From Octopus vulgaris (Eukaryota), in the NCBI GenBank assembly GCA_951406725.2, contig OX597828.1, positions 77,314,001 to 77,378,000 on the forward strand: 64,000 nt of DNA, in the 5' to 3' direction. Positions 1 through 64,000 of the stretch are shown in pieces (within the stretch, counting starts at the first letter, position 1; the number at the start of each line of letters is the position of its first letter). The notes beneath the pieces are model-generated. The model was not told where the DNA came from. It did not search any database and worked only from the letters and a program-made list of their open reading frames with translations. The translations under genes and the position numbers were made by a program.

Positions 1-112
1 TATATAGGCAAGGAAAAATTATAAAAAGACAAAATGCTAAATTGAAGGTAAATTTTAATGAAAATTGGTGTATGGAAAATTAAAAAAAAAATTTTTTTTA
101 AATATATATATT

Positions 113-154
113 AATTCAAACCCGTTTTCGTTGCAATGCGACTTTTCAAGAATT
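113..154 (-). ncRNA. Minimal type-I hammerhead ribozyme motif, U3:A8 core variant, in the PLE 3' pLTR
   Basis: Minus strand reads AATTC-TTGAAAA-GTCGC ATT GCAAC-GAA-AACGGGTT-T-GAATT. Helix I has 5 bp, core is UUGAAAA, helix II pairs 4/5, helix III is near-palindromic. Confidence 0.7.
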
Positions 155-835
155 GTAAGGTGAAAAGAAATTTTTTCATAATTGAGGAGGGGGAAAAAAG
201 AAAATTACATAGTTTTTTGCAAAAAAATAATAAACATATACAAAAATAAAAAATAGGTACACCGATACATTGTAAAGTCTTTGTGTATCTCGAGTTCAAT
301 GATAGTCCTTGGAAAAATTACCTTGGAGGATTAAGATCCAATGGGATTAAATCCGTGTGTTGTTTAATTTAATTAAGGGTGTCTCTTAAGTGAATGGCAA
401 AACAGGAAGTAGTAGTCCAGTTCCTGTGTTGTGAACAAGGGGAGACAACACTATGGGTTTTAAGCTCTTCAATTTGTGTTTATCGATTTTTTGTAATAAA
501 GGGTGTTAATAAACCTTAAATTATAGAATTATCATTTTAGCTTCATTTGCATTATCTTTTTTTATTTTTTATATATAATTGTATGCTAACTTAACATTCA
601 TATTTTAACACTTTATTTATATTGTTTTCTAATTATATAAATTTGCATAAACCAATTTATAATTACATTTCAGATTGTTATGTCATATATAATAAAAATA
701 ATAATAATAATAACAACAATAATAATAATGATATTTAAAGAATATAAGTCTTAGCTTGAAATGATGACTGCATGGTATCCTTATATATTTGTGTTAGTCC
801 ATCCATGAAGAATGAGGTAGAAAAAATAGGTATGA

Positions 836-1357
836 TCAACGAGGAGTTTGCATATTAAGATGCGTTTTGAATTTTTCAAAAACATTCTCCTTGTTAATTC
901 TTCCTTGTGTGGTGATTCCGTCTTTACATTGGTAGAAGGGGAATATGTAAAATTTGGGATTTTTGTCTTTAGCGCACGAGTCTATGTGGCTACTTAGTGG
1001 AATTTGACGGTATTTTGGGAGATTTATTTGTTCTTTATGGACCGCTACTCTTTTACGTAAAGGGAGGCTCGTTTGTCCAACATAATTATGTTGGCAACCG
1101 GCGCATGTGAGAACGTAGATAAGGTTCTCGGAGGAACAGGAGAAGTTGGTCTTGATTTTAAACTTTGTCCCTTGTTTGAAGATAAATTCAGAGCCTTCAA
1201 ATAGGAAGGAGCAGGTGCCACAGTTTGGGCGTGCACATTTTTTAACTGATGGGGGTGAATGTGGTGTGTGAAGTTTGGCATTTGTCAAGAGTTTTTTCAA
1301 AGATTTATGTTGCCTTTTACATTTGAGGATTTTGTGTGTATTGATAATGTTATTCAT
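836..1357 (-). pseudogene. GIY-YIG endonuclease domain of the Penelope-like element (decayed ORF end)
   Basis: CARPNCGTC Cys linker (Neptune-type), FSCSSENLIYVLTCAGCQHNYVGQT (LIY...YVG = GIY-YIG), conserved R in LRKRVAVH, and CCHH-type residues. Confidence 0.9.
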
Positions 1358-2183
1358 TTTTGGGTCTGTTGACAGTAGAGTGAGGTTTTGTATGATTGTG
1401 GGGTATGCTTCGTTATTTTTGGGGTAGTGAGTGGAAATGTATGGAAGTATTTTGGGGTAGTGTGTGTTGTTGGGTTGGGTGGTTTTCAGTGTAATGTTGT
1501 CTAGTTCTTTGGCACGTTTTATTCCACACTCTATAAGGGTGGAGGGATATTAGCGTTGTAATAGTGTTTTGGTTTTTTTTGAGGTTTTGAAGGCGTATTT
1601 CTCGAGTTTTTGGATCCGAGACAATGGTGCATACCCTTTTAGTTAAGTTGAAATGGATATTTATCTTGGTGTGTTTTGGGTGGCATTAGCTAAAGAGGAG
1701 GTATTGTTGTGAGTCTGTAGGTTTGTGGTAGATGTCTGTTATGATTTGGTGTGTGTGTTTGTGGTATGTAGTAGAGCAGCTATGATTTAAAGCAGTGATG
1801 ATAATATGACCAAGAAACATACAAAGACTAACTCTACCTTCCTAGGATTTCCTCGCCGGAATAATAAATTTCTTTCGGTAGTTTTCAAGCTGGTAAATGT
1901 CACCACGGCGGACTGGTGACAGCGGTGGTTTACATGACCGCCAGTGATTTGGAAAACACAGATACCGATCAAGGAAAGATAATCCAAGGATGTCCCTTAC
2001 AAGGGACAGATATATATACATTAATGACGAAAGATCACGTGAGTTACGTAATCTCATTCATTTCCATAGCTGTTTGCACTGAGATATCGTTTATATATTA
2101 ACACACGCACGCACACACACACACACACACATATATATATACATACATACATACATACATACATACATACATACATACATACA

Positions 2184-2215
<32 letters not shown>

Positions 2216-2879
2216 CTTACACATCTCTGTATATAAATTATTCCATGCATCATACTTTGCACTGTGCCTCCTAATTGAATTTCATCAGATTAAACATACT
2301 CAAATTGTACCTAATAACAATTCAGTCTCCGTTCACGAAACGGAATTATCTCCTTTGTTATAGAAACAATAGATTCACGTAGCGAACCTGAAGAGTCTTA
2401 CTCTAATGCAACACATTTCGCGTGCTTGCATCCGCTGTGGTGGGAATATCAGGTATGCGTATGCGCTTGATTGCGGGTGCGTATAGTGTGTTTGTGTGTG
2501 CGTGTGTTTGCTGCGTGTTTTATTAGGTGTTCACGAACATTACCTGATGTCGAGTGTTTTAAATAACAAAAGGGCTTGTTTCTGAAATTTATCTTCGGTC
2601 TACATTAAAGTTACGTGTGTATAAATGTATTACACACACACACACACACACACATACATATACACATACATATACACATCGAAACATAAATACATAGACT
2701 CATACTTACACACACAAATACATATGTTAGTGTGTGTAGATACATAGGCATATATATATATGCATACATAGGTATATATATATATATATATATACATACA
2801 AACATACATATATATATACATATATATATATACATATATATATACAAATATATACATATATATATATATATATATACAA

Positions 2880-2946
<67 letters not shown>

Positions 2947-3046
2947 TATACATACATATATAAAACAAAGTGGAGTTGTAGGGTACCGCACAAGTGGAAT
3001 TATCTACGAAAGAAGGTTTGAAAATGCAATTTTAAAAGATGTTTAT

Positions 3047-3091
3047 TTACTTTACCGGTTTCACTCTTTGGAAAAAGTTTGTCAAAAGTAA
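3047..3091 (-). ncRNA. Minimal type-I hammerhead ribozyme motif, U3:A8 variant
   Basis: Minus strand reads TTACTT-TTGACAA-ACTTTTTCCAAAGAGT-GAA-ACCGGT-A-AAGTAA. Helix I is a perfect 6 bp, helix II is 6-7 bp, helix III is the palindrome ACCGGT, and the cleavage triplet is GUA. Confidence 0.82.
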
Positions 3092-3219
3092 CACGTAAAA
3101 GTTTGGTTGCGTTAATTATTGGTTGTCACAAAATGCTACAATATATATATACAAGAACATGTTACGGACATAAAAAGGTTTATGACAACCAATAATGAAC
3201 ACAACCAAACTTTTACATG

Positions 3220-3263
3220 TTATTTTTGACAATATTTTATAAAGAGTGAAACCGGTAAAGTAA
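3220..3263 (+). ncRNA. Inverted partner hammerhead motif with decayed helix II
   Basis: Reads TTATTT-TTGACAA-TATTTTATAAAGAGT-GAA-ACCGGT-A-AAGTAA. Confidence 0.6.
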
Positions 3264-3303
3264 ATAAACATCTTTTAAAATTGCATTTTCAAACCTTCTT
3301 TCG

Positions 3304-3333
<30 letters not shown>

Positions 3334-3335
<2 letters not shown>

Positions 3336-3548
3336 CGAGGATGAGGGTCCCAGCTGATACGATCAACGGAGCAGCTTGCTCCTGATATTGATGTGAAGTG
3401 GCTGAGCACTCCACAGACACTGGCACTTTTAACGTAGTTCTCGGGGAGATTGAGCGAGACACAGCGTGTGAAATACAGGAACTACTGAGCTGGTACAACG
3501 TGAAATAAAGTGAGCCGAATGCCCTAACCACTAAGTCACGCGCCTTCA
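3334..3548 (-). mobile_element. tRNA-derived SINE, family C (internally deleted)
   Basis: Head ggcgcgtgacttagtggttagggcattcggctc; body matches copies at 10474, 16484, 40170 and 63791. Confidence 0.75.
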
Positions 3549-3679
3549 CACATATACATATCTATAATTATATATATATATATATATATCCTATATAATT
3601 GATGCATATATATATATATAAATATGTGTGTATATGTGTGTTATATATGAATATATATATATATACACATATGTATATG

Positions 3680-3739
<60 letters not shown>

Positions 3740-3794
3740 CATATATATATACATATATATATACAGAGGGAAAGGTAGACAGATGTAGATAGAT

Positions 3795-3863
<69 letters not shown>

Positions 3864-3866
<3 letters not shown>

Positions 3867-5112
3867 GGTCAGGCAAAATGACCTGACACATTTGTAGGTT
3901 AAATAAAAGGCATTGTTTTTCGTTTCTTTTTCAGTTGCTGCCATGAATTGGACTGGTGAGCATCGCGCTTTCATTGTGGAAACGTTTATCAAAACAAACG
4001 ATTCTGTAACTGCAACACAAAGTGCGTTCCGTTTGCACTTCAATCTTGGTAGACATGATCCCCTACCAGCTCGAAACACGGTCTTGTTATGGGTTACCAA
4101 CTTCAGAGCTACTGGATCTGCATTGAAACGAAAATCAACCGGCCGACCTCGCACCGCCAGAACTCCAAAGAATGTGGCAGCGGTAAGAGCTTCAGTTCAA
4201 CAGTCTCCACGCCGGTCCACATTTAAACGCGCCCAGGCTCTTAGACTTTCCGAAAGAAGTTTGCGAAGAATTCTTCACAATGATCTTCAAATGCATCCAT
4301 ACAAAATGATGTTGGCACAAGAACTCAGCGAAAGAGACAATGAAACTCGCAGAGCATTGTGTTTGGAAATTCAACAACATGTCCCCCATGCAGCAGTTGT
4401 GTTGTTCAGTGACGAGGCACATTTTCACCTGTGTGGCACAGTGAATAAGCAAACCTTCAGATACTGGGCCGAGAACAACCCTCGTGAGTTGCATGAACGC
4501 CCTTTGCATTGTCCTCGGGTGACTGTATGGTGTGCTGTGGCAGAATTCGGTATATGGGGCCCGTACTTCTTCGAAGAAGACAACGTTACAGTGACTGTGA
4601 ACTCTGATCGATATTGTGAGATGCTAGAGACTTTTCTCAGACCAAAATTGAATATGCTCCACGATATGGACAATGCTTGGTTTCAACAGGATGGGACAAC
4701 ATCCCACACTTCTCGACGTGCGATGGGGATTTTGAGGAATATGATCCCTGGTCATTTGATCTCATTGCGTGGTGACATCGGTTGGCCCGCCCGTTCACCT
4801 GATTTAAATCCGTGCGATTTTTTTCTCTGGGGATACCTCAAGTCAAAGGTATACATTAATCGCCCTCGATCTATTGAACAACGTAAAGATGCAATTCGTC
4901 AAGAAATTGCTGCCATTCCACATGAAATGACCCGCCGAGTTATTGACAACTTTCGTGAACGCCTTCGACAGTGTGTGGACAATAATGGATCCCATTTGAC
5001 TGATTTAATTTTTAAAGCATAATGAAACAAAATGGCATTAAATGTACTTTTCTTTACTTCATTTGCCTTTTATTTAACCTACAAATGTGTCAGATCATTT
5101 TGCCTGACCCTG
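3864..5112 (+). mobile_element. Full-length Tc1/mariner DNA transposon, DD41D (rosa/Visitor-type)
   Basis: 49-bp TIRs at 3864-3912 and 5064-5112 with one mismatch, TA target-site duplication (3862-63, 5113-14), single intact ORF. Confidence 0.95.
3943..5022 (+). CDS. DD41D transposase, 359 aa, uninterrupted
   Basis: ATG at 3943 (MNWTGEHRAF), GRPR linker, FSDEAHF, WFQQDG and WPARSPDLNPCDFFLWG motifs; 41 residues counted between the second and third Asp. Confidence 0.93.
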   Translation: MNWTGEHRAFIVETFIKTNDSVTATQSAFRLHFNLGRHDPLPARNTVLLWVTNFRATGSALKRKSTGRPRTARTPKNVAAVRASVQQSPRRSTFKRAQALRLSERSLRRILHNDLQMHPYKMMLAQELSERDNETRRALCLEIQQHVPHAAVVLFSDEAHFHLCGTVNKQTFRYWAENNPRELHERPLHCPRVTVWCAVAEFGIWGPYFFEEDNVTVTVNSDRYCEMLETFLRPKLNMLHDMDNAWFQQDGTTSHTSRRAMGILRNMIPGHLISLRGDIGWPARSPDLNPCDFFLWGYLKSKVYINRPRSIEQRKDAIRQEIAAIPHEMTRRVIDNFRERLRQCVDNNGSHLTDLIFKA

Positions 5113-5848
5113 TATATACCGTGCGTGTTTCTTTTGAGTATGTATACACATATATCTCTATTAGTATGTATTTGCAATGTACCTATTGATTGCACAGATA
5201 AATTTATGCGAGAGAGAGAGACAGAGAGAGAAAGCGAGAGAAAATATTCATATTTATAAACACATACACACACGCACACAAACACACACACGTGTATATA
5301 TCTGTGTTTATAAACATGCTCAGTCACAAATGCACATACACACACACATACGTACCTACACTCATAATCTCTTGTTATTCAAATTGTGTTCATATCTACC
5401 CCCTGTATGCATTTCTACAAATATCAACACCAATCTACCGATGTTGGTTAATGCTTTTACGTATTCATTCCTTGGTGAGTCTAGAGAAGAATTTATCACT
5501 CCAATATTTCTGGTATACTGGATGATTGTCATAGAATTTAAGTATAAACAATCATTTATCAGTGTCAGAATTTAGTAAATCGCGCAAAAAAAATATATCT
5601 CCTGTCTTCAATCACTGCCAACACGTCGTTTCAGATATGTGTGTGTGTGTGCGTAAATGTAGACATATGAATATATATCTATATATTTATCTATATAGAG
5701 ATATATTATATAGAACATATATATATATATATGAACATATATATATATATATATATATATATGTGTATGTATGCATGTATATGTATATATACATATATAT
5801 TTACATATATATATATATACATACATATATACATATATATATATATAC

Positions 5849-5889
<41 letters not shown>

Positions 5890-6465
5890 GCGCATCTATA
5901 TACATCACGTAGATATAACATCAGTGAAAACGCCACAGCCTTTCACAAACATTCATTATATATGCTGTGTCTATGTATAGATGTATTTATAGGTGTCTGT
6001 GTGTGTACGTGTGTACATATACAACTACACACACACACACATATATATATATATGTATGTATGTATGTATTAATAGTCATTGCCAAGCTAACATGGCGGT
6101 CTAGAAAAATTAGAAATAATGATATATCTACATATATATATATATATATATGTGTAGATATATCATAATGCAAGAGTTATATGTTGCTAAGTTATCTGTT
6201 AAATAGTGCCTTGTTCGGCTTCGTATCGTACGAGTATGTTTTCGTCTACATGCATGTGTGCACGTGTATGCCGCATAATTGTATCGTATATATTATATAT
6301 GAATACGCATGTATGAATATAGACAGATAAATAGATTGGATGGATGAAAGGATGGAAGGATGGATGGATGGATGGATGGATATATAGATAGACAATCAGA
6401 CAGATAGGTAGATAGATAGATAGATAGATAAATAGATAGACAGAAGGACAGACATAAAGACAGAC

Positions 6466-6530
<65 letters not shown>

Positions 6531-6531
<1 letters not shown>

Positions 6532-8802
6532 GTTTCTTTATTGGCCACACAGGGCTGCACAGAGATGGGACAAGTTACAAGGTAGAGCTCTTCTTTTTGG
6601 GAGAAAAAAAAAGGTAGTGTAGGTTTTCGATCAAAAGGGATCGTAAAAGGGAAAAAAGAACAAAAAAAAGAAAAAGAAGGCAAAGAAAAAAAGAAAAAGT
6701 AAAAAAAAGGTCAAGAAAAAAAAAAGGGAAAAAAGAAAAGAAAAATGAAAAAAGAAGAAAAAAAGGGGGAGAGGAAAAAAAGAAAAAACGATCAATAGGG
6801 ATCGTGTATCACAGTGTCATGATGTATGGTGTAAAGGGGAAAGCAAGTAAGGTTTATCCGTGGGAAGAAAAGCCTACGAAAAAGACCACGGTAACCTTGG
6901 TCAATATTGTTATATGTTACCACATTTGTTTGCAAGTGGGTAACCCTCTGTTTTCAATTTCTGGTTTCATAGGATTATGCTCAAGGTGGCTTCGTCAATC
7001 ATACGTGCCATCCTTGCTACATTCACCCATCTTTTTTTAAAACATTCGCTAGCTAAAACTTGCCTCTCTACTCTCACCTTCCTTTTCAAGTGGTACTTGA
7101 AGAAGTTGATGAGAGGTTGACCAGAGAGGAAAGCGTTTGTCTCCAATCCTTTCAGACGCGTCCACCAGATACATTCTTTCGCCATAGCCACAAGGATGAT
7201 GAAAATAGCTCTTCCTTCCCGTTTGAAGGAAGGAGACGTGACAATATTGACGATAGAGTCAGCTGATAAACCGACTCGTCCCATACGTGACAGCAGTCGT
7301 TCGACATAAGCCCACAGGTGGGAAATTGCTGGACACTGCACGATTGCGTGCAGAGCGGTTTCGTCGCTCTGACCGCTTTGGTTGTGATGGAGTCACTCAA
7401 GGTTGACCCAGGACGGCAGAGTTGCTTGAGAAGCGAAAGAGAATGCCTTGTAGTTTGGTGATGGTAGGGTCGGGACAAGGTATGACGGTCAGGCGGTAGT
7501 AGATGACGGACGCGATGTACGTGTTCGCCACCTCCGCCCGACCTTTTAGGGACAGTTTCCTCTCGGTCCATTGCCGGGCGAGAGTGACTACCCTACTCGT
7601 TATCTCGTTCCAGTTCTTCTCCATTTGGAGGTCCGGACCGAACCAGACCCCGAGCAACTCAACCGGGCCGTCTGTCCAGCGTCCCACGACGGAGGTACTG
7701 GTGGACGGCATGGGCTTGCTTCTCCAGCTACCTAGTCGCAAGCCCACTGACTTTTCCCGGTTGATTTTTGCTCCTGTCACCGCTTCGTAGTTTTTCAGTG
7801 TCTCGCCGACCTGCTCGATGTGTTCGTGGCTAGACGCTATGACGGTGACGTCGTCTGCGTATGCAGACACGCTCGTCCAGCATCCCAGTTCTCGCGGGAT
7901 GCCCCTCAGAGTTGCCAGCTTCCGCAATAGTGGCTCGAGAGTCAATACGTATAGAAGTGACGAGAGGGGGCATCCCTGACGAACCGAACGTGCGATGTCG
8001 AAAGGTCTCGGTAGATGTCCATTTACGCGAATTACCGAACGGATGCCTCTGTACAAAGCGACTATCTAGCCGCGGAAGACGGGACCGAAGCCAGCCGCTC
8101 TGAGGACTGCCTCCAAGTATCGAAAGCTTTTGATTGGTCTAAATTGATCAGCGCCCCACCCATGCCAGGTTCGTTAACTACCCTGTCTATGATGTAGCGC
8201 ATCAGGTGGAGGTTGTCATGGATGCTCCGGCCCGGCACGGCGCACGTTTGCGCCTTGTCGACCAGTTTCTCGATGACAAGCGCCAACCTCTTTGCTAACA
8301 CCTTGGCCAAAATTTTCAAGTCTGCATTAAGCAGAGTGATGGGCCTAAAGTTATCTATTACATTTCCCTTGTTTAGATCTTTCTTCAGCAGTGTTACGGC
8401 TCCTCGGCTCACAAAACCAGGAATGCTCCCATTTTGCTGCCAGTTGCAGTACACCGCTGCAAAGACGTCTCCAAACAAGTCTGGCATACAACTGTAAAGC
8501 TCGTAGGGCAGACCATCCAAACCCGGCGATTTGTCCCTCGAGCATTCTGCCATCGCGTCCTGCACGTCCGCCGCCGTGATGGCACCTTCGCAGAACCCTG
8601 CCTCTCTTGTCGGGAGTTGTGGTAGGCTGTGTAGGTAGGCACTGAAGTCCACCCTACGTTCTTGCCCGCCACTCGTCCCGAACAGTCGGGCAAAATGCTG
8701 TTGAAAGGCCTCACACATTTTACTTGGCTCGATCAATTCGCGCCCCTGTTCATCTACCAGAGACCGAATGGTGGCTTTGTTGCCCTGTTGCGCCTCTGCC
8801 AC
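6531..8802 (-). mobile_element. 5'-truncated L1/Tx1-clade LINE (ORF2 RT, frameshifted) inside a (GATA)n array
   Basis: ORF pieces 8062-8802, 7397-8056 and 6967-7341 contain KSPGLDGLP, NFRPITLLNADLKILAK, DQSKAFD, VRQGCPLS, AYADD and LSLKGR. T-rich 3' UTR and AATAAA (6537-6542) run directly into (TATC)n, and (GATA)n flanks both ends. Confidence 0.9.
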
Positions 8803-8830
8803 AGATACATAGATAGATAGACACACAGTC

Positions 8831-8918
<88 letters not shown>

Positions 8919-9830
8919 TGATAGATAGATAGAGTACTAATACGTATGGTTGGCTGCCGGATTATTGTGATTTTCGTCACTGTTTAAAATTTTATTCCAA
9001 TTGTTTCCATATCTGATATTTGGATTAAGTTTAGTATATCAATTATGAAAATGAAATTCATTTTTTCCTATAAATCCATCAACAAAATGTTTTTAGCCTT
9101 GAAAAGTTGCATAATTTTGGTATTTTAGCCAATCGGATGCGAGTATTTTACACGTTACCGTGCCGAAAAGCTGTGTTTCCATAGTAACCAAAGATGCTGC
9201 TCATGCGCACAAGGAAGAGAAGGAGATGTGTGAAAGATAATCTTCTACCATAGTAATACTCCTGTGTTTTTCTCCGACACAACATATGAATGAGAAACCA
9301 CACGAGGTATGAATGAACGAAGAAACATATGAACGAGAAATCTCGTAAGAATGAGATGAATAAGTAAGGGAGGGGGTGTTGTTAAATCGGCGGTGGGAGC
9401 GTTTCAGCTCTGTGTGAGTATAGGTGTGTATTTGTGTGCGTGTACAAGAGGAGTATGTGAATGTCTGTATGTGTAAAAGCTTTTAAATATTTAATTCTGT
9501 CGCAAATGTTTTAATGTTAATTTCATTCGTGTATATTTTAATGTTTTGACTGTTATTTCTAGCACTGTTTTGAGATGCCGTTGAACCCACCCCCACCCCC
9601 AGCCCCGATGATGGAAGAGGCAGCAAACGCGCTGTTTTCTGATTGGCTGAAAATTCAGAAAATTATCAAACTTGGAACACTTGTAATATTTTGGCAAAAT
9701 TTTTCTGGAATAAATGAATAACAAAATCGGATTCAGCGTTACCATTAAGCTAAATGAGATGAATTCTTTATCACAAAATACAGACCCCTTTTGAACGCAT
9801 CTACAACAAATGACTTATCCACAACCACCT

Positions 9831-10220
9831 TAGAATAACACACACGCAAATATTAAAAATGATACATTCAAAAGAGATACTCAAGAGTTCATTAAAAACA
9901 GTCCCAATCACTACTATAATCTACAACGAGGCACTTTTAGATCACTTGACCATTTAACCTCCTACTACTATCATACAACTCCCACATTATTATTCTTTCT
10001 CTTATTCTCCTTCTCCTTCTTCTTCGTCGTCTTCTTTCTCTTCGCCACCTCCTTCCTTATTTTACTACTACCGTTGTTTAGAATAACACCTACGCAAATA
10101 TTAAAAAGTGATATCTCAAGAATTCAACCACTACTACCATCCACAACAAGTCACTTTCAGGGCACTTGACCATTTAACATCCTACTACTATCATACCACT
10201 CCCGCATTCTTCTTTTCTTC
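9831..10220. repeat. Diverged direct duplication (9831-10000 and 10079-10220)
   Basis: Both copies share tagaataacac..acgcaaatattaaaaa and cacttgaccatttaac.tcctactactatcatac. Confidence 0.7.
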
Positions 10221-10285
10221 TTCTTCTTCTTCTTCTTCTTCTTCTTCTTCTTCTTCTTCTTCATTGTTATTATTACTATTATTAA

Positions 10286-10352
<67 letters not shown>

Positions 10353-10409
10353 TTCTAAAATATCTTTTTATAAAATTGTTTTAGAATTTTCTACCATAAC
10401 TTTTGTCCT

Positions 10410-10458
<49 letters not shown>

Positions 10459-10473
10459 TATAAATATATATAG

Positions 10474-10804
10474 TGACGACAACGTCGGTTCCCGTTGATC
10501 CGATCCACGGAACAGCTTGCTCGTAAAATTAACGTCTGCCTATAACGTAGTTCACGGGGAGATTTTCGGGGAGAGTCACAAGGCTGGCTCTTTGAAATAC
10601 AGGTACAACAGAAACAGGAAGAAAGAGTGAGATAAAGTTGTGCTGAAACAGTACAGCAGGGGTCGCCACCACCACCCCTGTCGGAGCTTCATAATGGTTT
10701 AGGAGTTTTCGCTCAATAAACACACAACGTCCGGTCTGAGAATCGAAACTGCAATCCTACGACCGCGAATCTGCTGCCCTAACCACTGAGCCATTGTGCC
10801 TCCA
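10474..10804 (-). mobile_element. tRNA-derived SINE, family C
   Basis: Head ggaggcacaatggctcagtggttagggcagc...gtttcgattctc; shares the 3' region ctgttccgtggatcggatcaac. Confidence 0.75.
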
Positions 10805-10831
10805 CACAAACACACACATACACACGCACGC

Positions 10832-10876
<45 letters not shown>

Positions 10877-10976
10877 ATATATATATATATATAAAGGGAG
10901 AGAAAGAGAGAGAGATGGAAATAATTTCATTCTCAAAAGGAGGTTAGTTCTAATAATGTTGCATGAAGAGAATAAA

Positions 10977-11049
10977 CTATAGCCATGAGAATCGAACTCA
11001 CATCTCTGCGATTACGTGTGAAGTGCTTTACCATTAAGCTAAACTGCCC
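10977..11049 (-). pseudogene. tRNA-like sequence (pseudo-tRNA or SINE head)
   Basis: GGGCAGTTTAGCTTAATGGTAAAGC...GTGAGTTCGATTCTCAT has A and B boxes and intact D and T stems, but the acceptor and anticodon stems pair poorly. Confidence 0.55.
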
Positions 11050-11102
11050 GTACGACAAATTCTTCTGTAAATTTAGGATATACAAATCTATTTACATACA
11101 TA

Positions 11103-11146
<44 letters not shown>

Positions 11147-11575
11147 ACAACACACAAAACACACACACATATCAAAATGCGTGTTTGTGTGTGTGTGTGT
11201 GTGTATCATTACATAATGCATTCTCTTAAACCTAAATAAGTGAGTTGAGATTGATAAGCGGATATCCATGTGTGGAACAGTAAGACAATAGAAGATTTCT
11301 TCAAGTCCTGACACTGAATGTAACGGGTTGTTATTTATGTAGAAATTTCAATCTTTGGAAACAACTTCCGTATTTCTTGAAATAGGAAAAACGAGAGTGC
11401 ATATACATATATGTATTGATATGTGTGGGTGTTTATTGTGCGTGTGTGTGTGTGTGTGTAAGATATGCATGTATATACGCGAATGAGTCTGTGTTTATAT
11501 GCGTGTATTGGCGCCCGCATAAACGTGTACATGTGGAGATGTCACAGCTATATACATACATACACACACATACAT

Positions 11576-11629
<54 letters not shown>

Positions 11630-12392
11630 TTACATATATATATATATATGTAAGTATATATGTATACGTACACTTATATTCATTTATATGTACTTATGAT
11701 ACATATAGATATTCATATACACACACACACAAGCACACATATAAACACACACACATACATACATATCTATATATGTGTGTGTAAACACGGTATATCACCA
11801 TGACGACATAATGTTCCAAATACAATATTCACGCTGTTTTTGTTGTTTTGTCTTTTTTTCTGCATCCCCCTCATCCATCAGCTTGTTGATCATTCAAAAT
11901 AATAGGTGCATTGTTGGAAAAGATACTTAATTCATAGAATGTGTGACAGTTTACAGATAACTTCCCCAAATACCAAAGTTCACGACTCGTGAGCGAGGCC
12001 GTTCGTCTTTTAGATGGAAACAAATAATTTCCTATATTCTCCAGAGTTCAGATATTTAACAAATATTAAAATCACGTCCGCAGATATACGCATACTGTCA
12101 TACGTACACTAATAGGATGATACATACACACGCACACACATACACACATACACACATGTTCATACACACACACGCTCCCACGTATTTGCATAATTACATA
12201 AAAGCTTGTATGCGCGTATGTAGAATATATTTGTGTTTGTGTGTGTGTGTGTGAATCATTCACCAAATGCCACATGTCAGAAGAGGTCTCAAATAATGGT
12301 GTAGTGATGCCAACGGTGGGGCCGTAGCATGGCCGCAGATTTAAAGCTGAAACAATTTAAAGATATATTAAATAGTAAAGATTGAAGATATA

Positions 12393-13263
12393 CAGGATGT
12401 GATAGGTAAATTGTCGCGATTTTATATTTTTAATTTCGCCCATGCGCATTGTCCGCTCTTGATTTTATTGGCTACACAGTATAGTGGAGTCAGCTGGGCA
12501 CCGTCTGTGAGAAAAACAGCACTATAACGCAATTCACTCTGCCAGAATTTTGGAAACGGCTTGCTGTACAGCTTGGCATTTGCGCCGGAAGCGCCAATAC
12601 GAACATTTCAAATTGTTTGAGTGTCGATCGGAGGACAGTGAAATCTGAAGACATGTACCAAGAGTGATAAAAACCAAACACCCAGTCAGCATCATGGTGT
12701 TTGGAGAGATCACTAGTGATGGCGACGTTATGCTTCCATTCATCTTCTCCCACAGCCTGAGACTCAACATGAAGGCCTACATCGAGTGCCTGAAGGAGGT
12801 AGTGCTGCCCTGGCTCAAGAGAGTGGCTACTGGAAGACCCTATGTTTGGTCATAGGATTCTGCACCTTGCCAAACAAGCTGAAGAACCCAATAGTGGCTG
12901 TCAGACAATTTCTGCGACCACATTACCCTTAACATCAGGCTACCTAATGTCCCAAACTGCAACCCCTTGATTATTTTGTGTGGGGCGCAGTTGAGCGAGA
13001 GACCAATAAAACTCTTTGTAACACCAAGGCAAGGATTTTGGCAGCATTCACCAATTTAAACAAGGAGGCCGCACAGAAGAGTTCAGGAGATTTCGAGTCG
13101 TCTGGAGGCCGAGGTTGGAGCGAAGGGCGGGTTTATTGAATAAATTTACTCTTTAGTATTGCAAGATACATTTATGTAATTTTGTGAAATATATTTGTTA
13201 AAATGAGATGTCAGTGTTATTTTCATTTTTGTGTAATTTAGACGACAGTTTATTCACCTCACC

Positions 13264-13266
<3 letters not shown>
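12393..13266 (+). mobile_element. Internally deleted, decayed DD37D (maT-type) transposon
   Basis: Imperfect TIRs caggatgtgataggtaaattgtcg / cgacagtttattcacctcaccctg with TA on both sides. Remnant KHPVSIMVFG...DSAPC...CNPLD has 37-aa spacing and several stops. Confidence 0.85.
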
Positions 13267-13328
<62 letters not shown>

Positions 13329-13362
13329 TGCGTACATGCACGTGTGTGCGTGTGGGTGTATT

Positions 13363-13399
<37 letters not shown>

Positions 13400-13676
13400 G
13401 TGTGTGCGTGTGTGTGCGTGTGTGTGTGCGTGTGTGTGTACGTGTATACAGATACACGTGTGTGCGTGTAGGCAGATAAATAGATAGGTACGTAGGCAGA
13501 TAGATAGATTGAAACTGTCGGAGACGCAATTAACTCTTAATATATTGCGAATATATGCGAGAGAATAGATGCTATTCCATATTTTAACACCTGTTTCGTA
13601 ATAGTTAGCTCGAGTAGATGTTTGGCTACATAAGCTACATTGGACACGCATAAATATACATACATGTGTGCGTGCC

Positions 13677-13710
<34 letters not shown>

Positions 13711-13780
13711 CAGAGCGAACGTATTTCTCTTTTACCGAGACAGAGAAAGAGTGAGAGACAGAGAGAAGCAGATAAATGTG

Positions 13781-13832
<52 letters not shown>

Positions 13833-13893
13833 TATACATATATATACTTATATACATATATATATACTTATATACATATATGTGTACATATAT

Positions 13894-14391
13894 ATCGAGA
13901 AAAACAAAATGTTATTTATCTCTGAGTGAGAGAAATACAGTAACAGTTCCGAATAGATAGTAATGTTTGCATGCCAACATAACGTGGCAGTCCTATAAAG
14001 GACGAAACTACTGTAGTTTTAGCCCCAGTAAATCATCTTTTCCAGCTGGCTATCGACCAATAGTCTTTTGTCCGTATATAGCCTTTACAAGGGAAGTCAT
14101 CACTCCCATGTCTGGTCTTACGTGATACTCAGAGACCTAGGTTTCTGAATGTTATCTGCCCTCAGTGTGAGGCAACCACAAGCTCCTCCACTCGCAAATA
14201 CTCTATATTCTTTGAGCGACACACGGTCGCTGATCTCGTATCTAGAAAAACAACATGTTTTAAATCTCTGAGAGAGATAAATACAGTAACTGTGTCTCGT
14301 TAGCCAGCTGGAAAATATGTTTTCCTGGGGCTAAAACAACAGTAACGTCGTCATTTACAGGACTGCCACGTTATGTTGGCATATAAGCATT
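13894..14391. mobile_element. ORF-less foldback element: tail 13894-13961, arms 13962-14052 and 14301-14391, tail start repeated at 14240-14293, TA flanks
   Basis: Inverted arms atgccaacataacgtggcagtcct / aggactgccacgttatgttggcat; direct repeat ..tctctgag..aaatacagtaac; degenerate hammerhead in the spacer. Confidence 0.7.
14128..14171 (-). ncRNA. Degenerate minimal hammerhead motif
   Basis: Minus strand reads CTCACA-CTGAGGG-CAGATAACATTCA-GAA-ACCTAGGT-C-TCTGAG. Helix I pairs 5/6, helix III is palindromic and the triplet is GUC, but A9 is G and helix II is decayed. Confidence 0.55.
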
Positions 14392-14447
14392 GCAATATAT
14401 ATATATATATATATACTTTAGGTATGGAGATGAGTTCAGCAAAAATT

Positions 14448-14519
<72 letters not shown>

Positions 14520-14609
14520 CATACACATATACATATACATATACATATATATGAGTGTGTGATATGTATATGTATGTATGTGATTTATGAATTCATTTTG
14601 TGTGTATAA

Positions 14610-14658
<49 letters not shown>

Positions 14659-14904
14659 GCCATACATATATAGATATCTAGATATGAAGAATGTGTCGAG
14701 TATTTATCGTTGTGTTTATAAGCATAGCATATGCGAACATACATACATACATACATACACACATACATACATACAGACATACCAGTGAATATATATATAC
14801 ATGGGCATCCATAAGCATATACAGATGTCTAGATATTAAGAATGACGCGCTTACAATGTTTATAAACACATGCCTACACACACATATACATACATACATA
14901 GAGA

Positions 14905-14929
14905 AAGGTAGATAGATAGATGGACAGAC

Positions 14930-14972
<43 letters not shown>

Positions 14973-14995
14973 CAGATAGATAGATAGATATATAA

Positions 14996-15092
<97 letters not shown>

Positions 15093-15095
15093 CAG

Positions 15096-15170
<75 letters not shown>
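14905..15170. repeat. (GATA)n microsatellite
   Basis: Seen directly. Confidence 0.95.
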
Positions 15171-15519
15171 CATTCACAAACTCTAAAACATACACAAAGA
15201 CGCGAGCGCGCACACGAACTTATAACTAAGACCGAATCTAAGATTCCTAAACGCGACAGGTCACTAACCTTGCCAAGTAACAGGAAGAAGAGCGATGTTA
15301 CTAACTGGTTATTAGCAATTTTTAAATATTATGAAAGAATATGCACAAGTAAATCAGTATATTGTGTAGATAATTGCATTATAATGAGGTGGGGGCTTAT
15401 TGTTAATATTAATGATCACGTGATTCGTGCAGTCACACTTTGGACAATGTTGGAAGATTCTATATCTTGCAAATAAGTTTATATTGCTGTAACTAAATGC
15501 ATAGGTAAACCATAGTGAA

Positions 15520-15645
15520 TCACATGGTTCCGTGTTCAGTCCCAATGCGTGGCATCTTGGGCAAGTGTCTTCTACTATAGACTCGGACCGGCCAAAGCCT
15601 TGTGAGGGGATTTGGTAATCGGAAACTGGAAGAAGCGTATGTATG

Positions 15646-15701
<56 letters not shown>

Positions 15702-16152
15702 TCTGCTCGCTTAGCCAGCGGGGTGGCGTCATTTGAAGGCTAAAACAATGCGAAGCGCATTGTGACCAGCGATGTGTAGCAACATCTGATAGCCTGGTCT
15801 GTCACAGTTATCACGGTGATATATATATATATATACATAGTTAATCCAAATATGAAAACACAAATGGAAAACAACGCGAGGACGTGGAACAAGTAAATTG
15901 TCATTGGACGCTCAGGAAAGGAAAGAAAGAAGGAAGATTTATATATATATGTATGTATGTGTGTGTTCCTACCCCCACCCCCACCCACCCACAACATAGC
16001 CTGACAACTGATGCTAGTGTGTTTACGTGAATTAGCAGTTCAGCAAGAGACCTATAGAATAAGAACTAGGCTTGGGGTCGATTTGCTCGACTAAAGGCGG
16101 TGCCCCAGCATGGCCGCGGTCAAATGACTGCAACAAGTAAAAGAATAAAAGA
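15520..16152 (+). mobile_element. SINE family A copy, interrupted by other repeat fragments (15700-15940)
   Basis: Contains cacatggttccg.gttcagtccc, cttgggcaagtgtcttctactatag and the 3' gactaaaggcggtgc.ccagcatggccgc. Confidence 0.75.
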
Positions 16153-16167
16153 ATATATCTAAATGAG

Positions 16168-16415
16168 AAGGTAGCGAGCTGGTAGAATCGTTAGCAGGCC
16201 GGGCGCAACGCCGGGCGCAACGCCGGGCGCAACGCCGGGCGCAACGCCTGGCTGTATTTCTTGTGTATTTACGTTCTGAGTTCAAATTCCGCCGAGGTCG
16301 ACTTTGCTTTTCATCCTTTCGGAGTCGATAAATTAAGTACCACTTGCTTACTGGGGTCGATCTAATCGACTCGCCCGCTCGTCAAACATTCCGGGCTTTG
16401 TGTCTAGAGTAGAAA
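16168..16415 (+). mobile_element. SINE family B with an internal 12-bp tandem repeat (GCCGGGCGCAAC)x4 at 16198-16245
   Basis: gcgagctggtagaatcgttagca...ctgagttcaaattccgccgaggtcgactttgc matches the 18110-18333 copy. Confidence 0.8.
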
Positions 16416-16483
16416 AAAATATATATATGATGTGTGTGTGTGTATTTACGTGTGTATATGAATGTTTATGAGTGTGTGTGTGT

Positions 16484-16792
16484 GAAGGCGCGTGGTTTAG
16501 TGATCAGCGTATTCGGTTGACGATCGCAGGTCGTGAGCTGTGTGCTTGCGCAAGACACTTTATTTCACATTGCTCCAGTCTACTCAGCTGACAAAAATGA
16601 GAAGTACCAGTAATTCACAGGGGGAGGGGAGCCTTGTCACATTCTCTGTTTCCCTCTGAGTTTCCTTGAGACCTACGCTAAGGGTACGCGTGTCTGTGGA
16701 GTGCTCAGCCTCTTACACCTTAATCTCATGACTAGGCTGTTCCGTTGATTGGGTCAACTGTAACGCTCGTCGTCGTAACCGACGGAGTTCCA
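16484..16792 (+). mobile_element. tRNA-derived SINE, family C
   Basis: gaaggcgcgtggtttagtg...caagacactttatttcac...ctcagctg...accgacggag. Confidence 0.8.
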
Positions 16793-16869
16793 TTTATGTG
16801 CGTATGTCGGTGTGTATGCATGTGTGTTTACAGGTGTATGCGTTTTTTTATGTAGGTTTGTGTTTCTGT

Positions 16870-16914
<45 letters not shown>

Positions 16915-16959
16915 CGTGTGTATATTTGTCTTTCTATGTCTTTGTGCGTGTTTGTAGTC

Positions 16960-17423
16960 TTTTATTCTTTTGCTTGTTTCAGTCATTTGACCGCGGCCAT
17001 GCTGGAGCACCACCTTAAAGGAATTTTTTTAGTTGAACAAAACGACCCCAGGACTTGTTCTGTGCAAGTCTAGTACTTATTCTATCGTTCCCTTTTGTCG
17101 AACCGCTAGGTTTACGGGACATAAACACACCAGCATCGGTTCTCAAACGATGGCGGGGAAACAAGTACAGACACACACTCACACACACACAGATATATCT
17201 ACCTACATACATACATACATATATATGTGTGTGTGTGTGTATGTGTGTATGTGTATACACGACAGTCTTCTTTCAGTTTCCGTCTACCAAATCCACTCAC
17301 AAGGCTTTGGTCGGCCCCGTGGCTATGGTAGAAAACACTCGCCCAAAGTGCCACGCAGTGGGACTGAACCTGGAACCATGTGGTTGGGAAGCAAGCTCCT
17401 TACCACACAGCCACGTCTGCGCC
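16960..17423 (-). mobile_element. SINE family A, near full length
   Basis: Reverse complement of the 34708-35120 copy. Confidence 0.85.
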
Positions 17424-17957
17424 TGTGTGTGTGATATACGCGATTGTGTGTGGATGTGTATATATATTTTGTGTGCTTGTTTGTACATGTTCATGTGTGT
17501 TTATTTTAGTAAGTATATGTGTTTATATGTATATACGTGAGCGTTTATGTATGTGTTTGTTTATATGTATATTTGTGTTTATATGCAGATGTATGTATGC
17601 GTTTATATGTGTATGTGTTTGTTTATGTTCGTGTGTGTGTGTGTTCCTGTGCTTGCACGCACTCGGTCAAGAAATAAATCGTTTTATTACGCTAAAGAAA
17701 CTAATGACGTACTGTAGTGTTTCTCATAAGCAATTTTTCTATTCCTTTTCCTTTCAACTTCGGCGCTGACCATTTTTCAAACTTCTCTGTCAACCTCTGT
17801 CAATGCTTAGTTCTTCTGCAGCCTCATCAGGTGTTTCGGGTGGATTTGCTCCACTAATCGCTCTCAAATGAAGCCTTCAATCTGACTCATCTCATCTCCA
17901 GCACTGTCACCTGACCAGCAGATCCTTCTCTGATATTCTTTCTTAGACTAAGCACAT

Positions 17958-18333
17958 GGTGCAAAATTTGGGAGAGGAGGCCAGTCGATGAGATCGACCA
18001 CGGTGCGCAACTGGGACTTAATTTATCAATTCCGGAAGGATGAAAGGCAAAGATGACCTCGGCACAATTTGAACTCAGAACGTAAAGACAGACGAAATAC
18101 CTATTTCCTTACTACCCACAAGGGGCTAAACACAGAGAAGACAAACAAGGACAGACAAACAGATTAAGTCGATTAATATCGACCCCAGTGCGTAACTGGT
18201 ACTTATTTAATCAACCCCGAAAGAATGAAAGGAAAAGTCGACCTCGGCACAATTTGAACTCAGAACGTAACGGCAGACGAAATACCGCTAAGCATTTCGC
18301 CCGGCGTGCTAACGTTTCTGCCAGCTCGCCGCC
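17958..18333 (-). mobile_element. SINE family B: full copy (18110-18333) plus adjacent partial copy (17958-18100)
   Basis: Head ggcggcgagctggcagaaacgttagcacgccgggcgaaatgcttagcg; block acctcggcacaatttgaactcagaacgtaa occurs twice. Confidence 0.85.
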
Positions 18334-19477
18334 TTAGAACCTTGTCTGATATTGCGAGAAGCTTCTGATGGTTTGCAAACAAGTTTCAACTTATGCTATA
18401 AAATCTCTCGAATTTGAGATTTTATAATTCTTTTTCATCTTTAATTTAGCAACCTACGAAATAGAAGAATAAACGGAAATGACCAAAACATTAACAGAAA
18501 CAAACAGAAAAACTTCTATGCTTCAAAATGGAGGTGGTATTCCATAAACATGGTTAAAAAGAAATTTAATTTGAATTAAACATTAAAATTTAAAATAAGT
18601 TAAAATACTAAAACTTTGAGAAAACAAAACCTGCAATTAGTTTTGCATCAACCTAATCGTCATTGTTGTTGCTGTTGTTGTTATTGTTATTGTTTTCTCG
18701 TGAAGTTTCATCTTTACGAATGTATATTATTGGTCCCTAAGGAGATCAACCAATTTTAATTATTCAGCTATTTCCATATTTAGATTCCTTTCATGTTTAA
18801 AATTTTCCAACTTCAGAACATTCTACACTTAGATCTCCCTCGTATTATCTTTCGTTCAGCTTTTGTTTGCCAATATTCCAGAGGTGGCATTCTCTTCGCT
18901 TTTGTTTTGCTTGTTCAAGGTCAATGTTCATTTTTTGTTCATATTCTTCGTGTGTTCTTGTGTTCCTTTTATTTCCATTGTTTATCGACTCATTGTGTAT
19001 CCTTTCTATCAAACGTTTTGTATCTACACCTGATAGTTTGCATAGTTTTAAATAGGTAATCAGCTTAAATAAGCTAACCTGCTGGGGCTCACTTTTAGAT
19101 CAGAATATAGACGCATGCTTGTGACCCCTAATGGCGCAGAGTAGCTATAAAATATGCATCTGATATGGATACGTAATCATCGGGGTTCTATTTATAAAGT
19201 TTCCGTTCTTTCTTTGAGGAACAACAGAGCTGAGTCAGTTCTTTTAACATATTTAGTTACCATTGAATTCTGAGATCAAATTCCGTGCTATACAAATACT
19301 GGGGGGGGGGGATTAAATCTGCTTCAGCTTTGAACCCTAATTGATTACAGCCTTCTCCCAAGTCTTCTGCAACCCAGTCCTCAAGTCTGATACAACCTTG
19401 CCTCTAAATCACCTACATAGTATTTATCCCATAGTATTTATCCCATAGTATTTGGTCGAGTAATTAATAGAAATAAT

Positions 19478-19478
19478 A

Positions 19479-19534
<56 letters not shown>

Positions 19535-19608
19535 GATGATGGTGATGGTGGTGGTGATGGTGGTGGTGGTGATGGTGATGGTGGTGGTGGTGATGGTGAT
19601 GGTGGTGG

Positions 19609-19642
<34 letters not shown>

Positions 19643-19665
19643 GATGGTGGTGATGGTGGTGGTGG

Positions 19666-19722
<57 letters not shown>
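19478..19722. repeat. (GAT/GGT)n compound microsatellite
   Basis: Seen directly; explains the poly-H and poly-M ORFs. Confidence 0.95.
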
Positions 19723-19839
19723 CCTGAAATCACTGCCTCAGAACGGATCATGCAGACTGCAAAAAAGAAAGGGCAGAAACAAATTGGGGAGCAGTGGAAC
19801 CAGAAACCTTTGCATTGACAGTATATATTTGGAAGTCGA

Positions 19840-20610
19840 AATGCTGATGCAGACCAAACAATAACCCATCAGTGGCTCAGAAGTTCACGACTGAAAGCAG
19901 AGACAAAGGTTTCATATTGGCGGCACAAGATCAAAGCTTGCTCACAAAAAACTACCAGGCTAACATTCTTCATAACGGTTCCAACTCTAAATGGAGATTC
20001 TGCGACACATTTGACAAAACTGTAGACCATCTCGTCTCGGGATGTCCTGTGCTGACACCAAACGAATACAAAAATCGCCATAATAGATTAGGACGGTGTT
20101 TACATTGGAAAATATGTAAACACTACGAAATCAGACTCTTGCTTACTGGTATGAACATCATCCTGAGCCAGTCATTGGAAGTAAATATATTACTAACCTC
20201 TGGGATTTTTCAGTCAATCGACCAGACATAATTATTAAAGACAGGGACGAAAATACTTGTAGATTAATAGATGTAAGTGTTCCCACAGATAAAAATATAT
20301 ATATCTCAAGGAATTTGACAAAAGTAAATATAAGGACCTGGAAATTGAAATGCAAAAGATGTGGTATCTTAAAGCGAGAACTGGTCCTATGTATAATAAA
20401 AAGGGATGTCAGAAACAGCTAAATAAGATCCCAGGGGAATCATGTCTCAGAAAAATCAAAACGATTGTACTGACAAGGAATGCTGACATCCTTGATAATC
20501 CCTATCTATTTAAATGTCTGTGTTGTATTACATGAAGATATTCGCTACTTCTTCTCCCCAAGGTTTCAGTCATACTCTAAATCTCTCACTCTCTCTGCTC
20601 TCTCACTCAA
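19840..20610 (+). mobile_element. Decayed 3' fragment of a Dong/R4-type LINE
   Basis: QWLRSS, GFILAAQDQSL, zinc-knuckle remnant (FCDTFDKTVDHLVSGC), restriction-like endonuclease remnant LIDVSVP..KYKDLEIE; ends ctctcactcaa(taa)n. Confidence 0.8.
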
Positions 20611-20630
20611 TAATAATAATAATAATAACA

Positions 20631-20675
<45 letters not shown>

Positions 20676-22444
20676 AAGACACCGGGGGAAGTTTAAGATG
20701 TAAGAACGATAAAACAGAGCTCCGAAATCTATCCACAAACATCGAAAACAAGGACATCGTATGGAGCCAAAGATTTACTAACAAAGGATTGGACTGTACC
20801 CGAGTAAGTAATGTTCATTCAAATTTATTACTATTTTCGAAACGAAATGATGTATTTTGACTCGATATCATCTCCACCTCTAACACAACACATGTAAACA
20901 TGCGTGACACATTACGATCCATCAACACCAGATCATCCCCGACACCAAACACCATGTACAAAGGAACTACGAAGAAATTAAATGCCACCGATATTATTCA
21001 ACCCAAGAATAACAATCCGGGGGTACGTACTTTAAACTTACAACACAAAATGTACGAAAAACTACACGTGCAAAACAATGTGACAACAGAAATGAACGGA
21101 CCGGTACCCTACGAAAATGACGACCGTCAAAATAATGGGCCGGACGTTGTTCCTCATGTCCCGCAAATAAAACCCAAAAGACATAAATGGACACGTGAGG
21201 AATACATTTCTATCCTACACGCATACTTCACAGCAGTACTCTACCCAAAAAATGAAAACACAACACATACATATAAAATATAAAAGAAAAATAACATAAA
21301 TATAGACTTGGATACAGCAATGAACCCTAATAAACTAGCTAACGTACGAAGATACATTCTCAACGCAAAAAAAATATCAGAAATAGAAATAGAACATCTA
21401 AAAGAAAAAAAACCAGGAAAATGTAGATAGAAGCCACACAACAATGCCCAATAATATAAACACTGAAACAGTAAAACACGAAGACAAACGTAACATTCCC
21501 AAGAAACACGATGTAAACAAAAAACAACAAACCCAGACCGTAAGGATGCATAATAATACACGACAAACACCAAGCCAAAACACGGCAAACAAACATATAA
21601 ATAAGAAAGAAAGCGACACAAATCTAAAACCTGGAAACAAAGAAGGGGAGCCTAATGATTATGATAATATAAAAAGTAAAATAATCAAAGAACTGAAAAC
21701 CACAGAGCTCAAAATGGACCACCGACCATACCTCCCGAAAATCAAAATAGACAAAACAACAACATCAATTATAAACAACATAAACCTAGCCGTCACGGAA
21801 CTAATAGCCACTGAAACAAAAAGCGATATCACTGAGCTAAATGACTTAGTATACGCAGCAGCCACTGCAACCACAAAAGAAGCTGGATACTCACTCAAAC
21901 CCATCCAAACAGGAGTACCACCACCCAAACAAACCCTGCGGATAAATAACATCCAAAACAAAATACAAAAAATGAGAAAAGATCTGTCGATTCTTAATGA
22001 AATCAGTAGACAATCAACGCTACTGAGCAGCAAAAAGAAAACAAAAATACTCCGCAAATATAACATCACAGAAAAAGATTTACCTGAGATAAAAGAAAAG
22101 CTGAAACAAGATATCCTTGCCAAAGCACAAAGGATCCGCCGGTACGAGAAACGCCAGCTCTTCTTTGAACAAAACAAAAAGTTCAACTCCAACTACAAAA
22201 AGTTCTACCAAGAACTTGGCAAAAATAAAATAGAAATCACTGCAGCACCAACGGCAGAAGAAGTGGAAGAATTCTGGAGAGAAATATGGTCGGCGAACGA
22301 ATAACCAAAAAAAAGGAGTATCAAAACAACAAACTCGGCATCTGAGCAATTTGGACCCCCATAAAAACTGAAGAGGTCACCCAGGCACTGCAAAGACTAA
22401 GCAACTGGAAGGCACCTGGGCATGACAAGATCCCCAACTTCTGG

Positions 22445-24007
22445 TTGAAATATCTAACAGGAATGCACAAAAAGCTGACTGAAAACTTTAACAACATACT
22501 AGCAGAGCCAGAGACAATGCCTGAATGGCTCACGAAGGGGAAAACCATCTTAATTCCCAAATCCAATGAGACAGCAAAACCAGAAAACTACAGACCAATA
22601 ACCTGTCTCCCTACAATGTACAAAGCATTTACTGCAGTGATATCGCAAAGGTTGAACAAGCACCTGGACGAAAACAACCTGCTACCAGAAGAGCAGAAAG
22701 GATGCCACAAAGGCTCATATGGCTGTAAAGATCAACTAATGATTAATAAAGCCGTAACTGAAGACAGCCACAGAAAGAAGAAATGCCTCAGTATGGCCTG
22801 CATCGACTACAAAAAGGCGTTTGATAGCATCCCCCACACATGGATCCTCGAAACACTAGCCATTAACAAAGTAGCACCAACAATCATAAAATTCATAGAG
22901 CACTCTATGAATAAATGGCAAACAGTCCTACACCTCCAAACAAAAGAGGGACTCATGAAAACCAAAGACATCCCCATTAGAAGAGGAATATTCCAGGGAG
23001 ATACGCTCTCTCCACTCCTTTTCTGCTTGGCACTGTCACCTCTATCTGATATGCTAAATAGAACTGGATGCAGATATAAATGTTACGGCAAAACGATCAG
23101 CCACCTTTTATATATGGATGACCTAAAACTATACGCTGCAAATGACAAACAGCTGGAAACACTATTAAAGACAGTTCATGGATTTACCAAAGAAATAGAT
23201 ATGAAATTTGGATTAGAAAAATGCGCCAAAGTAACCATGAAAAGAGGAAAACTAGTTAAGAGTAGCAACATCACACTAGATAAAACCAATGAAATAAAAG
23301 AATTAGACCAAAGCCAAACTTACAAATACTTAGGAATCCATGAACTAGATAAGACACAACACACACAAATGAAAGAGAAAATAAAAAAAGAATATTATAG
23401 ACGAGTTAGATCAATACTAAAAACAGAGCTCAATGCTAAAAACAAGATAATAGGTATTAACACTCTAGCTGTCCCAGTTATAAGTTACAGCTACAATATC
23501 CTTAACTGGACACTAAATGAACTGACCAAAATAGATAGGAAAACAAGAAAAATAATGACAGGATCTAGGATGCATCACCCAAGATCTGACATAGAAAGAC
23601 TATATATACAACGTATAGAAGGTGGTAGAGGCCTTATACTGCTGGAAAACTACTATAAAATAACCACCATAGGACTGCAAACATGTCTACTTCAGAAGGA
23701 AGGAAAACTGATCCAGATAGCGGCAAAACACGAGCAAAACAAAAAACTGTTCTCAGTATTTAAGGAAGCTGACAAATACAAACAAGAAATCATACCACCT
23801 AATAAATATGAAGAAGAAGAAGAAGAAGAAGAAGAAGAAGAAGAAGAAGAAGAAGAAGAAGAAGAAGAAGAAGAAGAAGAAGAAGAAGAAGAAGAAGAAG
23901 AAGAAGAAGAAGAAGAAGAAGAAGAAGAAGAAGAAGAAGAAGAAGAAGAAGAAGAAGAAGAAGAAGAAAAAACAAAAGCTATAAAACAAATGAAAAATAG
24001 AAACTAA
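22445..24007 (+). pseudogene. Reverse transcriptase segment of the Dong/R4 ORF
   Basis: NYRPITCLPTMYK, IDYKKAFDS, GIFQGDTLSP, LYMDDLKLY and YKYLG motifs; stops or frameshifts lie on both sides. Confidence 0.9.
23810..23968 (+). repeat. In-frame (GAA)53 tract inside the Dong ORF
   Basis: Seen directly; encodes poly-Glu. Confidence 0.95.
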
Positions 24008-25676
24008 AAATAGAACAGCAAAGAACCATGATAAAACGATGGCAAGAAAAGCCCCTTCATGGAAAATACTGGACTAAACTAAATGCAAAAGAAATAGACA
24101 AAGAAAAATCCCAGCAATGGTTGAGAAGCTCAGGACTCAAAGCAGAGACAGAGGGATTTTTAATTGCAGCACAAGACCAAAGCCTCCCCACCAGAAATTA
24201 CCAATAACATGTAATGAAAAGAAATATAACAAGTAACTGCAGAATATGTGGAGATGGACAAGAAACAATAAATCATATTATCTCTGGCTGCCCAGTCTTG
24301 GCTAAGAAGGAATATATTCACAGACATGACAAAGTTGGAACCTACATACACTGGAAGCTGTGCCAACATTATGGAATAACAACAGAAAAAAGATGATATA
24401 GGCACACACCAGAAAAGGTCACAGAAAACGAGAAAGCAACCATACTCTGGGATATGCCGATACACACAGATAGAGAAATTAAGGCCAACAGACCAGATAT
24501 AGTTGTCAGAGATCATGAAGAAAAAAATGCTTTCTAATTGATGTATCAATACCGGCAGATGACAACGTGTCTCTAAAAGAAATGGAGAAACTTTCAAAAT
24601 ACAAAGACCTGGAAATAGAGGTAACCAGAATGTGGAATCTAAAAACAGAAACAATTCCTATCATAGTAGGTGCATTAAGCATGATAAAAGAATATTCAGA
24701 CAAATACATAACAATAACACCAGGACTTACAAACACATATAACATACAGAAAATTGCACTACTAGGCACTGCACACATCCTACGCAGAACACTTTCCATA
24801 CAATAACCATCAGAGTATCACAACAAATCACAGCACATACCCAAGGCACACAGAGCTGCGCTCGGTAGTGAAGTGAAAGCACGCTATAAAAATAAAACAA
24901 CTGAATAATAATAATAATAATAATAAGCAGCCGGAGCATTATTATTATCCTTATTATCATTATCATTCTTATTATTATTGTTGTTGTTTTTGTTGTTATA
25001 AACGCGGCGAGCTGGCTGAATCGTTAGAACGCCGGGCAAAATGCTTAGTGGCATTTCGCCCCTCTTTATGCTGCGTAAAGGGGGTCACGTTCGGTGAGGT
25101 GCTTAGAAACGGGGATGGTGTGTGGTGATATACTGTAGCAAGCTATTGAACTGTATCACCTATCGGCCATATTTCAGTGAAAATTTCGACACTTCTCTTG
25201 GTATTGTTTGATACATAACTCAACGTTATCGCTGATGCGATACACTTATCAAAGACTTTCCATCCGTGACCACTCCAATTCTTATTCAGACATAATATAA
25301 ATTATGAGACTGCAACCAATATATCTTACATATTTATAAGGCAGCAGACCGTCTTATAAATTCGACTGCTATTTCTAGAAAATCAAACTACCGTGAAGAG
25401 GTCCCTTTGTTAGTAACATAAAATGTTGTTGTTGTTTTGGTTGTTGCTGCTACTACTACTACTACTGCTGTATATTTAATTTATGCAAAGAAGTTATGTT
25501 AGTCTCGTCGAGCTCCATTAAGCAGCGATTCAAAAGTTCTCAAACTGTTTTATGAATCTAAATTCTGAAACAAATCCTTGCTTTCCTTTACTTCCGTTCG
25601 ACATTTGCATTAAAATTCCATTAGAAGTCTTTGGAGGGGGGGTGGCTTCAGATAATAAAGATTAATAATAATATTA

Positions 25677-25733
<57 letters not shown>

Positions 25734-25777
25734 TACCATATGAATGAAGGTGATGATGATGATGACAATGATGATGA

Positions 25778-25810
<33 letters not shown>

Positions 25811-25944
25811 TGATGATGGGTACGATGATAACGATGATTATAATGGTGATCAAGATTGTAATGATTATGATAACGATATTTATTATAGCCATAATGCTTA
25901 AGGCAATAATGATGACCTTGACGACGACGACAATGACGACGACA

Positions 25945-25985
<41 letters not shown>

Positions 25986-26217
25986 AATGATGAATTTTAT
26001 TTTAACTTTAATGATAATAATTATAAGGAAAGCTGATAATGACAGCAATATTGAGAAACACGTGACCACGAAGTTCAATCTAATCCACTCAAGAGGGGGT
26101 GCATTAAATTGACCGCAATGTATATGTGGTATTTTTTTTTATCGATCGCGGGCCGATGACAAAAGTCATGTGACAATAGCAACAATGACAGCGATGACGA
26201 TAATGATGATGACGATA

Positions 26218-26248
<31 letters not shown>

Positions 26249-26550
26249 CGACGAAGACGACGTTGATGAAGACGATGGCAATGATGTTGATGATGATGAT
26301 GGCGATGATGATGATGATGATGATGATGATAATGATACTCATGATGACGATGATTGTCAAAATATTACTTTTAATAATCTTTCTCGGATAAGCACAAGGG
26401 CATGATCTTGAGGAGAGAATTAACCGTCTAAATCATCCCCAGTACATGACTGGTACATAATTCTATCGAGCCCGGGAAGGATGAAAATAGACAAAGTATA
26501 CCTCGGTGCGAACTTAAATATCTCTAATGAAATTTATTATTGTTACCATA

Positions 26551-26975
26551 GGCGCAGGAGCGGCTGTGTAGTAAGTAGCTTGCTTACGAACCACATGTTT
26601 CCGGGTTCAGTCCCACTGCGTGGCACCTTGGGCAAGTGACTTCTACTATAGCCTCGGGCCGACCAAAGCCTTGTGAGTGGATTTGGTAGGCGGAAGCTGA
26701 AAGAATCCCGTCGTATATTTGTATATATATATATATGTATGTGTATATGTTTGTGTGTCTGTGTTTGTCTCCCCCCCCAACATCGCTTGACAGCCGATGC
26801 TGGTGTGTTTGCGCCCCCGTAACTTAGTGGTTCGGCAAAAGAGACCTATAGAATAAGTACTAGGCATACAAAGAATAACTCCTGGGGTTGATTCGCTCGA
26901 CTAAAGGCGGTGCTCCAGCATGGCGTCACTCAAATGACTGAAACAACTAAAAGAATAAAAAGAGTAAAAAAGAGT
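26551..26975 (+). mobile_element. SINE family A, full length
   Basis: ggcgcaggagcggctgtg...gggttcagtcccactgcgtggcaccttgggcaagt...aaaagagtaaaaaagag. Confidence 0.88.
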
Positions 26976-27648
26976 ATATTTTCCGGCAAAGAAGTCAAAT
27001 ATTTCAGACCAAAATTTACCGCTAAAAAAAGAAAGGTAGACTTAAACACCGTGACGACTTTGGAGGGCAAAAATTCTACGTGAAATTCTGCAGGATTTGG
27101 GAAGGAAATGACAATGTTTGAGGGTTTACACTACATTTTTACCTTATGTATTACGTCGAACTTCTATGCGGAAAAATACGCAAGCAATAGCGTGTCTATC
27201 TTGCTCCATCACCACCACCCCCAACTAACAACCCACCCATGCCACCGTCTCCAGAATCAATGAAATCACTATCATTCCATGTTTTCCTATCGTTTTCACC
27301 TCGCTGCTGTCCAGGTGGAACATTAATGTGACGGACTTCTGAGAAGCTGTTAAGACCACGGACACAACGCCTTCATCAAGATTCACAAACCGATAATAAA
27401 TGGACGGCTAATGTCTTTGACTAAATTTAGAAAATTAAGACGAAAGTTAGAAGATTCCTTTCTGACTTTAGATGACCAAGAACAAGAACGAGCGGCGAGG
27501 GTAACTACGAAGAAATGAATGAACGGAACATAAAGGGGGACTTCACTTGAAATCATCCAGTCAAAATGGGGGATCAAATAATTACATCACATCCGGCTTC
27601 CCACTCTTCTTAGAACATAGAATAGGTCTACGGACTCGACCAATCTCG

Positions 27649-27680
<32 letters not shown>

Positions 27681-28315
27681 CGTGGTTATAGTTCGTACTT
27701 AAACACTTGGTTAACGTTAATCAAACAAAAAATATTGGTGAAAATAGCGTTCGAACTGCAACCATCTCTTCTTATTTTCTCATAATGTTTCCATTCAGGA
27801 TTGCAAATAATCAATAAGTTCTTTTAATCACACAATAAGTTGTAGTTTGAGGGTGACTTGAATGCTACTTCTAGCAAGGCGAGTCACCACGGCACAGATT
27901 CTTGGCAAACCTGAAATAAGTAGATATATCAGACGAGTAATATACAGTGACCTCCTTATTAAAAAGTACAGTAAATGGCAGAAACATTCTCCATCAATGG
28001 AGCTACCATACACTCTTGCTGGCAAACAAGGAGATCAACAGCGGTTAATGGAATTTTAATGTGAACGATTAACGGAAGAAAGAGAAAGCGAGAGTTTGTA
28101 GGGAATTTTAAATTCATAAAATTTATTTTTATAAAATTCTTAAATTTAATTGAGAACTTTTAAATTCTTGCTTAATTGAGTAAGACGAGGAAAACATGAT
28201 TTCTTTACATAAATTTAACACAACACCTACAACAGCAACAACAACATCACCAACAAATAATGAATTTACAATGAACCGCTAACCAATTTCCTATGCGCTG
28301 TTCAACTTGTTGCTG

Positions 28316-28367
<52 letters not shown>

Positions 28368-28419
28368 CAGCAGCAGCAGCAGCAGCAGCAGTGGTAGTAG
28401 CAGCAGTAGTGGTAGCAGC

Positions 28420-28493
<74 letters not shown>

Positions 28494-28502
28494 CAGCAGC
28501 AA

Positions 28503-28560
<58 letters not shown>

Positions 28561-28578
28561 TGTTGTTGTTGTTATAGT
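28316..28578. repeat. (TAG/CAG)n compound microsatellite
   Basis: Seen directly. Confidence 0.95.
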
Positions 28579-30113
28579 AGGAACGGCAACCAAATTTCCG
28601 TTACATCATTCTCTGTTTTCTGAGGGAAAAAGAAGCCAAGAGACCCAACTGCATGAAGAAGTGCGAGATACTCTGGCCATAGAAAGAAAGAGAGATTTTG
28701 ATAAACGGTTTGCTTGATCCTCACTGAATAAGGGCTTAACGATAATAACGCCGCCGCCGCCGCCGCCGCACACGACGGCATTTCCAATAACAACAGCAAC
28801 GACAGCAGTACCACCACCAGCAGCAGTAACAGCAACAGCAGTGTACTACTACATGAGCACATGTGTCCTACATGAGCACATGTGAACTAACCCTTTGTTT
28901 TCACCTCATGTGATCCTCAATCTGTCTCTCCCTCTGCAAATCTCCGACAACCTCATCCACCCTCCTTTACGAAACGTTCTTTTCCTCTTAAGGCATCAAA
29001 CCAATAAAAGCACGGGTAAAATAGCAAACTGAGCCAATTAAGGAGCCTCTTGTCGTTCATTTGACCTGCAAGAATTAGCAGCTATAACTGTTCTGCTGTC
29101 TTAAAATGATATTCAAAACCAGTTTTATGTGAATATAAGCGTTTCCAAAAAAAACAGTCAACTGTAGATAACGAAGAGCAGTTACTAATGAGTTCTAAAA
29201 GATTTAAACATATCCCTATTTATCCCCCTTAACGGCAAACAACATATAATTCCGTAAGAGATTAAAGTTGAAAAATTAATTCCTTCTTGAAATTATCTTG
29301 TCCTTTCTCTGAGAGATACTAACAAGGTGTTTTTCCCCAATTGTGAAGAAATCTCAATCAACAAGGAATTCTTTTGCCTACCTCATTATTATCCATTAAT
29401 TTAGTTATCCGAATTCACCTCATTGATCTAACTGAGTTATTTCCCCTTGTTAATTATAGTTTTAATCGTGTAAAATATGCAGTAGTTGAGAAATTGGTTT
29501 GTAATTCAGTTTATAAAAGTACAGGAAGGAAATGTTGAAAAGAGAAAAATACACAAAACATCAATGTTAGATAACGAAATAGGGAGTTGAGAATTACAGC
29601 AAAGAGAGAGGGAGGGGGAGGGAGAAAGATGAAAAAAGAAAGAGAGAGAAGGTAAAGACAGATAATATATATAAGAATGAATAAAGTGGATAACTCATAA
29701 CAGAAACGTTAAGACAAAATGTTATAGATACATCCTATTAATTATTCATCTTGAACTCAATGTTAACAACAGGGTAATCGTTATCAACACATAAGATGTT
29801 CCAGTAATAAGTTACAGTTGTAATATTTTCTACTGTTCTTTTTTTTAATTGGCGGTGGTCGATAGGAAACAAAAGGAATATATTATAGAAAATACTATGC
29901 TTATCAGATACACGTAGGAAGAGGCATCATTTGCAAATAGAAATATATTGTAAGATATTTACGAGAAAATTGAATAAAGAATTAAGGGTAATTGGTACAA
30001 AATAACTAAAATATAAGAATGATAATAGAAAAGAAACCACCAGCCCTCGTCATCGAGGAAGGTCAAGAAGTATCGAAAAGCAGTTAAAGTAAGAATAATA
30101 ATAATAAAATATT

Positions 30114-30181
<68 letters not shown>

Positions 30182-30182
<1 letters not shown>

Positions 30183-30661
30183 TTGTCTTGGTATAAAAGA
30201 TGGGCTACAGCAAATATTCTGCTCAATACCACAGATTTGCTTGTCAGTTGTTTGACCTTAACCAGTTGAGCATGTCCCTTAGTGGCTGACGATATGTGCA
30301 TCTCTGATCACGAGCAGAAGTAGTGGGGGAGCATCATAGCCATGTGTTGAGAGGGATTCTTTGGGGTTTGAATAGTTCACCTCTGGAAACATGGGTGGTT
30401 CTTTCAACATCCTTAAACAACCCTTATTCAGGGACCGTTTGAGCGGGATGGGCTACTCAACCTGAAGAAAATTCTAACCGGGCCCCACCTGCAAGGTCAT
30501 GTGCTGTTTATCTTGATATGAGATCACCATGTAGCGCACATATGGTTGTGATGCATGTGCCTGGTGTACCTTTATCAGACGGGTAGTCATGATGGGTATA
30601 TTGGGCTTCGTATATTTTACCCCAGTGTCACTTTGATGGCATGAACTGCTCTCTCACTCAA
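30182..30661 (+). mobile_element. ORF-less ~480-bp retroposon inserted in (TAA)n; possible non-autonomous partner of a Dong-type LINE
   Basis: Flanked by (TAA)n on both sides; its 3' end ctgctctctcactcaa(taa)n is identical to the end of the Dong fragment near 20595-20610. Confidence 0.6.
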
Positions 30662-30923
30662 TAATAATAATAATACAGGTGATGACGATTACTACTTTAT
30701 ATATATAATTGATATAGGGTAAAAAATTTTTCGGGAAAATAATTTTATCAATGGCCAGCATATCAAAAAGTGCCTTTAAAGGTAAAATTTATACATAATT
30801 TACAAGATAAGGGCAGAAGAAAAATTCTAATGCCAGATACGCCGAAACAAAAAAATTGTCGATAACCATTAAATTTATGCGTCTCGAAACAAACCGATAG
30901 AAATCTCTAAAAAAATTCGTTAT

Positions 30924-30982
30924 TACCGTATTGGTCCAATTTCGGGGTTAATTCACAAGGAATTTCCCCCTCTTCAGCGGCA
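30924..30982 (-). ncRNA. Type-I hammerhead ribozyme motif, canonical core
   Basis: Minus strand reads TGCCG-CTGAAGA-GGGGGAAATTCCTTGTGAATTAACCCC-GAA-ATTGGACCAAT-A-CGGTA. Confidence 0.85.
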
Positions 30983-31296
30983 CATATGCGAGATATAAAT
31001 GAAATACTTATTCATACCCACGGAAGAAGCAAGCACCAAGTCCCGAGCAGACTTAAGTACCCCAAATATATCCAAAATAGAAAAATCTTCCGCGCAGCTC
31101 GAGAGACGTGTGATTCGAACTAGAAACTTTCACAGAGTAATAGAATCCGGAAGTGAACACTAATCTATTTATAATTGATATAGGATAATTTTTTTTTTCT
31201 ATTTTGGATATATTTGGGGTACTTAAGTCTGCTCGGGACTTGGTACTTGCTTCTTCCGTGGGTATGAATAAGTATTTCATTTATATCTCGCGTATG

Positions 31297-31355
31297 TGCC
31301 GCTGAAGAGGGGAAAATTTCTTGTGAATTAACCCCGAAATTGGAGCAATACGGTA
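31297..31355 (+). ncRNA. Type-I hammerhead ribozyme motif, canonical core (inverted partner)
   Basis: Reads TGCCG-CTGAAGA-GGGGAAAATTTCTTGTGAATTAACCCC-GAA-ATTGGAGCAAT-A-CGGTA. Confidence 0.82.
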
Positions 31356-31480
31356 ATAACGAATTTTTTAGAGATTTCTATCGGTTTGTTTCGAGACGCA
31401 TAAATTTAATGGTTATCGACAAATTTTTTGTTTCGGCGTATCTGGCATTAGAATTTTTCTTCTGCCCTTATCTTGTAAAT

Positions 31481-31511
<31 letters not shown>

Positions 31512-32619
31512 TCCAGAGAATTAATAAACAGAAGCACTAAGGCAATAAATACGTTGCTTTATTGTACGTAGTTGGATAAAAGAAAGAGAGAAGAAGATGC
31601 AGTGGTTTAACCTTGAGTAGAACCTTACGAATTATATGGGGGACAGCTTGCTGTAATTGAACATATGCTCATTGCAACTCTGACTGAGTTGGCCGAAGAG
31701 GGAAAGTGGTCCAACCAGCCCGTCTTTCTGCACAGTGTGCCTCTAGTAACGGGTTATCCAGTGTATTGGTCTGTCCATTTAAAGCTAGCAAACCATAATT
31801 TGAAGGAGATTAGGCTGCTATGTCTAGCCATATGGTCGCTGGACCATATAGACAGTCCCTGTTGTAGTTATTAGAATTGCAGTTATTACAAATGACAGTC
31901 AAGCTGTCTTCTATATCAGTTGGCTATAATTTCTTATATTCTTTCTTCACCGGAAGTACATTTTGTTTCTGTATTATTTTGTTTATTATTTTTTGCAGGA
32001 AAAAAAGTGGTTTGATTGTTTGACAAGTTCTATTAAGATCGTTCAATTTAGTATAATGCAAGCGATCAAAGAAACTAGAAAAATGAATGTCGAAATTTGA
32101 ATATACAATTTTGCTGTCGGAAAGCATCTGAGGGAAAGCGAGATAACACAACGCAGCTTTTTCTTCTTTTTCTTTTACATTGATGAATTGTTGAAGAAAT
32201 TATACTTTATAGTCTTGCTGTGTAGAAATACACATTAGTAAACAGAAGATATAACAGAATGATTACTAGCTGGCCAATCAGAATGCCACACTTTGAATCC
32301 CTATTGAGGTCAGTTGTACTTCTACAATGAAGGTAATTCGGGGAAGGAAAAGGGCAGTGAATGGTATAAATTTTTCTTTCAATAGACTTCGTTTGTAAAG
32401 TATTTTATTGTAGCATCGTTGTGTTTCAAGCGTCAGACGAACTGAAGTGTTGCTCAGTGACGCATTTGGTGGTTTAATCATTACTTGGAGATTGGAGTAA
32501 AAGAAGAGCAAAGAAAGAAGGAAAGTGGAATGGTTTACGCCTAATAACTTGTTAAAATGTTTCTACCAACCTTCAAGAATAAGGAAAGGAATAATCAGCC
32601 ATTCAGGACACCACGTGTC

Positions 32620-32668
<49 letters not shown>

Positions 32669-33018
32669 GATAGGAAAAATGACTTCATGACCACTTCTCT
32701 CTCTTCATCTTCCCTTCTAAACTTCTATACATATATACACACAGACACACACATATATATACATGTGTGTGTGTGTATGTATGTATGTATGTATGTATGT
32801 ATGTATGTATGTATGTATGTATGTATGTATGTATGTATGTGTGCATGTATGTATGCATGTATACTTTATTGTGGAATAAAAAGGCTGCCATTGGTTACAA
32901 GCGGAAATAAATCTCAGCAATTATCAATATGCCACATGAGACGTTGATACCCGTCTCGAGGTGGATATAAACACCTATATTAGTTATATTTATATACATA
33001 CGCACACACATACACCCA

Positions 33019-33061
<43 letters not shown>

Positions 33062-33090
33062 GTAAATACATATATACATACACACGCATG

Positions 33091-33136
<46 letters not shown>

Positions 33137-33139
<3 letters not shown>

Positions 33140-34157
33140 TTATATATATAAAACTGAGAATGTTGTCTGTCTGTGTGTTTCCCTAAAACTTGAGAACTAC
33201 ACAGCCAATTTCATTCGAATTTTACACATGCCTTATTTAGGATCCGTGTAGTTTCATGGGCAAAAGAAATGTTCAACTTCTTGCCTAGAGCGAGCCCATA
33301 GCAATATTATATCTTCTCCACTATTTCAGTATTACGTGTTAAAAGTGAAACAAAAACGTTTCTCTATTTTATGTCAGATACTTTCACTTTAACAATAAAA
33401 ATAATAATAACAATTGAATTATATGTAGTAAGTAATAATTAAAATCAAACTAAAGTATAATATAATCGTAACATAACAAAAGTAAAAATAGCAATTGGTA
33501 TAAAATTGCATCAAGGATTTGAACCTGAATAAGTAGTTTCATATTAATGGGAATAAATTAAAAATAAAATTAGCGTGCAGAAATGGAATAGTCCAGATGG
33601 ATAATAAAAAATTAAATTAAAGAAAAGACTATTGTCTATAAAGTATACAATGTAGAGAAAAAAGATTTGAACACATGGAGGAAAGCACCTTCGAAAAGTG
33701 TCTTGGTGCGACTATGAAAGGTATCTAATCAGAGGCGGTAAATTCGCCACAATAGAAGCAAGGTTCGAGTCAACAGAGCGTGCAAGGGAGTACACGACTC
33801 GAACTTGCAAAGTGGAAATATTTTATTTTTACCTTTATATCTGGGACGTAGGATGTCCCGGAAAAAAATTTAAAATGTCCCTCCAGAAGTAGAGATAGGC
33901 TGGATTGTAGCCACACTTCTATACAAGAGGGAGGACAAGATACAATTGATCGAAATTACAAGGGATGGGCTAACAATTCCAGTCTGTTATATATTTTGAG
34001 TATTGTTATCACCAGCGATATCAAGATATAACTTTGTATTTTGCATTTTATGTGTAGATGTATATATATAGATGTACATGTAATAATTACACATATATAT
34101 ACACATATATACATGCACTAGCACTATGACCCGGTAACGACGGGTCTTTAATGGTAG
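33137..34157 (+). mobile_element. Non-autonomous Helitron (~1 kb)
   Basis: 5' end A|TCTTTATATATATAAAACTGAG is shared with 48677. The 3' hairpin GACCC..GGGTC (34128-34146) is followed by GTAG|T (decayed CTAG). Inserted in (TA)n. Confidence 0.75.
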
Positions 34158-34222
34158 TGTATATATAGTTATATTATGTATAAATATATCAGTACAAACA
34201 AGCCTATCAATAAACATGTATG

Positions 34223-34275
<53 letters not shown>

Positions 34276-34665
34276 GTATACATCTTACATATCTAGCCAC
34301 ACAGACACACCATATGACCACAGCACACATGCGCATTTATGTGTGCGTGCGTGCGCTCACGTACGTACGTGCGAATATTTCAAGAACAACGCTATTTCAG
34401 AGACATAAAAAGAGCAAACGTTAAGAGACTGAAGAAGTCAATAGCGATATAAAGTTTGCTATTTCTTACAAATTTATCGAGAATGACTTCGTGGCTGTGC
34501 AAGGTTTATGGCATATTCAAACTGTCGACTTGAATAGGACATTCACCCGATGAAACTTCAAAATTACAGTCATTAAAAGTGTATGCAGGTACATATACAC
34601 ATACGCAAACACGCATATATATATGCGCATACATACATATACACACATATATACACGCATATACT

Positions 34666-34707
<42 letters not shown>

Positions 34708-35120
34708 GGCGCAGGAGTGGCTGTGTGGTAAGTAGCTTGCTAACCAACCATATGGTTCCGGGTTCAGTCCCACTGCGTGGCATCTTGGGCACGTGTCTTC
34801 TGCTATAGCCCCGGGCCGACCAATGCCTTGTGAGTGGATTTGGTAGACGGAAACTGAAAGAAGCCTGTCGTATATATGTATATATATATAAGTGTGTGTG
34901 AATATGTTTGTGTGTCTGTGTTTGTTCCCCTAGCATTGCTTGACAACCGATGCTGGTGTGTTTACGTCCCCGTAACTTAGCGGTTCGGCAAAAGAGACCG
35001 ATAGAATAAGTACTGGGCTTACAAAGAATAAGTCCCGGGGTCGATTTGCTCGACTAAAGGCGGTGCTCCAGCATGGCCGCAGTCAAATGACCGAAACAAG
35101 TAAAAAGAGTAAAAAGAGTA
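34708..35120 (+). mobile_element. SINE family A, full length
   Basis: tRNA-like head (tggctgtgtggtaag; ggttcagtccc), central microsatellite and A-rich tail; at least 8 related copies in the window. Confidence 0.9.
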
Positions 35121-35196
35121 ATATATGTGTGTATATGTATATATATATATATATACACTGCGACAAAAGGATAGACTCACAGATTGATAAACAGAT

Positions 35197-35243
<47 letters not shown>

Positions 35244-36124
35244 CATACATACACACATACATACATACATACATACATACATACATACATACATACATAC
35301 ATACATACATACATACATACATAGATTTTTACGATATATATCTAGATGAAACGGTGAAAATACGTAGAAAAGATGGCATCACTTTCGTTTTAAACTCCAT
35401 TTTTTTTTTACTCTGCTTCATTTTTAAATCCACAATAGTCTGGTTTTGTCATTAATAATCTCTTGATTCTTTTCCTATATTGTTCATGTTCTTCATCTTG
35501 TTGTAACCGTAGCAGTTTTTGTAACAGCAGCAGTACTAGTAGTAGCAGCAATAGTAGCAGAAATATTAGCAGCAGCAGCAGCTGTGGTTGTTTTTGTTGT
35601 TGTTCATTCAGTCATGTTGTGCCGTAGAGTATTTTATAAGCTTCTGTAATTTTCTATTCAAAGTAAACTGAATATATTCCATATTGACACCTACCAACGC
35701 CATCTTGCCGCTGGTGGCGCTGCTGTATCTATTTTTTATGGGGTTTTATATTTCACATGACGACTCTAACTTTCACTCACAGGTCACTATTATTCATCTG
35801 GTTTGGTTTTGTTTTTGGCCACAGTATTATTTTGTTTTGTTTGTGTTGCTTTTTACTTTTATTTTAAGAGTGGGTAGGGTGGACGGTGGGGTTCGGTGTT
35901 TATTATTGTTGTTCTGTTTTTTCTTTGTTTTGTTTGTTTGTTATTTTCTTGTTTTTTATTCGATGTCTGCATTTTCGTTTTATTTATTTTTATTTTTTAT
36001 TTTGCTGTGTTGTTTTTTCATTATTTTGTTCTTTATTTTTCTCGTGATGCAGCAACGTCAAATGCTTCGATCTGCAATGGTTTATAACAACAACAACAGC
36101 AACAACAACAGCAACAACAACAAC

Positions 36125-36168
<44 letters not shown>

Positions 36169-36348
36169 CAACAACAACATTAATAATGAACTATAGTAAT
36201 AATAATGATAAGAACAACCATAATCATGACAAGAATGATAGTAAAAATAACAATGGTGGTGGTGGTGGTGGTGGTGGTTCGTAGTGGGTAATGATGATGG
36301 TGGTGCTGATGATGACTGCTACTGATAATAATAATAATAACAACAATA

Positions 36349-36401
<53 letters not shown>

Positions 36402-38199
36402 TAATAATAATAATAATAATAATAATGATGATGATGATGATGATGATGATAATAATAATAACAATAATAATGATGATGATAATAATAATAACAATAATAA
36501 TGATGATGATAATAATAATAATAATAATAAATAATAATAATAATAGTAAAACATATTGATGTTTATGGAGATTTCTCATGTCTGAAAGATCACACATAAC
36601 AGGATATCAGTGTCTAGATAACCTGATTTCACTGCCACCCACTCCCCACTCCCGCCTCCAATATCTACACAAATACTAAATATCTCTAAAATAATCCATT
36701 TTCATTCTTTAGATCTCCTACAAAATGCAGGATATATACATAAATTCTATCATACATACATACATTTATATACACATAGATATGCATAGATATATGCATA
36801 TATACATATATACACATATATACATACGTGCTTGCATACACACACACATATTTATATATATATATAATATATGTTTATATGTGTAACATTATATATATAT
36901 AATGTATGCACGTATATATATGTATGTAAATATATTCATGCATACACAAACAGACATAACTACTCATATACATATGCATATTTGCATATGTGTATATATA
37001 TATATGTAAATACATATATATATGTATGTATGTATATATAGATATGTGTATATATATATATATGTGGGTGTGTATGTATATATATATACGTGTGTGGGGG
37101 TGTAGGATAAGTGATGAGGAGGAGGCCGAGGTGGAGGGCGAGGGTCAGGAGAAGGAGGAGGAGGATGACGACGACGACGAGGAAGCGGAGGAATAGTAGG
37201 AGGGCGCAGAGGAGGAGGACGATGATGATCGTTTCCAGCAGAGGTACAATGCTTAATTGTGGGAGAGCAATATTCAATCATATAGACCCCAGTTTATGAC
37301 AGATATTCTATTTCATCGACCCCAAAAGGATGAAAAGCAGACTTGTCCTCGGTGAGGTTTCACTTCGTAAATAGCTACACCAAATCCTGAAATGCTTTTT
37401 CTCCTATGCTCTAGCTATTCTGCCAAATCATTGTTTTGTCCCCTTAGAAAGCAATAACATATTACAAGGTCACGTATTACCTTAGGTGCAGGAAGGATAC
37501 CGGAAAGGTAAAAGGTGGCTGTTATTTTCAGCAGAGAAAAAAACAGACTAAAATACGAGACAGCAGAAGAAAAAGAGAAGAAAATTTAACATAACTCGAG
37601 TTTAGGATTAATGCAAAGCATTTGATGGGGTTCTGTATCCGAGGTTATTGGGAACTCATCGATTTATATACAACCCTAATACTATTAGCTTACATCCACT
37701 ACGCCGTGATAAATTACGAAACAACCATATTGGTAAAGCACAAACAAGGCGATTACTGAAACAGCCCTAACTCCATAAGAAAAGAAATCTTGCAGAGACG
37801 CTAAGCTTCCCCTCTGCATCGTTACCTTTCAATAAAATCTGTTGAATAAAACCATCATTGTTTTAAAATGGCTGCCAAACAACTATAAACTACATCCTAT
37901 ATGTGACCGGCTGCAGTATTTAAAAAAAACAAAAAATTCTTATATCTTATATGTTGTATTTTTGTTAATGGCATCTAAAACATCAGCAACAACAAACGGA
38001 GACGGCTGCAAAACTAGTTGAAACGAAAATGATTATTCCACAGAAATACCTAAAACTAATATACATAAAAGTCTGGGACACAGTTTGTAATAACAACATC
38101 AATAATGACGACGACGTTATTAGCATGCTCAAGCTATGAGACGAAACGAAATGGCCGGTGAGTCTCGTGTCGTTTTTTGAAGGTCAGACATATAATATC

Positions 38200-39400
38200 A
38201 TTTGCCCTTCCTTAGTTGAGGAAAACTATGTTTTCCGTTTAACAGCCAGAACTTCCGTCAATTGCTCTTTTGAGGATATATTGAAAACTCCTCCGTATTT
38301 TTATGGTCAACACAGTTATGGTTTTTTTCTCTTTGCTCATCTTCAATGAAATCGTCAGGCTAGAAAGTCTAGTAACATTAACTTCTCTTTTAATCAAAGT
38401 GATTTTGTATCAGGTAAAAATAACGGAAGATTTTGCTAACTCCGTTGTTGTGTATGTTGTTTCCTGCTGTTTGTAAAATTGCCAATTAGCATCTATTCAG
38501 TTAGTGAAATTAAATGGCCTTTTATCGGAACCATTTCACAGAACCAGTTCGTTCGATCCGCCAAGAAAGCCGTCTTTCCGTGTCTTCTGTATATTCTGGC
38601 GCTGGAGACATTGTAGCCGAGTTGAAGAAAAAAGGGTTGTGTCTCCATATGTTGACTACGTTTCTGTCACGGTACTGGACGCAACGGAAATCAGAGTAGT
38701 CGGTACCATTCTAGAGAAGGGCCAGAAGCGCCAAAAGGAGTACTCATGCGGTGGGGTTTGGACATCAAGCCCAACTGGATAAAAAAATATAGGTAAATAT
38801 CGCCTGGAGGCTGTTTAGAAATTGTCTGAGAGGTGACTTTCCTCAAAAGACTTGGCAGAAGTAATTATTAGGTACATAGTTTTAGGGGTTCCTTCCAACG
38901 ACAGCGTATATTATTCAGGAAATATATGCTCATATCTGAAGATTGAAGGGACAGGATTGCTTGTTGCCAATCGTCACTTCAAGGGCTGTAGTAGACGATA
39001 TACAGACAGAAGGTTATGAATGATGACGACGACGACGACGACTATGACTGTCAGACAGGCGCAGGCGCTGTTCGTATCAGAAATCCTTCAGAACCTCTTT
39101 TCTTTCATCGAGTTGCAGACCCACATCATGTGTGGATTGAGGTTGAGTATTCGGCATCTGGAATATTGCCTGACCCTCATTGCAGTCTACCAGCTGAACA
39201 ATTTGGTCGATGGGAAGCCAAATTTTATATTCTATCGAAGATTGGCGGAGAATGTAACCGAAAATGTTCTGTGAGCGATTAGCTTTGGACATCGACGAAG
39301 AAAATGTAATGATTTTCATTTGAAGGATAAGAGACAATTTCCAAAAGTCTTTGACCTGAAATTTCTACGAAGAAGGAGACCGCGCCTATTCGGAATAAAC
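38200..39400 (+). mobile_element. Highly decayed L1/Tx1-type LINE remnant
   Basis: VKLNGLLSEPF, SIRQESRLS and VSPYVDYVSV align by eye to VRVNGHLPRPF, SVRQGCPLS and VSAYADDVTV of the 7.4-8.0 kb element. Confidence 0.55.
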
Positions 39401-40169
39401 AATTAACCAATTAATATTCAGATTACTCCGAGATAATTAATACTTCTTTATTTGCATTGTTTTGAATTAATTATGTATTTATTATCTCGTAACTTTGAGA
39501 TTTCAAAGATGTGATTATTTATTTTTAGAATGACATTGTAAGGTAAGTGTAAGAGACCAGATCTGGCTAGCTTAAACGTAAAATAAGTAGAACATTTAGA
39601 CCGGATATGGCAGGTTTAACTGCCAAAGGGTTCTACCTGTCTGAGCTGTGCACGGAATCAATAAACTATTCGGCGTAGATCCATTCAGTGTCCATGAATT
39701 GTTTGTTGGTTTACGTCGAATTTAGAACGACAGAACGAGGGACCGTTGTGAAAATCGAACCAAATCCTTTAATACATCACTCATCACAAATCTTTGGCAA
39801 AAACAGTTTCTGCCCCCCTTTTTTTTTTCTCTTTTGTATTTTGATTCTTAATGTTCCCAACGTCTTCAACTCTTGTAACGAAGGAAAGAAACTATTCATA
39901 TTATTACTTTGAAAAAATCGACTTTGCAGTTCTTCCTTTCAGAGTCGATAAAATAAGTATCAGACGAGCATTGGGGCCCCTGTAATTGACTCCCCACCCC
40001 GCCTTAAAATTCCTGGTCATGTGCCAAAATCGGAGAGAATATTATTTCCTGAAGAATATGGAAGGAGAATGATGACAGAGACCGCTAATGCGAGATAGAA
40101 ACGAAGAAGAGGAATATGATCACAACCAGGATACAAAGGATGACGTGATCAGGGTTCTTCATGACAGAA

Positions 40170-40490
40170 CGAAGGCGCCTGGCTCAGTAATTAGTATATT
40201 CGGCTGACAATCGTAAAGCCGCGAGTTCGATTCCCGAAGGCACGAAGAGTCCTTGAGCAAGACACTTTATTTCACGTTACTCCGGTGCACTCAGCTGGCA
40301 AAAATGAGCAGTACCTATATTTCAAAGGGCCAGTTTGTCACATTGTGTCACGCTGAATCTCCACGAGAACTATGTTGAATGTACGTGAGTCTGTGGAGTA
40401 CTCAGCCACTTACACGTTAATCTCACGTGCAAGCTGTCCCGATGATCGGATCAACTGGAATCCTCATCATTGTAATCGACGAAGAGCCAG
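40170..40490 (+). mobile_element. tRNA-derived SINE, family C
   Basis: gaaggcgcctggctcagt...gagttcgattccc...ccttgagcaagacactttatttcacg...ctcagctggcaaaaatgag. Confidence 0.82.
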
Positions 40491-41640
40491 TTTTTTTTTT
40501 TTTTATTACAGAGTCATTGGGAGGTGGGCTTTAGGTGGCAGCGTAGTAAATGTCCATCCCCAAGACAGGTGAGTGTGTTCACTTTGATGTAAAGTGGTCC
40601 TTCCAAGTAAGAACAACTCACCTTTATGAGCAACATTGACAGCAGCTGAAACGGTACAAATACAACACCGGTTTATGTAGAACTTGATTTTGTGGATAAC
40701 CCTAATCCTGCAATAGACTAGGAATAAATTTATCTCTCATTCGCTTCACATTACTAAAAGGGAAAAGAGAAGACGTGTGTTAGTACAGATAACCTCTACG
40801 GGGACGCTCGACTTGCAAAAGATAGCAACCAATGGACAATGTCATTCCTGATATAGAAACACATTTGATCATAGGTGTGCTTGATGAGAACTAACCTGGG
40901 GTTAAACCACTAGAGTCGGTTATATTGATTCTTCTCATTCGTCAAGACTATTTGTGATGGAGGATAAAATATAACATTTACATGTTTATAGAAAGTTATG
41001 TATGTATTTATAATAGTTCAATCACATTGATTCGACGACGTTTTTCCTTTCTGTCTCCTGTTTGTTTATGTATGTTTTTATGTATTTATTTATTTTATTT
41101 ATTCATTGACGATATTATGACAGAAAACTGGTTGAAGCGATTGTCTGTAATTCGTTGTCTGTCTTCGTTTCTTAAGAAGCAAGATTTTCTTAGGTTAGTC
41201 AGTTGTTTAATATAGCTTTTATTTAAAATATTAAGATGTATTTTGAGGGAAAAGTAACAACCATTGGTAGGAGATCGAGCGACTATTCCAGGGGTCGGGA
41301 TACTTTTTTAACCAATCACCCCAAAATATATTCATTTACGCCGACGTTACCCCCTGTTTCGAAAGGGGGACAAACACAAATAGCGGGGAACGTTTTATTT
41401 TTTTATTTATTTAACTTATGTCTTATAAGTTCTCGTTATCCACCAAGAGTTTGATTTTTATCACACTTGGCATATACGACAGGCCCAGTTCAAACGCACT
41501 CGTAGCTGGGGCCGTTATTAGCAGAAGTACTCATCCTTAAAATACAAATCCTATCCTACAGTCTTAAAATAATAGACAAACACACTGAACAATCTCACAG
41601 AAAATATAGAAAGAGGCTAAATGATTATGGCTGGAATGTC

Positions 41641-41774
41641 TTTGATCATAGACCTATTCAACCAAGCCTGACCTGGTCTTATATTTGAACATAGATTTAT
41701 TCAACCAAGCCTGACCTGGTCTTATATTTGAACATAGATCTATTTTACCAAGCCTGATCTGGTCTTATATTTGA
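41641..41774. repeat. 43-bp tandem repeat x3
   Basis: Unit tttgaacatagatctattcaaccaagcctgacctggtcttata. Confidence 0.9.
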
Positions 41775-42963
41775 TGAGCTAGTACAATTGTGAGGACGTC
41801 AGAATAAATGTCTTATGTTTTTTCTCCCAGTTCTTTACGTTCTGAGTTCAAACCCTGCTAATGTCAACTTTGCCTTTCGTTCTTTTGCGGTCCATATAAT
41901 AGATTATTACCCAAGTATCAGGGTCCACAGTATGGACTAGGCCTCTACCGCAAAATTGCTGGCCTTGTGCAACTACTCGAAATAGTTCCTGAGCAAGTGT
42001 CTTCCACTATAGTCCTAAGTCGTCCAAAGTCTTCAAATTGGATTTATGTGTGTGTGTGTGTACGCGCGCGCTTGTGTGTGTGTGTGTGTACGCGCGCGCT
42101 TGTGTGTGTGTGTGTGTTTATGTGTGTTATTTGTGGTTATCCCGCACCACTGCTTGACAACCGCTATTGGTTTGATTACGTCCCCATAAAATAGCGATTC
42201 GACAAAAGACATGGATAAAATAAGCACCACACTTACAAAAACAAAAGAAGCTGGGGTCGATACCTTCGAGTAAAACCCTTCGTGGCGGCCCCCACCTCAC
42301 CAGCATGACCGCAATCCAATGACTGGAAAAAGTAAAAGCTGAAACATACTGTTGACCTACAGCTGGTGCTGCTAGTAGGAAACGAAGTTCTTGCCTGTTG
42401 CCTTATAATCCACTACACTACCTACAAACTACAAGTTCGGTACACTGAATCTTGCCAGCAATATTTGTAAATGTAAAGAATAACAACAAAGTCAACTGTA
42501 CTTACTTGTATAAAATGAATCTCTACGACTTTCATGGGAGAGTTAAATATGAAACTAGGTCCCAAGGTAACAATTTAGTACATCATCAGAAACGAGCATT
42601 AAAGATTTTTCATTCAGATAATAGTCATTTTAAAGTCTGTGAAGTTTCACTTATTCTGTTAACCATAGTTGCACATTCACCACTATATTTTATGTTGCAT
42701 GAATTCATTGTAAATTTATCTATCTGTATTCATAAATATATGTATACGTGTACAGAAATATATGTACCTATCAATATTCATAAACATACGCGTGTGTGTA
42801 AATGCGTATATGTATCTATGTTAGTGTATGTACGAGTATGGATGTGTGTATGTTTGTGTGTACGTATGTGTGTATTTATGAATATACATATGGGCGCAAA
42901 TTATATATGTATACATATATATACACCCCTATATATATATATAGTAACATATATGTGCGTATA

Positions 42964-42999
<36 letters not shown>

Positions 43000-43048
43000 T
43001 GTATGTATGTATGTATGTATGTATGTATCTGTATGTATATATATGTAC

Positions 43049-43129
<81 letters not shown>

Positions 43130-43462
43130 CATATATTATGTATGTATGTACATATGTGTGTGTGTGTGTTTATCAGAATATCAGATATACATATGAATAT
43201 ATGCAAATATCACTTTTATACACGTTATAAAAACACGGTAGTGCAAACACACATCTACACACACGCACACACACACACATAAACACACAGAATATACGCA
43301 GAAGAAATGACAGATAGAAGAAGGGGCAAGCGACAGTGAGAGCGAGAAAGAGAGAGAGAGAGGTGGGAAGGGTGAGTATGCAGAAGAGACACAACAGATA
43401 AATACATAATAAATACATGAATGCAAATAAAATACCTGTATGCATACATTTACACACAACCG

Positions 43463-43493
<31 letters not shown>

Positions 43494-43527
43494 CAGAAAG
43501 AGAGAAAGAGAGAGACAGAGAGACAGA

Positions 43528-43572
<45 letters not shown>

Positions 43573-44249
43573 AAGAAGAGGGAAATGACGCAACGTGTGT
43601 TAGAAATGGAGACAAGCATGGCCGAGGCGATAAACGACGACATCTCGGTATTAAGCCTCTGCGATTCCACTCATAATTTAGTGTTTACATGACTTCGCTT
43701 TAACATTCCCCACGGGTATCTTCGTCTTCACTGATATATATATACATATAACCTATTCACGGTGTGTGTATGTTTATGTATGTAAGTCAGTGTATGTGTG
43801 TGTGTGTGTGTGTGTCTGTGACCTGTAGCCAGTCGAAGCCAATTATTCACAATGTCTTGCAGGCGATAAGTATTTATACATATACGTGTATGTATGTATG
43901 TATGTATGTATGTCTGTATGTATGTATGTATGTATGCAGGTGTTTGAAAGCCTCGGTTTCGGGTGTACGTTTGTATATATTCATATATGTATATACAATC
44001 ACGCTTTTTCATACACGCACATACACACATATTTATACACCTACACAAACGCATACATGCATGCGTATATTCGTTTATCATACAATCTAACACACACTTA
44101 TATATCCATATACATGCGTATATATTTATATACTATACATGTATATATATATATATGTATATATACTAACACACAGGCAAATGTGTGTATAAATGTGTGT
44201 GTGTATATGCATGTATTTGTATATATATATATATATATATATGGATGTG

Positions 44250-44300
<51 letters not shown>

Positions 44301-44734
44301 GCATATATATAAGCAATGACATACGCAAAAACTAAATACATATGCATAACTAAGATACACACATATACACAATCACACGTAAACATATACATTTACAGTA
44401 TTCAGTGTATTTCCATATGAAAATATACTTAAACAAACACATACATAGGCAAACACGCTCACTCACACACTAATACACACACATACACATACACACACAC
44501 ACACTTCGATATTTATACTTTTCACATTCTACGCATCAACATTCATGCATAGACATATATTCGATAATAAATGATAATGCATAAGCATACATATATATAT
44601 ATATATGCGGGTATACGCACTTCATATATGAATATAAAAACACTTATATGCATGCAAAACTACATATACACATAGACACATGAATACACACACATAGACA
44701 AAGAGCATGCATATATATACATATAGATATAGTG

Positions 44735-44767
<33 letters not shown>

Positions 44768-44795
44768 ATATATACATATACATATATATATACAT

Positions 44796-44828
<33 letters not shown>

Positions 44829-44851
44829 TATATGTATACATATATATATAC

Positions 44852-44922
<71 letters not shown>

Positions 44923-44936
44923 GTGTGTTGTGTGTG

Positions 44937-44978
<42 letters not shown>

Positions 44979-45175
44979 TATATACATATATATACATACT
45001 GCAAAAGAACATATCCAGCACTTTGAAGTATTGATTAAGTTATCGATTACGCATACACTCACAAACACATAGAGGAATATATGAGTCAACAATCTCAGCG
45101 TATATGAATATATGTATGGATACCATTTTTGCATAAATAATTACCACTCGTATATAATATATTTGCATAGGTATG

Positions 45176-45224
<49 letters not shown>

Positions 45225-45289
45225 GATATCTATGTGAGGCACAAACATTACTTGTGTATGCACATATATATATATATATATGCTCTTCT

Positions 45290-45625
45290 GTTGTTTTTTA
45301 GTTGTTTTAGTCATTTGATTGCGTCCATGCTTGTTCACCGCCTTTAGTCGAACGAATCCACCCAAGGACTTATTCTTTGTAAGCCTAGTATTTATTCTAT
45401 CGGTCTCTTTTGCCGAACCGCGTATTTATGGGGGGATGTAAACACACCAGCATATGTTGTCAAGCGATGGTGGCGGGACAAACACAGACTCACACAAACA
45501 TATACATACACATACACACTCGTATGTATACACGACATGTTTCTTTCAGTTTCCGCCCACAAGGTCTCCCCGAAACTATAGTAGAAGACACTTGGCCAAG
45601 GTGCTACGCAGTGAGACTGAACCGA
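45290..45625 (-). mobile_element. SINE family A, decayed
   Basis: caccgcctttagtcga...gacttattctttgtaagcctagta...ctatagtagaagacactt. Confidence 0.75.
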
Positions 45626-46105
45626 GAGCTAAGTGGAACAGTTGTTTCGATTCCTAGAACGGCGGTGTACTTTGTTCTCGGTTAAAACATTTTATTTCAC
45701 GTTGGCGCAGTCCAGCCAGCTCTAAATGGGAAACTCTGGAACGGACTAATACCCTCCTAGCCAGCGGTTGGCATCATTCGAAAGCTACGCCAACGCGACA
45801 AAAGCACATTGAAAATAGCGATGTATACCAGCATCCGATATCCTCTTTGATTTGGTGGTATACATGTATAAACGTAGTTCTGCTGAAGACTGCTACATAT
45901 GGGGAAAGAAGCGCTTCCAGCTCGAAATATGTTGAAGAATTTATATACAAGAGTGATGAGCCTGCATAGATTTCTATATAATTATTTTATTTATTTCTTC
46001 CCATGGGATGAATTCTTGAAGTCCCTGATTGTCGTAAATAGCACTATTTCGCCCTTCTTTTGGACTCTCCTGTACAATATAACTTGAAACTTGAAATGAA
46101 TTAGG

Positions 46106-46173
<68 letters not shown>

Positions 46174-46302
46174 CGGACTTTTTCAGTCTCCGCCTACCAA
46201 ATCTATTTACAATGCACTTACCCAAGGTGTCAGGTAGTGGGGCTGAACCCGGAACCATGCGCTTGAGAAGTAAGCTTCTTACATACAGCCACGTCTCATA
46301 TA

Positions 46303-46387
<85 letters not shown>

Positions 46388-46424
46388 GCATACATACATA
46401 TATATACATCACCGGTAATCATAA

Positions 46425-46637
46425 TGCTGGTTTCAAACTTTGGCTCAAGGCCATCAAGTTCAGGGGAGAGGTAAGTCGAATAATCAACCCCAGGGTTCAA
46501 CCGGTACTTATTTTAACGGCCTCGAAGAAATGACTGATAAAGTCAACATCGATGGAATTTGAACTCAGAATGTAATGATGGGCAAAATGCCGGTTAGCAT
46601 TTTGCCCGGCATGTCCGGCATGCCCGACCAGCTCGCT
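46425..46637 (-). mobile_element. SINE family B, decayed
   Basis: ggtacttatttt...ggaatttgaactcagaa...agcattttgcccggc...ccagctcgc. Confidence 0.7.
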
Positions 46638-47474
46638 GCGGTCTTGTGATAGTAATAGTGTTTCAATTTTAACCATTATACTTGCTCTCTACGTCGTGAC
46701 GATTCTACGATAACGTTGCTCTTCGCTAATGTTTTATTATTGTTTTGCCGTCAACTAAACAATGCATTGTCATATTAGCATCTATAGAATTCCTAGTCTA
46801 TAAAGCACTTGCAGATGAGTAATGGAATTCAACTAGCCACTCCCATCTCCACTTACGTATATCGTTGTTACTGTGAAAACGCTAGTTGATTGGCTGTATT
46901 TTCCATTCAATCCCCGCCTTCCATTGATGTGCTTAAATATGTTTGACTTTTTCCAAATAATTTTTGTCTTGGAATTCGAATTGAAATCTTCGCAGTTCAA
47001 ATTATATCTGTCAGTTGTTCAATACCTGACGAAATGGTTTTGCTTATATAATTGATATTACGCAATGCATGGTGAAGAAATGAATAGCCATGTTATGGAA
47101 ACGCGCATACCATAATTGGAACAAAATCTACAAAATCAAAATATTCATTTATTTATTATACATACATACATGTATGTGAATGTGTGTGTATGTGTGTGTG
47201 TGTATAAATATCCAATCCTTCTATTCTTTTTTCTTCCTTTATTGTCTTACCTGTATTTCGATTGTGTCTTCTCTCTCTCTTTCGCTTTCTCTTTCTCTCT
47301 CTCTCTCTTTCCCTCACTCTTTCTCACTCTCTCACTTTCTTTCTCTCTTTATTTCTTTAAATATTCGTCTGTTTATGCATATACGCATGTATATGTATAT
47401 ACTTCTCTGCCTAACACTTTGTCTTTCTCTGCCTAACCATTGTCTTTCCCTAAATGTTCTTTTCGTCGCTTTCA

Positions 47475-47516
<42 letters not shown>

Positions 47517-47935
47517 TCTCACTCCCTTTCTGTCTCACTCTACCTCTCACTGCCACTCTCTCACTCTTTCTTTCCATATTATCTATTTGTGTTTCTCACA
47601 TTTCCTCATATTCACGTCCATATTATCGCCCTATTTCCTTCTCTACTCAAAACGTCAAGTATTCTGACAGTCCACACCTGCCCATCCATCCATACATTTC
47701 GTAATCCCATAAATGTGTGTCCATGGAAAGTGTCCATGATCTACGTGTGTGTGTGTGTATGCTTGTCTACAAATATGTGTGTACATTTTATTTGTATATA
47801 TTTTATAATCGCGTCTGTTTGTGTGTATATATATGTGTTTTACATTTGTGTGAGGACAAACAGTACAATCACTAAGACATGCATATACATACATGTGTAA
47901 ATATATATACGTACATATATATATATACATATATA

Positions 47936-47970
<35 letters not shown>

Positions 47971-47971
<1 letters not shown>

Positions 47972-48349
47972 TTCTTTTCAGCCATTTGACTGCAGCCATG
48001 CTGGAGCACCGCCTTTAGTCGAACAATTGACCCCAGCACTTATTCTTTGTAAGCGTAGTACTTATTCTGTCGTTCTCCTTTTGCCAAACCGCTAACCTAC
48101 GGGACGCAAACACATCAACATCGGTTGTCAAGCGATGGTGATGGACAAACACAGACACACAAACATATACATATATATACGTGTATACAACGGGCTTCTT
48201 TCAATTTCCGTCTGTCAAATCCACTCACAAGGTTTTAGTCGGCCCTAGATTATAGCAGAAAACCCCTGTGTAAGGTTCCACACAGTGGGACTGAACCCGG
48301 AACCAAGTGGTTGGGAAGCAAGCTTCTTACCACACAGCCATGCTTGCAC
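47971..48349 (-). mobile_element. SINE family A, near full length
   Basis: Reverse complement of the 34708-35120 copy. Confidence 0.85.
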
Positions 48350-48401
48350 CATATATATATATATATGTATATATATATGTATATATATATATATGTATAT
48401 A

Positions 48402-48447
<46 letters not shown>

Positions 48448-48612
48448 CGTATATATATATATACATATATATATATACATGCTCATGCATAACGTAAAGA
48501 CAAATGGAGGCGCTGGCATGGCTGTGAGGTCAGGAGGATGTTTCCCAACCACATGGTTCTGCCTTTAGTTCATCTGCGAGCTACCTTCTACTATAACGAA
48601 GCTCCCGTCGTG

Positions 48613-48688
<76 letters not shown>

Positions 48689-50883
48689 AAACTGAGAATG
48701 TGTGTCTGTCTGTCTGTGTTTCCCTAAAACTTGAGAACTTTTTGCCTAGGGCGAGCCCACAGCAATATCATATCTTCTTCACTACGATTCCCTAAAATTT
48801 GAGAACTACACTACCAATTCCATTCAAATTTTACACATGCCTTACTTAGGGTCCATGTAGTTTCATGGGCAAAAAAATGTTCAACTTCTTGCCTAGAGTG
48901 TTTATGCCGAATATGTACGTATGCAAGTATATATATGTATGTATGCCTGTATATATGTACAAAATCTACTGAGAAGGCTTTGGTTGGTCTGAGGCTATAG
49001 CAGAAGACACATGCCAAGTCACCACACAGTGGGACTGAACCCAGGACCATGTGTTTGGAACGTAGTTTGTTACCACACAGCCACACCTGCCCCTATGTAT
49101 GTGTGTGTGTGTGTGCATACGTGTGTATGGGTAGATATATTATGCATGTATATATGTGTATATATATATGTGTACATATTACCTGTACATCTATATATAT
49201 ACATGTACACATAAAATACAAAATACAAAATTATATCTTGATATCGCTAGTGATAACAATACTCAAAATACATAACAGACTGGAATTGTAGGCCCGTGTC
49301 TTGCAATTTCGATCAATTGGATCTTGTCCTCCCTCTTGTATAGAAGTGTGGCTGCAATCCAGCCTACCTCTACTTCTGGGGGGGGGGCATGTTTTTATCC
49401 GGGGCGTCCCAGATATAAAGGTAAAAATAAAATATTTCCACTTTGGAAGGTTCGAGTCGAGTACTCCCTTGCACGCTCCGTTGACTCGAACCTTGCTTCT
49501 ATTGTGGCAAATTTACTGCCTCTGATTAGATATCTTTCATAGTCGCACCAAGACACTTTTCGATGGCGCTTTCCTCCAGGTGTTCAAATCTTATTTTTCT
49601 CTATATATTGTATACTTTATAGATAATAGTCTTTTCTTTAATTTAATTTTTTATTTCGTTTGGTGGTGTTATCCTAGATTCACCTTCTTTGTCGGTGATA
49701 AATCCGTATTTCTTCCATTTTAATTTCAATGAGTTCGCGCCCGCCGACGGCTGCAGCGAAATTCATTTTTGGACTTTCTTCTATCGAAGGCATTCTAACG
49801 AAAATACTTCCGTGTAAACGGTGAAAATATTGTCAATTACCCCAAACAGGGACACAATTCAATTTTTAAACAATAACCAAAGCTCCGTCTCCCAAAGGGG
49901 GAGGGTTACAGTTTACAATTATTTAACAAATGCAACACAACAATGTTTCCTTTACGAGGAACCAACAAACGTGATAACAATAGTTAAACAGTAATAATAA
50001 TAACAACAACAAACCTTACGATGAGTCAGAAAGCAGCTGAAGTCCTTTATGTATAAGAAATAAACCAACAGGAGCGGCTGTTCGAGAAAACAGATATTAC
50101 ATACAGCCAAACTTCATATAGATACTTAATGCTAGCTAATTAGCCGATAATCTAATGTAAAAGCCGTGGTAAAGGGTATTGCACACCTCCATCTGGACTA
50201 TTCCATTTCTGCACGCTAATTTTATTTTTAATTTATTCCCATTCATGTGAAACCACTTATTCAAGTTCAAGTCATTGATGCAATTTTATACCAATTGCTA
50301 TTTTTACTTTTGTTATGTTACGATTATATTATACTTTAGTTTGATTTTAATTATTACTTACTACATATAATTCAATTGTTATTATTTTTATTGTTCCAAC
50401 TAATAACTGTTGGGAAGACTTTCAAACCTGCCTTACATTCGAACCGGAATCTCAAAAACATTGTCCCCTTACATCTCATTCTCATTTCATTCCCAACACA
50501 GGGAAATAAAACTTACTTCTCACTACGGGACAATGGAAGATGGTAACAGATATTTACCGCATGCTACCTTATCAAGTGAAGTATATTGTCATCCACTTCT
50601 AACCTTCATAGCATACGGACAATTCAAACGACCCCACACCACTATACCACCACTGATACCTTCATCCTTCTAGCTCTCTGCTTTCTTATAAATACGACAG
50701 AATTCATTTCCAGTCAAATAATATTCGCAACACGATTCATAATCACTCTGTCCTCTCGTATTACTATTTCTCTCGTATTCTCATTCACACCATTGCTCTA
50801 TCTAAGCAAGACTGATCAACTAAAGCTCATTCATTCATTTTCCGGATATCGGTATGTAACATTTCTTCTTTGTAAATTGCATC

Positions 50884-51912
50884 AATATAAAACATTTCAC
50901 TGCTATTTCTATCACACGCTGCTACCACGTAACGGATTTACGCAAATAGCTGTTCACTGGTACCATGACGTGTTACAAATACCAACCAAATCCGTTAATG
51001 TTTACAAGTACACCTGCATATCAACTCCAAACACTTTTCTTTCATTTACAGCGGATTCATGCTTTCCATTAATGACATTCCAACTATGCAATCATTTTCA
51101 ATTCACTCCTCATTTTTACATTTTCATTTCTTTCAAAATATTTCCATACTTCTTCCCTAATGCCGGTGCCCAGCAATCTTTTACATTTCTGCAGTCAATT
51201 TATTACCGTTTCATTTCTTTTCAACTTCATCATTAAAAATAGGGGAACACGGTACTTCCTACCGAGCGAGAACGCTCCCAGTCTTTCCCGTTCTCCTTAA
51301 TGAAACGCGTGCCCCATAATTTTGCCCTTCTTTAATTATGCGGGCCTGCAGACCAACTAACTTACCTACAATCATTCCTACACACATTTCACTAAGGAAA
51401 TATGAAACATTTCATTGCTATTTCTAGCACGTGATTCTACCACGTAACGGCTTCTCGCAAATACCTGTCCACTGGTAGCACGACGTGCTACAAATAACAG
51501 CCACATTGGTTAATGTTTATAAGCACACCTGCATATAAACTCCCAAAACCCTCCTTTCTTTCTTTTCCAGCGGATTCATATGTTTCCCATCACGGACATT
51601 CCAATTATGCAATCATTTTCAATTCCCTGTCCCTACTCCTCATTTTTACATTTTCACTTATTTCCAAATATTTCCATACTTCTTCCCTAATGTGGACGCC
51701 GAGCAATCTTTTACATTTCTTCAGTCAATTTCTTACTTTAAGATTAGCGGAACAGGAGACTTCACAACGACCAAAGTCACTCACACTTCTTTCAGTTTTC
51801 ATTACTGAAATGTGTGCCAATGCACGCATTTAAATTTCACGTGAGTGTTTTTTCTTCTTCCTTTCTGGGAACCTGCAGACCTACCAACTTACCTTTAACC
51901 ATTCCTACACTT
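50884..51912. repeat. Diverged ~515-bp tandem duplication upstream of RepHel
   Basis: Shared blocks aaacatttca.tgctatttcta, ctaccacgtaacgg, atatttccatacttcttccctaatg and cctgcagacc start at about 50884 and 51399. Confidence 0.85.
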
Positions 51913-52343
51913 ACATGCAGCATCAACGGCAGTTTCTGCCCCACTAGCACCACTAAACAAACCTAAGCAACTCATCCGCTTGCTCTTTCATTAACCCTTT
52001 CCCTATCCAATTTATACGACAAAGCAGCCATACTTTGACAACCAACATCCACACTTCATGTTCACACAAACAACAACATTCTCAACGTAATTCATAAACA
52101 ATTTCTCCTTTGCTCTTACTATTTTTCTCGCCTTCCTTTTCACAACTGTTTCCATTCTCATTTTCATTTCATAACACTAATATCATCTAATTTTATACAT
52201 TCACCGTTCTACTTACTACCGCTTCATTATTACCACAGCAGTTGCAGGTTTTCAACTGCTCTACAGTTACATACTAACCCTTCAATTAATATTTCATACT
52301 TCACAGTGTATCTCACTGCATTTCATCACGCTTCTTTTACATC

Positions 52344-55300
52344 ATGCCCCGAAGGAAGACTTCTTCAATTGGACGCAAAACTGCGAAAGCTGCAAGAACA
52401 TCAGCAAGGAGGGCCAATGAATCGTCAGTCGAAACTTACATCATACGATCACAAAATGCTCGACGTACTGCCAATTCAAGAGCACTTCAAACAGATCATC
52501 GGGGTAAAGTTCGACGAACTGCTGATGCTGCCTCAACTGCTGCTGCACGAGCTGCAGAGAAGAAAAACGAATGCGCTACACGCCTGCTCAGGAATGCTTC
52601 CAACATGGCTGCTGCGCGAGCTTCCTACACCTTACAACAGAGATGTACTATGCTGCAGACTTCAACTCAACAAAGAGCTCATAGACGAGGATTTTCAACG
52701 CCATGCAGCTCACGATGGTTATTAAAGGCTTTCCAATACAACCCTAACCTTCATTACGATTGCCGCCACCCAGATATGAACATTGGCAATATGTCCATCA
52801 CTTTCTCTTTCTGCAATGCTAAGAAGTGGTCAAGAGAAACTCCTGCAATGTGTTGCGCTAATGAAAATGTTAACCTCTCTTCACTGCAGGATCCACCACA
52901 GCTCTTAAAGTCACTCTACGCTGGCACAACTACGGAGTCGAAGCATTTCCTGAATAACATCCGGAAGTACAATTGTGCATTCCAAATGACATCTTTCGGC
53001 GCTAATGTTGTTCAAGAAGGAGGGTTTATGCCTATTTTCAAAGTGCCGGGACAGGTTTACCAAAGGATAGGATCACTCGAACCTGCTGAAAATCAAGATC
53101 CTCATATCCTTCAACTGTATTTTGTAGGCAATTTACATGAGCAAACCACCGGACGAAATTCCATTTCCACAGGTACTAACTTTCAGTTGATAATGCAACT
53201 GCAAGACCTTTTGCACCAGAAAAATAGCTACGTACGCATCTTCAAGTATACCTTGGAAACTGAAGATTCATCAAATTTTAATGTTATCTTTGATGCCCAG
53301 AAAAGACCATCTAGGGAACATGCAGGCCGTTACAATGCACCCACACGCAATGAAATAGCTGTACTCCTTCACGGTGAACAGCACAATCCCAGAGACATTG
53401 TCCTCAGGTGACGTGACACCACCCTCCAACGAATTAGTGAAACACACAGATCATATGATTCACTTCAATACCCACTTCTGTTTGTTAATGGTGAGGATGG
53501 CTACCACATCGGTCTACTACAGCAACATCCTCAAAATCTTAATGAACATCTCAACAAGCCAATATCCTGCATAGACTTCTACTCATACAGATTTATGACC
53601 CGAAACAACTGCTGTAATCACCTCCACCAGTCTCGAGAGCTGTTTCATCAATTTGCAGTCGATATGTGCGCAAAAAATGGAATCAGAGAGATTGTGTTTC
53701 ATCAGGTTACATAAAAAAAAATTGCGATCTGAGAGCTACATCCATCTCCGAGATGCCATCGACAATGATGCTGCTCCAAAAAACATAGGAAGACTTTGCA
53801 TCTTGCCTTCTACATTCACTGGAAGTCCCCGATACATGCATAAAAGAACACAGGATGCAATGACCTTTGTCCGCCATTACGGCAGGCCTGACCTATTCAT
53901 AACTTTCACATGCAATTCCAAGTGGAAGGAGATTCAGGCCAAACTCTTCTTCGGTCAAAACCCTAAAGACAGGCATGACCTCCTCGCCCGAGTTTTCCAT
54001 CTGAAGTTAATCTCTCTCATGGAGCTCATACAAAAAGGGCAAGTCTTTGGGCCCATACAATGTGACATGTACACAATCGAGTGGAAAAAAGGGGCCTTCC
54101 ACATGCTCATATCCTGCTTTGGCTCTCAGCGAAGATCAATTCCAATGACATCAACAAGATAATCTCTGCAGAGCTTCCTAATCCAGCTTTAGACAAAGAA
54201 CTATACGAAATAGTTAAAGCAAACATGGTACATGGTCCATGTGGGCGTGGATTGAACATGAACTCACCATACTTGAAGGACAGCATATGTTCAAAACGAT
54301 TTCCAAGGAGGTTCCTACAAGAAACTCAGACAGATGCTGATGGGTATCCATCATACAGACGCAGAAAACCAGAAGACGGAGATTTCACAGCAACTATTGG
54401 ACAGCACGATATTGATAATAGATGGATTGTTCCATACTGCCCACTCCTGTCAAAGACTTTCAATGCCCACATCAACGTTGAGTTTTGCAACTCCGTTAAA
54501 TCCATCAAGTACGTTTACAAATATGTAAACAAGGGTTCTGACGCTGCAATGTTTGGACTTCAACAAGAATACCGCCAGGATGAGGTGGCGCATTATCAGG
54601 TGGGACGGGACATAAGTAGCAACGAGGCTTTCTGGCGCATCTTTGGCTTTCCAATTCACCAACGACACCCCGCCATTCAACAGCTTGCAGTGCATCTGGA
54701 AAATGGTCAAAGAGTGTACTTCACCGATGCTAATGCTTCTCTGTTGGCAGAGGAACCAAGGGATAGCACACTCACTGCATTCTTCAAGCTTTGTCAAGTG
54801 GATCCATTCGCTCAAACCTTGCTGTATCCACAGATTCCATCGTACTACACTTGGAATGGAAAAAAATGGGCCCCACGGAAAGCAGGTCAAAATGTTCGTG
54901 GATACCCTGGCATTAAGATTCTCACTTGCCTTGGGCGAGTACACACAGTGCATCCCACTCAACAAGAGTGCTTCTACCTTCGTCTACTACTGCATGAGGT
55001 CAGAGGGCCAACGTCTTTCCAGGCCCTAAAAACCGTTCATGGACATGTCTGCACAACATACAGAGAAGCCTGCTATCGACACGATCTGTTAGAAGATTGT
55101 GCACAATGGGATGCAACTTTATTACAATCACCTAAAAGTCTCAGGGAACTATTTGCAGTTTTACTACAGGCATGCGAACTGTGTGATCCGGCCACTCTAT
55201 GGCTCAAATATAGAGACAACCTGGCTGAAGAATTTCAGCGCCAAGTTCAACTGCTCTATCCTGACTTGGAGGGTATCAGCAATGAAATCTATAACAAAAC

Positions 55301-56816
55301 ACTCATTGACATTGAAGACAGACTTGCTGAACTGGGTGGAAATGAATTGTCGACGTATGGTCTGCCACAAGCATTCAGGTCAGGGTCAAATAGCCTTCCC
55401 ACTGCTGTCATTCGTGAAACAACCTACGACACTCAAGCGCTTTCAAAGTACATTGTTGAAAATGAGCCTAAATTACTTCCAGACCAGCTGCAGGCCTACA
55501 GAACTATTCTTAATAGTGTACGCCAACGCGAGGGACGACTCTTCTTCCTCGGGAAAAACATTTATTACAAAGCTTCTCCTTGCAGAAGTTAGGCAGCATC
55601 AGGACATTGCAGTAGCCTCCTCTGGCATTGCAGCTATTTTGTTACCCGGTGGCAGGACAGCACACTCAACTTTTAAACTCCCATTCAATTTAGCAGCATC
55701 CGAAATGCCTTCATGCAACATCAACAAAAGCTCAGATTAGGGACAAGTACTTAAAATGTGTCATCTAATTGTCTGGGATGAGTGCACTATGGCTCACAGG
55801 GGAGCTTTGGAAGCATTAGATAGAGCCCTGAAAGACATCCGAGACTGTCAGGCTCCAATGGGAGGTGTAACGCTTCTGTTGTCAGGTGATTTCAGGCAAA
55901 CTTTTCCTGTCATTCCGAAAGGCACTAGAGCAGATGAAGTCCAAGCATGTCTAAAGTCCTCTACCCTGTGGCATCATGTTACAATCCTCAGTCTCACCAT
56001 TAACATGAGAGCTCAGCTACACGGCGACAAAATGTCCACAAATTTTGCCCAGGACATTTTGACACTTGGTGAAGGCAAGATGCCTCTCGATGCTGCAGGA
56101 CAAATGGAAGTGTGGTCATTTTCCTCTGTTGTTAATTCTGTAGATGACCTCAAAAACAAAGTCTTTCCCAACTTCACACAAAACTACCAACATCACAATT
56201 GGCTGTGTGAAAGAGCAATATTAGCTCCAAAAAACGTCGCTGTTAACAAACTTAATCAACAGCTAATGCATTCTCTTCCCGGCACTATACACACTTACAT
56301 GTATGTTGATACAATTCCAGATATAAATGAAGTTGTTAACTATCCTCCTGAATTTCTCAATTCAGTGGAGCCTCCTGGACTACCCCCACACATATTAGCA
56401 TTTAAAGTTGGAACTCCTGTAATGCTACTCCGCAATCTGGAACCACCAAGACTTTGCAATAGAACACGGCTGGTGATAAAGAAAATGATGTCACGCGTTA
56501 TCGAGGCGATCAATCTTTCTGGATGTGGAAAAGGTGATGACGTCTTTATTCCAAGAATTCCTCTTACTCCATCATGAGCAGAAATTCCATTTACATTCAG
56601 AAGACTGCAAAATTCCCCCTTCGTGTCAGCTTTCTCATGTCCATTAACAAATCTCAGGGTCAAACCCTCTCTGTAGCTGGTCTTCTCTTGGAAGAGCCCT
56701 GCTTCTCGCATGGGCAACTGTTTGTTGGCTGCTCAAGAGTAAGAACCAAAGGAAACCTTTTTCTATATGCTCCACAAGGAAAAACAAGGAACATTGTTTA
56801 CAGCGAGGTGTTATAA
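52344..56816 (+). pseudogene. Helitron RepHel (HUH Rep plus Pif1-family helicase), broken by stops and frameshifts
   Basis: Rep motifs: NIRKYNCAFQMTSFG, YDSLQYPLL, PDLFITFTCN, RGLPHAHIL (HUH), SIKYVYKYVNKG. Helicase motifs: GRTAHSTF, IVWDECTM, LSGDFRQ, INKSQGQT, SHGQLFVGCSRV. The Walker A motif is partly deleted near 55550. Confidence 0.95.
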
Positions 56817-56986
56817 TCTCAACAGCCAGGAGGTATATACATGATCCCCTTTTTTTAACAAACTTCGTGTACTTTCATGTTTTTATATTAATATGCATAT
56901 AGATGTGTGTGTGTGTATCCATGTATATATAACAGAAAAGTCTAATTCTTCAATTGAATGTAACCAGGCAGCGCCGGGTATCTCTA

Positions 56987-57025
<39 letters not shown>

Positions 57026-57086
57026 GGTTGAAGCTTTGGCTGTTATTTCTAGTGGGTGAATGGCCTATTATGGCCGTTCCTTGATT

Positions 57087-57145
<59 letters not shown>

Positions 57146-57780
57146 GGGAGCTTCTTTCAATTTCCGTCGACCAAATTTACTTACAAGGCTGTGGTAGGCC
57201 CGGGGTTTATAAAAGAAGGTAGCTCGCAGATGAACTAAACGCAGAACCATGTGGTTGGGAAACATCCTCCTGACCTCACAGCCATGCCAGCGCCTCCATT
57301 TGTCTTTACGTTATGCATGAGCGTGTTTATTTATGTGTATTCCATGTACGCATTTTTAATGTGTGTATATATATATACATATATATATAGGTATTTGCTT
57401 TTATATGCTTCATGTGTACATTTGTGTATGTTTTTGCATCCAGCATGTGCGTAATTCCATGTGTATTTAAGTCTGGTGTCTTTTTTTTACATGGACATAT
57501 GTATATGTATTTTCGCATGTGTGTATCTTTCACGTGCGTATCTATAAACCTGCGTGTATATTTTTGTTATTGGGTGCTTGTATATGTGAGTATACGCATG
57601 CTTGATTATATTTTTATACGCATGCGTGTGAACTGGTGTATATAAGCGCGCGTTAATGTTTCTGTGAAAAAGAAGCCATGAGCGTATGTATACGTTTGTG
57701 TGAAAATTTCTGTAATAATGTATATATGTATACTAGCATGTGTGGGTGAATATAAGAGTATGCATGCGGCTGAGTGCTTG

Positions 57781-57814
<34 letters not shown>

Positions 57815-58478
57815 TGTATGTATGTATGTATGTATGTATGTGTATACATGTGTGAGAGTTTGATGCTTCGTGATTTATTTTATATTTAGTTCTTTTCAAT
57901 TATAATAATTTTTCGTCTTTATGTTTATTTCTTTTGGAAATATAAAAAAATTTAAATATTTTTATGAGTGACATTTTTATTCAAATTTTGCTTTTTCATT
58001 GTCAAAAAATATTTCTTGATAGTTTTATACATCCTGTGTGCCATTAATGATAGATTTTATATATTCTCTATACCATTAATGGTGGCGTGTCCCCAATCCT
58101 AATAATACTGTGGCCATTATTCTTATTTTCCTTTACTTCTTACTACTTTCAATCATTGACTGCAGCCAGCAATGGAGGCGCTGCCTTGCAGATACCCACA
58201 GCAATGCAACGATATTGAAGGCACTACTTACAAACTATTTACTGCATCGCATGCAATGTCACCACGCAATTTTAAAAGTATTTACCGCATTATAGCCACA
58301 CGTTGGAACTACTTACTTGAAAGTACGCATTGCATCTGGCCATGCTACAGTCACTGCCCTTAATTTGATAATTCCACAGCGGCCATGTTGGCGGCACTGC
58401 CTTGAAGTTAATCGTTTCGTTGCAGCCATGTTGCAGGTATTGCTTCCATTTTATTTCATTGATCTGTATTCAACGGAT

Positions 58479-58848
58479 TCTGTTGTGTCTGGGGAGAGTC
58501 ATTTTCTTTTTGTGCCGTATGATTTAACACACTCACTGGTAAAATTTCCACTAATTTCTAATTTTTATTTTCCTAAAATTTTCGTTGCGTCTTGCAACCT
58601 TTTCAATAGTCTTTACTCTGTCCAGGGAACGCAGTGCAAATAACGGACAGAGTCAAGACTATTGAAAAGGTTGCAAGACGCAACGAACATTTTAGGAAAA
58701 TAAAAATTAGAAATAAGTGGAAATTTTACCGGTGAGTGAGTTACATTATACGGCACAAAAGGAAAATAACTCTCCCCAGACACAACAGAAAATGCTTCAA
58801 CACACGAACTCATATAAAGAATCTTGCAAACCAAATCCTTAAACGAAA
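58479..58848. mobile_element. ORF-less PLE-type foldback element: arms 58479-58623 and 58645-58790, right-hand tail to 58848, probable 12-bp TSD
   Basis: Inverted arms with a 21-bp spacer; flanking direct repeat tattcaacg(g/a)at at 58467-58478 and 58849-58860; hammerhead-like TTGAAAA-G-GTTGC AAGAC GCAAC-GAA in each arm. Confidence 0.75.
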
Positions 58849-59799
58849 TATTCAACGAATGTTTTACAAAATTATGTAATTTTTTAGCTACAAATACGAT
58901 AAGTTATTTACACTGGTTTCCATCTTTGCACGTAACACGAGCGTGCGCGTGCCAGCACGCACGCACACACCAACGTAAGGTATTTTTGAATGTACTCTAC
59001 ATTCTGAATGCATTGTATCATTTGTTTTCTAATTGCAGATCACTTTTATTCACATGATTACTTATACGTAATATATGTGCATACATGTGTGCTTGTATAT
59101 GTATATTTTTACATAAAGCTGTCGCTTTATAAGATCTGTTCAGAGTCGCCTCTCTTAGGTACTTCCTATTGATAAAAGCCAACGAGCTAGAAACATCGAT
59201 GTCTGGGAATCTTGATAGATGGCGACGTTGAACAGATAGCGTGTTTTCACACCATTTTAGCAAAAGAGAAAAATTTTCTTTACGGTCACTACAGTTGAAA
59301 TATGCCACAAACACTAACATGTGTGCACGAGTGAGCGTGTGTGCGTGTATGGGTATGTATGAGTGGAGTGAGTGTGTATGTGAGTGTGTTGATTTAGATG
59401 TACAACGGCAACTCGTTAGTTTAGAGCTCCATAAAGAATATCAACATCCTGTCTTCTGCCGGTATAGTGGTATGGTTACTATAGTACTTCGTAGAATTAC
59501 TGGTCATAATTTATAGAACAAATATAGATATTTACTACTAAATGTGTGTGGTTGTGTCATAGATGACAATTCGCTATTTTGCAATAATAACAACTTTTTA
59601 AACCTGGCAAAAGAATTTCATTGTAAAATTTCTTGATACACTCCGCCATTCTTAATTTGAAGTGGAGCATTGATTTGCATCATTGAACTGCTGGGCTACG
59701 GTCACGAATAGATTTACATCTCACTTGAGATTTATTTGAAAAATAGAATTTTATTCATTTTAAATTGATTATTGAAAATACCGATTTATATTTAGATAT

Positions 59800-60011
59800 T
59801 GGTTTTAAATTTTGGCAGAAGGCCAACAATTTCATTGCGGGTGTATGTTGATTACATCGACACCATTGTTCAACTGGTACTTATCCTATCGACCCTGAAA
59901 GGATGAAAGGCAAAATTGACCTCGGTGGATTTTGAACTCAGAACCTAAAGCCAGTAGAAACGCCGCTAAGCAATTTCTCCAGTGTGCTAAAGATTCTGCC
60001 AGCTCGCCGCC
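59800..60011 (-). mobile_element. SINE family B
   Basis: caactggtacttat...gaaaggatgaaaggcaaa...tttgaactcagaac...ctgccagctcgccgcc. Confidence 0.8.
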
Positions 60012-60613
60012 ATTCTATATTGAATCGCATAAACTCTTTTCATAGAGGTGTACCACTACGATAAGGTGTGAAGTCGCATCGCTCAGTGCTTAGGGTGTTC
60101 CAATCACGATTTTGTAATCATGGTTTCGATGCTCAGATCAAACACATTTCACGAGGCTCCTTCCACACCTCTGAACTTGACCAACCCTGCGACGAACAGG
60201 TGTCCCATTCAAGTGGAATATTGTGACCTTGGTCACTTATACCCCATGGAAACCGGGCAACCGGCTCCATAGATCCTATGAGTTTGGACAATATAAACCT
60301 TGTTACGTAACGTAGATAAACGCGAACACATTTTTTATATCTCTCTGTTGGCATAAAGTATAACGATCTGCCTGATAGTTTCATCTTTATTTGGAGGATT
60401 TTGAGAACAAAAAATATCTACCTTTTCTGCCCATTTTGACAGTTTGTAGATTTATTAGACACCAAGCATGACCCAGCTGAAATTGTAGGAACATCTATAT
60501 AAAAACAGTTCAGATGATTAAAAATACACTGTGCTGTAGATATTTATTAATTAAATAATAATGGCCAACAAATGCATGATTTTTCAAATTAGCTATTTCA
60601 GTTGTTCTGGTTC

Positions 60614-60714
60614 GTGTTTGATATCAACAGCTGAATGCTAAGAATGTGTTTGATATCAACAGCTGAATGCTAAGAACGTGTTTGATATCAACAGCTGAAA
60701 GCTAAGAGCGTGTT
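60614..60714. repeat. 32-bp tandem repeat x3
   Basis: Unit gtgtttgatatcaacagctgaatgctaagaa(t/c). Confidence 0.9.
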
Positions 60715-60767
60715 CTCTAATGAATATCCAAATAGAGATGAAACTAGTTAGGACACTGACAAAAGTT

Positions 60768-60837
<70 letters not shown>

Positions 60838-61484
60838 GGAAATATACAAAAAAAATGTTTACAGTTAGCAAGATTTAGTTTAAAATTGTAGATATAGCGA
60901 TAATAAAATTTTTTAGATGATTAAATTTATTTACGCTAAAAACTTGTTTTTCTTTCAATTTTCTTTAAGTGTTCAAGATTTTTTTTATTGTTTAAGAAGA
61001 TTTGTTAAAGAACAAAATGTTGCATCTTAGTCTCTTTGGAATTTCAACATTTTTAACGGAACATGAATTTATGTCATTTAAAATATGTATTTTCCTATCT
61101 AATACTTTGTAGCTTTTAATGGTTGTTTTAATAAAAAAAAAAGGTCCCTAGTTGTATATTTTCAGCTATTCTTATTAATTGTTTTAGTTAAATTTGTAAT
61201 TATTGTTATTTTTTTGTTTTTCACCTCTCTCTGCCTAAAATGCAATTACTTTCATCACACCCGTCTGATTGTCCTGAGACGCATTTCATTAAAAAGTCAG
61301 GAAACCACAATTCTCTACTTTAAGTTGTTTGAATATTTTTTGTCTCAACTGTTTAATGTTTTTGTGCGGGAAGGTTCTTTCGGTCGAGTGATTTTTTAAA
61401 GCCGTGTTTACATGGTTAGATGTTAATAATGAACTCTATAAACTGACTGTAGACTGGTATTTGCTTTTGGCAGTATGTGTGTGT

Positions 61485-62182
61485 GTGATCACTAACGATG
61501 TCGACGTGATTGCTTCCATTCATCTTCCCACACGGCCTCGCACTCAACACGGAGGCCTACATCAAGTGTCTGGCGGAGGTAGTGCTGCCTTGGGTCAAGA
61601 GGGTGGTTGCAGGAAGACCCAATGTCTGGCAGCAGGACTCTGCACCATGACACACAAGCAAGAGAACCCAGTCATGGCTGTCGAACAATTTCTGCGACCA
61701 CATCACCCCTAGCATTTGCCACCTAATTTCCCAACACTTGATTATTGTATGTGAGGCGCAGTTGAGTGAGAGACCAACAAAACTCTTTCTAACACAAAAG
61801 ATGAACTGAAGGCAAGGACTATGGCATAATTCACCAATTCAAAAAAGGAGACCGTCCGGAAAAGATGCAGGGGACTCCGAAGTCGTCTGGAGTTTGTGGT
61901 TGAAGCCAATGGCGATTTTATTGAATAAGTATTTCAAGATATTTTAATGCAATTTTGGTAAATATATGAAGTAGAACACTGTTACTGGTTGGCGTCTAAT
62001 GGACTGTGTCACAATATAAATGGACATGCGCACAGAGCCTTCAACATTGGTGATGAGGTTTCGAATAGTACCAAAATGGAAGAGTTACTGAAGGCAATCG
62101 TAAAACAAGAGCAGAGTAAAACCGAGAATTGCGTATCGTCGAGGGTTATTACCAGTATCTTGAGTAGAATGATTAGCAAGGA

Positions 62183-62213
<31 letters not shown>

Positions 62214-62232
62214 ATTATTATTATTATTATTA

Positions 62233-62272
<40 letters not shown>

Positions 62273-62617
62273 GTTTTTTCCTTCTTTCTTCAAATTTTCT
62301 TCCGTTTCTCGCCGAGTGTTTTCCATACACCTAGGGCAGAGAAGCTCATTGCATGCATTCCCAGATTACACGCGCAAATTCACAGATAAAATATGTATTT
62401 AAAAATTAATAAATAAATAAATTCATGGATGGATGTTATTTTCACAGCGATAGTGCTCTTCTCAGTACATGAGCCGTTCCATATAATACGATTTTTTGCA
62501 CTTCCTGTAGGGATGGTAAGCCTGGAATCATTTTCAAATAGGTTTCAGTACCTTTTTTTATCATTCCTAGAGATCCTACAATCACTGGTACTGTAGTCGC
62601 CTTATTATCATTATTAT

Positions 62618-62667
<50 letters not shown>

Positions 62668-62786
62668 ATATCCCATTATATCGTTCGTCGAACATGCGAT
62701 ACAACATATGTTAAAATGAGATGCCAGGTTTTTTTTTGGGGGGGGGCATTTGCATTTAAAGCCGACAATATATTCCCCACACCCTG
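61485..62786 (+). mobile_element. Second decayed DD37D (maT-type) copy, split by a ~740-bp insertion (61968-62705)
   Basis: 61485-61967 aligns to 12705-13195. Alignment resumes at tgttaaaatgagatg (about 62709) and ends cgacaatatattccccacaccctg, like the right TIR at 13243-13266. Confidence 0.75.
62273..62603 (-). mobile_element. 3' tip of a Dong/R4-type LINE in (TAA)n
   Basis: Minus translation KATTVPVIVGSLGMIKKG...EVQKIVLYGTAHVLRRALSL* matches the end of the 24567-24806 ORF; UTR then (TAA)n. Confidence 0.85.
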
Positions 62787-63349
62787 TGTACATACACGCA
62801 CACACATATATACAAATACTATATATATGACGGGTTTCTCACAGTTTCCCGCTACCAAATCCACTCACGAGGCTTTGGTCAGTCCGAGGCTATAGTTAAA
62901 GACACTCTTTTAGGGTGCCACGCAGCGGACTGAACCATGAACCATGTCGGTAGGAAGCAAGCTTGTTACCTCACAGTCACGCCAATATCTTTTTACCACA
63001 CTAGTTACTACATCAGCAACAAATCTTCTATAAATAGAACGACAAACCACACATATAGCAATTTAGATACCCAATATAGCAACAATATAGAGAGTTTGTG
63101 ACATTATTTTTTTCCGGAAAATATTTTAAAATTCTGTTTTCAATATTCGAACTTCAAACGTTCGGACTTTTCCTGTTTACAGACGATTTGAGTGTGAGTG
63201 TAGGGGAAGGAAGTATGTGTGTGTATGAATATGTATGTATACATACAAACACACCACACACATCTACGTGGCACCCTAGGAGAGTGTCTTTAACTATATA
63301 TGTGTGTGTGGGTTTGTGTGTGTGCATGCGTGTATGTCTACTACTACTA

Positions 63350-63764
63350 ATATAGGATGAGGTTTTTTTACAGAAAAAAATTCCATCAAAAAATGTGGCA
63401 GCATATTAAAATACCTTTAGGGTTAAAATTATAAGCAACTTATAAATAAGGGCTAAAGAAAATTATTTCTATGCCAATATGCTGATGACAAACTTTGGAA
63501 AAAAGGGCGCATGTAAGTATCTTATTTATGTCTTTTCGTATTTTCTACTGAAGAGGAAGAAATCTATTATGAGATTAATTCCGAAATTGATTCAATATAG
63601 AAATAACGAACTTTTTTTTAAAATTCTATTGGCTAGCTTTCCTCGATTTCAGCTCTACGTGTTTTCTGTAGCGAGTAAATAATATGTGGAAATTGACGAT
63701 TTAAAAGTCTGTTATCAGCATATTGGCATAGAAATAATTTTCTTTAGCCCTTATTTATAAGTTG
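63350..63764. mobile_element. ORF-less PLE-type foldback element related to 30704-31484: tail 63350-63435, 61-bp inverted arms 63436-63496 and 63704-63764
   Basis: Arms caacttataaataagggctaaagaaaattatttctatgccaatatgctga are inverted; tail gcagcatattaaaatacctttagggttaaaatt resembles 30755-30790; (TA)n follows at right. Confidence 0.8.
63542..63603 (+). ncRNA. Type-I hammerhead ribozyme motif, canonical core
   Basis: Reads TTTCTA-CTGAAGA-GGAAGAAATCTATTATGAGATTAATTCC-GAA-ATTGATTCAAT-A-TAGAAA. Helix I is 6 bp, helix II is extended, helix III is palindromic. Confidence 0.88.
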
Positions 63765-63790
63765 TATGTATATATATATATATATATATG

Positions 63791-64000
63791 GAGCACTCCG
63801 TCGGTTACGATAACGAGGGGCCCAGCTGATACGATTAACGGAACAACTTGCCCGTGAAATTAATGTGCATTTGGCTGACCATTCCACATACACATGAACC
63901 CTTAAGGTAGTTCTTACGGAGATGCGTCGTGACACAGACTGTGACAAGGCTGGCCCCTTTGAATTACAGGTACTAATCATTCTTACCAGCTGAGTGAACT
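63791..64000 (-). mobile_element. SINE family C, 3' part (runs off the window)
   Basis: gcactccgtcggttacga...gtgacaaggctggcccctttgaa...ccagctgagtgaact. Confidence 0.8.

Follow-up and report, generated by a model that had tools for sequence, protein, structure and literature searches.

The question raised by this locus is whether a sequence near 63.6 kb that reads as a type I hammerhead ribozyme descends from a fold kept by selection in its parent elements, and what those elements are. The stretch analysed, 64 kb of Octopus vulgaris DNA and referred to below as the window, was searched with a descriptor that checks the helices. Exactly 3 motifs were found in the window, against 0 in 100 Markov resamples, and 7 other CTGANGA...GAAA matches were rejected as they fail the helix check. 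The motifs belong to two families, A (63.6-kb type) and B (31-kb type).

63542..63603, plus strand: type I hammerhead motif of family A, core 63548-63554 and 63583-63586
30924..30982, minus strand: type I hammerhead motif of family B, the copy quoted by the earlier note, predicted cut 3' of the A at 30929
31297..31355, plus strand: second family B hammerhead motif, with the private helix III change TTGG-A-GCAA

The core of a type I hammerhead reads CUGANGA ... GAAA ... UH, and positions are given here in type I numbering. Both agree with the account in PMC4209133. The window motifs have this core in type I order. The segment 63542-63603 runs from the 5' strand of helix I (TTTCTA, 63542-63547) through CTGAAGA (63548-63554), helix II (GGAA/TTCC), GAAA (63583-63586), helix III (TTGA-T-TCAA) and U16.1 (63596) with A17 (63597) to the 3' strand of helix I (TAGAAA, 63598-63603). 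Cleavage is predicted 3' of A63597, as the earlier note had placed it. All of the strings quoted in that note were found in the sequence. The 31-kb site, however, is two hammerhead motifs in inverted repeat (minus 30982-30924 and plus 31297-31355) and not one, and TTGG-A-CCAA, given as its helix III, is correct for the minus-strand copy but not for the plus-strand copy, in which the G at 31345 is a private break. Helix II is also longer than had been described, a further inner helix being present past a 2x2 purine-rich internal loop.

Rfam scans of 63480-63700 and 30850-31450, at E values up to 10, returned no hammerhead family, which we attribute to the long helix II insert as the likely cause. 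A match to Rfam is a match to a library and not a defining biochemical feature of hammerheads. The scan of the whole window was set aside, since nearly all of the 150 matches listed from a total of 238 were to microsatellite-driven miRNA models. Plain minimum free energy folding of the 62-nt motif failed to produce the hammerhead (z -1.5).

The 63.6-kb and 31-kb elements are homologous, motif flanks included (74% over 119 nt, E 1e-12). The statement that all three helices change between them yet still pair was confirmed, with qualifications. Between the 63.6-kb motif and the minus-strand 31-kb motif, 6 of 13 pairs differ in both bases: helix I has 3 of them, one being a change to G-U, helix II has 2 and helix III has 1. 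None of the 13 is broken, and the remaining 7 are identical. The outermost helix I pair, a 14th excluded from this count, is U-A at 63.6 kb and a broken G.A in both 31-kb copies. When the same 12 changes were scattered randomly over the motif, with transitions favoured at 70%, all 13 pairs stayed intact in 947 of 2,000,000 trials (P about 5e-4). The comparison within the window had been regarded as the strongest evidence for selection. It contains just two lineages, and the series of subfamilies described below is stronger.

A strict motif pattern run over the whole genome, which is 2.8 Gb in size and rich in microsatellites, gave 983 matches compared with 7 for a reversed control pattern. A second pattern, allowing A10.1-U11.1 variants, gave 25 matches, of which 19 are homologous to the repeat units of the two families. 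The close relatives of each element, taken as the best 40 of 2116 and the best 40 of 2794 first-look candidates, are 93-97% identical. Thirteen hand-picked rows representing about 10 subfamilies were aligned. With the named structure, 94.1% of the 286 cells are paired and two-sided changes occur in 12 of the 22 pairs, while sliding the partners on the same rows left 29-48% paired; the rows are related and the shuffles ignore this kinship. An earlier set of 16 rows had given 93.4% paired and two-sided changes in 8 of 23 pairs. RNAalifold, given no structure, predicted 13 pairs from the 13 rows, 10 of them showing compensatory changes; these pairs make up helix I and both the outer and the inner part of helix II, and helix III was absent from its prediction. 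Helix III is mostly invariant across the rows, and parts of it, together with the first helix II pair, were fixed by the search patterns, which makes the evidence from these columns partly circular. The core positions are all invariant except N7, which reads A, U, G or C. Three helices surround the core and are backed by covariation, as in a type I hammerhead.

The B subfamilies could not be separated by clustering the flanks at fixed thresholds, and trees were used instead. One tree was built from the 3' flank only. Inspected by eye, it shows about three switches each for the first and the third pair of helix II and places the six pair differences between the window copies on different branches. 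Changes private to individual copies were also counted. In the 45 copies of subfamily A1 there are 18 one-sided breaks, 6 changes that keep the pair as a wobble and 0 two-sided changes; in the 79 copies of B1 there are 38 one-sided breaks and 18 keeps, and of the two-sided changes 1 keeps and 1 breaks its pair. At least one pair is broken in 16 of 45 A1 and 30 of 79 B1 copies. Since pairs are kept between subfamilies but are mostly broken by private changes, selection acted in the parent elements, as the earlier note had proposed. The pattern is that predicted by selection on master elements together with neutral decay of the inserted copies, and it supports this explanation.

The third helix calls for separate consideration, as its strand is nearly palindromic.

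63586..63596, plus strand: near-palindromic helix III strand AUUGA-U-UCAAU, giving 4 bp and a 3-nt loop as a monomer, or a 10-bp self-duplex interrupted by one central mismatch

The centre of the palindrome is 1 nt in subfamilies A1, B1 and B3 and GA in B2, with nothing unpaired in some copies of a family C, and the copy at L217 has a perfect 12-nt palindrome. In the monomer the helix III hairpin contributes only 0.2-0.5 kcal/mol (A1, B1). The self-duplex was calculated at -6.7 (A1), -8.9 (B1) and -3.1 kcal/mol (plus-strand 31-kb copy), energies which refer to isolated strands and allow a rough comparison. The only helix III change between the window motifs flanks the 1-nt loop; since no hairpin can close such a loop, this pair would form only between two motifs. 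The modelled energies and the palindrome suggest that helix III is likely to be suited to a double-hammerhead fold made of two motifs. A dimer is not obligatory, since a 4-bp monomer helix III with a 3-nt loop can form. Palindromic helix III strands acting in a double hammerhead are described for many animal type I motifs (PMC4209133, PMC7229834). Because helix III seems suited to such a two-motif fold, cleavage of a lone motif may fail trivially. Circular folding of one natural unit per family added little, with z -3.6 for A, in which the unit used has a private helix II change, and -1.3 for B, using crude shuffles in both cases.

Some unpaired bases are conserved as well. Neither the helix I bulge positions nor the AA in the 3' strand of the internal loop in helix II vary among the 13 rows, and terminal loop 2, one side of the canonical loop 1-loop 2 contact, varies in both length and sequence. 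The invariant bulge and AA are a candidate tertiary contact.

Other hammerheads were seen in the course of the search. Further families with a long helix II insert occur at L010:1254 (+), L084:2037 (+), L284:431 (+) and L340:8102 (-), their helix III being a palindrome that is loop-less or nearly so. Minimal hammerheads of the type found in Penelope-like elements (PLEs), with a 2-nt helix III insert, occur at L002, L033, L059, L231, L290, L318, L068 and L276 and span at least 2 further repeat families.

The elements that carry the window motifs were delimited from tandem loci. Such loci have one hammerhead per unit in both families, the unit being about 505 nt in family A and 462 nt in family B, with a GC content of 31-34%. 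Tandem units each with a type I hammerhead are present at L008, L018, L044, L060 and L080. The A and B units are 75% identical over 445 columns and outside the motif differ in 25% of 367 columns. Hundreds of copies are dispersed through the genome and these are truncated at the 5' end. No frame of at least 150 aa overlaps either window insertion and the units contain no reverse transcriptase plus GIY-YIG frame. They therefore have no protein-coding capacity, and no LTR structure was found, as for non-LTR retrozymes. Contigs from three runs presumed to be RNA, and from one other, match the family; as contigs do not reveal ends, strand or circles, these matches were set aside as evidence of expression. 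None of the papers listed for octopus or cephalopod hammerheads, ribozymes or retrozymes deals with this family, though the supplements of PMC7229834 and PMC4209133 may list the motifs.

Each window site is an insertion made of two inverted arms.

63341..63496, minus strand: left inverted arm of the family A insertion (L001), unit 157 to 312, ending at fixed site 2, without a hammerhead
63505..63765, plus strand: right arm of the family A insertion (L001), from about unit 466 to 218, close to fixed site 1, with (TA)n beyond it
30700..31197, minus strand: left arm of the family B insertion (L031), from unit 244 across the 462/1 junction to about 275, its end lying in a short TA run close to fixed site 2
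31194..31486, plus strand: right arm of the family B insertion (L031), unit 356 to about 185, ending near fixed site 1 and followed by (TA)n

The arm ends were examined in samples of both families, taken by position with exact 29- and 30-mers from downstream of the motif. For family B the first 100 of 400 matches gave 74 distinct loci with 142 arms. For family A, 87 matches gave 66 distinct loci with 110 arms, 12 loci, the window's own included, being left out. Arms end preferentially at B190 and B278 or at A223 and A311, pairs of sites 88 nt apart in both families. In family B, 104 of 142 arms end within 1 nt of one of these sites and 91 of the 104 then run into TATA/ATAT; the corresponding figures for family A are 72 of 110 and 53 of 72. 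Back-to-back loci have one arm at each site in 49 of 56 cases (B) and 29 of 40 (A), 78 of 96 in total, and never have both arms at the same site (0 cases); the remaining 18 have an end at neither site. Both window insertions obey the rule of one arm per site. At many two-armed loci the 5' ends of the two arms nearly coincide in unit position and make a fold-back junction, with hot spots at about B100, B121 and B142 and at A104-116 and A143-144.

The arms also bear on the state of the template. Of the family B arms extending as far as the predicted cut, 62 of 66 continue more than 10 nt past it, and of those of family A 31 of 36 do so. The template must therefore have been continuous there, either as a closed circle or as uncut tandem RNA. 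Arms exceeding one unit number 18 of 123 (B) and 12 of 93 (A), 30 of 216 in total, reach up to 1225 nt and carry the repeated unit only; the left arm of the family B window insertion (30700..31197) itself slightly exceeds one unit. The 5' ends near the predicted cut number 5 against 3.9 expected in B and 7 against 3.0 in A (P 0.03, uncorrected). As there is no clear pile-up at the cut, these ends provide no firm genomic trace of cutting.

PLE insertions are reported to have an inverted 5' copy, a tail of 30-40 bp at one end and a bias to microsatellites (PMC8557442); PMC3846280 prefers a different mechanism, self-priming on an antisense template. Families A and B share the traits of elements mobilised by PLEs, namely an inverted 5' arm, a tail at one end only, truncation at the 5' end and a microsatellite target. 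The two fixed ends correspond to the tail known from Penelope-like insertions, though it is longer here, the offset of 88 nt in both families comparing with the 30-40 bp of PMC8557442.

Young PLEs with open frames of 750-1090 aa exist in the same genome, so that the units coexist with autonomous PLEs as non-LTR retrozymes do. The window holds part of one of them at 836-1549 on the minus strand, the 3' part of a Neptune-like Penelope element with a zinc-finger-like linker and GIY-YIG. It is labelled Neptune-like from its motif order, the Pfam match to GIY-YIG being weak. This family has 20,814 first-look candidates with many near-identical open frames of 753 aa, and its 3' end reads ...CCTTACTATA and then (TA)n. 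The descriptor found no canonical hammerhead in it. Further transposon-like frames of the window, in order of coordinates, include the following.

3907-5022, plus strand: transposon-like frame
7397-8961, minus strand: transposon-like frame
21402-24007, plus strand: transposon-like frame
52290-56577, plus strand: transposon-like frame

Judged by motifs, one of these resembles a Tc1/mariner transposase, two look like non-LTR reverse transcriptases and one like a broken Helitron Rep/helicase.

A partner for the units was sought among the PLEs, the search covering a few PLE families and not being exhaustive. Neither the Neptune-like family (seed window 839-1549) nor the Penelope/Poseidon-like families (seed L054) showed homology to the units and both were rejected. 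Comparison of 60 PLE loci with the units gave short weak matches only, besides one nested copy, and 10 full-length PLE regions gave no homology. At 275 unit loci PLE protein matches lie beside or around the units, parted from them by TA runs or unrelated sequence where inspected, and such fragments were set aside as evidence for a partner. A two-armed family B copy (L237:3903-4255) lies about 180 nt from the start of remaining Penelope/Poseidon-like frames. At two loci (L168/L055 and L206/L012) units are found at TA runs just downstream of Neptune-like GIY-YIG frames, which is consistent with a shared target.

The families were compared with known systems. Non-LTR retrozymes are described as tandem non-coding units with a type I hammerhead, those of coral, mussel and axolotl yielding linear and circular RNAs, and PLEs are proposed as their mobilisers (PMC7229834). 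A 2026 preprint by Li, Clavereau and Pollet (10.64898/2026.07.22.740005) derives retrozymes from PLE terminal repeats and reports that 1 of 9 predicted retrozyme dimers cleaved in vitro. Like the metazoan non-LTR retrozymes, A and B are low-GC, non-coding tandem units with one type I hammerhead per unit and have many dispersed monomer-to-trimer copies alongside PLEs. At 462-505 nt the units are longer than the circles of 170-400 nt given by Cervera and de la Pena 2020 (PMC7229834) but fall within the range of 51-972 bp in the preprint. They differ from these retrozymes in that most copies are two-armed inverted insertions in (TA)n and not long arrays, and in that helix II is lengthened by the internal loop and inner helix; expression and circularisation have been seen for retrozymes whereas A and B are known here from genomic sequence. 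With PLEs they share 5' truncation, partial tandems, an inverted 5' copy, a one-ended tail, a microsatellite target and a palindromic helix III (PMC8557442; PMC3846280; PMC4209133), but unlike PLEs they lack a reverse transcriptase or GIY-YIG frame, and their hammerheads have full helices I-III and are not of the minimal PLE type. A weak palindromic helix III in tandem repeats is also found in the newt and axolotl satellite hammerheads that cleave as dimers (PMC7229834), though helix III is longer here, 4 bp being possible as a monomer, and the need for a dimer is less certain. A and B are predicted from these features to be a new family within a known class, the animal non-LTR retrozymes, and to be self-cutting.

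Other explanations have to be weighed against this assignment. That the paired changes are due to chance or to a non-catalytic hairpin, the motif being a relic, is hardly credible. It could draw on the lack of an Rfam hammerhead match, the broken pairs in over a third of A1 and B1 copies and the presence of only two lineages in the window; against it, the random trials described above already make the window pair alone improbable, and the core is invariant save for N7 in rows whose helices covary across subfamilies. We also consider it quite improbable that the units are terminal repeats (pLTRs) of an unseen autonomous PLE, the copies being its 5'-truncated ends. The inverted-plus-tail anatomy and (TA)n target are indeed typical of PLEs (PMC8557442, PMC3846280), Xenopus retrozymes resemble pLTRs (10.64898/2026.07.22.740005) and the partner search covered only a few PLE families. 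However, the 30 long arms re-enter the same unit and never coding sequence, and the PLE matches at the 275 unit loci are separate from the units where inspected.

An efficient monomer ribozyme is a more serious competitor, though on balance an unlikely one. In this case the helix I bulge would contact the helix II loop, the palindrome would be incidental and the template would be an uncut or religated linear tandem RNA rather than a circle. A helix III of four pairs can be capped by a loop of 3 or 4 nt, the bulge and internal-loop positions are invariant in the 13 rows, and monomers of invertebrate retrozymes cleave well (PMC7229834). Yet the fifth helix III pair has changed on both sides, from A-U to G-C or the reverse, where no hairpin can form, and other hammerhead families of this genome have loop-less palindromes at helix III. 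The ensemble probability of the monomer hammerhead fold for the 63.6-kb copy is 0.0016, a value from secondary structure that leaves tertiary contacts outside the model. Furthermore, an efficient monomer would be expected to cut a linear template before it was copied, yet 93 of 102 arms read through.

Given these results, we consider it highly probable that the window motifs are type I hammerheads in protein-free tandem repeats, which are most likely non-LTR retrozymes, likely to cut as pairs of motifs and likely to have been copied into (TA)n by a Penelope-like enzyme. The fold, covariation, units, truncated copies, two-site arms, continuity across the cut and long arms are directly supported, and from them we infer all of the transcript, cutting, circle and priming steps. 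A tandem transcript would bring two motifs together, allowing the palindromic helix III strands to pair with each other. Cuts would free a unit-length RNA, which a host ligase might close to a circle, and a circle with a single motif would cut poorly. A Penelope-like endonuclease/reverse transcriptase would then open (TA)n and, beginning at the two fixed sites, copy the RNA from each of the two DNA ends. Amplification would be limited to master copies that cut well, so that pairs would persist from one subfamily to another yet decay in single inserted copies. The 63.6-kb copy itself is probably a dead end, a truncated insertion with a single motif.

A more specific form of the retrozyme reading can be put forward as a tentative possibility. 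The hammerhead may be gated by dimerisation while having its own contact between the helix I bulge and the AA loop, so that the tandem would cut and the monomer circle survive, and a PLE enzyme would prime on this circle from both (TA)n ends 88 nt apart. If true, the PLE "tail" would measure how far apart two priming events fall on a circular template. The 88-nt spacing is equal in two families that have diverged by 25%.

Compensatory changes among consensus families of animal hammerheads are already known (PMC4209133). What is added here is a natural series of about ten subfamilies from which it can be read which pairs and unpaired bases have been kept by selection. A short non-coding substrate with two fixed priming sites would be useful for asking how retrozyme RNAs integrate (PMC7229834; 10.64898/2026.07.22.740005), and the same substrate bears on how Penelope-like elements make tandem and inverted insertions (PMC8557442).
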